A DNA stretch of 64,000 nucleotides from Vicugna vicugna (taxonomy: Eukaryota): positions 62,001 through 126,000 of the forward strand of contig MU058244.1 of assembly GCA_013265495.1 (NCBI GenBank), given 5' to 3'. Position numbers and translations under genes: made by a program. How positions within the stretch are numbered: position 1 is the stretch's first letter; every line of letters starts with the position of its first letter. The notes under the pieces are model-generated. The model was not told the origin of the DNA, searched no databases, and was given only the letters and a program-made list of their open reading frames with translations. Shown piece by piece: positions 1-64,000 of this stretch.

Positions 1-321
1 CAGACTCCCCGGTTCCTCACGAGCAGCTACTTTCCCTTTCTTCCCTTCCACCCCCTCGAGTTCCCAGCTCAGGTCGTGGCCCGGCCCTTCCACGAGGGAG
101 TGGGGACTTGGAGGACTCGGGCTCCCAGGGCGGGGACGAGGCACGCTGCAGCCCCCCTCCTCCGACCTGGGCGCTCTCCCATCCCGGAATGTGGGTGGAG
201 GTTCTTCATTCAGACGCCCCAGGCATTGGATTCTGGGCGGGGGCGCGTGGCAGCCGCCAGGTGAGTGCCCCAGACGCGCCCCTAAACCCGCCCCGCCTCT
301 CACCAGAGACTCACTCCCCCT

Positions 322-331
322 CCTTTTATGG
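322..331 (+). promoter_or_regulatory. CArG box / serum response element (CCTTTTATGG)
   Basis: Perfect CC(A/T)6GG upstream of the promoter; a serum response element is established in the human PDGFA promoter. Confidence 0.75.
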
Positions 332-769
332 AATGGGGGAGGCAGAGGCCCAGGATCCAAACCGTGGAAAGAGGCTGGAGCGCCTAGGCGAGGGGCGGGA
401 GGCGGGGGCCGGCTTGCTTTTGCCCTTTTTGGCGTAGCAGCTCTGGGCGCTGCCCTCTGCTGCCGCTGGGGCCCGAGAGAGGCGAGCCGGCGACGGCGGC
501 GCTTCTGCAGCGGCCTCCTCCCCTCCCCGTCCGGTGCTGCAGGATTGCAGCTGGCACTGGAGGGTGGGCAAGCTCGAGGGAGGGGCGCGCGGGGAGCCTC
601 GGCGGGCGAGCGAAGCCCTGGTGGCTGTGCTCGGAGCCGGGCGCGGGGCCTTGATGGATTTTACTGCCTGCGTGAGCGCGTGTGTGTGCTCACTGCGGCG
701 GCGGCGGCGGCGGCCGGGCCCTGCCCGGTCCGTGCAGCCCCCGCGCGCTTCCGAGGTGCGGGTCCCGGG

Positions 770-803
770 CCCGGAATCCGGGGGAGGCGAGGGGGAGGGG
801 GCG
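770..803 (+). promoter_or_regulatory. 5' part of the G-rich nuclease-hypersensitive element (Sp1/Egr-1/WT1 sites, G-quadruplex) of the PDGFA core promoter, truncated by gap
   Basis: CCGGAATCCGGGGGAGGCGAGGGGGAGGGGGCG immediately before gap 804-944, matching the human proximal promoter just upstream of the TATA box (from memory). Confidence 0.75.
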
Positions 804-944
804 NNNNNNNNNNNNNNNNNNNNNNNNNNNNNNNNNNNNNNNNNNNNNNNNNNNNNNNNNNNNNNNNNNNNNNNNNNNNNNNNNNNNNNNNNNNNNNNNN
901 NNNNNNNNNNNNNNNNNNNNNNNNNNNNNNNNNNNNNNNNNNNN

Positions 945-1502
945 GGAGCCGAGGGCGCGCCGCGGAGGGGCGCACGCAGGCCGCCGGGCCGCGCCGTGCT
1001 GGGCCGCGCCGTGCCCTGTCGGGCGGCGGCGGCGGCAAAAGGAGGCCGGAGGCGAGCTCGGGGCCCGCGGTGGGCGCGCAGGGCCGCCCGCAGCCCGCAG
1101 GGAGAGCGCGAGCCCGTGCCGGGCCTGGCCGGGCGTCCAGACAGGTGATGGGGTGGTGCGGCGACAGCGTCTCAAGCCTCGCTCCGGGGTCCCTTTCGGG
1201 GCTGATGCCCGCAAATATGCAGAATTACCGGCCGGGTCGCTCCTANNNNNNNNNNNNNNNNNNNNNNNNNNNNNNNNNNNNNNNNNNNNNNNNNNNNNNN
1301 NNNNNNNNNNNNNNNNNNNNNNNNNNNNNNNNNNNNNNNNNNNNNNNNNNNNNNNNNNNNNNNNNNNNNNNNNNNNNGGCGCGGCGAGCGCGCACTCCCT
1401 GCTCCTCCTCCTCCTTGCTGGCGCTGCCTGCCTCTCCGCACTCGCTGCTCGCGCCGGGCGCGCTCCGTCGGCTCCCTGCTCTCCGCGCCACCCTTCTCCG
1501 GG
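945..1502 (+). other. PDGFA: PDGFA exon 1 long GC-rich 5'UTR (visible parts, interrupted by gap 1246-1377)
   Basis: Segments such as GGAGCCGAGGGCGCGCCGCGGAGGGG, GCAAATATGCAGAATTACCGGCCGGGTCGCTCC and GCGCACTCCCTG...GGCGCTGCCTGCCTCTCCGCACTC resemble the human PDGFA 5'UTR. Confidence 0.85.
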
Positions 1503-1666
1503 NNNNNNNNNNNNNNNNNNNNNNNNNNNNNNNNNNNNNNNNNNNNNNNNNNNNNNNNNNNNNNNNNNNNNNNNNNNNNNNNNNNNNNNNNNNNNNNNNN
1601 NNNNNNNNNNNNNNNNNNNNNNNNNNNNNNNNNNNNNNNNNNNNNNNNNNNNNNNNNNNNNNNNNN

Positions 1667-1673
1667 GGCCGAG
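1667..1673 (+). CDS. PDGFA: PDGFA exon 1, 3' end only (..GCC GAG = Ala-Glu); ATG and signal peptide hidden in gap 1503-1666
   Basis: GGCCGAG followed by donor GTGGGT at 1674; phase 0 joins exon 2 (GAA GCC GAG). Confidence 0.8.
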
Positions 1674-2582
1674 GTGGGTGCCACCCCCGCACCCGGTCCC
1701 CTCTCCAGCTCCCCCGGCGCACGCCCCCTGCAGCCGCCCACCGGCCGAGGCACCCTGGGCTCCGGGGGTCTGCAGAGCGCATTTTGATTTCTGCTAAGGT
1801 GGTCGATTTTTAATTTTCCCAACTGGGTTCTATTTTCTGCCATGTCTAAGTGTGGCTGGTGAGTTTCCAGCGTGTTGCGTCGCTCTGCCGTGGAAGGACA
1901 GAGTGGCGGCGGGGTCGACGAGTGGGGAGAAACTTCGGGGGGCGCGAGCTCCTCTCGGAGGAGGGAAACCCCGGGCTTGGCGGACAATGCAGCATTGGGG
2001 TGCAGGGAGCGCGGAAGGGGGTGTGTATGTGAGAGCCGGCGGCTCCGGAGAAGCCGGAGAAGAGCCGCCGACAAGCAGGTAGGGGTGGCTGCTGCAGGAG
2101 TCCCGGCAGGCTGGGTGGGCAGCATGGAGCCGCAGCTCCAGGTTTTCCATCCCCACGCCCGGCGGGACGGCTAGCCCGGTGCAGTCCCACCCGACCGGGG
2201 CCTGCTTACAGGTGGCTGAGCGAGGCGAGCCGGGGCCGGGCCAGGCGCCCGCGCCCTCCCACCGCCTGCGTCCCCACCCCCCCAACCTCGAATTCTGAAT
2301 CCCTGGGAGCTCTGTGATGAATGACTGACTTTCTACAGCCCCCTTCGTGGGAACTTAGTGCTTGAGACCCCCCCAGCGACCCCCGACTCCCTTTAAGAAT
2401 CTGGAAGGAGTAGGGGGATACCGAGTGGTGGGGGTGGTCTGGGCAGGGACCATGAGCTGCGAGAGGCAGATATTTATTTAACTCTCACGTTCCCTGGCAG
2501 CCCCTCCCAGCCGCGGCTGCGTTCGGGGAGTCTTAGTCGGCGCTAGGGCCGCGGCTGGGCTGGAGTCCGGGGTGGGGCGGGA

Positions 2583-2613
<31 letters not shown>

Positions 2614-2618
2614 CGTGC
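2583..2618. repeat. (GT)13 microsatellite extended by alternating CGTGCGTGC
   Basis: Read directly in intron 1. Confidence 0.95.
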
Positions 2619-3028
2619 CGCGCACACCCGCGTGTTTGCAGGAGGAGAGACCCTCTCCCCCGCAGGTTCGGCCTGGGATTCCGGGTGTGAAATTTAAGCC
2701 TCAGGCTAGATTAAAGTGTTAGGGCTGCCGTGACTTTCGTCGCCGATCCGTGACGCATTTCAACTTGATCTTTCTAGATGTCGATTTCACTACTAGATCA
2801 GAAAACTCCCCGGGCCCCTCGCTGCCCCTAGACCTCCTGTAACTGACACCGGGGCGGGGGCGGAGGGGCCGGAGTGGGGGGCTTCTTTGGAAATTTAAGG
2901 GTGGGGAGGGCCTTCTTTTTGCAAAGGGCAGACACGGATAGGGACGGAGAATTTGGGGGTCTCACCCAGCCCCACCCCAGCCTCAGGCGCCAGGGCCGGG
3001 GCTGGGGGTCGGGCGGCCTTCATGCTGA

Positions 3029-3391
<363 letters not shown>

Positions 3392-3610
3392 TAAAAGCCC
3401 AGGCGGATGAGTCAGGAGTTTCTCTTCCAATCACACTTTCTCTCCCGGCGGCGGCCGAGGGCTGCTCACTCGCGCAGAGATTGTTTTTGCATTTAAGGAA
3501 AATGCCGAGTGTGTCACAGAAAGTTCAGCCGCACAGAGGCGCCGGCGCCCCGGCCAGGTGTGCAGCCCGGAGCCTGCCCTCGGGCCGGGAGGAGCCTGCT
3601 CAGGCCCTGG

Positions 3611-3655
3611 GCGCCGAGCCCTGGCCCAGTGCGCCGAGCCCTGGCCCAGTGCGCC
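3611..3655. repeat. Exact 20-bp tandem duplication GCGCCGAGCCCTGGCCCAGT x2 plus partial
   Basis: Copies at 3611-3630 and 3631-3650. Confidence 0.95.
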
Positions 3656-5554
3656 CGGCGGGCAGACTCACAGGGGCAGTGGGTGCCCCCCAGCCCACTC
3701 CCAGCAGGGCCCCATTGTCATTGCTGCGAACTTGCCCGGCTCCTGCCACTGGGCTGGGCCTTTGTGGTTGTAGGAGGCCCGTGTCTTTCTGTTTTCACGA
3801 GCCAATAAAAAGGCGCGCCTTGGACACATCTGCTGTTCGGGGACTATTTTGGGGCTCACCCTCAGGCTCTGGAGCTGAGCCACTTTAGAGAACAGTTTAT
3901 TCATCAAGTAGACTTCTGAAGCTCTTGCGTGTCCGTTGCAGAGGTGCACTGGGCCCAGGTGGGCAAAGATGCCAAGGGACCCAGGCTGCTGGGCTGCGAG
4001 CCGGTGGCCTTGGGTGGCAGCGCTTGGGTGTGGAGCAGAGGGAGCTCCTTCCTAGAAGGGGCGGGTTTCTGTGGTGGGAACCCCAGTGTGAGCTACCTCG
4101 GGAAATACTCACGTCACCAAACTTGCTCTTGAGTGGGTGGGAAGAGGCCCCAAGTGAACTTGTAGGTAGGGCACCTCAAGGCAGCAGGGGTTGGCTAGAA
4201 GGATTTTAAGGGAAATAAAGATTTTCCTCACAGCAAACGACTCTGAAAAAGGGGGGTGGCGGGGGAATTAAGTAAAATCACATGGTCTAGTCATTTGGAA
4301 ATTTGTACCTAATTATGGCGGTGGAGAGGCCTGAACTATTTTCATTTCATGCCAAAACCATCTTCTAGCAAGGGCGATGGTTTCTGTAGTTTCTTGACCC
4401 AGGAAACCCTTTGGCTGATCCTTATCAGGAAGGGGCAGGATTTCACTTGGAGATCAGAGTTGGGCCGGGGTTCGGGGGGCGGGCATTGATCTGGTTCCTT
4501 GATGTGTGACCCTGAGGAGGAGGGTCTGGCTTTGGTTAGCTGCGTTCTGCCACTCCCTGATGGGTCTGGGAAAGTGGGGAGACTGGCTCCCAGAGAGGTT
4601 CCAGGGCTCAGGCTCTTTTTTTCAGGCTGGCAGGAGTAAGGCCTGGAAAAGGCTGGGCCCCCTGGCAGGACGGGCTTTCGGCTGCCCCCGGGAAATGGGC
4701 CATTTACTTTCTGCCCCGACCATTCTTATTCTGGTCTCTGCAGCCCCGCCCCCCACCCCCTCCATTAATGCTTTTAGCATTGCAGCTCTGGGATCACGCT
4801 GATAGCATTCCTGACCTGGGGGCTCTGGGTCCAGGGCCTCCTTGGGAGGGTCCAAACAGAAGCCCAAGTGCACTAGCTGGTTCTCTGGCTGGTTTCAAAT
4901 TGCCCCCTTATAAAGAGCCCCCGGGAGCTGTCTCCCTCCTGCCCCAGGGAGTGGACAGAGTCGATTGCCGGCCCTCCCCCCACACCTGTCAGATGTTTCG
5001 GAGTCTGAGGGTGGGACTCCTAGTGCCTGGGAACCTTTGGGGTGAGAGCGTCGCAGGGACCCCAGGATCTCCCCGGCTCACTAGACTTGGCCCTGGGGGA
5101 CCCTGAAGTGGGTCTCCTGCATCTCGGTCAGCTCTCCTCTCACAGGCGTGGATGCTGAGAACAGGGCTCCGCCGTCTCTGGTCTGAGCTGGTTGCTTCTA
5201 TGGCTTGTTTTGGGGGGGTCTTTCCCCTAACTTCGGCTTCTGCCCAGAGTGAAGAGCTGAAACAGGTCTGGCTGCTCAGAGAGGTTGTGAACAGCCGTGG
5301 GGTCGTTCCTTGGAGGATGAACTGCCCTCTGTGCCTTGAATGCCCCACTAGACCAGTCAGAGGCCAGTCTGGGATCAGTGAGGAAGGGGCCGGTGCGGAG
5401 AGACCCCCCAGGCCTGGATGTCCTCACCCCTCAATGCTGTGTGCCCAGGAGGCAGGAGAGGGGCTCCTTTAGCAGACTGGCTCCTCCCTCGAGTGGGCGG
5501 GGCATGTGGTTGGCAGGTGGGGTTCCGGACTCCTCCCAGTGGAAAGGCCTTGTT

Positions 5555-5580
5555 CCCATTTTACAGGTGAGGAGCTGAGC
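5555..5580. mobile_element. MIR SINE core fragment
   Basis: CCCATTTTACAGGTGAGGAGCTGAG resembles MIR core CCCATTTTACAGATGAGGAAACTGAG. Confidence 0.6.
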
Positions 5581-7862
5581 CTGGAACTCCCGCCCCGAGG
5601 CTGGCGGCCCTGAGGCGGTGGATTCCTGAGCCAGTGTCTGTGGGCTCCAATCGTGTGCCAGGATGGGCCGTGGGTTTTTCACATGTGGCTTTGGGTGGGG
5701 AGACCAGCAGTATGTGGAGCTGGGGGCCTGTTGGTCAGGTGTGCCGAGAGTCAGCCGTTCAGCAGAGCGGCGGTGGGAGCTGAGGAGGTCTGTTCTCGGA
5801 GTGGCCTGGACAGGCGCCTGTGGTCACTGAATAACCAGAACATAAATATCCCTAACCCGGCCACTGACGGCGCCTCTAGGACCGATGGCTAGAGGAGGGC
5901 TCCCCATCTTTCTGTGCCTGAAAGACAAAAGGGAAACCAGTCAATTAACTGTCCTGAGAGCGGTTTGGGGGCCTGGTCCTTGTGGGGCCTTCTCTTGGAA
6001 GTCCCCACTGCTGGCTTCTCCACCTGTGGATCAGATGGCTGCCTCCCTGTCCGCCGGGTCTGCGCTGAGTTTCCTGACCACCTGTCTCCACTGGGCAGTG
6101 GATGAGCCTGTCTGAGCTGCTTCTACTCTGTCTCTCATTGACAGCGAGTCCTGGTTCAGATTTCAGGACAGGTGATGAACTGGGAGGCTGTGTCTTCTCT
6201 GCTTTCCCGGGCCTCGTCCCTGGGCAGGAGGGCGGTCTGGTTCTGGACACAGCCCCCCGGGGTCCTTCCGCCGGTCTTGCTGGTCTTTCCACGTCTCGGG
6301 CCTCTGTTTCTTCCAGATGAAGAGGCAGTGCCGACTGCGTGCACATCGTGATGAGGTCCTGGGGGAGAGCGGCTGCCGCCTGGCTGGAGGGAGGCATGGG
6401 GTTGTCGTCCGTGATGCTGCAGTTCCGTTTTCCTGTAGACACTGAGGATGGACCAGCTCCTCCTGGGTTTGGCGGTGGCAAGATGGCCACCACTAGGACG
6501 TGACTCATTATGTCACTTTTTCGTGAAAACATGCTTCTTGTAACAGTTGGTTGATGGGAAATTCTTATTGCATGAGTAGTTCTGTTCTGATCTTATTTTG
6601 GGTCTCAAAAAAAATTGGTGGTAGTGGAACACTGAGTCATTTTAAGGGAAGAGCTGGGCCCCCCTGGACCTCAGCATCCAGAAGGGCCATCCCCTTCATC
6701 CCCACTGCCTTTGCAGTGTTGAGGTTTCGTGTGCAATGAGTGCAGTTCCCAGACCTGCGGATGTGGACAGTCACCAAGGCCTTGGTGGGCTGGGCACAGA
6801 GGAGGGGGCCTCAGTCTGAGCTGGTGGCTGGGACACCACTGGAGTTTCTTGGGGAGGGAGGTGGCAAGACAAGGGATCTTTGTGCAGCTGCTGGAGCTCC
6901 TGGCTGTTGGGGCACCTTCTCGGGCCCACTGCCCCTAGTTGCCTACTGGGGAGATAGCGATGGAGGGGAGAAGTGGGAAGAGACCCCCCCCAGCTGGGGG
7001 CCAGGGTGGGGAGGCCAGGCCAGTTAGTCCAGCTGTAGGCACTGTCATGAGCTGGGTCAGGCCAGATGGCAGGTGGCAGGACTGTGTGTCCCTTCCAGCC
7101 CTTCTGGGGGGCCCTGGGGGCAGAGGGAGTGGGGATGTGTGTGTGAGGGGCTGGAGCCAGTCTGCCCGGTTCTGCGGCCCTCTGATATTTGGGTGGCAAA
7201 GCTCTTCCCCTCCTGAAGCTGCCTCCTGCACCAGGCACCAGGACTCCCGTCTCATGCTTCACGCTACACAGGAGGCTTCTCTTCTGCTCTCGGTCCTCGA
7301 AGCCTCTCCCTCGCAGGGGGCGGGGTTCAGGGACAAATGGGGCCAGGATGCTCGGGCCCGGGCCAGGGTTGGTGCAGTGAGGGAGGGCGGGGGAGGGAGA
7401 CCCTGCACTGGCAGTCACAGCAGCAGGCCTTGCTGGTCCTTGGTCCAGCCTGCTGTCCTCGGGGCCCCGTTCAGCTGGGAGCCGCAGGCCCGCTGGCCCT
7501 GGTCTCGCGGATGGGGACGGCTGGCCTCAAGTGCTTCCTGATGTGGTCCAGGCCTCACCTGGGCTTCCCTGAGGAGGAGCCTCGGGGGAGAGTGGCTGCA
7601 GCCTTCCCCAGGGGTCAGGGGCTCCGCAGCCAGGGCTCCATGTCTGGACCTCGTGTAGGCTTCGCAGGGGCAGGTGGACGTTTTTGGCAGTTGGGCGTCT
7701 TTCATCCTTTGCACGTCTGGAACCCCCCCTTACCAGAGTGGAGGGACCCCATCTGTACTGGGGAGGGAGAGCAGGCTGGCCTGTGGGAGGTGCTGCTGTA
7801 CGGGCCCCGGGGCTGTCGCAAGGTGTGGGCGGCTGGTCACCACCCCCTCTTCCCATCTGTAG

Positions 7863-7967
7863 GGGCCGAGGATCCCCTGGAGACCAGCCTGAGAGCCCAC
7901 GGGGGCCGTGGCGCCAAGCATGCACCGGAGAAGCGGCCTGTGCCCATTCGGAGGAAAAGGAGCATCG
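7863..7967 (+). CDS. PDGFA: PDGFA exon 3 ([33 protein letters not shown]|SI; furin site RRKR at 7949-7960)
   Basis: Acceptor TCTGTAG/7863, donor GTGAGC at 7968, 105 nt, in frame with exons 2 and 4. Confidence 0.97.
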
Positions 7968-8591
7968 GTGAGCCTGGTGCTGTGGGCGGGGTGGCGGGAG
8001 GGGCTGGGGGGACCCGCCCCTCTCCTCCAACCGTGGCCTCAGGGTAGCAGGCCCTTCTCTCCTCCCGAAAACAAAGGCAGAGCCTGCTGGGGGGCCCCCC
8101 GCCTCCCGCTCTCCCTGCCCTAGCTGCTCCTTGCTGCAGGCCTGGCCTGGGCCTTGAGTTTCCAGGAGAGGAGAACCATCATAAATTCCTTCAGTGCCCA
8201 GTCTTGTTGGGGCCTGCTCTGGAGGCAGCTTCCCTGGAAGACGGGTGGTGTTTAATTTCCAGTTTGAAACGTGGAGCACGATGTGTTCCTGGCCACGCTA
8301 CAGAGCAGTGGGTGCAGCCGTGGGGTGCCTCGTGGGCCCTCCTCGGGGCCCCCACTCCACTCGGGCCAGGCCCACGGGGCCGCCGGCTCAGGTCTGGAGG
8401 ACATTTTGGCTCTTGTCCCCTCCTGCAGAGCGTCCCCGGGTCTGCCTGGCTCCTTCAGGAGCCATAGGCTGGTGGGGTCTCCTGGGGCCTCAGGCTCAGC
8501 TCTGAGGGGAGATCTTGGCCCAGGGATGCAGTTAGGGGGTGTGACCCCCCCAGTCCCATGCCACCTGGGGGTCCCCCTGCTGATTCCCCAG

Positions 8592-8650
8592 GTGACCTTG
8601 GGTAAGTGACTCCCTCCGCATGAGCTTTATTCCTCTAAGAAGACGGCGTT
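8592..8650. mobile_element. MIR fragment
   Basis: GTGACCTTGGGTAAGTGACT... Confidence 0.5.
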
Positions 8651-9320
8651 TGTAGCCTCTACTTTTGGGCATGCGCGCGCGCTCGCGCGTGTGTGTAAAC
8701 GATCCTTGTTAAGGCCCACGGACCTCCCCAGGTGACGTTTTTCATGAACCTCTATTTTGCATCTCAAAGACCGGGCACTCCAGCAAGGCTTCAGGACCCT
8801 CTACTGAGGCTCATCCTGCTCCAGACAAGGGTCCTGCTCCAGACGGGCAGTTGGGGGGGGCGGGGAGGTGGCCAATGTCCACGAGTAAACAAGGGCTGGA
8901 CCAGAAGCCTCTTTCCCTGTCTCCACCCTCGGCCCCACCTGGCCGGGCACCCTGGGTCCTTCCTGCCTGCTGGATGCTGGGCTGGGCCCTGGGAGTGGCA
9001 CCCCTTCTCCCACTGGGGCGGCCAGACCCCAAAGGGGTGGTCTTGATCTGCCGGCTCGTCCCTGGAGATCGTCCAGGCTGCGCCTACCCGCCGAGTCTCC
9101 CGGCAGGAGGGAGCCCTCAGAAAGCAGGGACGGCTGAGAGGCTGATGCTCCGCCACCCCATGATCCCCCCAAACCCCAGGCACCCGGGCAAAGGCCAATG
9201 GGGGAGGCTGCAGGGCTTGTGTGAGCCCCCGGTGTGTGGGTGGCTTTCCAGCCCTCTGCGCCCACCCTTCCCTGGGGTGTCCCCTCCGGGCCCTCAAGCC
9301 CCTGCTCGTCTTTGGGCTAG

Positions 9321-9926
<606 letters not shown>

Positions 9927-12900
9927 TAGTTGGAGCTGCCTGGCGTCTCCTCCAAGCCCTGGAGAGCTCCCGAGGGCACTTGAGTGGGGATTGTGGTGTG
10001 TGGCTGGGGTCCCCCACTGGAGACAGGAGGGGAGCACTGGTGGGGCTGGGCCGGTGGCTGGCTTCCCCTACAGCTCAGAACTCAGGCCGAGGGGCCAAGC
10101 TCGCTGCCTGCCTCGCCGGCCCTCCACCCTATCTGTAAATCTGGGAGGGTGCCCCATTCCACTGGACGTGCGTGTTGAAGGAGCTCTGGCCAGAAGGGTC
10201 CTTCTAAGGTGCTGAGGTCCTGGGGACTAGGCCCACCATCCCAGAAAGGTGTGCTCTGCTTGGAGACCCGCAGGCCCCGTGGCTTGGTTTGGAGGTCTTT
10301 GCCGCCCACCTGTGGCCCCTGGGAGCCAGCATACAGCCGGAGTTTGCCAGGAAGCCCTCTCCAAGGAGGGGCCGGTCGTGACAACCTCTGAGGGCAGCAC
10401 TGCGGGCATGTGTGGGGGGTCACCTCAGATGACACGTCTGGGGCTCCTCTGCTGAGTCCTCAGGTCACTGGGCAGCAGTGTGGGGGTCTGGCTTTTGGCC
10501 CCGTGGCTGGAAGCTTTTCTCGGCCTGGGTTTGTGCCCCTCAGGCCCTACTCGCCTCATCTGGGATGGGTCTGAAGCAGTGGGACTCTGTGTCTGGGGCT
10601 GAGAAACTCCCAAGGTGACAGTGGCCTTGCTGCTTGGAGGCGAGTCTCCCTGCATCTCCGAAGGGCAGGGTTGGAGGGGAGGTTTTAGGGTGTCTCCTGG
10701 CTTCTCCGAAGGTGGCCGAGCCTGGAGAGTCCTGGGGGCTCCTGGTCTAGGGGAGGGGCTGCCCTCCTAGAAAACTGGCTCTGGGTGGCCATGGTCCCGG
10801 GTGACCCTGGGCGTGTAGATTTGACTGACACCTTCCACAGGGAGCGGCCCTGCCCCTGGCCCAGCTGAGCTTCCCGTGGCAGGTGGGTTTGTTTCTCCTG
10901 GAGTGAGGACTTCGGTTCTGGGGGTGCATTGAAACTTGTTCCTTCACTAGAATTTATTTCATATCCCCTGCAAGTCTGGGGTCCGGGCCTGTTGGTGTTG
11001 GCTGCAGGCCCCCAAGCGAGGTGGGGGTTAAGGACCCTGGTGGTCGCCATGTGGGAAGCACTTTAGACCCGTGACTGGAGCTGGTTTGACCTCGGGGACT
11101 CAGTCCTCTGCATGCTTGGGCATTGAGCAAGCAAATTCCGCGGCCTGCTGCCCTGGGTTTTGAGGTGGACACTCCCCTTGGGGCTGAGGTGCCCCTGGAG
11201 TGCTGATCTGGGGCGGGGCTCCCAGCGCCGGCGCCGAGCCAGCCCTGCGCCCGGGCTGCCCCTGCTGCTGGGGGAGCCCAGCTCTTCCTCGGTTCAAGGT
11301 GGAAACAGGCCTGACTCCCCTGGAGCCCCGAGAATCTGGGAGGCTGCGGTCTGTCTGTCTTGAATGTGGAGGGGCACCCTAGCGTAGACTGTCCTGCATT
11401 GGGGCTTTGGGGGCTGTCCTTGGGGCCTCAAGACGGGACGGAGGTACAGGGGAGCTGGCATGGACTGGGACTCTGCCTGGTGGGCCCCAGCCTCTGGGGA
11501 CCCTCGCTGTTCTCATTCTTGCTTCCCCGGGGTGGGAGGACAGGGAGTGTCCAGTCCTGGGGTGGGCGGTGATCCGCCTCGCTTCTGGTCCCCCCTGAGG
11601 AGGTGGGCGGGCGTCCAGAGCTCCGCAGGGGTCCTAACAGCATGCTGGTGGTCTGCCTGGGCACAGGCCCCACCGGCTCGGGGCAGGTAAGGGAGCAGGG
11701 CTGGGGGCTTCCCTCACCAGGGCTTCACCTGCCCAAGGGGTCAGTCCTGCTGTGGAAGCCGGGGCCCCGCCCCTGTCTCCCTCTTCGGGGAAGGCACCTC
11801 CTCCTGGCGCGCCCATCAGAAAGTTGGCGGGAAAACATCTGGCCCCAGACACTGGGGGTTCTGGGGGAGAGGAGACAAGGTCAGTGGGAACAGGAGGCCC
11901 ATTGTGGAGGCCAGCCCGGCCCCAGCCTGGCCAGCAAGCAGCTCCTGCTCCCATCTGGGGCTGAGGGCGATCAGGGAGGGGACCCCTAGGAACCCCAGAC
12001 TGGGTGCGTGTGTGATGGGTGCTGGGGGCCGGCGTGAAGACGGCGTCCCTGGTCTCTCCTGGGTTTCTCATTCACCCTGCCGAGGCCCAGGATGTAAGCT
12101 GTCCAGCGTGCCGTTGGCCGGAGGCGGCCCCTGGTCCTGGTGTCAGGACGTGCTGGGGTCCACGGCCCCCTCCGCAGCCCCCCACTGCTGGGCAGGCCTC
12201 CGGCCTCTCACACGTCGCAAGTTTGGGCTGCTCTTGGTTTCAGGGCAGCGTGCGGGCCAGGTCTCCAGACGCCGAGACCTAGCTCTGTGCCTGTGTCCAG
12301 GGTGGTTGGCTTCAGCTCTGCTTTGCTAGACCTCAGGCTTCTGGAAGGTGGGTGTCCACCCAGGATACCCCAGATGGGCTTCTGCCCCCGTAATGGACGG
12401 GGAACGGTGGGGTGAGCGGTCCTGGCCATCAGCCATTGCTGTTTAGGGGTCCAGTTTGGGGGTTTGGGGGGAAAGCAGCAATTCCGGCAGCGTGAGTCTC
12501 AGGTCCAGGGCCCCCGAGTCCCTTCCCCCGTGGGCAGGGATGCCCGATGCTTGCCCGAGGAGGTCGGGGAGGCCAGCGTCTAGGGAGCAGAACCCTGCCT
12601 CAGGAGCATTGCCCGTCAGCTTCAGGCCCGGGAGCTGGGGTCTCTGTTCTCTGTGCTGCTGTGGCCTCTTGGCCAGACTGAGGAAAAGGGCTCCCCACCA
12701 CCTGCCTGTGAACCAGGCCGAGGTCTGTCTGCCGAGACTCACCCCGCAGGACGGATCTCTGGCTCAGGACATCCCCTGGTTAAGGGGCGAGCTTAAAGTG
12801 GCCGCGGGCTCCCGGCCTAGGCCTCCTTCCAGCGAAAGAAGCCTTGTCTGTGCCCCGCCTGGACACGGTTGGCACTTGTGCCCTTGCAGGCGGCTGGGAG

Positions 12901-15414
12901 TGCGTGTGCCAGGCACGTGGTGTTCAGTGGACGCCAGCGTTGACCCCGGGTGGAGCTCTGGATACCCTGGAGGGGTCGCCTGCAGCCTGGGGCTCCCCCT
13001 GGCCCTCATGGGGCTCCCGCAGCATAGCAGCCCAGCTGGGGAGGCTGGTGCGCGGCCGGCACTCAAGTCCCCCATCTGGGAGGGTGAGGTTGCATTCTGG
13101 GGTGGCGCTGCCCCAGGAGTGCGCAGATGGGCTGTTCATGACGCAGCAGACTCTGAAGCGGGGAATCTGAACGTCTGGTTTTTCAGGTGCAGCCCAGACT
13201 CCCGAGATAAATGACGGGGAAGGGTGGGGAGACTTGGGGCCCTGAGTATGGGTCTGGGGATGAGGCGACGGATCCCAAGGACGTACACGTCTTGATCTGT
13301 GGCCTTGGCTGGTGTGGAGGATGCTTCTGAGAAGTTAATATTCATGGCATGTGCTTGGGGGAAAAATGTAGCCGTTTCCTGGCCAGACAGAGGTGGCGGA
13401 TCCGCCTGGAATCCGTGCATACCCAGAAGCAGGTGCAATCATAAATCCCTGTTTGTTTTCCTTTGATAAGAAAAACAAGATTTTTCTCTGAAGAGGAAGT
13501 GGGTTCCAGACCGGAGTGGCCAGTGTTGTGTGCCCTTCACGAGGGTACAGCGGGGGCCACGCTGCTGGTGCGTCCACTTGTCCCGTGGCCTGTCTGCCGG
13601 GCTGTCTGGTGGAGAATGAGCCTGCCCCCCGCCCTGGAGCCTAGGTCCTGGTATCTGGAGAGGAAGCTGGGGAGGTGCTCACTGACCAAAGGGGCTGAGC
13701 CGTCCAGAGGGCTGGTCCGAGAACAGGACTGCTGCCCTGCGGGAGCCCAGCCCCTCGTACTGCCCGCCTGCCCTGCCTCCCTGTGTTCCCCCATGGAGGG
13801 TCCAGGAGGCAGGGTGTGGGGACACTTGGGTACCCAGCGTGGGGAACCAGGTCTCTGTCCCCACTACCTGAGCCACAGGGGAGGGGATAAGGCTGGTGAG
13901 GCCCTGCAGAGGCAAGAGGGGATGGGTCTCCCAGTTACTGCCTGGTCAGACTAGGGGCTCCTAATGCTGGTGGGGTGACTGGGGTGAAGCCAGGGTCCTC
14001 TGCCCTCTTGGGAGACCTGCTGAGGGGCACCCCACCCAGTGCCCTGAAGGGGAGGGTCGCTCTGGGACCCGCGTTCTGCCCAGGACCGAGGGGGTCTGGG
14101 GCTGGTTTCGGCACGGACGGGCTCTGTGTGAAGGTGCCTGCAGCAGGGCTGTCTGGAAGGTGACCCGGTCCCACGTTCCAGGGCTTCTGCACATGAGACC
14201 TTGTTTGTTCCTCACTGTGACCCCTGGGTGGGTGTGGCCCATGTCCCCATTTTACATATAGGAGGGCGGAGGCCTTTGCCCGCTCCCCGCGGACGCCTCT
14301 CCCAGGCTCTCCTGTGGGGAGGGCAGGTGAGGGGCAGCAGACTCCCAGGCCTCCCGAGCGGAACGGACTCCGTCCTGCAGCTCTCCTCCCAGGGCCGCTT
14401 AGGCAGCCTCCCAGGCCTGGCCCCCATTCTGGCCTGGCCCCTGTCGCCTCCGTGAGCCGTGTATACTTTCCACGGCCACCAGGCACCAGCACCTCTGCAC
14501 CTTGGGGTAACAGTTCTGCGGCTGCGTGGCCACAAAGGTCTGGACAAGCCTTTGGGCCAGCTGGCCTGTGGGGCGGGCGGCCCAGTCCCCAGGGTACAGG
14601 GCTGACCGCACTGCCCTGGTGCTCCGGCTTCTGGCTTCTGGGCTCTCTGTAGAGGAGTCTGGAAGGTGGTCCCCTCCCCGCTGCCCCTCCTGACTGTCTC
14701 CGGGCTGGGGCCCCACTCACCCCGCCTGCTCTGGACCATGAGCCGGGCTTCCCGGCGCCTCCACATGCTCGAGGTGTAACCCGGTGGGCTCTGCCCCTTC
14801 CTGCCTCAGTCTCCCCAGGCGAACGGTGGAGTGGGTGGTCCCCCAGAGGGTTGTTCCCGGGACCTTGGACCTGGGCGAGGCTGCAGGGCTGGGCCCAGCC
14901 CCAAGTCAGGTGGCTGTGGGGTCCTCATCTGGAGTCTGCATCGAGGCTCCCTGTGGGCCCTCGGGCCTTGGGCTGGTGGGCAGGAGGGAGTGTGGTGCCC
15001 TTACCACCAGTTACACACACAGCAGCCCTGTCCCTCGGCTGCTGTAGTCAAGTGCACGTTTGAGAATTTCTCCCGTTGCCCCAGATGCCCGTAAGACATG
15101 GACGCAAACCCCTTCCCTTGCCCACCCCTCCTCAGAGCTTCCACCTTGAGTGCATCCTGCAGGCTGTCTCCCGGCACACTCAGGCCCTTTGCATTTAAGG
15201 TAAAATGGGACCAGACCACAAATGCTGGACTGAAGGTGGTGGTTATTTCCCAGTGCCCTCGCCTTTCCCACTGGGAGGAGGTCAGAGGTCAAAAGTTGAG
15301 CCTACACCTCCCTCCCGGCCCGGGTGGGACCCAGCACGTCCCCTGCTCCCAGCGACTCGTGACATGTGCAAGGCGCGGCTGCAGTATTCACAGCAGGGCT
15401 GTTGTCTCGGGCAG

Positions 15415-15541
15415 GTGGCCAAGGTGGAATACGTCAGGAAGAAGCCAAAGTTAAAAGAGGTCCAGGTGCGGCTGGAGGAGCACTTGGAGTGCACGTGCAC
15501 GACCGCCAGCCCGACCCCGGGCCACCGAGAAGAGGAGGCAG
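15415..15541 (+). CDS. PDGFA: PDGFA exon 5 (VAKVEYVRKKPKLKEVQVRLEEHLECTCTTASPTPGHREEEA)
   Basis: Acceptor GGGCAG/15415, donor GTACGC at 15542, 127 nt. Confidence 0.97.
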
Positions 15542-16069
15542 GTACGCGGGGCTGTTGTCACTGTCACTGCTCATGGAAAGGGCCCAGAGCCTGCTTCTGC
15601 AGCCACGTCCCGTGGGCTTGGTGGGCCGTGGGGTGGGGGGCTGCAGCGAGAGGCCTGTCGGCCGTTTGCTAACCTGCCAAGTGGATTCTGCTCCCGTGGG
15701 CATCACTGCAGTGTGAGGGGGCGTGGTTGGGCCGGCTGTGCAGGTTAAGTCTGTCTCCCCAGTTGGGCGGCTAGTGGGTTACGTAGTAGAGATGTGGCTG
15801 AGGAAGGGCCCCGCCCTGGTGGGTGCGGGCTGCTGGCCGCAGTGTTACTAGTCAGGGTCCTGGCCTCCCCCTCGGGTGGACTTCGCCCAGAGCGATGTGG
15901 CGTGGTGACCGCTGTATGGGGCCAGCTCGAGGGGACCAGGAAGTATCTCCGAGCCAGCGACGTCGAGCTGTTTTATAGAAAGACAAACACCCCAGGTATT
16001 TACTGCTTCAGTTCCCACCTGACAGCCCTCCCTTGGGCCTGCTCACCCTCCCTGCCCTTCTGTCAACAG

Positions 16070-16125
16070 GAAGGCGTAGGGAGTCAGGTAAAAAACGGAA
16101 AAGAAAAAGGTTAAAACCCACCTAA
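16070..16125 (+). CDS. PDGFA: PDGFA alternative exon 6, coding part (GRRRESGKKRKRKRLKPT*, basic matrix-retention motif; exon continues to 16138)
   Basis: Acceptor TCAACAG/16070, stop TAA 16123-16125, donor GTAGGA at 16139, 69-nt exon. Confidence 0.95.
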
Positions 16126-16483
16126 TGCGGCCAACCAGGTAGGAGCCGTCCACGGATGTGCCGCAGTCCCGGGTGGGGGCGTGATGACTGATCACTCGGT
16201 GAATCACCCTGGAGGCGAGGATGCGCCCTGATTGGCCCTGATCAACTGCGAGCTTCCGGTGTCTAGCTGGGCTGTGGGTCTCCGCGCTCCCATCCCCGGT
16301 TCCCCCACCCGCTGCGCAGGACGCCTGACTCACGGCTCCTCCCCCTCTGGGGCCCCTGCTCTGGCTTTGGTCCTTGTTGATTGGGGAGTCAAAGGCATCA
16401 CGTGAGTGGAGTGATTTGGGTTCCCTGAGCAGCAGTGGGGCAGCTCTGTTTGTGAGCTGGGATCACCGTGAACAGGTTGCCCA

Positions 16484-16525
16484 CCCCATTTGACAGATGA
16501 AAAAACTGAGGCTTACAGGGGTTAC
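16484..16525. mobile_element. MIR core fragment
   Basis: CCCCATTTGACAGATGAAAAAACTGAGGCTTACAGGGGTTA. Confidence 0.65.
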
Positions 16526-16579
16526 AGATAAGGATTGTTGGAGACTGAGGAGATACTTCAGGCTGAAAATGCTTTATAA

Positions 16580-16940
16580 ATGTATAGGGCTATTGGCTGC
16601 TGTATTGGAAATTATGTTTGGATTCTAGGAACACACTGGAAACAGGAGTTGAGAGAAGGTTGAGACAGGGAGACCAGAGCATGCATGGCTCTGAGTCTCA
16701 AAGTATCATCAGGGACTCTCTTCTTTCCAGGACTGGTGGTATCCATCCTCAGAGTTGCCTCATGGCCCAAAGTGGTTGCCAGAGCTCCAGAAATCACATT
16801 CCCCTCCAGGCTGGAGGAAAGTGTAGGGTGGGGAGAAGGGTGGAAGGACCCAGTGACTTTTGCTTTGATCTCATTGGCCACTCCTCCACTGCAGGGAGGC
16901 CTGGGAAAGGTGGTCTTTCAGAGGGCCTTCCCAGAGGAAA
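16580..16940 (-). mobile_element. Ancient MaLR-type LTR remnant (MLT1K/L-like)
   Basis: CATCCTCAGAGTTGCCTCATGGCCCAAAGTGGTTGCCAGAGCTCCAG and ATCTCATTGGCCA...CTGCAGGGAGGCCTGGGAAAGGTGGTCTTT resemble late MLT1 consensus blocks (from memory); subfamily uncertain. Confidence 0.45.
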
Positions 16941-17596
16941 GTGGATGTGGGCAACCAGCATCATGGAGGAGGTGGTTTTAAGCCTTCCTGGTCCTTTGTG
17001 TTGGCCTGTCTGGCTCCGGAGAGTCTGGTCCTTGCTTCCAAGCATGTGGGAACCCTGGCATCCAAAACCACTGGCTGTGAGAGGAATTCTCACAGACAGG
17101 TGTCTGGAGCCGGGCTCCAGCTGGGCAGTGTGTGACAGCCAGGCTGGGAGCCTCCGAGGCCCACAGGGCAGTTGCATTCATGGATGGATCCTGAAGCAGC
17201 CTCCAGACGACTGCTCAGCCTTGGCTTTGGGTCCCGAGGGTGGGGTGCTGGGGCTGGTATTGTGCCTGCCTGTGCATCCAAGTCTGCGGCCATTGGGCTT
17301 GGCCTCCATGGGCCAGCTGATGTTGGAGACCTCTGCTGGCACTCGGGCTCTGGGCATGTGGTGGTTCAAGTACCGGGATGAGCCACAGACAGGTGATAAA
17401 GGGTAGGGGAGAGATGCTCTTAGCTGAGCTCAGTGTAGCTCTGCCTGGTCACAGGAACCCCTGTGTCTGGCTCATGGCATCCATCCTCTCAGGGTTGCCT
17501 CATGGCCCAAAGTGGTTGCCAGAGCTCCAGAAACCACATCAAGCTCTGTAGACTGGAAGAAAGAGGGAGGTGAGGAGAAAGGCATAAGAACCTTTC

Positions 17597-17635
17597 TGGG
17601 CCTCAGTTTTCCCCATCTGTACAATGGGAGAATGG
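17597..17635. mobile_element. MIR core fragment
   Basis: TGGGCCTCAGTTTTCCCCATCTGTACAATGGG. Confidence 0.65.
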
Positions 17636-17908
17636 GGGTTGCTCTGAAGCCATGTTCTGTGCGATCCCAAGAGCCTAGTCCCAGTTCTGGTCAGGATGTT
17701 ACAGAAAGCGTAATGAGGGATATTTGATTTGAAAATTTTAACAAAAGCTTTAAATCCTAAGACTTGCCATGTGGTATGTGTGTGTGCATGTGTGTGAGTG
17801 TGTGTGCTTGTGGGCACACACACATCTGATTGGCTTAAATGCTCCACGTGGCGGTGCGAGCACTCGTGGCCCCGCCTCTCAGCACCCGTCTCTCCCCTCT
17901 GCCTGCAG

Positions 17909-17919
17909 ATGTGAGGTGA
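17909..17919 (+). CDS. PDGFA: PDGFA exon 7, coding end of short isoform (DVR*)
   Basis: Acceptor CCTGCAG/17909; G+AT GTG AGG TGA. Confidence 0.95.
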
Positions 17920-19090
17920 GGATACGCCAGCAGCCCTCTCCCGGGACACGGATGTACATGATGTGTTACATTCCTGAACCTGCCATGTACGGTGCTTATC
18001 GCCAGCGCGGTCTTTGTTCTCCTCCGTGAAAACTGTCTCCATGCACACCCTGGAGAACAAAGAGACAGTATACGTTGTTTATGTGACATCAAAGCAAGTA
18101 TTGTAGCACTCGGTGAAACAATAAGAAGCTTCCTTGTCAAAAAAAAAAAAAGAGAGAGCGAGCGAGCAAACAAAACCACGAAACGCGACAAACAAAACTG
18201 ACTCACAAAAATATCTAAACCGTTGCCGGATCGGAGGGACGCCATGGGGTGGAAGCGACAGGCGTCTCGGCAGACTGGATCTCTGTCCAGGTGGTCACAG
18301 GTGCTCTTGCCAAGGACACGGAGCCTGCTTCCCGAAGACTGCAGTCGGATGCTGACAGGCTCTGCGGGGACGCAGGAGCCGGGAGCATCTCGGGAGCCGC
18401 ACCCCCTTGCTGTAGTGTTTCAGTCTATACAGAAACCTTCTGAGAGCCTTAAGTGGATTTTTTTTTACACCATAAAGTGATTATTAAGCTTTCCTTTTTA
18501 CTCTTTGCCTAGCTTTTTTTTTTTAATTATCTCTTGGATGACATTTACACCGATAACACCAGGCTGCTGTTAACAGTCAGGACAGTGGAACGGTATCTTT
18601 CCTAGCAGGATGCAAACGAATGAGATGTATTAAAATAAACATGGTATACCCACCTATGCATCATTTCCTAAATGTTTCTGGCTTTCCGTGTTTCTTCCTT
18701 GCCCCATTTAATTCACTTCTTAATTTAAGCCCTTTCGAGACTGTGCGTGAGCCAATCACCATCCCCGAGTGTCCTGTCCCCAGAGTCCCCCCGCTTGCCA
18801 CGGTGTGGGCCTCGGGACGTGGCTTCCCAAGTGGCTGCAAGGGGGGCTCCCTGCTGCTGCCAGGGTTTGGACAGAACGTAAACTCTTTATTTTTGGTAAG
18901 ATGTTACGCTTAACCTGTATTCAACAGAAACCGTGTGTGTGTGTGTTGCTTTTGTTTTTGTTTCTTTGTAAAGGTGAACTTTGTATTTTTGTCTAATATT
19001 ACCAGTTTTATATACTTGAGAGACGCCGTGGGTTTTTTGTTTCTTTGTTTTTAACCAAAAGGAAAAAACCAAACCAATCCACCAACAAAA
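17920..19090 (+). other. PDGFA: PDGFA 3'UTR (distal end approximate)
   Basis: Blocks such as GTGACATCAAAGCAAGTATTGTAGCACTCGGTGAA and CACCATAAAGTGATTATTAAGCTTTCCTTTTACTCTTTG resemble the human 3'UTR; U-rich tracts present. Confidence 0.85.
18629..18639 (+). terminator. Proximal polyadenylation signal (overlapping ATTAAA + AATAAA)
   Basis: ATTAAAATAAA followed by U/GU-rich sequence (TGTTTCTGGCTTTCCGTGTTTC); alternative polyadenylation of PDGFA is established. Confidence 0.7.
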
Positions 19091-22000
19091 TATATACACG
19101 TGGAAAACATTTGTAGCCATGTTTCTAGTTGTGAAGCCGAGTCCGGAACCCATTTCCTGTCCCATGGCCCGCGGCGTGGTTGCTGGAGCTCCCAGTTGGT
19201 AGCTGAGAGATTACAGATTACAGCCACCTGGCCGGCCGGGGCCCTGGCCTGCACTTGGGATTCCAAAACTTCCTGGGAAGTGGCCAGAGGAGCCGTCCTG
19301 CTGGTGCATGTGGCCTCGGAAACGGAGCTGTTCACCCTTCAGAGCACCCGGGGATGATGAAGAACTGAACCCACGTGGCGGGTTGACCGCAGTGTCTGTG
19401 TGCACCTGCGTCGCCCACTGCCTGCTGTCCTAGTCCTCGTCGCCTCAGGGCTCGCGTGACCCGTCAAGATCCCCCCATTCCGTGGGGTCGTCTCCAGGGT
19501 GACAACGAGCATCCCTGTGTTCACCTGTTCATGGAAGATTTGGATAAAGGACTAACCAGCAGCATGTCTTCAGGGTGTAGTTTTGGCTGCAGGCTGATGC
19601 CTGTCAAGGGCGTGGAGCAGGCATAGTGGTGGACGCAGGCGGTGTGTCCCCTGTCCCCTATGCCCCCCCAGAGTGGAGTGTCCCCTGTTTGGGCTCTGTG
19701 CGAGGTGCCCGCTGCCCCAGGCCACTGTGCCCGGCGTGTGAGGGCTGCGCTGTACACAATGCTGTGCTGTGGACACGTGTCTGATGTCAGATGTATGAGT
19801 GTGATAATGTACTTGCGGTCCCTGAGATTCCCAGGACACTGCTGAGTTTTTCTTTCTTTGCGCAGAGCCGTCTGATAAACGGCCTGTCCATTAAAGTGAT
19901 GCACAGAGAGGCCTGGTGTGCTCTTGGCGGGGAGGAAAGGGCACCACGAGGGGCTGGGGCCCCGGTGGGGATGCAGGAGGGTGTCGGTGGCGGGGCTGAG
20001 CCTGGGCTTGCTCCTTTGGGTGCCACTGAGGCGGGGGGTCCTGCACGGCTGCATGGAGCTGGTGCCGGAGTGGTGCCCGGCCGAGGGGAGCCGAGCCCAG
20101 GCAGCGGGCAGGGAGGGCTGCAGTCCTGGGGGCCGGTCTGGCTGGGTTGTCTAGGCCACAGCTGCACTGCTTTCCCGCATTCCCGCTCCTACTGGGCCCT
20201 CCTGGCCCTACGGTAACCCTGGGTGCCCCTGGCGTGCCCCGAAGCTGGCCCTTTACAGCGGAGGCATGTACTGAGCCCATGAGCCAGGCCCATCGGGACT
20301 CTGACGTACGTGTCTGCGAACGGGCTGAGAGGCCGAGCGCAGAGGAGGCGCCGGGACCTGGGCCCTGCCTCCTGTGCAGAGGCGTGCTGCACCGGCCCTG
20401 GCTTGTCCTCTTTCGTGTTTCTGGCCCACGCTGCAGGGGAATGAAGCCCTCGGGTGCAGGGCAAGGGTGGCACCTCCCCCATGGCCCTGCTGGAGCCTGC
20501 AGTCCCCTGGTCACACCTGTCCTGGCCCCGGCCAGTGGCCCCTCCAGGGATCATGTGGTCTGGGTCCTTGGCGTCCAGGCGCCTCCACCATAGCTCCCTG
20601 TCTCATTCCAGGCGTGGCATCCCAGCCTGAGCAGCAGGCCGACCTTGCCGGAGGGCGGCTGTTCCCGGGTGGCCAGCCAGGTTCCGCGTGGGCTCTGTCT
20701 CTGGCCGGCCGGCTGGAGCTGCCTTGGGACCCCAGCGGCACAGAGAGCGAGAGCTGACCGGGCTCGGACCACCCTGGCCCTGCCCCTAGTCTCGCACCTG
20801 AACTCGAGGGCGTGGCGGGGCTTTTACCCAGATTGGGGTCCTCTGACGGTTCTGGGGGTGGAGACTGCGAGCTTCCGCTTTGAAACAGGGAGCTGTGCCC
20901 TTGGCGGGCCCTGGGGCCTCTCAGGGAGACCCTGGGCAGAAGAGCGGAGGATGGGCCACCGAGCCCTTCAGGAAAGGCTGTGTGAGGCCTGGCGTGTTGA
21001 GGGGCTGGTCTGTCGCTGGGCCTGGGTCTCCCGTGGAGGGTCATCCTGCGTGGTGCTGGGGCCTAGGCCGGGCCAGGCCCGGGATGAGGGCCTCCCGTGC
21101 TTCCAGTAACCAAGTGGTCCTCTCCGGAACGCCCTCTGTGAAGTGTGGCCAGGAAGGCTGCTGCAGGGGCCCCAAGGGACAGCGAGTTGCTCAAGGTCAG
21201 AGGAGGAAGCCTCAGCCCTCCCCGCCGCCGCTGCCCACCTGCTCCTTGAAGGGGACCTGGGGTCCTGACCTCTGACCTGTCACTGTTGTGGGTGTCGCTG
21301 GGCCCTTGTGTACACCAGCTGTTCTCGCTCCTCCGTTACTGAGGGCACGGCTGACACGTGTCCCACAGAACTGAGGGTCTCAGGCCAGCTCCCCGTTCCC
21401 AGGCAATGGCAGAAGGCCTCAGAGCTCTGGCGCCTGCCTGGCGCCCATCCGAGTTCCAGGACCCCAGAGGGGCCCCCCATCAACCACGGAGGGGGTTGAG
21501 GTGGCCCCCTGGGCTGGGTGGGCTGAGCTCCCTTGTCCCATTTCTGTTGTGCGATGGAACTCCACTGGGAACTAGACAGACAGTGGGCAGGACAGGTTCC
21601 CTAGGGATCGGCGGGCCCTGTGAAGATGTGGCTACGAAGTACGGGGCTGGGTAGTGTGAGCCCTGGGCCCCAAAGCAGAGCCTGGCGTGGGCTAGGGCAG
21701 AACGCTTCTTGGAGGGAAGTTGCTGGGCGCCCTCGCTGGGCTCCACCCGGGAAGCTTCGAAAAGCCCCTCAGCCGACTGCCCGCCGTGCTCGTGCCGCAC
21801 GGAGCCCTTCCTGTGGCGTCGTCGGCAGCGGTGGGCAGAAAGCCGGGACGCCTAGTCGGGCTGAGTGGCAGCTGGGGGTTGCCGTGGGCACGGGGGCAGG
21901 GCCGACCCTCCACCCTGGGCCGGGCCAGGCTCCGTCACCTGCTCTTCCCAGCACGCCCACCCCCAGCCCCCTGCCCTCCAAGCACAAGTGTCATCAGTCT

Positions 22001-24304
22001 TTTCCCACCCCCACCTCCTGGACTGCTTGGAATCCCTCAATGAGAGTGACCTTCAAAACTGGGACAGGCCTCGGTCCCTGCCTGGCCAGAGAAGTGGCCC
22101 TGGCCTCTCCTCTAGTGCTCTCTGCCGGCCTCACGACCCCAGCCCGGCCTCACCAGCTTGGTCCGTTCTGTTCTGTCGGGTACAAACTGCACGTGAGTCT
22201 CTGGGCCCAGGATGGGCAGGGCGGCCCAGGCGAAGGAGCCAGCGTTTCTGGGGCTCGATGTCACCCGTGACCCGTGGGGCCCGCGGTCTGGAGCAGAGTG
22301 AACTCCCCAGGCCCTCCCAGGCTTGGGGGGCTACTTGAAAAGAGGTCCGTCTGCAGACCATTCTGGGCCCCTTGCTGGGGGCAGCTGAGGGTGGGGTGTG
22401 GGCACATGGACCACCTAGCGGTGGGACGTTGGGCATCTCACCATGGGGCCTTACAGGTCACTTCCCCGTTCTTGGCTGGCCAGCTGTCCTGGTGGACGTG
22501 GTGAAGTAAGGGCTTGGCTCAGAGCAGACCCTCCAGAAGGAGTCACGGGGCCTCCAACACGGAGGAGGAACAAAGGAGGAGCTGGCCTTCGGCCAGGGAA
22601 GCAGGGGCTGAGGGCTGAAGCAAGACCCCAGGACCATCTGGCTCTCAGCCCACCGTGCCACCCCACCACCCCCAGGGCTCTCCTACCGGGAAGGGGCTGA
22701 CTGTGAGAACTCACACATCCATCCTCACTGCGAGGTGAGGCATGATACAGGGCTTCCCCCGGGCAGAGCCCTCATGCGCAGTGCAGGGGAAGGGGGCCCT
22801 CTCTGCCCTTCCCCGCGTCCCCAGGGCCGAGCTCCCTCCAGACTGGGGCCGCCTGCCCTCCTCACGCCTCCCTCAGGTAGCGGTGTCTTCCTGGGTCTGG
22901 GCCCTCAACAGCCGGGGACCCTGGGAGGCAGGGCTGGGGTCTCTTCTCTGGATCCCCAGAAGCCCCTAGGGGAAGGCCTGGCAGCCAAGGGGCTGTTTGC
23001 TCAGAGCCCAGCCCTCCTGCCCCCGGGGCCCTGGATCTCAGGTTGTCCTGACTGCTCTGAGAGAGAAGCCTCCTGGCCCCCCTGGAGTGGGGGCCAGAGC
23101 AGTGTGTAGGAGCTGGCCCGTCACCCCGCAGGGCCCTCCCATGGACGGCCCCACTGGAATCCACCCCTACTCCCTGCGGGGCACTGGGATGCAAAGTGTG
23201 TGGTTTCTGCAGAATAAAACAGCGACTGTTCCAACCAGGCCCTTGAGCTGCCAAAAAATGTGGAGTGTTCACTGTCTGGCCCCCGGCCTGCTGATGAGGG
23301 GGAGGGGGTGGCCTTCCTGGGAAGACTGCCCCACTGAGCACCAGACACCATCTGAGCACCCAGCCCCAAACCCCTGCCAGGGTCAAGCCGCCCCCACCCC
23401 GCCCCTCTGGCCCCCGGCCCTCACTGGCACCTGTCTCTGCAAGGCCAGACACCTCGGGGCTCCACCCGGTGCTGCCCTGCCCAGAGGCCCTTTGTGGCTC
23501 TGGTGTTCAGGGTGGATAGACAGACAGAAACTCTCCTCTCAGCCCCAGCCCCTGACCTGGGGATGCCTGCCCGTCTGGGGATGAGGAACCTGGAGCATAC
23601 AGCGGGCAGGCCGCCAGGCCCCTGCCTGGTGGGCAGTCCTGCCCTCTTGGTGAGTCTAGGCTGGGGCAGCCGTGCCCTCTGCAGAATGTGGCGGCCCATC
23701 GTGGGGCCTGGTGGGGAGGTCGGCCCAGAGCCCATTCTGGCTCCTTCTGCTGCACCTCCAAGTGCAGCAGACACACGTGCTGGGCGGGTGTCGCCCTGCT
23801 GCTCGGGAGCCATGCCGCCTTTCCTGGGTGCCTGGAGGGGTGGGCCTCTGTTGGGGCTGGCTTGGGGACAGGCCCTGGGGACCCCAGCCTTGCTGTCTAG
23901 CTGCCCCCGCGGTCCTTCCCCGCCTGTCCTCAGCCCTGCAGGCCCTCGGGGGTCGGCAGTTATCGCCTGCTGCAGCCCACCCCCGCCAGGCCCCAGGTAT
24001 CCTCGGACCCTCAGCTGCATTTCTGGAGAGAAAGAGGCTGCTGCAGACTTGCCAGGACCTGTGCTCCTGGAGAGGCGGCTGCCACCTGGAGCGGGAGGCC
24101 TGTGCCTTGTCAAGGCGGAACCTCAGCTCAGCCCCACAGGCACCCACGACCTTTGCTTGACCCCAGAGCCACGCCCCCTTCCTCGGCTGGTCCGGGGCCC
24201 CTGATCGGTCCCCGGCACAGCAGAGTGCCCGCTGGGCAGGGCAGCTCCCTGAGGCCACCTGGTGTCAGGGAGTGGGGTCGGTGACCTCACTCAGGGCCTC
24301 ACTC

Positions 24305-24340
24305 TGGGCCTCAGTTTCCTCATCCGTGAGGTGGCAACAC
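24305..24340. mobile_element. MIR core fragment
   Basis: TGGGCCTCAGTTTCCTCATCCGTGAGGTGG. Confidence 0.6.
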
Positions 24341-24419
24341 TGCTGTTAGACCGTAGCAGACCAGATGCCCCCAGATTCTGCGCACAAGATGATTTTAAGT
24401 GGTGCACTGATAAAAATTT

Positions 24420-26545
24420 ATGACCATGTTTTCTTCGAAGACGTTGTAAAACATTAAAACATTGTACTTTTAGCTCTTACATGTAGGTCTTTGGTCCATT
24501 TCGAGTGATTTTGGCGCATGGTGTGAGGTAGGGGCCAACTGTCATTCCTTTCCATGTGGACGTCCAGCTGTCCATCTGTCCAAAGACTCTTTCTCCCACT
24601 GAATTGTCTCCACACCTTGTTGAAAATCTTTGACCACAGAAGTGAGGGTGTACTTCTGGACCCTCAGCTCTGTCCCGCTGACCTGTCTGTCTTTCTGTCC
24701 AGACCACCGTGCCATCACTGCCGCAGTCTGCAGGAAGCCTGAGGTCGGGAAGGGTGAGTCCTCCAACGCTGCTCTTTTTTGTCAGCGCTGCTCTGGCGAT
24801 TTAGAGTCCGTCATCTTCCCATTTGAATTTTAGGGTCAGCTCGTCAAGTTCTGCAGGAAAAGCAGCGAGGGTTTTGGTGGGGATTGGGTTGAATCTGTAG
24901 GTCAGTGTGGACATGTGCCACCTTATCGTGTCTTCCAGTCGTGAGCACAGGGTGTCTTTCCTTGTATCTAAAGTCTTCGATGTCTTCCAGTCACACTTGT
25001 GTCACTTTCAGTGCACAACCTTGCATTCTTGTCTGAAATTTGTTCCTAAGTGTTTCACTCTGTCTGGCTCTGTTGTCAGTGGGGTTGCTTTCTTCCCTCA
25101 ATGCCTGGACTGTTGGTGGCGGGTGCGCGCAGATCCGCTTGCACTGGTGTTTACGTGTTCACCCCTCGTCCAGCAGCCTCGCTGCCTCGTTTGTAGCTCC
25201 AGGGTGTCTGTGTGCGTTTGGATTCCTTGGCGTTTTCTACGCGCAAGATCACGCCATCTTCAGACAGGAGTCGTTGACTACTTTCCTCTTAATCTGGGTG
25301 TGTTTGTTTCTTTTTCTTGTCTCAGCGCCCTGACAAGATCCTCCAAGACCACGCCGAACGCACGTGAGAGAGAGGCCATCGCTGTCTTCCTCCTGGTCTT
25401 GAGGGGAGGCTCCCGTTGTTCGGCATCACCTGCGTGCCGGCCCCGTCTATCCAGGGGCGGAGGTTGCTTCTCTTTCTAGCTTGCTGAGGGTTTTTATCAG
25501 GAAGGGGTGTTGCACTTTTCTGGGTGATGCTTTTTCTGTGTCACTGGAGATGATCACACGTTTCTTCCTTATCCTGTTAATGCAGTGTCTGTATGACACA
25601 CAGTAATGGATGTGCATATTTACATGCATCTTATTGGCTGATTTTGTGTATGTTGAACCAAACTTGTATTTCTGGAAGAAGTCACGCGTATGGTCATTAT
25701 TTTCATGTGTTGCTGGATTTCATTTGCTGATATTTTGCTGAAGATTTTTGCATCTATATATAGTGGTCTGTGTTTTCTTCTTGTGCCATCTTCGGTTTTG
25801 GTATCAACACACAAAAATAAAGAGTCTGTGGGAATGGGTCCCCTCCTCTTGTATTTTTTAGAAAACTTTGGAAGCATTGGTGTTAATTCTTTTTAACATA
25901 TTTGGTAGATTTCACCAGTGAGTCCATCTGGGCCTGGCCTTTTCTTTGCAGGAAGGTTTTTGATCACAGATTCAACCTCTTTTAATAATAACCCTTCATT
26001 TCTCTTGGAGTCAGTTCTTTCTGACTCAGTTTCAGTAGCTCGTGTGTTTCTGGGAATTTTTCCATTTCATCTAGGTTATCTGGTTTCTTGGCATACAACT
26101 GTTGAGAGTGTTCCCTTACGATTCTTTTTATTGCTGTAAGGTTCCCTTTTTCATTTCTGGTTTTAGTCATTTGAGTTTTCTCTCTCGTTCTCTTGGTCAG
26201 CGTAGCTGAAGGTTCATTCATTTTGTTGATCTTTTCAAAGAAGCAACATTCAGCTCTGCTAATATTCTTCGTTGCTTCTCTGATCTCTGTTTCCCTTCTA
26301 ATCTTGATCACTTCCTTCCTCTGCTTGTTTTGGGTCGAGTTTGGTCTTACTCCAGTTTCTTAAAACGGAAGATTGAATTTTTGATTTGGGACCTTTCTTT
26401 TTTCCACAGCACCGGGGGCTGCAGTTATCAATTGCCCTCTACCCACTGCACTAGCTGCATTTCCAGACTTTTGGTGTGTGTGTTTTCCTCTCCATTCGCC
26501 TCAGAGTATTTTCCAGTTTCCTTTGAATGCTCCTTGTATGTGCCT
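24420..26545 (-). mobile_element. Decayed LINE-1 ORF2 fragment(s), reverse-transcriptase and flanking region
   Basis: Minus-strand ORFs match L1 ORF2p motifs: FFEKINK...KTRNEKGN...LYAKKPDNLDEMEKF (25982-26311), IDAKIFSKISANEIQQHMK (25620-25877), IISSDTEKA...QHPFLIKTLSKL (25447-25629), QWEKESL (24542-24766). Many frameshifts and stops. Confidence 0.92.
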
Positions 26546-27264
26546 CTGTTTTCTTTCTGCTCATGAGAAAGGCACCTCCCCAGGTCACTAAATAGTCTTC
26601 TGCTGGCTTCCTGGAGCCTGCCTGGCTGAGACCACCGTCCCCCCTGCTCCCTGCAGCTTCTGGCTGAGCTCCCAGGCACACAGTCTTTCTAGAAGCAGAA
26701 GCACACATTAAGTGTCCCTGTCACATTCTATCGCCCCACCCCCAGCCGTGCACGCGCGGCCAAGGCCCTCTTAGAGGGGCCATGGGGGCTGCTCAGGCAT
26801 GGAGAGGTGGGCCCTCCTGCAGAGGCAGGAGGTGCCGATGGTGCATCCAGTGTTGGCGAGACATTCCGGAATGGCCCCTGCACCGGGGTGGCCCACCTGG
26901 CCGCCCTGACGGTGGTGGTGTGTGTCCCAGCAGCCTGGCCTTCTTTCCTGGTTCTGCCTTCATCGAAGGGTAGGAATGAACAGGGTCACGATCCATCAGG
27001 CCACAGAGAGCCCTGAGCTGAGAGCAGGTCTGGGGAGGCTGGACGGGAGTGGCCCAGGCCTGGCAGTGGTGTCCCGGACAAGGCCTCCCCTCCTGGGCCT
27101 CAGCTCGGCCCTCAGGGATTGTCCCTGTGTTTGCAGGATATTTGCCGGTTAAGGAGGGCTTCCTCAGGACCTCCCACCAGACATCTGAAGGGCCTCCCCA
27201 GCCGGGTTTTCTCGCGGAGGGAGACCCTCCTGGATGGGGAAGAGGGAACAGGGACCGCATGCTA

Positions 27265-27330
27265 GGGTCCACACTGCAAAGACGCCACCCACTAGCTGGG
27301 GTCCACACTGCAAAGACGCCACCCGCTAGA
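27265..27330. repeat. 34-bp tandem duplication (GGGTCCACACTGCAAAGACGCCACCC(A/G)CTAG..)
   Basis: Copies start at 27265 and 27299. Confidence 0.9.
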
Positions 27331-28689
27331 GCAGCCCTCCCCCTTATTTCTGGGGAGCCTGTCAGTGCCCGGGGCTGAGCCACGTTCCTCGGGAGGGCAG
27401 CTGCCTGGGGAGACCCAGGACCCAGAGCTGCTGCCTCCCAGGCCTCAGCTCCGGCATCACGGGGCTGGTGCTGGGGCCCCGGAGACAGAGGGCTGTTTAC
27501 CCAACACCGGTGTGGCGGGGGTGGGGGTGGGGGTTGGCAAACAGCCCTCGGCTGGCTCCGGGCCTGCCAGTGGGCCTGGGTGGCGTCCAGGGGCCCCTCA
27601 GCCTGCATACCTTCCTCCCCACCTCCTCAGCCACTGACCTGCGGTGACCCTGAACAAAGGAAATCCCTAAAGCTAACTTCCACGGCTGCGTGTGGGGACG
27701 GGTCAGGGGCGTCTCGGAAGCCACACCCTCTCCCTGCTCCGGGCCCCCCAGGAGAGGCGTGAGGCCGGTAAGCCAGCTGGGTCTAGGCCCAGAGAGGGAG
27801 CCCACAGGTCTGAGGACACACAGCAGGGCCACAGGCTCTTCCTGTGGCCGGGGGGCCTCTGGGAGCCAGCCATCTCCGGGGGCCCCAGACCTCCCCAGAC
27901 AACACCTGTCACTCGGGTTCCAGCCCCAACAGGGGGCAGTGGGGATGTGGGCCCACTTTCTGAGGCGGCTGGGCTCCTGTCCAAATTCATAACAGCCTGA
28001 GAAACACCCTCTGGAAAAAAGCAGCCCGAATCATCATCTCGTGTGTTCAAAAAATTCTGGCATTTTCCCCTCAAAATCTGTCCTAGTTCTGCTTGAGCTC
28101 TCCTGACCCGAGAATACTTTTATTTATGACAGAAAACTCATCTCCATGGTAACGCCTTAGGAAGCTGCAGCCTCGAGATGATAGCTTCCCAAGCAATGAA
28201 GGCAATAAATGGATTTTTTCACAAAACAGCGACTCTGTCATGAACCGGCCACTGGGCTGTCTAGGTGGGGGCTGGGTGGTGAGGGACCCCCCCCACCCTG
28301 AGCAAACAAGCCCAGGGCTGGCCAGGGGCCCGGATCCGGCTGGCGGGGCCTCCCCCACACCAGGCGCTGGACTCTCCCGGCCGCCTGCAAGGTAACGTCT
28401 CTGCCTCACCTTCCTTGCCTGAGAAGTGGGCACAGGGAGTGGGAGAGCCCTGGTCATCCCCGGGGAGACTCAGGGTGCTTCCTCTACAGCCTCTCTGCCC
28501 TGACCTGGGCTCCCAGGTCAGCCTGAAGTCCAAAGCGAGGGGGGGAGCGCCGATCAGTTCCAGTGGGGAGACAGTTCCTCTGGTCCAGCCCGGCCTGGGA
28601 GTCCCTTGTGGGAACCGCAGGTGGACATCCAAGTGGAGCTGCTCCTCTGGTTCCATGGGTCTCTCATCCTCTGATTAATCCGTCCTTCC

Positions 28690-28812
28690 CCTTCCACCCA
28701 TGCATTTATTTTTCCATCCACCGCCTACCCACATGCCCATCCATCCACCATCTTCCCACCCGTCCATCCACCCGCCCATCCATCCACCATCTTCCCACCC
28801 GTCCATCCATCC
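28690..28812. repeat. (CCAT)n-like low-complexity tract with an exact 36-bp duplication (28735-28770 / 28774-28809)
   Basis: GCCCATCCATCCACCATCTTCCCACCCGTCCATCCA twice, period 39. Confidence 0.85.
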
Positions 28813-28925
28813 AAGAAATACTTCTTCAGCACCTACCAGGGCCTGTCACTGTGCTGGACACTGCTGACTCTTTGCCTCCGTGGAGCTAACCACTGGGGGA
28901 AAATCAGGCGTTAATCACACAAACT
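28805..28925 (-). mobile_element. L2 LINE 3'-end fragment
   Basis: CCATCC-tail, then AAATACTTCTTCAGCACCTACCAGGGCCTGTCACTGTGCTGGACACTG, typical of an antisense L2 3' end. Confidence 0.6.
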
Positions 28926-31900
28926 GACGCACAGCGGTAGACTGAAGTGAGGGCTGAGGGAACGTGGCTCGTGCTGGATGGGTCCTGAGGCTCTGTTTTA
29001 ATTCTCATGACCCCCCGTGGGCTTGGTGCCACCAGCAGCCTCTGTTTTCCAGGAGGGGCAAGGGAGGCTCAGCTTCAGTGTGGGACTTGCCTCAAGTCCT
29101 GTAAGTGAAGGAGTCAGAATTTGAACTTGAGCCAGATTGGGTTTTATCCCTCCGGGTCTCCACCCTCTCTGGGGCTCGGGGAGGCCTGGTGAGGGAGACC
29201 CCAGGTTGAGCAGAAGAAGGGGGTCCAGGCGGATGGACCAGCGTGGGCAGCCCCTTCCCAGCCCAGGGACTGGCCAGGCCAAGTAGGGGGTGAGGAGGAG
29301 GTGAGGAGGGCTGCCCACCCTCCCTCAGCCCCTCCTCTTCCCCCCACCCCGCAGACCACCTGTTGTCAAGCTCTGCTAACGAGCTGGCTTCAGGGGAGAA
29401 GGTGGAGAGACTGGGTGAGGTCAGCCTTCGGCTTCCAAACATTGAAACAAAAGTTAGACGAAGCTGTTCTTCAGAGGAGGCGCCGCTATCTGGGGGCCAG
29501 ACGCGCCCAGCCTGGGCCGCTTCTCAGAGCCGTTTGAAGCAATTAATTAGCAGGATCAGGAGCTGGCTTCCTGCCCGCCAGGCTGGCCCCACCTGGGCCT
29601 TCCTGCCTCCATGGGAGGCCGGGCCTCTGTCGGGTGTGAGTGGCCTCCTGGGCAGGGGGTGAGCCCTCGGCCTGGGCGCGGCCCAGCTCCTGCAGCCCCG
29701 GGGACCTGTCCCCAGCTGGCTCTGGGACACGGGGCGCGACTGGCTCTCTGGGAGCTGTGGCTGCCTCCGGGGGCCTCCGGGGCTGAGGGCAGAAGGAAGG
29801 TACTTTCTTCCCAGGCTGTTTCTGTTCCTGGGCCCCCTCCAGGGAAGACAGTGGGGGAGGGGCTGGGTGCCTGGCACCCCCTACCCTCTGAGCTCACTCG
29901 GCAGCGTCCGGGACTGGCCTGCAGCCAGGGGTCTGAGCAGAGAAGGCCTGGCCTGGGTTGGGGTGGGTTTCCCTGGAAGCTCGGAAGAACTTGTCTCCAT
30001 GGGCAGATGTGCGAGGAAGGTACGGCTGGAGGGTCAGGAGCCCCACAGGCTCCAGTCGGGAGGCCTGGACCCCCACCGCTGCCCCACCCCCTTCTGGGCC
30101 TGGGTTCCTCGTAGTCCTGGCTCCCAGGGCTCCAGGTCTGTCCCAACCCCACCGGGGTCCTCTGTCAGCGCCCCCTAGCCATCTGGTGCCTCTCCCAGGC
30201 TATTCTTTGGATCATCTGGCCAAGAGTTCCCCCGAATCATTGCTTCCTGGGAACCTGGCCGGATTATCTGCACCCCTGCGTCCATCCACGTCCAGGGCTG
30301 GGGCCTGTTGGAATCACAGAGGCCACATCCCGGGGCCCCTGCTTTGAACATGGCCTCTGCTGCCCCCAGCCCTCGGCAGCCCTCTCACCTGGGCACCTGA
30401 AGGTGCTCCAGGATTAGTGGTGGTGGAAGATTCCGGGAGGAGGGGGCTCCTCCCACCCAGCCTGGACCTCCTGCGTCCCTGTGTGGTCGCCTGGCCCCTG
30501 GAGAGTGACCCCCCTCCTGGAAAGTCTTTCAGAGCCAGGTCCAGACACACGGGAGCCGATCAAACAGCACCGGACGCCTCACCAAGGAAGATGGATGGGA
30601 AGCAAACGAGCAGAGAAATACGCTTAACTCCATTAGTCACCAGAATGGCAGATAAAAACAGTGACTGGACCAAATGCCTCCCTTCACCCCGCAACCTTGT
30701 AAAGCTCTCGGACGCCGGTCCTTCCCGCAGCCCTGAGGGTGATGCTCAGCTGGGAGGACCTGCGTGATCCGAAGGCCAGCCACGGCCTGGTGCCTCGGGA
30801 GAGAGGGCCAGACCCTGACCTCAGGTGAGCAAGAGGAGAACCGCCAGGCCCGTCTGGGTCAGAGTCAGTGCTGACCCGGGCTCAGCAAACTCCCTCACAG
30901 ACGAGGAGAGCGCGGAGCGGGGCAGGCGGAGGCCGCCGAGCAGGGCGTCTCCTTGGGCCTTCTCCCTGGTCCTCTGCCCTGCTGCCACTGCCTCTCTCTG
31001 TCCCGGACGAGACACCCGGGGTGTCACTTCCTGCAGCCTTCACACCTGACTCGGGGCTGCCTGCGCTGCTGCACCTCCTGATGTCTTGACCGCCGTCGGG
31101 GAGTCTGTGGTCTCTGCCTATAAATCCTCACATCTCAGACCCACAGCCCCTCAGGTGAAACAGCCCCATTTTAGGAGGAAAACCCAATTTACTTCTGCAC
31201 ATGTTTGGGAGAACGGATTCCAAAGATATGAATAATTCATCTCCCCACTTGCTCGGCAGCTCCGACATTTCGAGGTCAGGAGCAACGGCTGAATTAATTA
31301 ATTTTGTGTTTTCCTGTGATAAAAACAACAGTGCTTCAGTCGTCCCCCTCCATCGTTAAGCCAAACGTGTAACCTAAGAGGATGGTTTGCTCAGCCCCAG
31401 GGAGGCTCAGCGCTCAGGCTAGCGGGGCGGGTGGGCGCCCCCGGCACGACCAGCTCCCCCAAGGGCCAGCAGCGAGCCCCGTGGGCTGGACCAGACTCCA
31501 CGGATGCAGGTCCCCTGCGTCCTCCTTCGTGCAGACCCCCAGCGGGTTGGCGTTTCTCTCCCGGAAGAACCACTGCAAGCCTCAAAGTGCTCCTTGCCGC
31601 CCTCTGAGGCTTTGGGTGGAGCCCTGAGCGCTCCTGCTGCTGTCCGTTCGTCGGGCCCGGGGAAAGAACCTCTGTGCGTGGTGGTCTGTCGCCGAGCCGT
31701 GTGGGGTCACGGGTGCGTTAGGAGCAGCCGAGCTCCTGCAGCGGACCAAGTGGCTGCCCCCAGTGCCGGCCCCGGGCTGGGCCGCGGTGGCTGAGAAGGA
31801 GGGCGATGGTGTCGGGGCACCCGGCCCTCCCCTCCCCGTCCGCCGGCTGAGCGGAGGGGCCTCTGGGGGACTGAGGGAGGCACAGCCCCAGCCACTTGGA

Positions 31901-32189
31901 GCCTGGGTCCCTGAATGAGCACCGACAGGACATTGGGCTGGGCCTCACGAGAGTGAGAGGTCCCCAGGTCAGGCTGCCCTGTGCACGGCTCTGGAGAGGA
32001 CCACTCGTCCTGCAGCTCCCCAGCAGACCCTGGGACTGCCCTGGAAGGACCGAGCCCATGGCTTGAAGTCCAGATCCTGTGCTCTACTGAAAAGAGGATT
32101 TCTTTAGAAAACTAGGTCCCCCCCCCACTTATTACAGAAAGAGTAAATGGTCACTTTAGCATAAAGACAAAAGACAAAATTCCTATAAT

Positions 32190-32520
32190 AATCTTGGCTA
32201 TGGGACTTCAGAGAAGACTGCTGAGAATTTCTGAGAACATCTCCCTGGCTCTTATAAAAGGGCACAAGTTGGTGTGTCTCTAGAGGTTGGTGGATAAGGA
32301 TGTGATGTCTGGAACTATGGCAGTCATCTTGCAACTTGGAAGCCAGTTCAGAGGACTGAAGCCACGGGAGGATGGCACAGCAGAGAGAAGGAGGGATCCC
32401 AAATCCTGTGACATCACATAATCTCGACGCACCAACCTGAACTTCCTGTCATGTGACACAATGTGTTTTAAAGCCATTTCCAGTTGGCCTTTCTGTACTT
32501 GCAGCCAAAGCATCCTCGCT
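32190..32520 (+). mobile_element. MLT1 (MaLR) LTR remnant, J/K/L-like
   Basis: GATGTGATGTCTGGAACTATGGCAGTCATCTTGCAAC...GGATGGCACAGCAGAGAG...TTTAAAGCCATTTCCAGTTGGCCTTTCTGTACTTGCAGCCAAAGCATCCT. Confidence 0.75.
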
Positions 32521-33504
32521 GTGTGTGCTTGTGTATTAACCTTTCCTTTCTTAGCATTAAAATGGGGCCAAGGAATTGCTCCTTGGGCAGAGGTGAGTCT
32601 GGGAAAAGGCAGTTTTAGGGGAGGAAGAGACAGATCGAGGGGCCAGCTCTGAACCCCCAGGCCTGCTGGTGACCTTCAGATGGTGCCCCTCCTTGTCACC
32701 AAGGGACAGGGCAGGGTGGGCTCATGGCCGCCCTCCAGCTGCAGGCCCTGCTGCCCGAACTCCTCCCAGGCCCCCTCCCTGAGCTGTGCGAGCCCCGTCA
32801 GCCTGAGGCCCACGGGGTCAGCTCTCTAGCCGCCGGACTCTTTCCCACAGAGCTCTGAGAAAGGACTGAGTAAGCAGAGCTATTTTTATGTCTTCAGTCA
32901 TCGGAGTTGCTATCTTAATTTGTAAGACATAGTTTACGCTCCTTAGAAACCCAAGCCTGTCCAGGAGCCCCGGGGAGCTGCTGGTACAGTTTGCCACTGG
33001 CCTCTGCCTCTTCCTGCCGGCTGAGGCCGCCATGTGAGGAGGCCTAGCACCCGATCCAGGCGGCCGCCTTCTGGAAGCTTCCGGGGCAGCCAGCCGCCGC
33101 CTGCTTCAGCTGCTTCCTATCCCAGCGCCAGCGGCAGGAGCAGCCTGGGCCCCAGACTTGGGCGTGGTGTTGTGTCTCCCGCCCGCTGTGCTGGCGGAAG
33201 GCTCCAAGGAAGGGGCTCCCGGGTCTGCTGGATGTGCCCCCCGTGGGCTGTTGGCAAAGACAGCCCTCCTCTGATAGCCAGCCCTTGCCCAGTGCTGTCT
33301 TCGAGATGCTGCCCCTCACCTTATCCGGCCCCCCGGTCAACCTGGGAAAGAGCCTCCCCTCCACCATTGTAGAGAAGGGAAAACGGGGTTGACCTGATCA
33401 GGGCCGTGGGCCTGGCTCATCTCCCTGCACCTGCACCTTTCCTGCAGGGGGTGGACTAGGTGACCTAGGCCCTCTGGAGATCTGGAATCAGACCCATGGG
33501 GCCC

Positions 33505-33665
33505 CTGTATCATTCATTCATTCATTCATTTGTTCAGCAAGTGTCAGCCAAGCGCCTGCCACTGGCCAGGCTCTGGGTGTACAGGAGTGACAGGTCAGGT
33601 ACTGACCCCGGCTTACGACTTGGAGGAGGAGACAGGCAGTCAGCAGATGGACACTATCAAACAGC
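33505..33665 (-). mobile_element. L2 LINE 3'-end fragment
   Basis: (CATT)4 tail then TTCAGCAAGTGTCAGCCAAGCGCCTGCCACTGGCCAGGCTCTGGG...GGAGACAGGCAG. Confidence 0.7.
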
Positions 33666-35059
33666 ACAGATGGGTACAGGGCAGAGGGATCTGCTGGGCG
33701 GTGGGGTGGGGGGCATGCTGGGTTGAGAAATGTCCCCCCGCCCCGATTCACATCCACTTGTGATCTGTGACTGTGAACTTATCTGGAAACGAAGACTCTG
33801 CAGATGTTGTTAGTGAAGTCGAGGCCAAATTGGAGTTGGGTGGCCCTGGATGCAGTGGCTACTGTCCACCTAAGAAGAGGGAAACTTGGACACACAGCCT
33901 GGGGGTGGGGCCACGGGATGGTGGTGGTGGCTGTGTGCACAGCTATAAGACGAGGAACGTGGCATGTGCTGGTGCCCCAGCGGCTGCAGAGAGGCCTGGA
34001 CCAGAGCCACCAGGAGGAGCAAGTCTGGACCCTCTGCTCTGGGCCCATCACTGCCCACAAGACCCTTCCACCACAACGGACATGCTCCCTCCCACGGATG
34101 GAGTCCAATGTGGCAGCCACTGGCCACGTGTCCACTGCCACTTGGAATGTGGCCTGTGTGACCAAGGGCCTGAAGGTCTGAAGTGTCACTTTCAGTCACA
34201 TTTAAATGTGAGTAGCCCCAGTGACCAGAGCTGTCATGTTGGGAGCAGCGAGTGAGGCCGCTCCATCCTGGGGAGAGTCCCTCAGGGAGACAGGCCTGTG
34301 GACGCCTTGCCTGTGCCCTGGGCTTTGCCATGGTCCATGTAGGGCTGGGGCACGTGGGCAGGGGCATCCTCCCACCTTCCCTTCTCCAGCCAGAGCTCCC
34401 AGGGCCGGCCTTCCTGATCGTGTCTCTCCCCAGAGCCAGGGAACGTCCAGCATGGGGGTGCCCCTGGGAGCTCTGCTGAAGCACCCTGCCTTTCCTGACT
34501 CCCAGTTTTCCTTTCTTCAGTTTGTAAGACCCCAGGGCTTTGCCAAAATCACCATCTCTGCTTTGCGAGCTGCCCCAGATCCCAACGTGCGGTCACTTCC
34601 CAGGATTAACGGAATTGCTTTAAATATAGACTCTACCAGCAGTCCTGATTGGGCAATAAAATGTTTTATTGGTGGTAGTCATTCTTCGGCCGGCTTCCAG
34701 CCAGGGTTACGCAAGCGAGAGTCCGGGGCTCTGGGAATGCGCGGTGCCGGCTCCAAGGGACCCTGGGTCATTACCTTAAAGGCAACACCTTTGGGTTCAG
34801 TGGGAAGAATGCGGAGCATCCAGATATGTGCGGATCATGCAGGGCTTTGACAACAGGATCTCAGAGTGGTTTTCAGCTGGGCTTTCAGTGGACACAGCTC
34901 AGCACTGGGGATGGAGCCTTGGCTGGGGTTGGTGGGGCTGCTGGGACAGGAGCAGAGAGGCAGGAGCTCCAAAGACTCACATCAGAGTGCCTGGGGACCC
35001 GGATACCAGGACATTCACCCACATCTTAGTAATAAAGCAAATAGGCTCAGAGTGGGGTA

Positions 35060-35495
35060 TTAATGGTGATGATGGTGTGGAAGTGGTGATGAAGGTGATG
35101 GAGAAGTTGGAGGTAGTGATGGAAGTGATGATGGAGGTGGAGGAATTGGTGACAGAGNNNNNNNNNNNNNNNNNNNNNNNNNNNNNNNNNNNNNNNNNNN
35201 NNNNNNNNNNNNNNNNNNNNNNNNNNNNNNNNNNNNNNNNNNNNNNNNNNNNNNNNNNNNNNNNNNNNNNNNNNNNNNNNNNNNNNNNNNNNNNNNNNNN
35301 NNNNNNNNNNNNNNNNNNNNNNNNNNNNNNNNNNNNNNNNNNNNNNNNNNNNNNNNNNNNNNNNNNNNNNNNNNNNNNNNNNNNNNNNNNNNNNNNNNNN
35401 NNNNNNNNNNNNNNNNNNNNNNNNNNNNNNNNNNNNNNNNNNNNNNNNNTGGAACTGGTGGAAGTGCAGTAGTGATGGGGGTGGAGAGGTGGTGG
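35060..35495. repeat. GGT/GAT/GGA triplet low-complexity repeat spanning gap 35158-35449
   Basis: GGTGATGATGGTGTGGAAGTGGTGATGAAGGTGATGGAG... on both sides of the gap. Confidence 0.85.
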
Positions 35496-35859
35496 TCCAG
35501 AGGAAATAGAATAAGCTCTTTTGGGGTTGTTCCAGACTTCCTTTTATTTTTTTTCAGTGTCAGTGAGATCCTGGGGGAACCTAACTGGTCTGGTGGGCTT
35601 AAAATCTTATTTCTCCAACATTACAAGGCTGGAAAGATCTGGGTTCAGATCTTGGTGTGTCTCCATATTTAGAGCCACCGTTAGGTCCCACTCCCACTTG
35701 GGCTGCAGAGACGGCCGCCTAGCTCTATAGGGAGGAGAGAAAACATATTCCTCCCAGACCTGCCTCTGCCTTCTGTCTCTATAAAAGGTTTACAGTCAAC
35801 CAAAGGAAGGATCAGGGTGTGGGGGCTGACATCCCTCAAGTGTTAACCTGTCCTGCTAC

Positions 35860-36290
35860 AGCACTTTGTTGAAATACAATCCACACACAGAGAAATCTGT
35901 GAGTTGTGGGTACAGCTCTGACTTACATGCACATCCCCCTGGGCACCCACCGCCCATGTCGGGCTACATGTGTGCTCCCCAGGACCCAGAGCTAATTCCC
36001 ACCCAAGGGGAAGCCTGCTCTGTCTCCTGTTACCATAGATTGCAATCCTCCCTGAACGTCACCGCGATGTGGGCTAGAATCCTACAAGGAGCTCCTGGTT
36101 TGGGAATCCATCACCACGTGCCCTTGAGGTCTGTCCAGTCCTGCCCTGTGTCGCGTGTGGTTCTGTTGTGCACCCAGTCTGCATGTCCATCACATCGATG
36201 CACATTTGGGTTTGTCCAGGCTTTGGACCATCAGACGTGGAACCGGCATGAGTGTCCTTGCCTAAGTCTTCTGTTCACAGGCATTGTCCC
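35860..36290 (-). mobile_element. Old L1M (L1ME/MC-like) 3'-end fragment
   Basis: TTGTTGAAATACAATCCACACACAG...GTTACCATAGATT...CACATTTGGGTTTGTCCAGGCTTTGG...ATGAGTGTCCTTG, typical of an antisense L1 3'UTR. Confidence 0.65.
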
Positions 36291-39200
36291 CCCTCCTCCA
36301 AGTCTGTGGCCGTGCAGGCTTCTGTGGGCCAGGTGGTGTGAGGATCACGGTCTCTGGCCGGCACACAGCGGGCACTCAGCAGTGGTCTGCCGGTCTGATT
36401 TCTGTGTGCGCGCTTTCCATGGCCTCCAAAGCTCCCCTCTTGACGGCCCAGAGCATTTCCACAGTCAGAAAATGGCCAAGAATCCAGAATTCCGGGAGCA
36501 GAGCAGGCGCGCTGAGAGACGGGCGAGGAAACACGTGTTCACAGCCAGCAGCGCACAGCTGCTTCCTCTTGCGGCTTCCCCAGCCTCAGATGATTTGTTT
36601 TATTAGAGGCAAGTCGTATTTGCTACCGACCCACAGCCCTGGCGGCCCTGGGGAGGCAGACGCCAGACTGTGGACTGTGGTCCCCTGGTCCTGCTGCACT
36701 TGTGTTGGATGTGGGCCCTGGGCCCGTGATGTGATGTGATGTGGTCAGTGGGCTCAGGGCTTTGGAAAGGGCAGACCTGCCTCGTCTTAACCCCCAGGGG
36801 CCCTTGTGTGGCCAGTGCCCAGACAGTCCTTGGAGGAGCCATGTCTGCCGCCCTCTGCACAACTGGGCCTCAGGGTGGTCTACTGACCCACTCTCAACCC
36901 GGGGCCAGTGACTCTGGGAGTAGCCGGATCAGGCAGGGCCAGACCCCCATCCTAGAGCCGGGTTCGGAGTGCTCTCGCCGCTGCCTGGGGTTCTTGGCAC
37001 ATCCCCGGCTCCCGTGCCCTCAGGACCAGCTGCTGCTGCACTCAGGGTGAGTGTGAGGTTGGGTGGCCTGGGTGTGACCAGCCTGCCCCCTTGTCTACGT
37101 TCCATATGCACTTGGGTCCTTTCAGCCTCGAGTCAAACCAGCTGCTAGTCACAGCAGCGAGCAGAGGGGAGGGGGCCCATCACAGAGACCAAGGTGGGTG
37201 GCCGGCCCCTGCCTGCCAGGGCCTGGGCAGTCACTCGGGATGCCCTCCCCAAGGACCCAGACCCTGGAAGGGCTCAGCTGGCGGGGCTGCAGGTGTGCAT
37301 GATGTTTTCGGAGGAGGACGTCTCCCCCACCCCCAGCACACCAGCAACCTCACATTGAGGTTTTGAAGCCTCTGGGCACTTGCCAGGGCAGATGGGCGGC
37401 CAGGTGGGCTGTCTGGGTCGCGGGGGTGGGGGGTCCCTTAAGTTAGTGTGATTTGCTCTGATCTTGGGGTCGAAATTTGGCCTAAGAACCTTATTTGAAT
37501 ATTTAAGAAAGAAGTGGGTTTTTTAAGTTTGCCTGAAGCGTCTGCATCCTGGTGGGAGTGGATGCTGGTCAGGAGGCTGGATTCTGATGCTCTGTTTCGG
37601 TTTCGCCTCCGCCCTGGGGCTGACCTCCTTCCCAGAGCTGAGGTCCCAGACCCTGCTCGGGGAAGTGGAACCACCTGCCTGCTGGCGGCCATGCCCTTGA
37701 GAGCCTCCTTCCCACCGCGCGGCTGCTCTGCGCCTGGCTGTGTGGGAAACCGTGGAAAGAGGTTTTCTCAGGATCCTGGGTTTGGGGGGTGGGGAAGAGC
37801 CCCCATGACACATTAAACCCCCAAGTGGAAGGACTCATTGCACAGATACTGCACGGTGCTCCGCCGTTGAATCACATGCTAGAACGCACCGTGGGGGCCG
37901 GCCTGTCTCCGTGCTGCCCTGGCTGAGCCTCTCAACGTTTTAGTAACGGCAGGCTGGCTGGGCCCTGGGCCCCAACATGGAAAGTCTTCCGGCTAGTCTG
38001 GGTGCACAGCCTGTGCTGGAGGGCACCCAGTCCCGCTGGCCAGTGAACATACCCTTTATGTGCCCTGGGCCCCACGTGGCCCCCTGGGTTCCCCTGGCTC
38101 CCCGTAGCAGGGCCACATGTGGGCTGAGTCCGCCCTGGGCCCGGGGCCAGGGCCGCAGGGCGCTCTCTGTCCCTCCTGAAGACCCGCCCCTTGCAGGCCA
38201 GCTGCGTGATCTGGGCTCTCCCACCCTCTCTAGCATCTTAGCGCATCTTTCTCACACCGTCGGGACAATGCTCCGTTTGGGTCAGGCTACGGGACAAGGC
38301 CACTGTGTGGTGGCCAGGGGAATCAAATCAAATTCCACAGATGCCCCACAAAGGGCAAAAGCACCCCTGTGTTAAAGACGTGGCCGTGGCTTTTCTGGGC
38401 CCAGCATGCAGACTCCAAGGAGGCCGACCCAGGAGACACGCGGGTCCTCTGTGCGGCCTGGACAGGGTGTGGTCCCTGTGTAGGGGAGGCACAGGGGAGC
38501 TTTCCTAGGTTCCTGGGAGAGCGCACTTAGGATGCTGCAGTTGAGAGGTGGAGTTCTGGCTCAGGACAGGGGTCTGATTGGGGGGAGGACCCCCCTCGCT
38601 GGGGTTTCTCATGGGCACCAAGCTCCCCAGACTCTGGGGAGCTCCCAGGCCCTGTGGTGCTGAGGGTGTGGGAAGCAGGGGCTCAGCTGGGCACCTGCTT
38701 CTGGGGACAAAGAGACATCAGTCTATCAGGGAAGGGTCCTTCCTGGCTGACCCAGGCCCTGGGAGGGGGCTGGGAGCTGGGGGCTGAGTGGGAGGGGTCT
38801 CTGGGGTGGGTGGAAACCACATGCAGTCGGCACCGTGGACAGAGTGGCCGTGGCCCCAGAGCTGTCCAGTGTCACTTATTAAGGGTAGCCCCAGACCCCA
38901 AACAAACCTAACACCCTCGGGATGCTGCAGGCTGCAGGGCTGTGGTTCACATAGCCAGGGACGTCAGGAGAGGGGCACTGGGGACCTGCTTCCCCGGGAG
39001 CCTCACGCAGCGCCCCAGCAAAGCCCAAATCACGGACTGAACCCTCAGTGCAAGGGAGACTGGGAAGCCCTTGCTTTGTCTCGGGGGTGCCTGCAAAGAA
39101 ACAATTGTCCACTCTGCTGAGTTTCCAGAAGGACCCTGGCCAGCCTCTCCTGGGGTCTGCTCAGGTCTGTCTGCTGAGGGAGGGGGCTCTGGGTGTCAAG

Positions 39201-42200
39201 CGCCAGACCCTGGGACAGGGGGACGCCTCAGGTCTGGGCTCTGTCCTGGAATATCTTTCCCACCTGCAGCCTGGGGGCCCCTCTCCACTGAGCCCACCTG
39301 CACAGAGTGGTTAGCAGGTAGGAGCTCACCCTTGGCACATAGCCCACGTCCCCCCTGCCTTCGTGGGTCTGCACCACCAGGAAGCACACAGTGGGCACTA
39401 GGTCTGTGCCACTGAGGTCAGGGGCCTGCCTGGGGGACGCACAGTGTGGGTGGACCTCAGTCTCCCCACCAGGCTGACTCGGCGCCCCTCCAAGCATTCA
39501 GGGGCCCGTTGGCAGGATGCGTGATTGAGGGCCAGGCCAGTTCCAAACTTGGAGCTGGCAGGACAAGGACTGTCCTGTCCCCCGCCAGGGTCAGCACAGG
39601 GCCAGGCAGCGGCAGAGGCCGGAGGTGGCTCAAGAAGGAAATGGTTGAAATTTGCAGCCAGGGCAGGAAATGGACAAATTGTCGAGGAGGAGTTGGAATG
39701 CCAGCTGGAATGCCGCCCCCTCAGTGCCCGCCCCTCCCCGGAGATCTGAGCCCGGAGTCAGGAAGTGCCTGGTGTCTTGGCCGGAGGAGCTCTTGCCCCC
39801 TGGGGGTGGGCGCCTGCCCCACACCACCTCCGGTTCCCAGCTACAGGCTTCCCCGCGGGAGAGGGGAGGCGCAGGATGGGGGAGGAGCTGGAGCTGGAAC
39901 CGGGTCCTGCCTCTGCACCCCCGGGTGCTCCCTCTCAGCTTCCTTGTCTGGTGTGTCCGCCCCGCGACCTCCTCAGCTCCAGCGTGCTCTGGCACATGCC
40001 ACACTTTCGCACGGTCTCCTTCACCTGGAATGCTCCTCGCCAGCGGAAAACTTCTATCCTGTCCTCAAAACCCAGCTTTGGCAGCCGTCCCTGGTTCGAG
40101 CTGTCCCTGAAGCACCCACCCAACAGGTGCTGCGCCCCGCCCCTGCTCTCCTGCAGCTCTGCAGCCCAGACCCCTGCACTGGGGGCTGCCCACGCTCTCC
40201 TCTGCCCCTCCATGGGACAGAGCTCCAGCCCGCCACGGCACGGAGTGCAACACACAGTAGGCACCCAGTGATTGCTGGGCTCCGAGACGCTGCACTTGTG
40301 GCTTCAGATGCCTGAGAGACGGCCTTGGAATCAAGAGCGGGTCTTCCCCTCCTCGGGACGCGGGGGTCTGTGTGGACTCAGCCGTCAGCCGACGTGGCCA
40401 CTGATCTTGACGTCACCCTCCTCTCTGCAGCGCAGCGAGGTCAGACACTCAGCCTTGAAGTCGGCAGGCGTGTGTTTGCTCGGCTGCCCACAGCCTCTGT
40501 GTTCCAGCTCCTGGAGTCTTGATCTTCCCCTCTATTAAGTGGGCAGAGCGCACGCCCACCAGGGAGGGGTGTGGGGGGCCTAGGATGGAAGGCTGTCCGC
40601 CGAGCCTGGCACCCAGCAGGCACTCAGTCACCCGGACAAACCCAGGCACTCTTGACAGAGGAAGGAGGGGGCCTGAGCGGGGCCCAGCAACTGTGATTTC
40701 CAGGCCTGGGATGGCCACCCTGGCCAGATTCCTTTGCTCCCGCGGGGGAGGTAATTAGCATTCCAGCCCTGAGAGTGGCACCCCGCCCAGCAACCTCTCT
40801 GCGCCAGCTCCTCACCTCCTGGGGGAGCTGCTGAGTCGCGGGCGCGGGGGGTTGCACGTGGCGGGTGTTCGGGGCAGGGATGTGGGGGTCCCTGGGCCCC
40901 CCCTCCATTTCCGGACTGGAGCTGGCCTCGCCCCTGGGGGGGTCTTCGGCTTAGGCTCCTGGTCCCCGAGGACCCCCCAGCCCCTATCAAGCTCTGACCT
41001 GATGCCCCCACCCTTTCCTCCCAGGGTGGCCCCGAGGGCTCTCAGTTGGCTTCAGAGAAGGATTTCTCACCAGGAGGGTTGGGGATGGACCTAGAGAGGC
41101 AGATTTCTTAAAAGGCTTTCACCACAGAGGCTGGGGCTAGGCTTCTGGTGGCTTTGTGGGGCATCCAGGCCCGTCTCCCAGGTCCCAGCTGCTCCTGGGC
41201 CCCCACCCTGCCCTTCTGCCATCTGCCTTCCAGGGGCACCTGCCAGGCCTGGAACGAGAGGCCTGAATCCCAGAGGAACAGGGTGCTGGCGAGGGGGCTA
41301 CATTTTGTGTCCCCCAATATGAAAATCCTTCCTGGTCAGAGCCCCTGGCTCACAGCAAGGAGGCTGGGGCATCTGTGGAAAGAGCTGTGACTTGTGAAGT
41401 TCAGGGGAGTCCCCTTGGCCACCGCGCGTCCCTTCTGGAGCCTGTCCTGCGGGGCCTCCAGAGCCGTCTGCAAGGTGCCGCGGCGGCCCCGCTGTGGGGC
41501 GGCTGCAGGGGCTGCGCCCGGGCAGGTGGGGCTCGCAGACCCACCGGGAGCCGCACGGCCACGCCTTGTGGGGCGGCCACGCCTCTTCGGCTCGTGGCCA
41601 CTGTCTGGGGGCCTCTCCTGCCAGGCCGCTGCCCTGGTGCCGGGTGGGGAGGCTGACCTCAGAGTCCGGACCTGTGCTCAAGCTTCCCGAAATTCACCAC
41701 CGGAGATCAGATGCAAGTTAAGGAAACATTTATTTTAAATGTAAGCTGATAGTGGTGGCAGCCCTGGACGGCCCTGCTGGCTGCTGGCTGCGGCCTGAGG
41801 GCGGTGGGCCGACACTATAAATAGGGCACAGTTGTTGCAGCTCTTAACCCAGAGGGGCCAAGCCAACGGCTGCGAGTGGGGAGGTCAGGTAGAGCCAGCC
41901 TACGGCCTGGATGGCCCCCACCCTGGGGGCCCCTTCAGTCATGCCCTCTGCCACCTTCGTTGTGCCAACGGGAGGAAGACTCCTGCAGCCCCTCCAGCGT
42001 GCAGAGGCCGGGGGACATGCGCCACGTGCCCCCGAGGGCCGGCGTCGTCCAGCTCCCCCAGCACCCAAGTCCTCGACCCCAGTCTGCTCCAGGCATGTGC
42101 CTGCGTGTGTAACCACTGTCCTGCCAGCTTGTGCCTCTCCAGGGTGAACCACACCTGCCTTGGTACCTTCCTGGGCGTGGGGCACCAGCCCAGCCCCTCC

Positions 42201-42423
42201 TCACCCTCAGCTCTGCCTCCCCTGCTGCTTGGAGCCCTGAGGTCCCGCCGTGGGCTTCCTAGCTACTCCGTGCCCGCCCCCGCCAGCTACCCAGTCATCG
42301 GAAATAAAGGCGGGGAGTGCTGAGGGGCCCCTGGGACGTGCGCAGCGTCTGGCCGGGCTCCAGGAGCCACCCACAGGCATGCTGGGGAGCTGGCAGCCGG
42401 CCAGGCATGTCCCGCCAGGGGCC

Positions 42424-42494
42424 CGGTGGGGGTGGGGGTGGGAAGCCCACTGGGCAGGTGGCAGGTACGGTGGGGGTGGGGGTGGGAAGCCCAC
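42424..42494. repeat. 27-bp direct repeat CGGTGGGGGTGGGGGTGGGAAGCCCAC, period 44
   Basis: Copies at 42424-42450 and 42468-42494. Confidence 0.9.
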
Positions 42495-45400
42495 GGGGCG
42501 GGTCCCTTCCTGGGAGCCGCGAGGAAGGTTAGCCCCCAGCCCCCAGCCCCACCCCTGCAGCAGGGAGCCAGTCCTGTCTGTCCACCTGTTCGCCCCTCCG
42601 TGGGGACCAGGGGTCGGAGTCTGGGCTGAGGAGCGCCAGAAGGGTCTCGATACTTTCTAACGCAAACCCCTGGGGTGGGGAAACTGAGGCCCAGAAAGAG
42701 GCTGACTCCACCTCCGTCCCCGCCCGGCGATTCCAGGAGGGAGCGGCTGAGGGCTGCTACATGAGAGCACTTTTGATGGAGGTTTGCGGCAGCGTTCTCA
42801 GGCTTCACGTGAGTATTATTCCTGCTTTGCTGGTGTGGAACCTGGCATCAGAGGTGTCTGGCCACGGGCAGCGGCAGATCAGGCTCAGGACCACTCTGGG
42901 CAGGGCTAACATCACCCTGGGGGCCCCACCTCTCAATTCCCATTTTAGGGGTGCTGAGGCCCAGAGCTGAGTCTGACTGACAGAGCCACTGGCCAGGAGC
43001 TCCGGGCAGAGTGGACGCCCCGTGTCCTCCTCCTGTGGCCCAGCTGGCCGGATGCTGGGTGGCTTGAGGCCCCCCGGCCTGGAAGCTGCTGTGAGAGGCC
43101 GGCCGTGACTTTCGGTGAAATGAAGCTGCAGCGGCTCCTGGTCTGACCTGCCAGGGCCTAGGGATTCCTTCCATATCCTTGGGTGTCTGTGTGGCCCAGG
43201 GGCTCGTTCAGACCTGGGGGGTCTGTAGCTGAGTTGGAGACAGGCTCCCCCACCTGCCTCAGAGCCCCGCTTGCCAGTCGGTGGAGGGGCCGCTGGGAAT
43301 TTAAGCTACCACCGGGGCTCAGGAGATGGGGCAGCAGGCGAGGTCAGTGCCAGTGTCCCGACGGTGGACAAGGGTGGGCCTTCCAGTGCTGGGGTCTGGG
43401 GAGTGGACGAGGGGAGGGGGCACCTTGTCCTTCTCCCCCAGCCCCTGTCTTCTTCTTCACACAGGAGGACAGCTTGCCTCTGGGGCCCGACATGCAGGAC
43501 AAGCATTGTCTTACCACAGGGAACCATAACGCTGGCCAGGCTGTGCAGAAGCGCCTGCCAAGGTGGCGGAAACCAAGACACCACCGGGAGACCCACGTAG
43601 GCCTGCCCCTCCCGCTGGGTCTCAGCCTCCAAAGCCAGCTCATGAGAGAAACAACACTGACCCTGAAATAAAAGTGCGACGGACACGTGGGCCTGACATG
43701 CTGACTGAGCCAGGTCCCGGCCTTCCTCACCAGCCGCCTGAGCCTGGGAACAGCGCCTACCTCTCTGTGCTCGGCCTCTGTGCCTGCAGAATGGCGACCC
43801 CACCTCCAGGGCCTGAGGAGATGTAACAGGGTACAGTATACAGCAAGTGCTCAATAAACAGACGGCGTCTTTGGATGCGAAACACACGCAGGTCTGCTGA
43901 GACAAACGCAGTCCTTCCACGTCCTGGGCGCTTTCCACGTGTGTCTGTGGCCTTCCTTCCTCCACGGCTTTGGCTGGACGCCGATGAATAGATGCAGGAC
44001 ACAGGCTGCATGCTGGCTGCGGCCTCCGAGCAGCAGAGGACAGAACGTCCCTGCCCTTCCCTGCCTCCTGGAGGGCATGGCTCCCACCCAGATGCCCACA
44101 GCCCCTGGGGTGTGAAGACTGTCCAGGGCTTGGCCCCAACTGTGCACCTGGATGGACTTGGTGGGACCAGCCTCCTGGGCCCAGGGGCACCTCCTCTGGG
44201 GGACAGGCCAGCGCAGGCCCTCAGGGCCCTCCCTTCAGCCCCTGCATGCCCACCAACCCAGCCCTCCTTCTGGGGCCTTGGGCATCCCAGGGATGGGCTG
44301 CATGGTGACCTTCCAGGGTTGCCGGGACCACGCCCCCAGACCACAGCACCCCAACGTAGCCTCCCCAGGGACAGTGTGCTGGGCCCGCTCCCCTGTCTCT
44401 GGAGTGCTCTGGAGCCACAGCCACAGCCACAGCCCACTTGGAAAGGAAGTGAGTGGCGGCTACAGGCCCAGAGAGACCTGGTGCGCCATCCGAGGTCCCC
44501 CTGTCCTATCTACGCCCCGGGGACCAGGCAGCTCCTGCCCCCACCTCCCGAAGGACAGAGAGGAGGCTGGCCTTGGCTGCCCTAGCGTGTCTCCCCCGGC
44601 TCAGCACGGGGCTCTGTCCACATCCCTGGAAAGAGCAGGGAGAGGATGGGGTGGCAGGTGGGGCCTGGCAGCTGTGACCGTGATCTCATGACCTTGGGAG
44701 ACAACCTGCCGTGGGTCGGCGTGCTGGTCTGGCCTCTGCGGGTCTGCCCTCCATGGGTGACCTCATCCAACCCCCGCAGCCCATCAGCGCAGGGCCTCAG
44801 GATCAGCTCCATCACACACGTGCAGCAGCCAAGGCACAGGGACGTGAGCTGGGCCCGCCCTCCCCTCCCTGCCACGGCGGTGTGACCGTGGCCGTGTCCT
44901 TGAGGTCTGCACTCCTGTCCCTCTCCGGTGCGTCCCACGCTTGGCCAGCGCCCGGCACGCAGCCACCGTGACGACCGGCCAGTGTCCTGGGGCTGCCCTG
45001 GAAGGGCCGGATTCGCCCCCTCCGGTTCCGGAGGCCCAGGGGAGTCTGCTCCCTCTCCCTTCAGCCTCGTTAGTTTCTTCCTTCTCTCGGACGTTTCTCC
45101 CGTGGCTTCCGTGGACCAGGCCCTGGAGGAGCCGTGACCCCACTGCCCTCCTGGAAGCTTCTTCAAGTCCCCTTGCGCTTCAAAGGCCTGGGAGCCGGGC
45201 GACCTCTGTGCCCCCCTGGGCGTGGTTTCCGGGTGTTCCTGGGGTGGCAGGCGGCTCTTTGGGGCTATTTTGGGATCGCCACAAACTTCTCTCTCCTCCT
45301 GTGAACGGGGACTTTTCATCAAACTCTGCTAAGACGGGGGTGATGTCACTCCCAAATTACAGGGGCTCTGCTGGGTGGGGCGGCGGGCAGGGAGGTGTGA

Positions 45401-47339
45401 CCCCCGCACCCAGCTGGGTGGCCCCAGGCCTGTCACTGGCAGGCAGGCTCGGAGGTCCCCTCCTGAGAGGCCGCACAACCGCGGGGGCACGGCGTGCCTC
45501 TGGGAAAATCACGACGCTGGGCTAAACGTCTGCTTGTCTATTTAGGACGGGCAGCTGGACATGACCGTCCCGGGGAAGTGACTAAACTGCCCTGGTCTTT
45601 CCCGGGGACGCCCGGCAGGCGGAGCCTGGAAGGGAGGGGGTTCAGCAGGTCCCAGCCCAGCCCAGAACCTGGGTAACCCAAGCTCTCGGCCTGGACCCAT
45701 TTGGAGGGGCCTCGCCCCTGCCGAGTGAGGCTGTCTGGCATTGCCCACTGGCCCCTGAGACCCCAGCCACCTCCCCAGGGGCAGAACAAGCCGCAGGCCG
45801 GCTCGAGGGGCCTTCCTGGGAGTGGAGAAGGGTCAGCGTGCCCTCTTGCTTCCTTCCCAAATCAGGGTGTTGGGGGGCAGACTGAGGCCGACGAGGACAA
45901 GACAGGGAAGGAGGCAGAGACTCTCTCAGGGAAGCTGAGCCCCCAGCCTCTGGAGATGTGGCCCCGTGCTCAGGACCCTCTTGGACTGGGAGGGGGACCC
46001 CAGCATCAGGAGGCCCCCAGACTCGGCGCAGGCAGGAGGCCCCACAGGCCTGGTGCACCCCTCGCTCATTTATTCATTCACTCAGTGAGCGTCCGGAGCT
46101 GCTCTGGGAAGGGGACTAGGCGGGGCCTCTCTCCAGCTCACTTTGAAATTCCATTCGATCCTTTGGGGTCGTGGCACAGAAAACTCCTATTAACGTGCAG
46201 CTTGCCCGCCCTTGGTGGGGTGGGAGGAAATCCCGGGCACCTCTGGGCTCCTGCTCCCGCTGGGCTGGCTGGGGGACACGGGGCAGGTGCAGGGGGTGCG
46301 CGGAGCAGGGGCTCAGCGCAGGGAGGTGCTGGGCCCCGGGGAGGGGACCACGCGGGAACTGCAGTGTCTGATGGCAGAAAGGGCGGGGCTGGAACCAAGG
46401 CGTCAGCCTCCCTGACCCTGGGAGCCGTGCCTCTCCACCCACCGGTACCAGGACCAGGACAGCGTCAGCCTGACCTGGTTCCCAAACTGAGCCATTGTGC
46501 GGCACCGTCTGAACTCCCCTCGTCAGTCGCCACGGCACTGTTGTGTGCTCGATGTTCTTCAAAGCAACTCATGTTTTAAGACAGAATTTTAATTGTGTTT
46601 TCCCCTCTGAGCCTATGACCAGCTCAGTCCTTGTAAACTTCAGCAATTAGAAAGAGATGCAGTATTTCCGATTGAAAAAATCAGTCACTTGCCCATACTG
46701 AGGTTGACCCAAATGACAGACACAGAGCGGAGTGGAGAGTGGGTTCTAGCCGGGGGCGCGTGTGAAGCCGTGTCCTGCGCGTGCAGCCTGCTCCCTCGGC
46801 TCTGGGCGTCCGAGGCCGACTGAGACCCAGCGGAGACTTCCTCCTTGAGCAGGAGCTGGAATTACAGAGGGGGTGGGTTTCGCACTCCTGCTCTGTCCTG
46901 GGACCTCCCAAGTCACCTCTCGCCCCGCATCGCCCCCCCAGCTGTGAGAATTGCCAGGGAACAGAGGGTTCTTTCGCTGCAGGTGCCAAAACCTGACCGT
47001 CTGACCCAAAGTAAAGAAGTTTGTAAGAAAGGAAAGAGGAACCCGAGATGGGGGGCCGGGGGGTGCCCAGCAGATGGACGTCTCATCCAAGACCAGGAGT
47101 CCCTCTGCTCGGCCACCCTTGCGGGGGTGACCCTTGTCCTCCGTGGGCACGCGCGGCGCAGGGCAGTCGGGAAGCGCAGGGCACAGCTGAGTGCGGCAGG
47201 AGAGCGAGAGGAGGGCCCACTCCTCAGGCCTGAGAGCGTCTCCTCCTCCGGCCGACTGGGCTGAGACCCGCAGGTGACGGGCTGGGGATTGGGGCCGGAT
47301 CACACGATGTTATCGTTTCGCGAGTAATCTGTAAGCACT

Positions 47340-47450
47340 CTGCTAATGAGCTACTTTCATCTTCCCTTTTTTTGTGCAGACTGTGAAATCTGGTGCGTAT
47401 TTCACATTTGCAGCACATCCCAATCCGCGCACGGCCTTCTCACTGGAAAT
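47340..47450 (-). mobile_element. MER33-like hAT-Charlie DNA transposon fragment
   Basis: GAAATCTGGTGCGTATTTCACATTTGCAGCACATCCCAATCCG resembles the MER33 reverse complement. Confidence 0.5.
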
Positions 47451-47463
47451 GCGTCACCTGCGT

Positions 47464-48260
47464 TTAGGTTTCATAGACCTCACAGCTGAAAAGCAGACTC
47501 ACCGAGATGGTTGCCTGGGCCGTACTTGAGAGTCCTCTGATCGCCTCAAACACCCCCAGATGCACCTTTCCTGAACAGCCACTCTTCCGCTGGCAGGACT
47601 GCTCCAGGTTGAAGCTTCCCTCCTGCTTCCGCGCGCACTTCCAGCGCATTTTCACGTGCCGTCCTGCTCTGTCACGCCAGCCTTTCTCTAGCCGCTTGTT
47701 CTGCCGTGTGCACCTTCTCCGTAGCTGTGAAAGCTGCTTAAGTGACAGAGCTGGTAGCCCTTTGCTGCGATACGGTTTGGAGACGTTTTCCCAGGTTGTC
47801 ACTGATCTAATTTCTAACTTTTTTGCGAAGCAGAAGGTTTTAAACATAGAAATCACAGGAGAGCCCACCCGTGTTTCCGTCCAGGGTGTCTATCTCTGCA
47901 CTTCGAATACTTCAAATTTTGAAACATGGACGGAGCCGAGCAAGTGGCAAAGGTGCTACACAGGGTCCCCTCGCCCGTCTCCTCTCTCTGATGGTTGAGC
48001 TTCGCACAAATGTGGTCAAAACGGGAAGCTGGCTCTGGAGCGGGGCGGTGTCGGGCCGGCAGTGCCTCACCATGCGGGGGGTTTGTGGGTGCAGCGGCAC
48101 GGCAGGACAGAGCCGAGCCGTCACCAGAGAGCTCCCTCGCTCCAGTTTCATTTTGTTGATGTTGCATCCGTGTTTTTATTTTACTTCTGGCATGAAGTAT
48201 AAAGAAAGAATCCAATTCAGTCTTTTTTCATATGAATATCCTACAATCCTGATACCACAA
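47464..48260 (-). mobile_element. Decayed L1 ORF2 C-terminal fragment
   Basis: Minus ORF 47464-47868 (FKTFCFAKK...WENVSKPYRSKGL...LKQLSQL) aligns by eye to L1 ORF2p IKLKSFCTAKE...WEKIFANY.SDKGL.SRIYKEL; 48150-48260 matches the neighbouring L1 sequence. Confidence 0.7.
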
Positions 48261-48269
48261 CATTCCTTT

Positions 48270-48870
48270 CTTTAAACAGTACACGAGCTACACATATTTA
48301 AAGTGTATATCCGACAAGTTCAGTTACACAGATACACCTGTGAACTGTCATCAAAATCAAGATACTGGATATACTGTTAGCCCAAAGCTTCCTCGAGCCC
48401 TGGGTGACCCTCCCGGCACTGCCCCCCACACCCCACTCCACTCCCTGTGGCTTCAGGGCCGCTGGCATGTCTTCTGGTTTTGTGTAAATGAAGTCATGAT
48501 GTGGTAACCTTTGGCTTCTTTAACTCAGACCATCATCAGTTTCTCCCTTTTTATATTTGCGTAGCATTCATGGTATGAGGGCTGGATCTGTGGGACAGAT
48601 GGACCCGTAGGGAGGATGGACCTGTGGGGAGGATGGACCCATGGGGGGGATGGACCCGTGGGGGGATGGACTTGTAGGGAGGATGGACTCATGGGGGGAT
48701 GGACCTGTGGGAGGATGGACCCGTGGGAAGGTGCACATGTTGTGCATCCCACCACCCACTGAGGGGCATTTGTGTTGCCCTAGTTTGTGGCTCTTACAAA
48801 CAGAGCTTCAGTGAGCATCACGTCCAGGCCTCAGACGTCCATGCACAGCTTGTTCACTGACATTCATGGT
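48270..48870 (-). mobile_element. L1M 3'-end fragment (L1MB/MC-like), interrupted by a VNTR
   Basis: CATATTTAAAGTGTATA...CATCAAAATCAAGATACTGGA...GTAAATGAAGTCAT...GGCTTCTTTAACTCAG...GAGGGGCATTTGTGTTGCCCTAGTTTGTGGCTCTTACAAACAGAGCTTCAGTGAGCAT. Confidence 0.75.
48584..48731. repeat. G-rich minisatellite, 8 full units of 16-17 bp (ATGGAC[C/T][C/T][G/A]T[A/G]GGG[A/G]GG) plus a degenerate unit
   Basis: Units start at 48599, 48616, 48633, 48650, 48666, 48683, 48699 and 48715. Confidence 0.92.
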
Positions 48871-50619
48871 GCCTATGTTTTACACTTAGGTTGATGGTAA
48901 CAAAAATGAAATAAAATTTAAAATTTGATTTCTCATTTGCTCTAAGCACATTTCACGTGCTCAGGAACTGGTTTGATGGTTTCTCAATCTTGTCCAAAAC
49001 TTCATAAACCATCCGGCCTGAAGGGCTGGGCAGCACGGCCGATGGTGGCAGTACGTCCACGAACGGCCGGGGTGCGTCAGGCAGGGGGACAGCAGGCCAG
49101 GGAGCAACCGCGGGGGCGAGTTCAGGGCGTTGGGAGCCTTCCTGCGGGCCACCCGAGGGGAGGCCTGGAGGACAAGTTGGGTGGGGAGCCCGGTCTGTGA
49201 CGAGCGGGCAGTGGGGAAGGGGAGGGAGGTGGTTTCGGGACGAGGAGGGGCTGGGCCTATCCGAGGACAAGGGAGTGAACACAGGTTCACGCTGTAGAGC
49301 ACAGGGAACCGTGGTCAAGACCTCTCAGTAGCTGAGGGTGAAAAGGGTATGCAAATGAGCACACGTGTGTTCACGCGTGAAGGAAGCACTGTGCCGCACA
49401 CCGGAAATGGACACACTGTTAACGGAGTGCACGTCGATAGAGACATGCACCGCAGGACAGGGGGCTCCTGTGGGTCTGAGGCTCACCCGTGTGCGGGGGG
49501 GCCCTGGAGCGGCTCCTGGGGCCTTTGGCCTTGGCGGGGCCTTGTCCTTCCTTCAGCGTCCGTGCCTGTCCCTGCCCGTCACCCCACGTGTGTTTGGGAG
49601 GGAGGAAGGGACTCTCTGCTCCCGCAGAAGCTCCCTGCTGCTGGGGTCCCAGGCCAGCTGTCCTCCCCACGCTGTCTCCCCACACTCCCTGGACCAGTGG
49701 CTGCTGCCTGGGAGGCCCTGGGCCTTGCTTCCCTGCTCCCTGGGGCTGTGCAGGGTGGGGGTCCCTGGCCGGGTCTTGGGGGGCCAAGACACAGAATCTG
49801 CGCTCCCGGGGGCAGGGTCTGTTCCCGGTGACTCAGAAGAGGCTGCTGACATGCAGGCCGCGCCTCATTTTGGGTAAAGAAAAGGAGGGAACTTGGAAGT
49901 CCTCAGCGTCCAGTTAATCCTGGGGCGGGTTCCTGAAAGCAGAGCTGCACTGGGCCCAGAAGGCCTCCTGGGTCAGGACGGGCTCAGGGGGCCCGGCCCC
50001 AGGGAGGCTTCGAGCTGGCCCAGTCCCTCCCTCTCCCTCCCCTGTCAGACCTGAGCTCCGGCAGGTGGGTGAGGGAAGGGGGAGAGGTGGCCCTGGGAGA
50101 CTGAGAAGGGTGTCAAGACCCTGTTTCAAAGCCCGGGGAGCCTAGGAGCTGCCTCAGGGCCGCCGCAGCCCTACGCCAGAGGCTGAGAAGGTGGGGGTGC
50201 TGTGCAGGGCGTTGACTGCTCCTGCCCTGCTGTGCGGAGGCAGCGAGGCGGCGATGCGGGACCTCGGCTGTCACCTGTGAGCTGGGGCGAGAGTCACCAG
50301 CAGAGCCCCTCAGGAGCGGTCCTGGGAGGGACCCGACGTGGGGAGGGGTGGAGCCACTGGGAGGGTGCACTGAGGGTGCACAGGGCCTTTCTCCTTCTAG
50401 GGGATCAGCTCAAGTTAGAAACTGGAGGAGGGAAGCCTCAGGGAACTGACCTTCCTGACTGAAGAGAGGGCCTGGGATGCAGGAGGGAAACTGAGGCAGA
50501 GTCCTTTCTAGCTGTTCAGCTGCAGGGCTGGCAGCCTGAGTGCCCAAAGCCCACTGAGGCTGTGCCAGCCGGTTCACTTCCCTACCTCCATCCACGTGTC
50601 CATCCGCTCACCCTGCACC

Positions 50620-50800
50620 TGTCCATCCATCCATGCATCCATCCATGCACCTATCCATCAATCTACCCATCCATCCATCCATCCCTCCGGCCGTCCAATA
50701 CCTTTCATAACCTCCTCAGCGTTGGGTGTGGCTCTAGGTGAGGGAGGCACTACGAGACACAGTCTTGTCCTCATGGAGCCGACACTCCAGTGCTCTAATC
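50620..50800 (-). mobile_element. L2 3'-end fragment with (CCAT)n tail
   Basis: CCATCCATCCATCC...AATACCTTTCATAACCTCCTCAGCGTTGGG...AGACACAGTCTTGTCCTCATGGAGCCGACACTCCAGTG. Confidence 0.6.
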
Positions 50801-51963
50801 ACTGGGGAACAGAGGTCAGAAGTGCCAGGGCTCCACAAACTCCTTTGCCCCAGGGGCTCCCTCTGGGATGTGGCGGAGGGACCCCCAGGGATCACAGCCA
50901 GAGACCAAGGGCTGTCACTGGCCCCCCGCCTTGTGCTCACTAGGGGTTTCCAGGGGCACAAGGGGAGTAAGGGTCCCCACCCTACTTGCCTTTGCTCTGC
51001 GGGGTCCGTCCAGCTGGGGCCGGAGAAGTGTCCTTGGGGATCTCGGAGTTCCTGACGGTATTTCTAACGGAGACCCCTGTGAGCTTTTGGCAGGCACTGG
51101 GCTGGGAGCTACACTTACTAAGCGCCTGCTGTGTGCGCCTCACACAGTGATAAACTCACTTACACCCTGAAAGAGAGATTCCATTTTGCAGACGGGACGG
51201 GCCCTGAGGGATGGGCAAGGGCGTCGCTGTGGGTCGGAACCCAGGTGGTCTGTCTCTCTGGGTGTTTCTCAATAAGAACCTGCCCTTGGGGGAGGGGAGC
51301 TGTCGGTGGCTGAGTGCCCGGCCGGGGCACCCGGAGTCTCTCCAAGTCTGACCTCATTCAGAAGCTGGCTGGGGACAACAGGCAGCCGGGCGGCCATCCC
51401 AGGTGACCTTTCATCTCACGGCCTCCTGGCCACAGCCCGAGGTGAGTCTCGGCTTCTTTCTGGCCTCTGCTGAGGTTACTCAGTGCATAAAGGGTAACTC
51501 AGTCCCGGCTCAAGTGTCAGCCTGGGAAGAGCCAGAGTGTGTGGCCAGGGGCCTCTGCCTGCCGGCTGGATCCGGAAAGACTGTCCCTCCCCCTCTCTGC
51601 AGGCGGCTGGGCAGAGATAGCCCTGGACCCGGAATCAGGGGGTCCCAGGTGCAAGTCAGACCCCAGGCCGAGTGTGTCAGTGAATTCGGGCAAACTGGGG
51701 CCTGTTCAGTGCCTCTCGCCGCCGCAGGGACGGGCAGACAGGGCCCCAGCACAGAGGCTGGCAGGGTGGGTGGGGCTGGGGCGGGCGCAGAGGCCTGGGT
51801 GCTGGCATCGTCTCCCTCCTGTGGCCACGCAGAGGCCTCCTGGGGGCAGCGTGCCGCTAACTCCAGCAGCAAGTGGACCTCTGTCCTGATGCTCAACCTG
51901 GCCACGCGCCGGTGCTGGACCTCCTGGGCCCTCCGTGGACTGGTTGCACCCCAGCACCTGCCT

Positions 51964-52313
51964 TCTGCTGTGCAGAATGTGCTGCCAGATTGTGCCACCA
52001 GATTCGAAGGCTGAAGCCCTAACCCCGTGGTGTGACTCTGTTTGGAGACCAGGACTTTAGGCAGTACTTAGGTTAAGTGGTGTCATGGGGGGGGCCTGAC
52101 CCAGTAGGAGTGGTGTCCCTGCAGGAGGAGGAAGAGACACCAGGGCTCTCTCTCCCCATGAGCGCACGAGAAGGTGGAGTCTGCAAGCCAGAGGCAGACC
52201 TCACCAGAAGTCTGGTGGCACCTCGATCTTGGATGTCTGGCCTCCAGAACTGTGAGAGATAAATTTCTGTTTCTCATGTCACCCCGTCTGTGGCGACAGT
52301 CCTGCAGACCAAG
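51964..52313 (+). mobile_element. MLT1A/A0-like MaLR solo LTR
   Basis: GAAGCCCTAACCCC...GAAGAGACACCAGGGCTCTCTCT...TCTGCAAGCCAGAGGCAGACCTCACCAGAA...GGCACCTCGATCTTGGA...GCCTCCAGAACTGTGAGAGATAAATTTCTGTT. Confidence 0.88.
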
Positions 52314-53689
52314 CCCCGGCCCCCAGCTAACTTTCCTCCCTTGAAGTAGCAAATGAAAAAGGGGAGCGGGGACGGGGCATCCCGGGCCTGCCTGGACGCC
52401 TGGTGGCAATGTGGCCTCCAACAAGCCCCTTTCGCTTTGTGGGCCTCAGTTTCCCACCAGAAATGAGGACGCTGCTCTGAATGACCGGCTCCTCCACGGG
52501 CTTCTCCAGGCCAAGGCCACTGTGCCAGGTGGGGAGGGCTTGTCCTTGGTGAGGATCGCCGGGCACTCTCAGGGCACAGAACTGGGGAGAAATGGACAAC
52601 TGGCCCTTGCAATGTGATCCTGGAAGATGGGCTCGGCGGGGCCCCACCCTGACGGCTGACGGCAGACCAGGCCACAGGAAGGGGCGACAGGCAGGACCCA
52701 GGACGGGACAACAGTCCCACGTGGGAACCCCTGGGCAGGGACCTCCTGTACCTGGCAGCCCAGAGTGGCAGGGTCCCAGTGGCCCCTGCACAGTCCTGGA
52801 AGCAGGCACCCACCCCACGGCCCCTGGTCAGTCCTGGCCCTTCGTGGGTGCTTGGGAGGTGGGCTGCCAGCTGGACACCTTCACAGAAACCTGTGGCCAG
52901 CTCTGCCCAGAGGCCTGGCCCTGGGCGCCTGTCACCTCGGGGCTCCCTTCCAGCTGGAGCTGTGCAGAGAGAAGAACCTCTTTCTCAGCAAGCCCGGGGC
53001 AGCCAGGCGACCCCCAGCAGGAGGCTGGGCTCCCAGCCGGAGCGGGCCGGTCCGGCCAGGTCCCCCGTGCCAGCGCCAGCCCCCCTCAGACCCTTGTGCT
53101 TCCCTGGGGTGGCGAAAGTGGCCGCGGCCTTTAGAACAGAGCTGGTCACTGTCGATCTGACAGTGATGGATGGGCCAGGGCTCGGGGCTGCTCCGGGGGC
53201 TGAGTCCACTCCCCTCAGGGTGGACACGGCCCCTGGGCCTGGGGAAGGGCGCTCCGGGGGCGCGTCTGGGCAGGTGGGCTCTCTGCTGAAACCAGCATTT
53301 CTGCGGCTGTTTCTGCAGGTGGCCCAGTGCCTCCGACCACGGCAGGGTCCTGCTCGGAGAGAAGCTCATTGGGCGCTGCAGAGCATGCTGGGGCCCGTCT
53401 GCCTCATGGGGCCGCCAGCCCGAGATGGGGCTCAGCCCTCCTGGCTTAGTGCGGCCTCTCGGCCTGTCTGCTGCTCAGATGAAAAATCCGGATGAGAGGG
53501 GGGTCACCCCTACGCTGGGGTACTTGCGGCTGGCCCCCTAGGACGCCTGAGTGTGGGTCTCCCCAGGGGGCTGACTCCCTCCCTCCCTCATTCACCCACT
53601 CACTCAGCACCCGGGGACTTTCTCTTTTGGTCTTCGTGTCCTGACACTAAATGGACACAGGGCAATTCTTCTAGGTCGGAGCTGCCTGG

Positions 53690-53930
53690 TAGCCACAGAA
53701 TTAGAGCTTCGTGTGTCATTCCAAATTTGCCAGTGTCTGCATCTAAAGGAGTGAAAACCAGCAGGTAAAATTTAATTTCGACTGTGTGTTTATCCAGACA
53801 AACCAAAGCATTGTTATTTCTGCATGCAACCTGCATAAAACTCCCTGGAGAGAAATTTCACTTTGCTGGCACCGAGCCTTTGCAATCCGCCTATGTTTTA
53901 TGTTGTGCTCACCTGCACTGGGACCCACCC
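53690..53930 (-). mobile_element. MER33 (hAT-Charlie) DNA transposon remnant
   Basis: CAGGTAAAATTTAATTTC...CAAAGCATTGTTATTTCTGCATGCAACCTGCATAAAA...GAGCCTTTGCAATCCGCCTATGTTTTAT matches the MER33 reverse complement. Confidence 0.65.
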
Positions 53931-54629
53931 AGAGCAGCGATCTGCCCCCACGAGAATCCTCACACCCTGATGGGTCTGCTTCGGGTCTTGAGGTGTGAGG
54001 GGAGGGCCTGGCCAGAGAGCAGAGACCGCCGGGCAGGCGCTGAGGTGCGCGGCAGGCCTTGGGTCAGGCAGAGGTGGACGCTCACCCGGGATGCCCTCTG
54101 TCCAGGCAGCGGCTCCAAGGCCTGGAGGCCAGGTGGGTCTGGCCTCTCTCCTGTCCTGTCCACTGGGGCCATGTCCGGGCCCAGCTGGGGCAGTCGCCCT
54201 GGTGGCACCAGAGGGCATCTAGCCCTGGACTCATGCAGAGAGAGCCCCCTTGCTGGGGGACTCCTGGCTTGTGAATGAGGTGGGTTACATCACCCAAATA
54301 CAGGGAGGTTAAGTGAGGGCGTTGGGACCCACACACGTCCAGTCCACCTGCCAGCTGCAGGGCCAGCGGTCACTACACAGCTGTGCTCAGGGGCCTCCTG
54401 GGCCCACTCTCAGGGTAGGACCAGCCACAGCTGCCCGGGGCCTTGGCCCTTCCGAGGCCGGGAGCAGCTGTGCCAGGGGCAGGTGGAGGTGGGCGGTCTC
54501 CCCATTCCGGGCCCGGCCCTGGCCCTCTGCTGAGATCTGAGTTGGGGCACCTCACAGGGCCGGGGGGCCTGTGAATGCACCCAGGATAACTACCTCTGTC
54601 CACCTTCGCCTTTGAGCGCCTTTCATCTG

Positions 54630-54745
54630 ATCTGTGAAGCGTTTTACAAACTGGCTCATTAACCTCCCACGGCCTGGAGGTAACTCGGTCCACTTTGTGG
54701 GAGGGAAACTGAACCACCCCTTGTTCAAGATTTACAGCTGGGCCA
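54630..54745. mobile_element. MIR fragment
   Basis: TTTTACAAACTGGCTCATTAACCTCCCAC...GGGAAACTGAA...CTTGTTCAAGATTTACAGCTGG. Confidence 0.55.
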
Positions 54746-57093
54746 CCCACCGAGACACCCCGTCCTGGTTTCCCCCCCGATTCCAGATGCAGGATGTGCT
54801 GGCAGGAGCAGGGCCCCCTCACAGGGAGTGAGAACCGAGGGGCTGGTCGCGGGGGCTGAGTGAGGGCCTCTGTGCAGCGGTCTCTGAGCCCGGCGCCCAC
54901 GTGCTGTTCCGCAGAGGGCTGTGTCTACCAGACGCTGGCTGAATTCTCTCAAGGATTCACGTGCGTCCTGCAAGTCGGTTTGACGCCCCCTCCACAGGTA
55001 AGAAAGCAGAGCTTCAGAGAAGTCAGCTTTCTAGGCAAAGCCATCAGAGTGCAGCCCCCTCAGAGCAGTCCAGCCCCCGAGGCCACACGGTCCGTCTGCG
55101 CGCGGCCACCTTGAAGGGGCGCCCTGTTCAGGAGCTCACAGTTGAGGTCAGGGTGTGCGCCCCAGGGCAGGGCAGGTGCAACGGAGTGAAAGCCACGTTC
55201 TGCGAGGAGGGCGAGTGTGTCTCAGCCAAACTGGAAGCAGACATGGGGAGTGTTTGCAGAGAAGGGCCCTGGCGCCAGCACGTGCCTGTAGCCCCGGAGA
55301 TACGGGAGGAATGAGCGGGCTCTCGGGACAAGCCTGCGCTCGCCGGCCCACCTGCGCCTGCTTTGCTGACCTGGACGGCACCCGGCTCATTGTCCTCGCC
55401 TGTCAGTCAGGCTCCCTTTACTGGCCTCTCCTGCTACTTCAGAGGCCGTCAGCTGTGACTTACAGTGAAAACCGTCTTCTGTTTGACAGGGAGGGGGCGG
55501 AAATCACTGTGAACAGAGAAGGGCAGGCTACACAAGTGACTTGTCACCGGAGACCAGGGGCTGAGCCCTGAATCAATTCCCTTGGTAGCCTGGAGCTCGG
55601 GGTCCCGCCCTCCGCGGCTCCTGCTCCTCCTCTTCTGGGGCTGCTGTCTCACCCAGGGGGTGAGCTCGCCCCTCTCTCCTCAGCGCATCCCTGCCCCGGA
55701 GCGCAGGCCTGGCCGTGGTGCCCCCGGATCCACAGCACAGCCCGGGGCTGCTCCCTCCCCGACCAGTGCCGGTCGCAGGGGCCACGGAAGGGCCCGGCCT
55801 GGCCGGAGTCCCAGGCAAGTCTTACAGAGTCAGGCCCCGGGCCAATCGTTTTACGAGACTTACCGCATTTAATTCTCACAACCCCCAGAAGTAGGTGCCC
55901 CAGTGCCCACATAGAGCAGCTTGCCTCGGGGTACCTCTGGCCAGTGATGGGGACTTGAGTGTTCTGGGCCACAAAGCCAGGCCCCTTCAGCTCTATGCCA
56001 GGTGCCCCCCAGCAAACCCAGACATCCGATTTTCTACTCAGAAAACCCTCCCCTTGTCCGTGCAGTCAGAGTGTGTGTTTGGGGAGGAGAGGGTGGGACA
56101 GAGGCTTGGAAATCTGCTTAAACGAAGAGACGCTGGGGTGGGGTGGAGGCGGGGAATTGGGGCTTCTGAGGTATGGAGCCCTGTCTGGGGTCTCTGAGGA
56201 TGTGACAGCATCCCTTCTGTTCCAGAACGGGGCCTTGAGTTGGGGGCTGGCCGAGGGGCTCTGCCCGGGCAGGTGGAGGGTCCCGGCCGCTGAGCTGGGG
56301 GGTCCCCAAGGGGCTGAGCCTCACCCGGCCCTGCAGGTGGGACACACGGTCCTGTTCCACAGATGGAGTGGGTAGCGTCAGCCTGGGTGACTCCGCTGTC
56401 TGTGCTTCCGTCTGTCCATCCCTCCCCGCTGCAGACCCGCCTGGTGCAGCGCCTCCAGGAAGATTTGCGGGATGAATCTGCTGCGTCTCCACACTCCCTT
56501 GCTGGCGTGGAGCGTGGAGGGCAGGCCTGGGTGGTCCCGGGCACCTGGGGCCTCCCCAGGCCCCGAGCAGAGCCCAGCGGCTCTGTCTGGCCTGTGCTGG
56601 TCTGTGCCACAGCCACTGTCCTTTGGAAAGCACGTGGCGCTCAACCCCCCCACCCCTGCGCAGTCATCTGGCAGGATGGCTCCCAGGAAGGGGGCTGAAC
56701 CTCTGGCTGGGGAGGGGCTGGCTCTGCAAGCCTGCCTGGCCTGCCTCACGGCTGAGGGCCAGGGCCGGGTCCAGGGAACTGGAGCTGCCCCTGTGGGCGC
56801 GGCGCGTCCCCAGGGAGGGTGCTGGCCGAGCCCACCATGTGCCCTAGGTCCCTCCAGGCCCTGCCAGGCCTTCCTTCCTTCCTGCCCCTCATCCCTGGGC
56901 CAAGCAGTCAGAGCCGGGCTTGGGGGTCAGGGGTCAAGGGTCAGGGGGTGTGACTTTTCTTAGCAGTTCTGTAGAGCCACCCCCAGGACAGGCTGAGCTG
57001 CAGCGCTGCCCGCAGAGCTGGGCCCGGCAGAGTGAGCAGGAAGGGGATCCGCAGGGCTGGCTGCACATGTTCCCGTGACCCTCAACTTTCTTC

Positions 57094-57138
57094 TGAGGGT
57101 CAGAGAGGTGAGGTGACTTGCCCGAGGTCACACAGCAG
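57094..57138. mobile_element. MIR fragment
   Basis: GAGGGTCAGAGAGGTGAGGTGACTTGCCCGAGGTCACACAGC. Confidence 0.75.
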
Positions 57139-59594
57139 CGCGGGGGGTGAGCTTTGGCCCACCTAGCTCAGGTCAGGTTGGGCTGGGGTGGGGCTCGTTT
57201 ACCTTTGCAGCCCCTGACGGCCTCGGCCCAGTGAGCTCCCTGCTCTCTCATTCAGGCTCAGCTCCTGCCCCGCACACACCGCCTGAGGGTGGCTGCACTG
57301 TCCAGCCTTCATGAACGGCCCCACTGCCCCCCAGGACCTGGACCGTGGATCCCAGACCTTGGAGCCCCAGCCACTAGCTCCCCAGTAGGTAGTCCCTGGC
57401 GTGGCTCTCAGGCCCACTGACTGCTGGCCCCTGGCCCCAGCCTCCACCCCACCGCTGGCTCCAGCTCCCTTCCCCGGCCCTACCCCCAGCGGCTCACCGG
57501 AGCCTCCGTCCCTTTCCAGCTCTGCAGCTCTCTGCGGTCCCTGGCCCAAGTCTTTCTTCCCAAGGACCACGGGACCTGGGGAGGCTGCCCAGTCTAGGGG
57601 CACGGGCGCCGGCCTCCCTTGGAGGCCACACAGTACTCAGATGTGGGGCCAGAGACGTGTCTGGGCCCGTCGGGAGAGGGCCAAGGCTGTCCAGGCTGCT
57701 GGTCCCTTTGTTTGAGTCCCCCCCTACCCCTGACTGTGTGGCCGACCCATCGGAGGCAGGAAGCTTCCGTGTGGCCACTCGCGTTATTGGGAGGTCCAGC
57801 TGCTTCCCTCCGGCCGGTGTCTGCTGGCCGTGGCCTTCTGTCAGAGGTGAGAGGGCCTGGAGGCAGAACGAGAGGAGTCCAGCCTTTCCCTCCATGTCAG
57901 CCATCTTTGCAAAGTTCCTGAGAGCTGGGCTGGCCTTGGAAAGACAGCTCCCTTTCTGGAGACGCAGCCCCTGGCGAGGCCCTGCTGTATGTACATCAGT
58001 GGCAGAGAGTGGGCAGGCGGCGCCTGGGCCTGCAACTGCGAGACCTCCCTGCTCGGCTGCTCGGCTGCTCCCTGGAGCCTCCGGGCCTGACCTCGTCCCC
58101 CAGCGCTGGCTGGTGCAGCGACACCTGCTCAGGTGAGCCTTGGAGGAGTCGGCCTCTGCTAACCTGCACAGGCGGCGTCCCTTGTTGGAATGGCTGCCCT
58201 GATGGGGTCTCTGCGGACCTCGCTCCAGGCCCGGGGTGGGGGGGTGTCTGCCGACTTACACACAGTCAGCGCCACCCCCTGTGGCCCCAGCGTGCAGGGA
58301 AGACCACAGTGGGGCCCCCACGGCACCGACCCTGCAGATGAGACGCGAGAAGGGCGCCCAGCTCTGACCCCAGCGCGGCCTCACCAGGAACTGGGAGGTG
58401 GGTTTTGAGTGTTGATGACGTCCGTTTCTAAGAAGCTGTCCATTTGTATGTTCGCGTAATTTACTGTTTAGTGACGATCCTGTTTAGCCCCCAGCTCACT
58501 CCACGCCGGCCACCGCTTGTGCCCCAGCTGAGAGTGTGGGCCTGGTCAGGGCAGCCACGCTCAGCCCGGGGCGGAGGGCCCCTGCTCTCCCAGGGCCCAG
58601 CCCTCCCCTCAGGACTAGGGGTCCCACCTGGAGCCCACGCCACCTGCTCTGGCCCACATCCTGGGTGCCAAGACCCTGGCACCCACACCCAAGTGGCTGA
58701 GTGACTTGCCTCCTCGCCGCCCCCTCTTGAGGGGCCAGGCCACTGGGCTGTTCAGCCCCAGACGTGAGGGGTGACTGACCAAGGGGCAACTCTGTGGGGG
58801 TGCAGCCGGGCACGGTCACTGGGAGCTGGGCATCTGGGGGCCCGCACATCCACTTGCGACAAGGGACCCAGCTGGAGGGGCGTCTCGAGGGGGAGCAGCA
58901 TGAGGCCACATTTCGTCAGGGACCCCAGAGTTGGAATCTGACCTCCAGGCCACAACTGGGTCTTTTGTAGCGGGGACAGAACCACATTGTGCTTCACAGT
59001 TACCACCGAGGAGCCCCAGCCTGGGCATCTGCTTGGAGTCCAGGCTTGTGGGGAGCACAGAGGACCGCGCTGGGGCTCGGATTCCACCACCGAGGGCCGA
59101 GGGGCTCGGTTGCCGCCACACAGCCTGTCTGTCTGCAGGGGGCAGAGGGCAGGGCCTTCCTCTCTGCACGAATGTGGCCCTGGTCCCAGCCTTCTGACCG
59201 CCAGCGGTGTCCTCTGAGTGTGCCCGGCAATGTGCTAGTGCTGGCTGAAACACTCCGAAGCCCTGTGGCTGCTGCGTCAGGGTTGGGCCCGAGAGGGCGA
59301 TGGATGCTCAGAGAACCGGTTTACCTCGCATGAAAAATGCATGATGGTTCTGGGAACGGCCGTGCAGCCTGCTCCACGCCCAAGAGGGGACCCTGCCACT
59401 GACAGGGAGCCCACGTGGCCCTGGCTTGCCTGCAGCACCTGAGAGGGTGCAGCCCCTGAGGCCCTGGCCGGGGCAGAAAACTGGGCTCTGGGCCCCCAGA
59501 GGCGGGAGGGCAGCTGGCACGGTGCCACGTACCCCACTGGAAGCTTTGAAAAAGGCTTTGGGCAAAATGGAGGAAGGAAACTGAGTTTAAAAAC

Positions 59595-59776
59595 CAGCTG
59601 TGGGCCGAAGGAACTTTCTAGGGCAGGGTGTGCAGTCCACGATGGCAGCCACAGCCACCTGTGGCTATCGAGCTCCTGGACTGTGTCCAGTGCAACTGGG
59701 GGACTGACTTGCAAATTTCATTTAATTTTCATTCACTTAAATTTAAGCTGATATAGCCACCACACGGGACAGTACA
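59595..59776 (+). mobile_element. MER3 (hAT-Charlie) MITE
   Basis: GAACTTTCT...GGCAGCCACAGCCACCTGTGGCTATCGAGC...TTTCATTTAATTTTCATTCACTTAAATTTAA...TAGCCACC..GGGACAGTAC. Confidence 0.8.
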
Positions 59777-62700
59777 AGTCCAGGGCGATGACGGCTCCTG
59801 ACAGGGTCCGGGCTACCCAGGCGTATGCGTTTGTCACAGCTCACAGTCTGGGGCCTTTCAGACTTGTGGATTCCACTGCGAGCAGATGTCACCTGAAACA
59901 GACAGGTACTGAGCTCCAGCAGTGATGTGCACGGAAGTACTTGGACTGAAGTCTTGTGATGCCTGCAACCTCCTTGGAAATGTGCCCAGTAAAACCTGAC
60001 GACAGGCACGTGGGGAGGAAAGCATGGCGAGGGCGACTGTGGAATCTGGGCAGTGGGTGGAGGGTATCCTGCACCTCCTCTGCGACGGCTGCCCCGGCGC
60101 TCGGCCGGCACAGGGTGCGAGTCCAGCCTGTGTGTGTGTGCTAGATGCGGGGACAGGGCAGGTCTGGGCAGGACATGCTGGTGGACAAGAGGGTGGCCTG
60201 AGGTCAGGGCAGGGGGCGTGGGAGGTCCGAGCACCAGGGAGGGGCTGGAGGCTCCAGCTATACCTGGGGAGGGGACGTTCCAGACACGGCATCGTTTCTA
60301 GGCCCAGAACGGGCCCCTCTTCCTGTGGCCTCTGCCCTCTGGGTCCAGGCTGCTTTCGAGCCCCGAGCCCCGCCAGCCGATGGATGGCTGCTCACCAAAG
60401 GACCTGGGCCCCGAGTCGGTTCTGCTGTCGTTCCCCCACTTCATAGCAACAGCCATTTGCAAGCCCGGCCACCACCCTCTACAGTCTGTCTCTTCCTTAG
60501 CAGGCACTCATCCTGAGCAGCCCAGGTGCGGAGGTAGCGGCCAAACTCCAGCCTGCTAGGAGCCCGCTCCAGCTGGTCTGACTGCCCAGTTTCTTCCTGT
60601 GTCTTCCAGTGCCTAGGGGGCCACCCTCTGGCCAGTCCACTGCCCTGAGCACCTAGGACAAACCCTGGATGAGAACTGGCCCCCTGGGATGGGCCGGAGT
60701 CCTTGGAGGGAGTGTCCCGTCCAGTCCTGACCACTGGGCTCCCTTGACCCTTCTGCGATTTTGCATCTCTGTTGCTCCCATCTCCTGGGGGCTGCAGCGC
60801 CCAGGGCCCCCTCGGGGCCGTTCTTGACCCACCTGGCAGGCAGGTGGCTGCGGGACTAGGGGTCCCTCTCCTCTGCCTGTTCTTTGCTGGCAGGTAGGAG
60901 CCTCATGCCCCCTGCAAGCTGGCTCTGCCCGCCCCATGGAGACAGCTGCCCTCCCATTGTGTGGCCAGGGCTGAAGTGCTTGGTTTGGGTGGCTTGCCCA
61001 TCCCCATCCCACAGGCCTGTGCACTCGCCCTGAAGCCCCACCACCCGCACAGAGGAGAAAGCTCAGCCTTGGGGTGGAGGCGACTGGGGCGAGTGTCCCC
61101 CCAGGGGTTCCCTGCTGGAGCTTGAGGCCAGCCTGCTCTGAGGTCACCACACCCCCGACGCTGACTCCTCTGGGTGGATGCAGTTGCTGCCCGACCTGAG
61201 CCTGGAGGAAGTGGAGCTTTGCTGCCCCAGGGCTAGTGCAAGGGCTGCAGGCACCTGCTTCTGACTCCCACAGCCCCCATGGTACTGCCCGAGCTGCTGG
61301 GGCTTCAACAGGGCTGAGCTCGCAAGCCCTGCCCACAGGTTGGAGCCCCCATCCCACCTGCTGCTGACGGCGGACCCTGGCCCTGGTGTCCCTGAGGTGC
61401 CGGGTCCTCTGGAGGTGCTCCCTGGGAGGGGGGGGTAAGCTGTCCCCTAAAGATTGGTTGTGGGAACTCAGGTGACAAAGGGAGTCCAAGCGCCTCCAGC
61501 CACTTTCCAGAGGGCCCGCGGCAGCGATGGGCGCCCCGACGCTCCCGGGGTGTGCCCCTGTGCTCACACGCTCACACGTGCTCACACACCCTTCTTCATA
61601 GTTGGGTTGTGGTGCCTTTTCTCTGCAGCCTGCTCGTTCCACCTCGTTCTGCCCCGTGTCGCTCTCAACCCGACACAGATCGGCCCCACACCCTTGTCCC
61701 CTGTGTTCCACACCCACGCCTCCGCCAGCCCATTGCCTGCCAGCTCCTGGGCTGCACTTCCCAAGTCGGAGAGAGGCGGGCACCAGTGCTCACTGGGCCT
61801 CTGCGGGAGCCCCCGGCGCCCTGCGGGTCTCAGGTCGGATCTGAGCCTCCGCGTGGTGAGTGGGCGTGGCCATCTCTTCACGTGTCCATGGCCCGTTTCC
61901 TTTTCTGGCCATGGCCTCTTCTTGCCCTTTGAGGGAAACTGACTTACACCTAAAAAAAGTGTTCTCCCAAGCTCCCTGCCCTGCCCTCCCACTGTGCGGA
62001 CGGGCGGTGCTGAATGAGCCCTTGTTGGCCGAGAGCTGGGCGCAGGTTGAGAGGGGCCTGTGGACCGAGCCAGGCTGGGAAGAAAGCAGGCAGCCACCTC
62101 CCCGGGGAGGGTCGTGCCAGGGGACCCTGAGCCCTGGCAGCAGGGGGAGGAGGCGAGGGGCTGGCCTCAGTTTCTCTGTCCTCTGAGGGGTTCCAGGCCA
62201 TTGTGCGGGCAGACGGGCTCACGTGCGTGCCTGTGGGACCCTGGGGCGTTCTTGGGGTCTGTCCTCACCGAGCCCTCCCGCCTCCCAGGCGGCCTCCACT
62301 GGGGACGTTTCCGGGCTCCTGTCTGAGTGCTGGGCGTGGTTCCTGCTGTGGACGGGTGCAAACTCCCCTGCCCTCAGCTGGGTCTCCTGTGAAGAAGGGA
62401 CTGCTTTCCCTCCTGCCTCCCTTCCTCCTCGTCAAGGGCCATGTTGGACGCTGCCCGGTCTTTATCTCTGGTCCAGGGGGGACAGTCCCTGCGGGCCGGG
62501 TCCTGGGTGCTCAGAGCAGAAATGCATTCTGTTGACAAAAGTGCTGACAGCCTCTCAGGTTCCCTGATGCTCGCCCATCTGTCAGGCGCCCTCACTGACC
62601 CTCTGCCTCATCCTCACCCAGCCAAGAGCCCACCAGGAGCAGAGAGGAGGCCACGTGAGTCTGTCTCCTGCCCATGAGCCCTGGACAGGGGCCCTGGCTG

Positions 62701-63280
62701 GATGTCCGCCTCCCACACCCGTGGCCCGCGTGCCTGCAGGCCCCACCACTGTCCTGGAACTCGAAGGCCTGACTCTGCAGGAGGGAGGCCAGGGGCCCGA
62801 GACCCACTCAGGCCCGTGCCCACCCCTGGGGCTCACAGCTGAGGGCGGTAGGGGCCCTGGCCCTGCTGAGGCGGGTTTGCTGAGCATGGCTGACGTCAGG
62901 CTTGTTGGCAGCTGGCGATTTTATTCATTCGTGAAGCTGGTCCTCCCCCGCCCCCAAATAGGCCTCTGGCCACAGACTCTGAGTCTCTGCTTCCCCATGG
63001 AGGGTCCCCCTTCCTGACGTTCCTGGGCCTTAGACCTCCAATGCTTGCTCCTCTGCAGGAGGGCAGGGTAAGGGCTCCGGGCGCCGTGTGCCAAGGCGGC
63101 TGGAGGGCTCGGAGGGGTGTCACAATCAGAGAGGAGAGCCGGCCCCCAGCGGGGGAGTCAGGGTCCTGCAGGAGTCCCGAGCCCGCCGGCCCCCTGGCCT
63201 GTCGCAGCCACGGGATGTGGCCTGCGGGCAGCTCCACCTGGGCTGGTCTCCTCACCTGTGTGACCCCACGGAGTGCCACA

Positions 63281-63435
63281 GCAGCTCTTTCCAGGACAGT
63301 GGCCACGAGCCACAGGTGGCTGTTCCAACTCGAATTAATTAAAGTCAAGTAAAATGAGCCCTGAGACCCCAGGGCACCAGCCACGTTTCCAGTGGCCCAC
63401 ATAGCTGGTGGCCTGTGTGTGGGACAGTGTGGGCA
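63281..63435 (-). mobile_element. MER3 (hAT-Charlie) MITE, reverse orientation
   Basis: GGCCACGAGCCACAGGTGGCTGTT..AATTAATTAAAGTCAAGTAAAAT...CACCAGCCACGTTTCCAGTGGC..CACATAGCTGGTGGC...GGGACAGTG. Confidence 0.75.
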
Positions 63436-64000
63436 CAACACATCCATCCGCTCTGAAAACTCTACCAGCAGCACTGCCTCCGCTGCTGTGGCGCCGTCTC
63501 ACCTTGCAGCCGGGAGGTGGGGCTCCGCGTTGTCCCAGCTGGGTCCGGGGCTCTGGTCCCCAGGCTTCCTTACTGCCCAGAGGCTCCACGCATCAGACCA
63601 CCCAGCTGCCCTCCCTCCTTTGTGTTCCCAGTGCTTGCCCTTCCTGGGGATGGATGCTGGGGAGGTTGGGCAGGTCTGTTGGGAGAGGGGGCCCAGGTCC
63701 TGCGGCATCGCCCCTTACAGACTCCGTGGTGGGATCAGAGAAGCACCCCCCCGGAGGACCCTGCTGACACTCCCTGGCTCAGAGTGGGACCCCCGCTGCC
63801 CCAGCGGAGCCCGGCCAGAGCACACAGGGGTTGGGGGTCTGGGGTCCAGGGCTGGGAGCAGCGGCTCCAGCTCAAACAGGAGAGCCAGCCCAAACGGATT
63901 CACTCTTCCTTTTTGGAATTTGGAGAAGGAAATCTGGAAGGAATGTGCCATCAGCAGAAGGAACGAAATGCGAGGGTCCGGGGAGGCGTCAAGGCCAGCC

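Follow-up and report, generated by a model that had tools for sequence, protein, structure and literature searches.

Does the DNA upstream of the canonical PDGFA promoter hold an additional first exon and, if so, is that exon kept to encode a PDGF-A without signal peptide or for some other reason? The question is raised by a stretch of 64,000 nucleotides of Vicugna vicugna DNA, called the window hereafter, in which PDGFA lies on the plus strand. The first-pass annotation, made from the letters alone, had proposed that an ATG at position 189 opens a short exon whose splicing onto exon 2 would yield a non-secreted PDGF-A, sent by the basic exon-6 tail to the nucleus or nucleolus.

Exons 2, 4, 5 and 6 of PDGFA were recognised by translation, and exact boundaries were obtained from cDNA alignment and splice sites (Table 1). 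The exon-5 peptide ...TCTTASPTPGHREEEA was found, among the protein matches, in alpaca only. At the end of exon 2 two GT donors lie in tandem, separated by 4 nt (TCC/GTAG/GTAAAT, 3241-3247, plus strand), the upstream one of which would shift the frame; this arrangement may account for some odd isoforms predicted for rat and siamang, with exon 2 in a different frame. Intron 1 includes a (GT)n/(GC GT) microsatellite at 2581-2610, and Rfam and tRNA scans of the window gave no matches.

Table 1. Coordinates of PDGFA exons, upstream exons and putative regulatory sites in the window
Feature	Position	Strand	Evidence and remarks
Alternative first exon of PDGFA (exon 0), 3' part	1-260	+	Bovid cDNA alignment; mammalian orthology
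24-codon ORF, MWVEVLHSDAPGIGFWAGARGSRQ	189-260	+	Phase 0 with exon 2; orthologous peptides start predicted isoforms elsewhere
EGR1/WT1-type site, putative, GCGGGGGCG	237-245	+	Consensus match; within the last third of the ORF
Consensus 5' splice site CAG/GTGAGT	258-266	+	Exon end at 260; top score; used in the bovid cDNA and in mapped models
GC box, putative, GGGGCGGG	287-294	-	Just 3' of the donor; conserved in the alignment
CArG box (SRF-type), putative, CCTTTTATGG	322-331	+	Kept in every species aligned
Second upstream leader exon, ATG 654, 34 codons, MDFTACVSACVCSLRRRRRRPGPARSVQPPRASE	654-755	+	Donor GAG/GTGCGG at 755/756
End of canonical exon 1 and donor GAG/GTGGGT (1673/1674)	1667-1679	+	Exon-1 coding part and parts of the leader N-masked
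Exon 2, 97 nt, phase 0	3149-3245	+	Acceptor tgcttgcag/G; starts GAA GCC GAG
Exon 3	7863-7967	+	cDNA alignment and splice sites
Exon 4 (cystine-knot core)	9496-9683	+	Translation; cDNA alignment
Exon 5	15415-15541	+	Translation; cDNA alignment
Exon 6, coding part, basic tail RRRESGKKRKRKRLKPT and stop	16070-16125	+	Translation

The donor at 260/261 and the exon that it closes

Examination of the proposed ORF confirmed its coordinates: the start codon (189-191) is preceded at -3 (186) by G and followed at +4 by T, and after 24 codons the last one, CAG (258-260), is followed directly by GTGAGT (261-266). The search of 1-188 for another ATG gave none, and the ATG-189 frame, read back to the window start, contains no in-frame stop. 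Splicing of 189-260 to exons 2-6 by the suggested phase-0 join of 260 to 3149 was computed to leave an uninterrupted frame of 214 codons, which ends in ...KKRKRKRLKPT at the exon-6 stop and carries the basic tail (16070-16122) in frame. The N-terminus had been described as lacking a hydrophobic core, and this also proved correct by Kyte-Doolittle hydropathy, with a maximal 8-residue mean of 1.1 as against 2.7 for canonical PDGF-A signal peptides. Given a donor in GC-rich sequence, such an ORF is within chance expectation. An in-phase, stop-free ORF with an ATG is present at 18% of the real GT sites in window positions 1-3600, and in Markov simulations a phase-0 ATG ORF reached the donor in 20% of cases, or in 14% when at least 24 codons were demanded.

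The donor itself is beyond chance, because it is unique, best-scoring and invariant. The sequence CAGGTGAGT occurs a single time in the 64 kb with both strands counted, the site ranks first among the 6118 GT sites of the window (12.5 bits on a rough 5' splice-site matrix, on which the donors of exons 1 and 2 score 8.9 and 7.2), and all nine positions of the nonamer are identical in 7/7 aligned mammals, hamster among them. A divergent exon on the minus strand was also considered and rejected, as its best minus-strand donor (304) is broken in pangolin.

Alignment of window positions 1-803 revealed an end-to-end match with the regions upstream of PDGFA in pangolin, narwhal, desman, squirrel and titi monkey, and the exon-0 region is orthologous at 80-88% in five other mammalian orders. 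Hamster, whose locus has an assembly gap just after the donor, was aligned in part, and the rhinoceros contig, which ends before the promoter, was left out.

The junction between exon 0 and exon 2, which the first-pass annotation had suggested looking for in transcripts, is present in one bovid contig of 1388 nt (L008, Logan SRR22936415), whose sequence is that of a spliced cDNA. Nucleotides 205-458 of this contig match window positions 2-261, nucleotides 455-555 match 3146-3246 (exon 2) at 98%, and exons 3, 4 and 5 come next; the junction reads ...GCCGCCAG/GAAGCCGAG. An exon-0/exon-2 mRNA therefore exists in at least one ruminant. Intron 5 is retained up to exon 6 (nucleotides 976-1388), which identifies the source as an incompletely processed transcript. 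A scan of JGI metagenome contigs for the same junction found none. Logan-derived proteins were discarded as a measure of exon-0 transcript abundance, nearly all of their contigs being genomic, with intron 1 read in frame.

At its 5' end, the cDNA is colinear with genomic DNA of narwhal and desman over nucleotides 33-458, and exon 0 extends at least 385 nt 5' of the ATG in this bovid. This length places the transcription start site (TSS) probably to the left of the window and outside 1-190, where it had first been supposed to lie, about 600 bp upstream of the canonical TSS; exon 0 would thus be long, with a 5' end probably upstream of window position 1. Positions 28-72 (plus strand) hold a conserved polypyrimidine tract, ctttccctttcttcccttccaccccctc, then AG at 59-60 and 71-72, and so resemble a 3' splice site; since the bovid cDNA runs through them, they do not serve as an acceptor in that transcript.

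To collect predicted isoforms, a search seeded on the exon-4 protein gathered PDGF-A proteins of many vertebrates, whose N-termini were then read, and a second protein search was scored on the exon-0 N-terminus and complemented by cluster listings. The Macaca fascicularis isoform X7 model (XP_045245775.1) starts with MWVEGPHSDAPGFGSWAGARGSRQ and passes straight into EAEIPRE, as the splice proposed by the first-pass annotation would have it. Orthologous 24-residue starts followed by EAEIPRE are predicted in Vulpes lagopus, V. vulpes, Canis lupus dingo, Callorhinus, Bubalus, Bos, Cervus, Odocoileus, Muntiacus, Oryx, the tenrec Echinops and Macaca, and the first 24 codons of pangolin X2 map to the position aligned with the window ORF. 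Exon-0/exon-2 models, from RefSeq or from submitters, cover at least 11 mammals in a long form of 214 aa with exon 6 (Vulpes lagopus X1, XP_041605339.1; Bubalus X3, XP_025130327.1) and a short form of 199 aa (Bos X3, XP_027382747.1); a further example is Echinops telfairi XP_045141858.1. They share with the window the orthologous ATG, the 24 codons, the donor, the phase-0 EAEIPRE junction and the 214-codon ORF, and both C-termini occur among them, but they are computational, come from other species and differ in the peptide at 2-9 of 24 residues. No camelid protein with an exon-0 N-terminus was among the matches listed, and the alpaca PDGFA model has a different start. As the isoform protein is in RefSeq for many mammals, it is not new as an annotation and is already annotated outside the species studied here.

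Donor conservation, the bovid cDNA and the predicted isoforms together bear out the proposal of a genuine upstream exon ending at 260: exon 0 is real and conserved, a distal alternative to the canonical first exon of PDGFA. We infer its use in Vicugna vicugna, the location of its TSS and the fate of its transcripts from sequence.

Selection on the 24 codons and on the DNA around them

Regarding the peptide, the substitution pattern did not resemble that of a coding exon. In the ATG-189 frame pN/pS was 1.56, with 1.17 and 0.65 in the other two frames, and variable columns at codon positions 1, 2 and 3 stood at 6:6:4, with no third-position excess, in a test that has low power (five in-frame sequences, 72 nt). 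Among the predicted placental peptides 18/24 residues are variable, and these proteins hardly differ in the exon-2 peptide. Narwhal has CTG in place of the start codon, hamster lacks the ATG, a 1-nt deletion shifts the exon-0 frame in squirrel, and in the horse model the segment is read in a shifted frame that does not include the exon-0 ATG. The conservation anticipated by the first-pass annotation thus holds for the donor and fails for the ATG and the frame; start or frame is lost in three of the six loci fetched without regard to the ORF, and it is intact in the other three. Where intact, the ORF is exactly 24 codons long in Afrotheria, Primates, Carnivora, Pholidota, Eulipotyphla and Artiodactyla, a constancy that could reflect weak selection for an in-frame start, not for the peptide.

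Sequence identity with the window amounts to 0.83-0.87 in the first two thirds of the ORF and to 0.99 in 241-270, which takes in the EGR1-type site, the donor and the first intron bases. The upstream region of about 800 bp is conserved throughout, at 80-99%, and positions 421-600, for which no coding is proposed, match the window at 94-99% in five other orders, a higher figure than for the candidate ORF. This pattern looks like conserved non-coding DNA that happens to be open, not like a coding exon, and the claim of coding function for the 24 codons is not upheld. The block at 421-600 is the most conserved one upstream; dog and fox models run through it, with a donor AGG/GTGGGC at about 563/564.

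The EGR1/WT1-type site, the GC box and the CArG box form a conserved cluster that straddles the exon-0 donor. The pangolin counterpart of the CArG box, CCTTTTAAGG, is also a CArG box, and protein binding at the EGR1-type site and the GC box is predicted from their motifs. A serum response element has been described near -470 of the human PDGFA promoter. If the CArG box is its counterpart, the canonical TSS would lie near 800, where the first masked stretch begins.

Splice routes, other first exons and translation

Mapping of predicted proteins onto the loci of pangolin, squirrel and titi monkey revealed a second route, from the exon-0 donor to an acceptor within exon 1, 67 nt upstream of the canonical ATG, and protein architecture implies the same join in many primates. 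The window counterpart of this acceptor falls in the masked stretch 1503-1666. In primates, the human X2 model included, and in squirrels, another exon-0 frame continues into the normal precursor; in the models of pangolin and marmoset, the MWVE/MRVE frame passes through exon 1 out of frame and exon 2 is skipped. Isoforms of this class (primate 'MPQASDPGRGRVAAAR...' forms including human X2, XP_011513718.1, squirrel X3, pangolin X2 and marmoset X4) have the first exon and donor in common with the window and differ from the exon-0/exon-2 form in keeping exon 1, those of primates and squirrels being N-terminally extended prepro-PDGF-A. The primate ATG of the extended frame is ACG in the window. 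In a pangolin mRNA that uses the -67 acceptor and keeps exon 2, the exon-0 ATG opens a 76-codon uORF overlapping the canonical start.

Further first exons have been modelled at the locus. The second upstream leader exon (MDFTACVSACVCSL...PRASE) is likewise in phase 0 with exon 2, for a 224-codon ORF; orthologous starts are joined to exon 2 in a buffalo model and, in models of pangolin, vampire bat and squirrels, to the acceptor inside exon 1. Intron 1 holds others with signal-less or altered N-termini. Positions ~2318-2400 (plus strand) are orthologous to an MTF...RPPT...KN.. first exon modelled in gorilla, macaque and rhinoceros, and positions 2779-2850 (plus strand) to an ML/WISLLNQKL... first exon in models of gorilla, squirrel, buffalo and deer, whose frame meets a stop after 17 codons in the window. 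The abundance of modelled first exons suggests that these 'isoforms' arise when ORFs are assigned automatically to minor transcripts that come from a broad CpG-island promoter. PDGF A-chain mRNA heterogeneity has been attributed to alternative promoters and polyadenylation sites (Rorsman, Leveen and Betsholtz 1992, Growth Factors 7:241), a report that resembles the present case in alternative promoter use at PDGFA.

Translation from the exon-0 ATG would depend on what precedes it. In the window, pangolin, desman and titi monkey the ATG-free stretch before it measures from 188 to more than 500 nt, and it could be the first AUG in all four, depending on the TSS. On the bovid cDNA two ATGs lie 5' of it, both out of frame, one at -340 in strong context (A at -3, G at +4) and the other at -200, and the ORFs of both extend beyond the exon-0 ATG and the junction; by the scanning model, initiation at the exon-0 ATG would therefore be suppressed on that mRNA.

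Dirks and colleagues are said to have described, in Nucleic Acids Res in 1995, a PDGF-B/c-sis transcript from an intron-1 promoter, with an alternative exon 1 and no signal peptide. That case would be similar in that an alternative first exon replaces the signal-peptide exon and in the basic nuclear-targeting tail; it would differ in the gene and in the promoter, which is downstream, not upstream, of exon 1. For PDGF-A, the nuclear targeting signal of exon 6 that the first-pass annotation invoked is indeed a published claim (Maher, Lee and Donoghue 1989, PMC363024). As for a functional nuclear or nucleolar PDGF-A, nothing was found in favour and the evolutionary signature is unsupportive. Literature searched for a signal-less or intracellular PDGF-A, or for another first exon of the gene, yielded papers on exon-6 splicing or unrelated work alone.

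A probable distal leader exon and rival readings

The explanation that we consider fairly probable is that exon 0 is a distal alternative leader exon with two splice routes, in which the donor and the promoter-type sites are selected and the 24-codon peptide is incidental. Transcripts would begin upstream of the canonical CpG-island promoter and meet the consensus 5' splice site at 260/261. By one route, 260 would be joined to the exon-1 acceptor that precedes the canonical ATG by 67 nt, so that almost all of the long GC-rich leader is dropped and the normal prepro-PDGF-A ORF is kept; ATG 189 would then start an out-of-frame uORF overlapping the canonical start codon. By the other, exon 1 would be skipped, 260 would be joined to 3149 (exon 2) and ATG 189 would be in frame for a 214-codon PDGF-A without signal peptide. 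The main output would be leader variants of the normal PDGF-A mRNA, in which splicing from this strong donor takes out the region of the canonical promoter and leader, with an exon-1-skipped by-product that carries an incidental ORF, and selection would keep the exon end, the donor and the embedded EGR1-like, GC-box and CArG sites, not the 24-codon peptide. Because the exon end, the donor and the promoter sites are kept but the peptide is not, the likeliest view of the signal-less protein is that it is an incidental by-product of alternative promoter use which varies between lineages, or that it is never made, rather than that it is a conserved intracellular isoform.

It seems decidedly unlikely to us that the distal promoter instead serves a translated, signal-less PDGF-A, carried by the exon-6 tail to the nucleus or nucleolus as a conserved intracrine isoform. 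The mRNA does exist in a bovid, models in at least 11 mammals include long (exon 6) and short forms, the ORF of the window is intact and opens at the first ATG, which has G at -3, its N-terminus has no hydrophobic core, and the published exon-6 claim fits. Against this reading stand a pN/pS of 1.56 with 18 variable residues and no third-position excess, the disappearance of ATG or frame in narwhal, hamster, squirrel and horse, and the strong out-of-frame ATGs whose ORFs overlap the start in the bovid cDNA. Similar signal-less models from other upstream and intron-1 first exons point to automatic ORF calling, and the literature search found no paper on such an isoform. Moreover, cystine-knot disulfides would not form in a protein made in the cytosol, a fate that a signal-less PDGF-A would presumably share. 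We give little credence, too, to a broader version in which the distal promoter is used in most placentals for a translated signal-less PDGF-A, intracellular and, with exon 6, nuclear, the in-frame AUG being the sole selected feature 5' of exon 2 and the AUG-less lineages having lost the function.

That the stretch is conserved as promoter or enhancer DNA, maybe with a U1-binding site for elongation or promoter direction, and that its spliced transcripts are low-level noise, is also unlikely. Conservation of 1-803 at 80-99% whatever the ORF, the EGR1-like site in 241-270, the most conserved part around the donor, the extension of conservation into the 'intron' and the many alternative 5' exons modelled at PDGFA would all agree with it. 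A fortuitous GT, however, would hardly be the best 5' splice-site match in 64 kb with nine invariant positions, and the occurrence of the exact junction in independent annotations of many orders and in one cDNA exceeds what it would give. Finally, the exon might be unused in the species of the window, its ATG, ORF and donor being inherited sequence without transcription through them; we hold this to be very improbable, since the exon end, the donor and nearby elements are conserved here as in species using exon 0, even if the matches listed include no camelid exon-0 protein and the alpaca model starts elsewhere.

Under the preferred reading, of a distal leader exon with an incidental ORF, the exon-0 splice can bypass either the long GC-rich 5' UTR or the signal-peptide exon, and it bears on the control of PDGF-A output by transcript choice and translation. 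The many PDGFA 'isoform X' proteins are not to be taken as evidence of distinct proteins. Were the signal-less protein real, PDGF-A would be one of the few growth factors whose intracrine form is encoded in the genome, and there would be a natural substrate for the old observation of nuclear targeting by exon 6.
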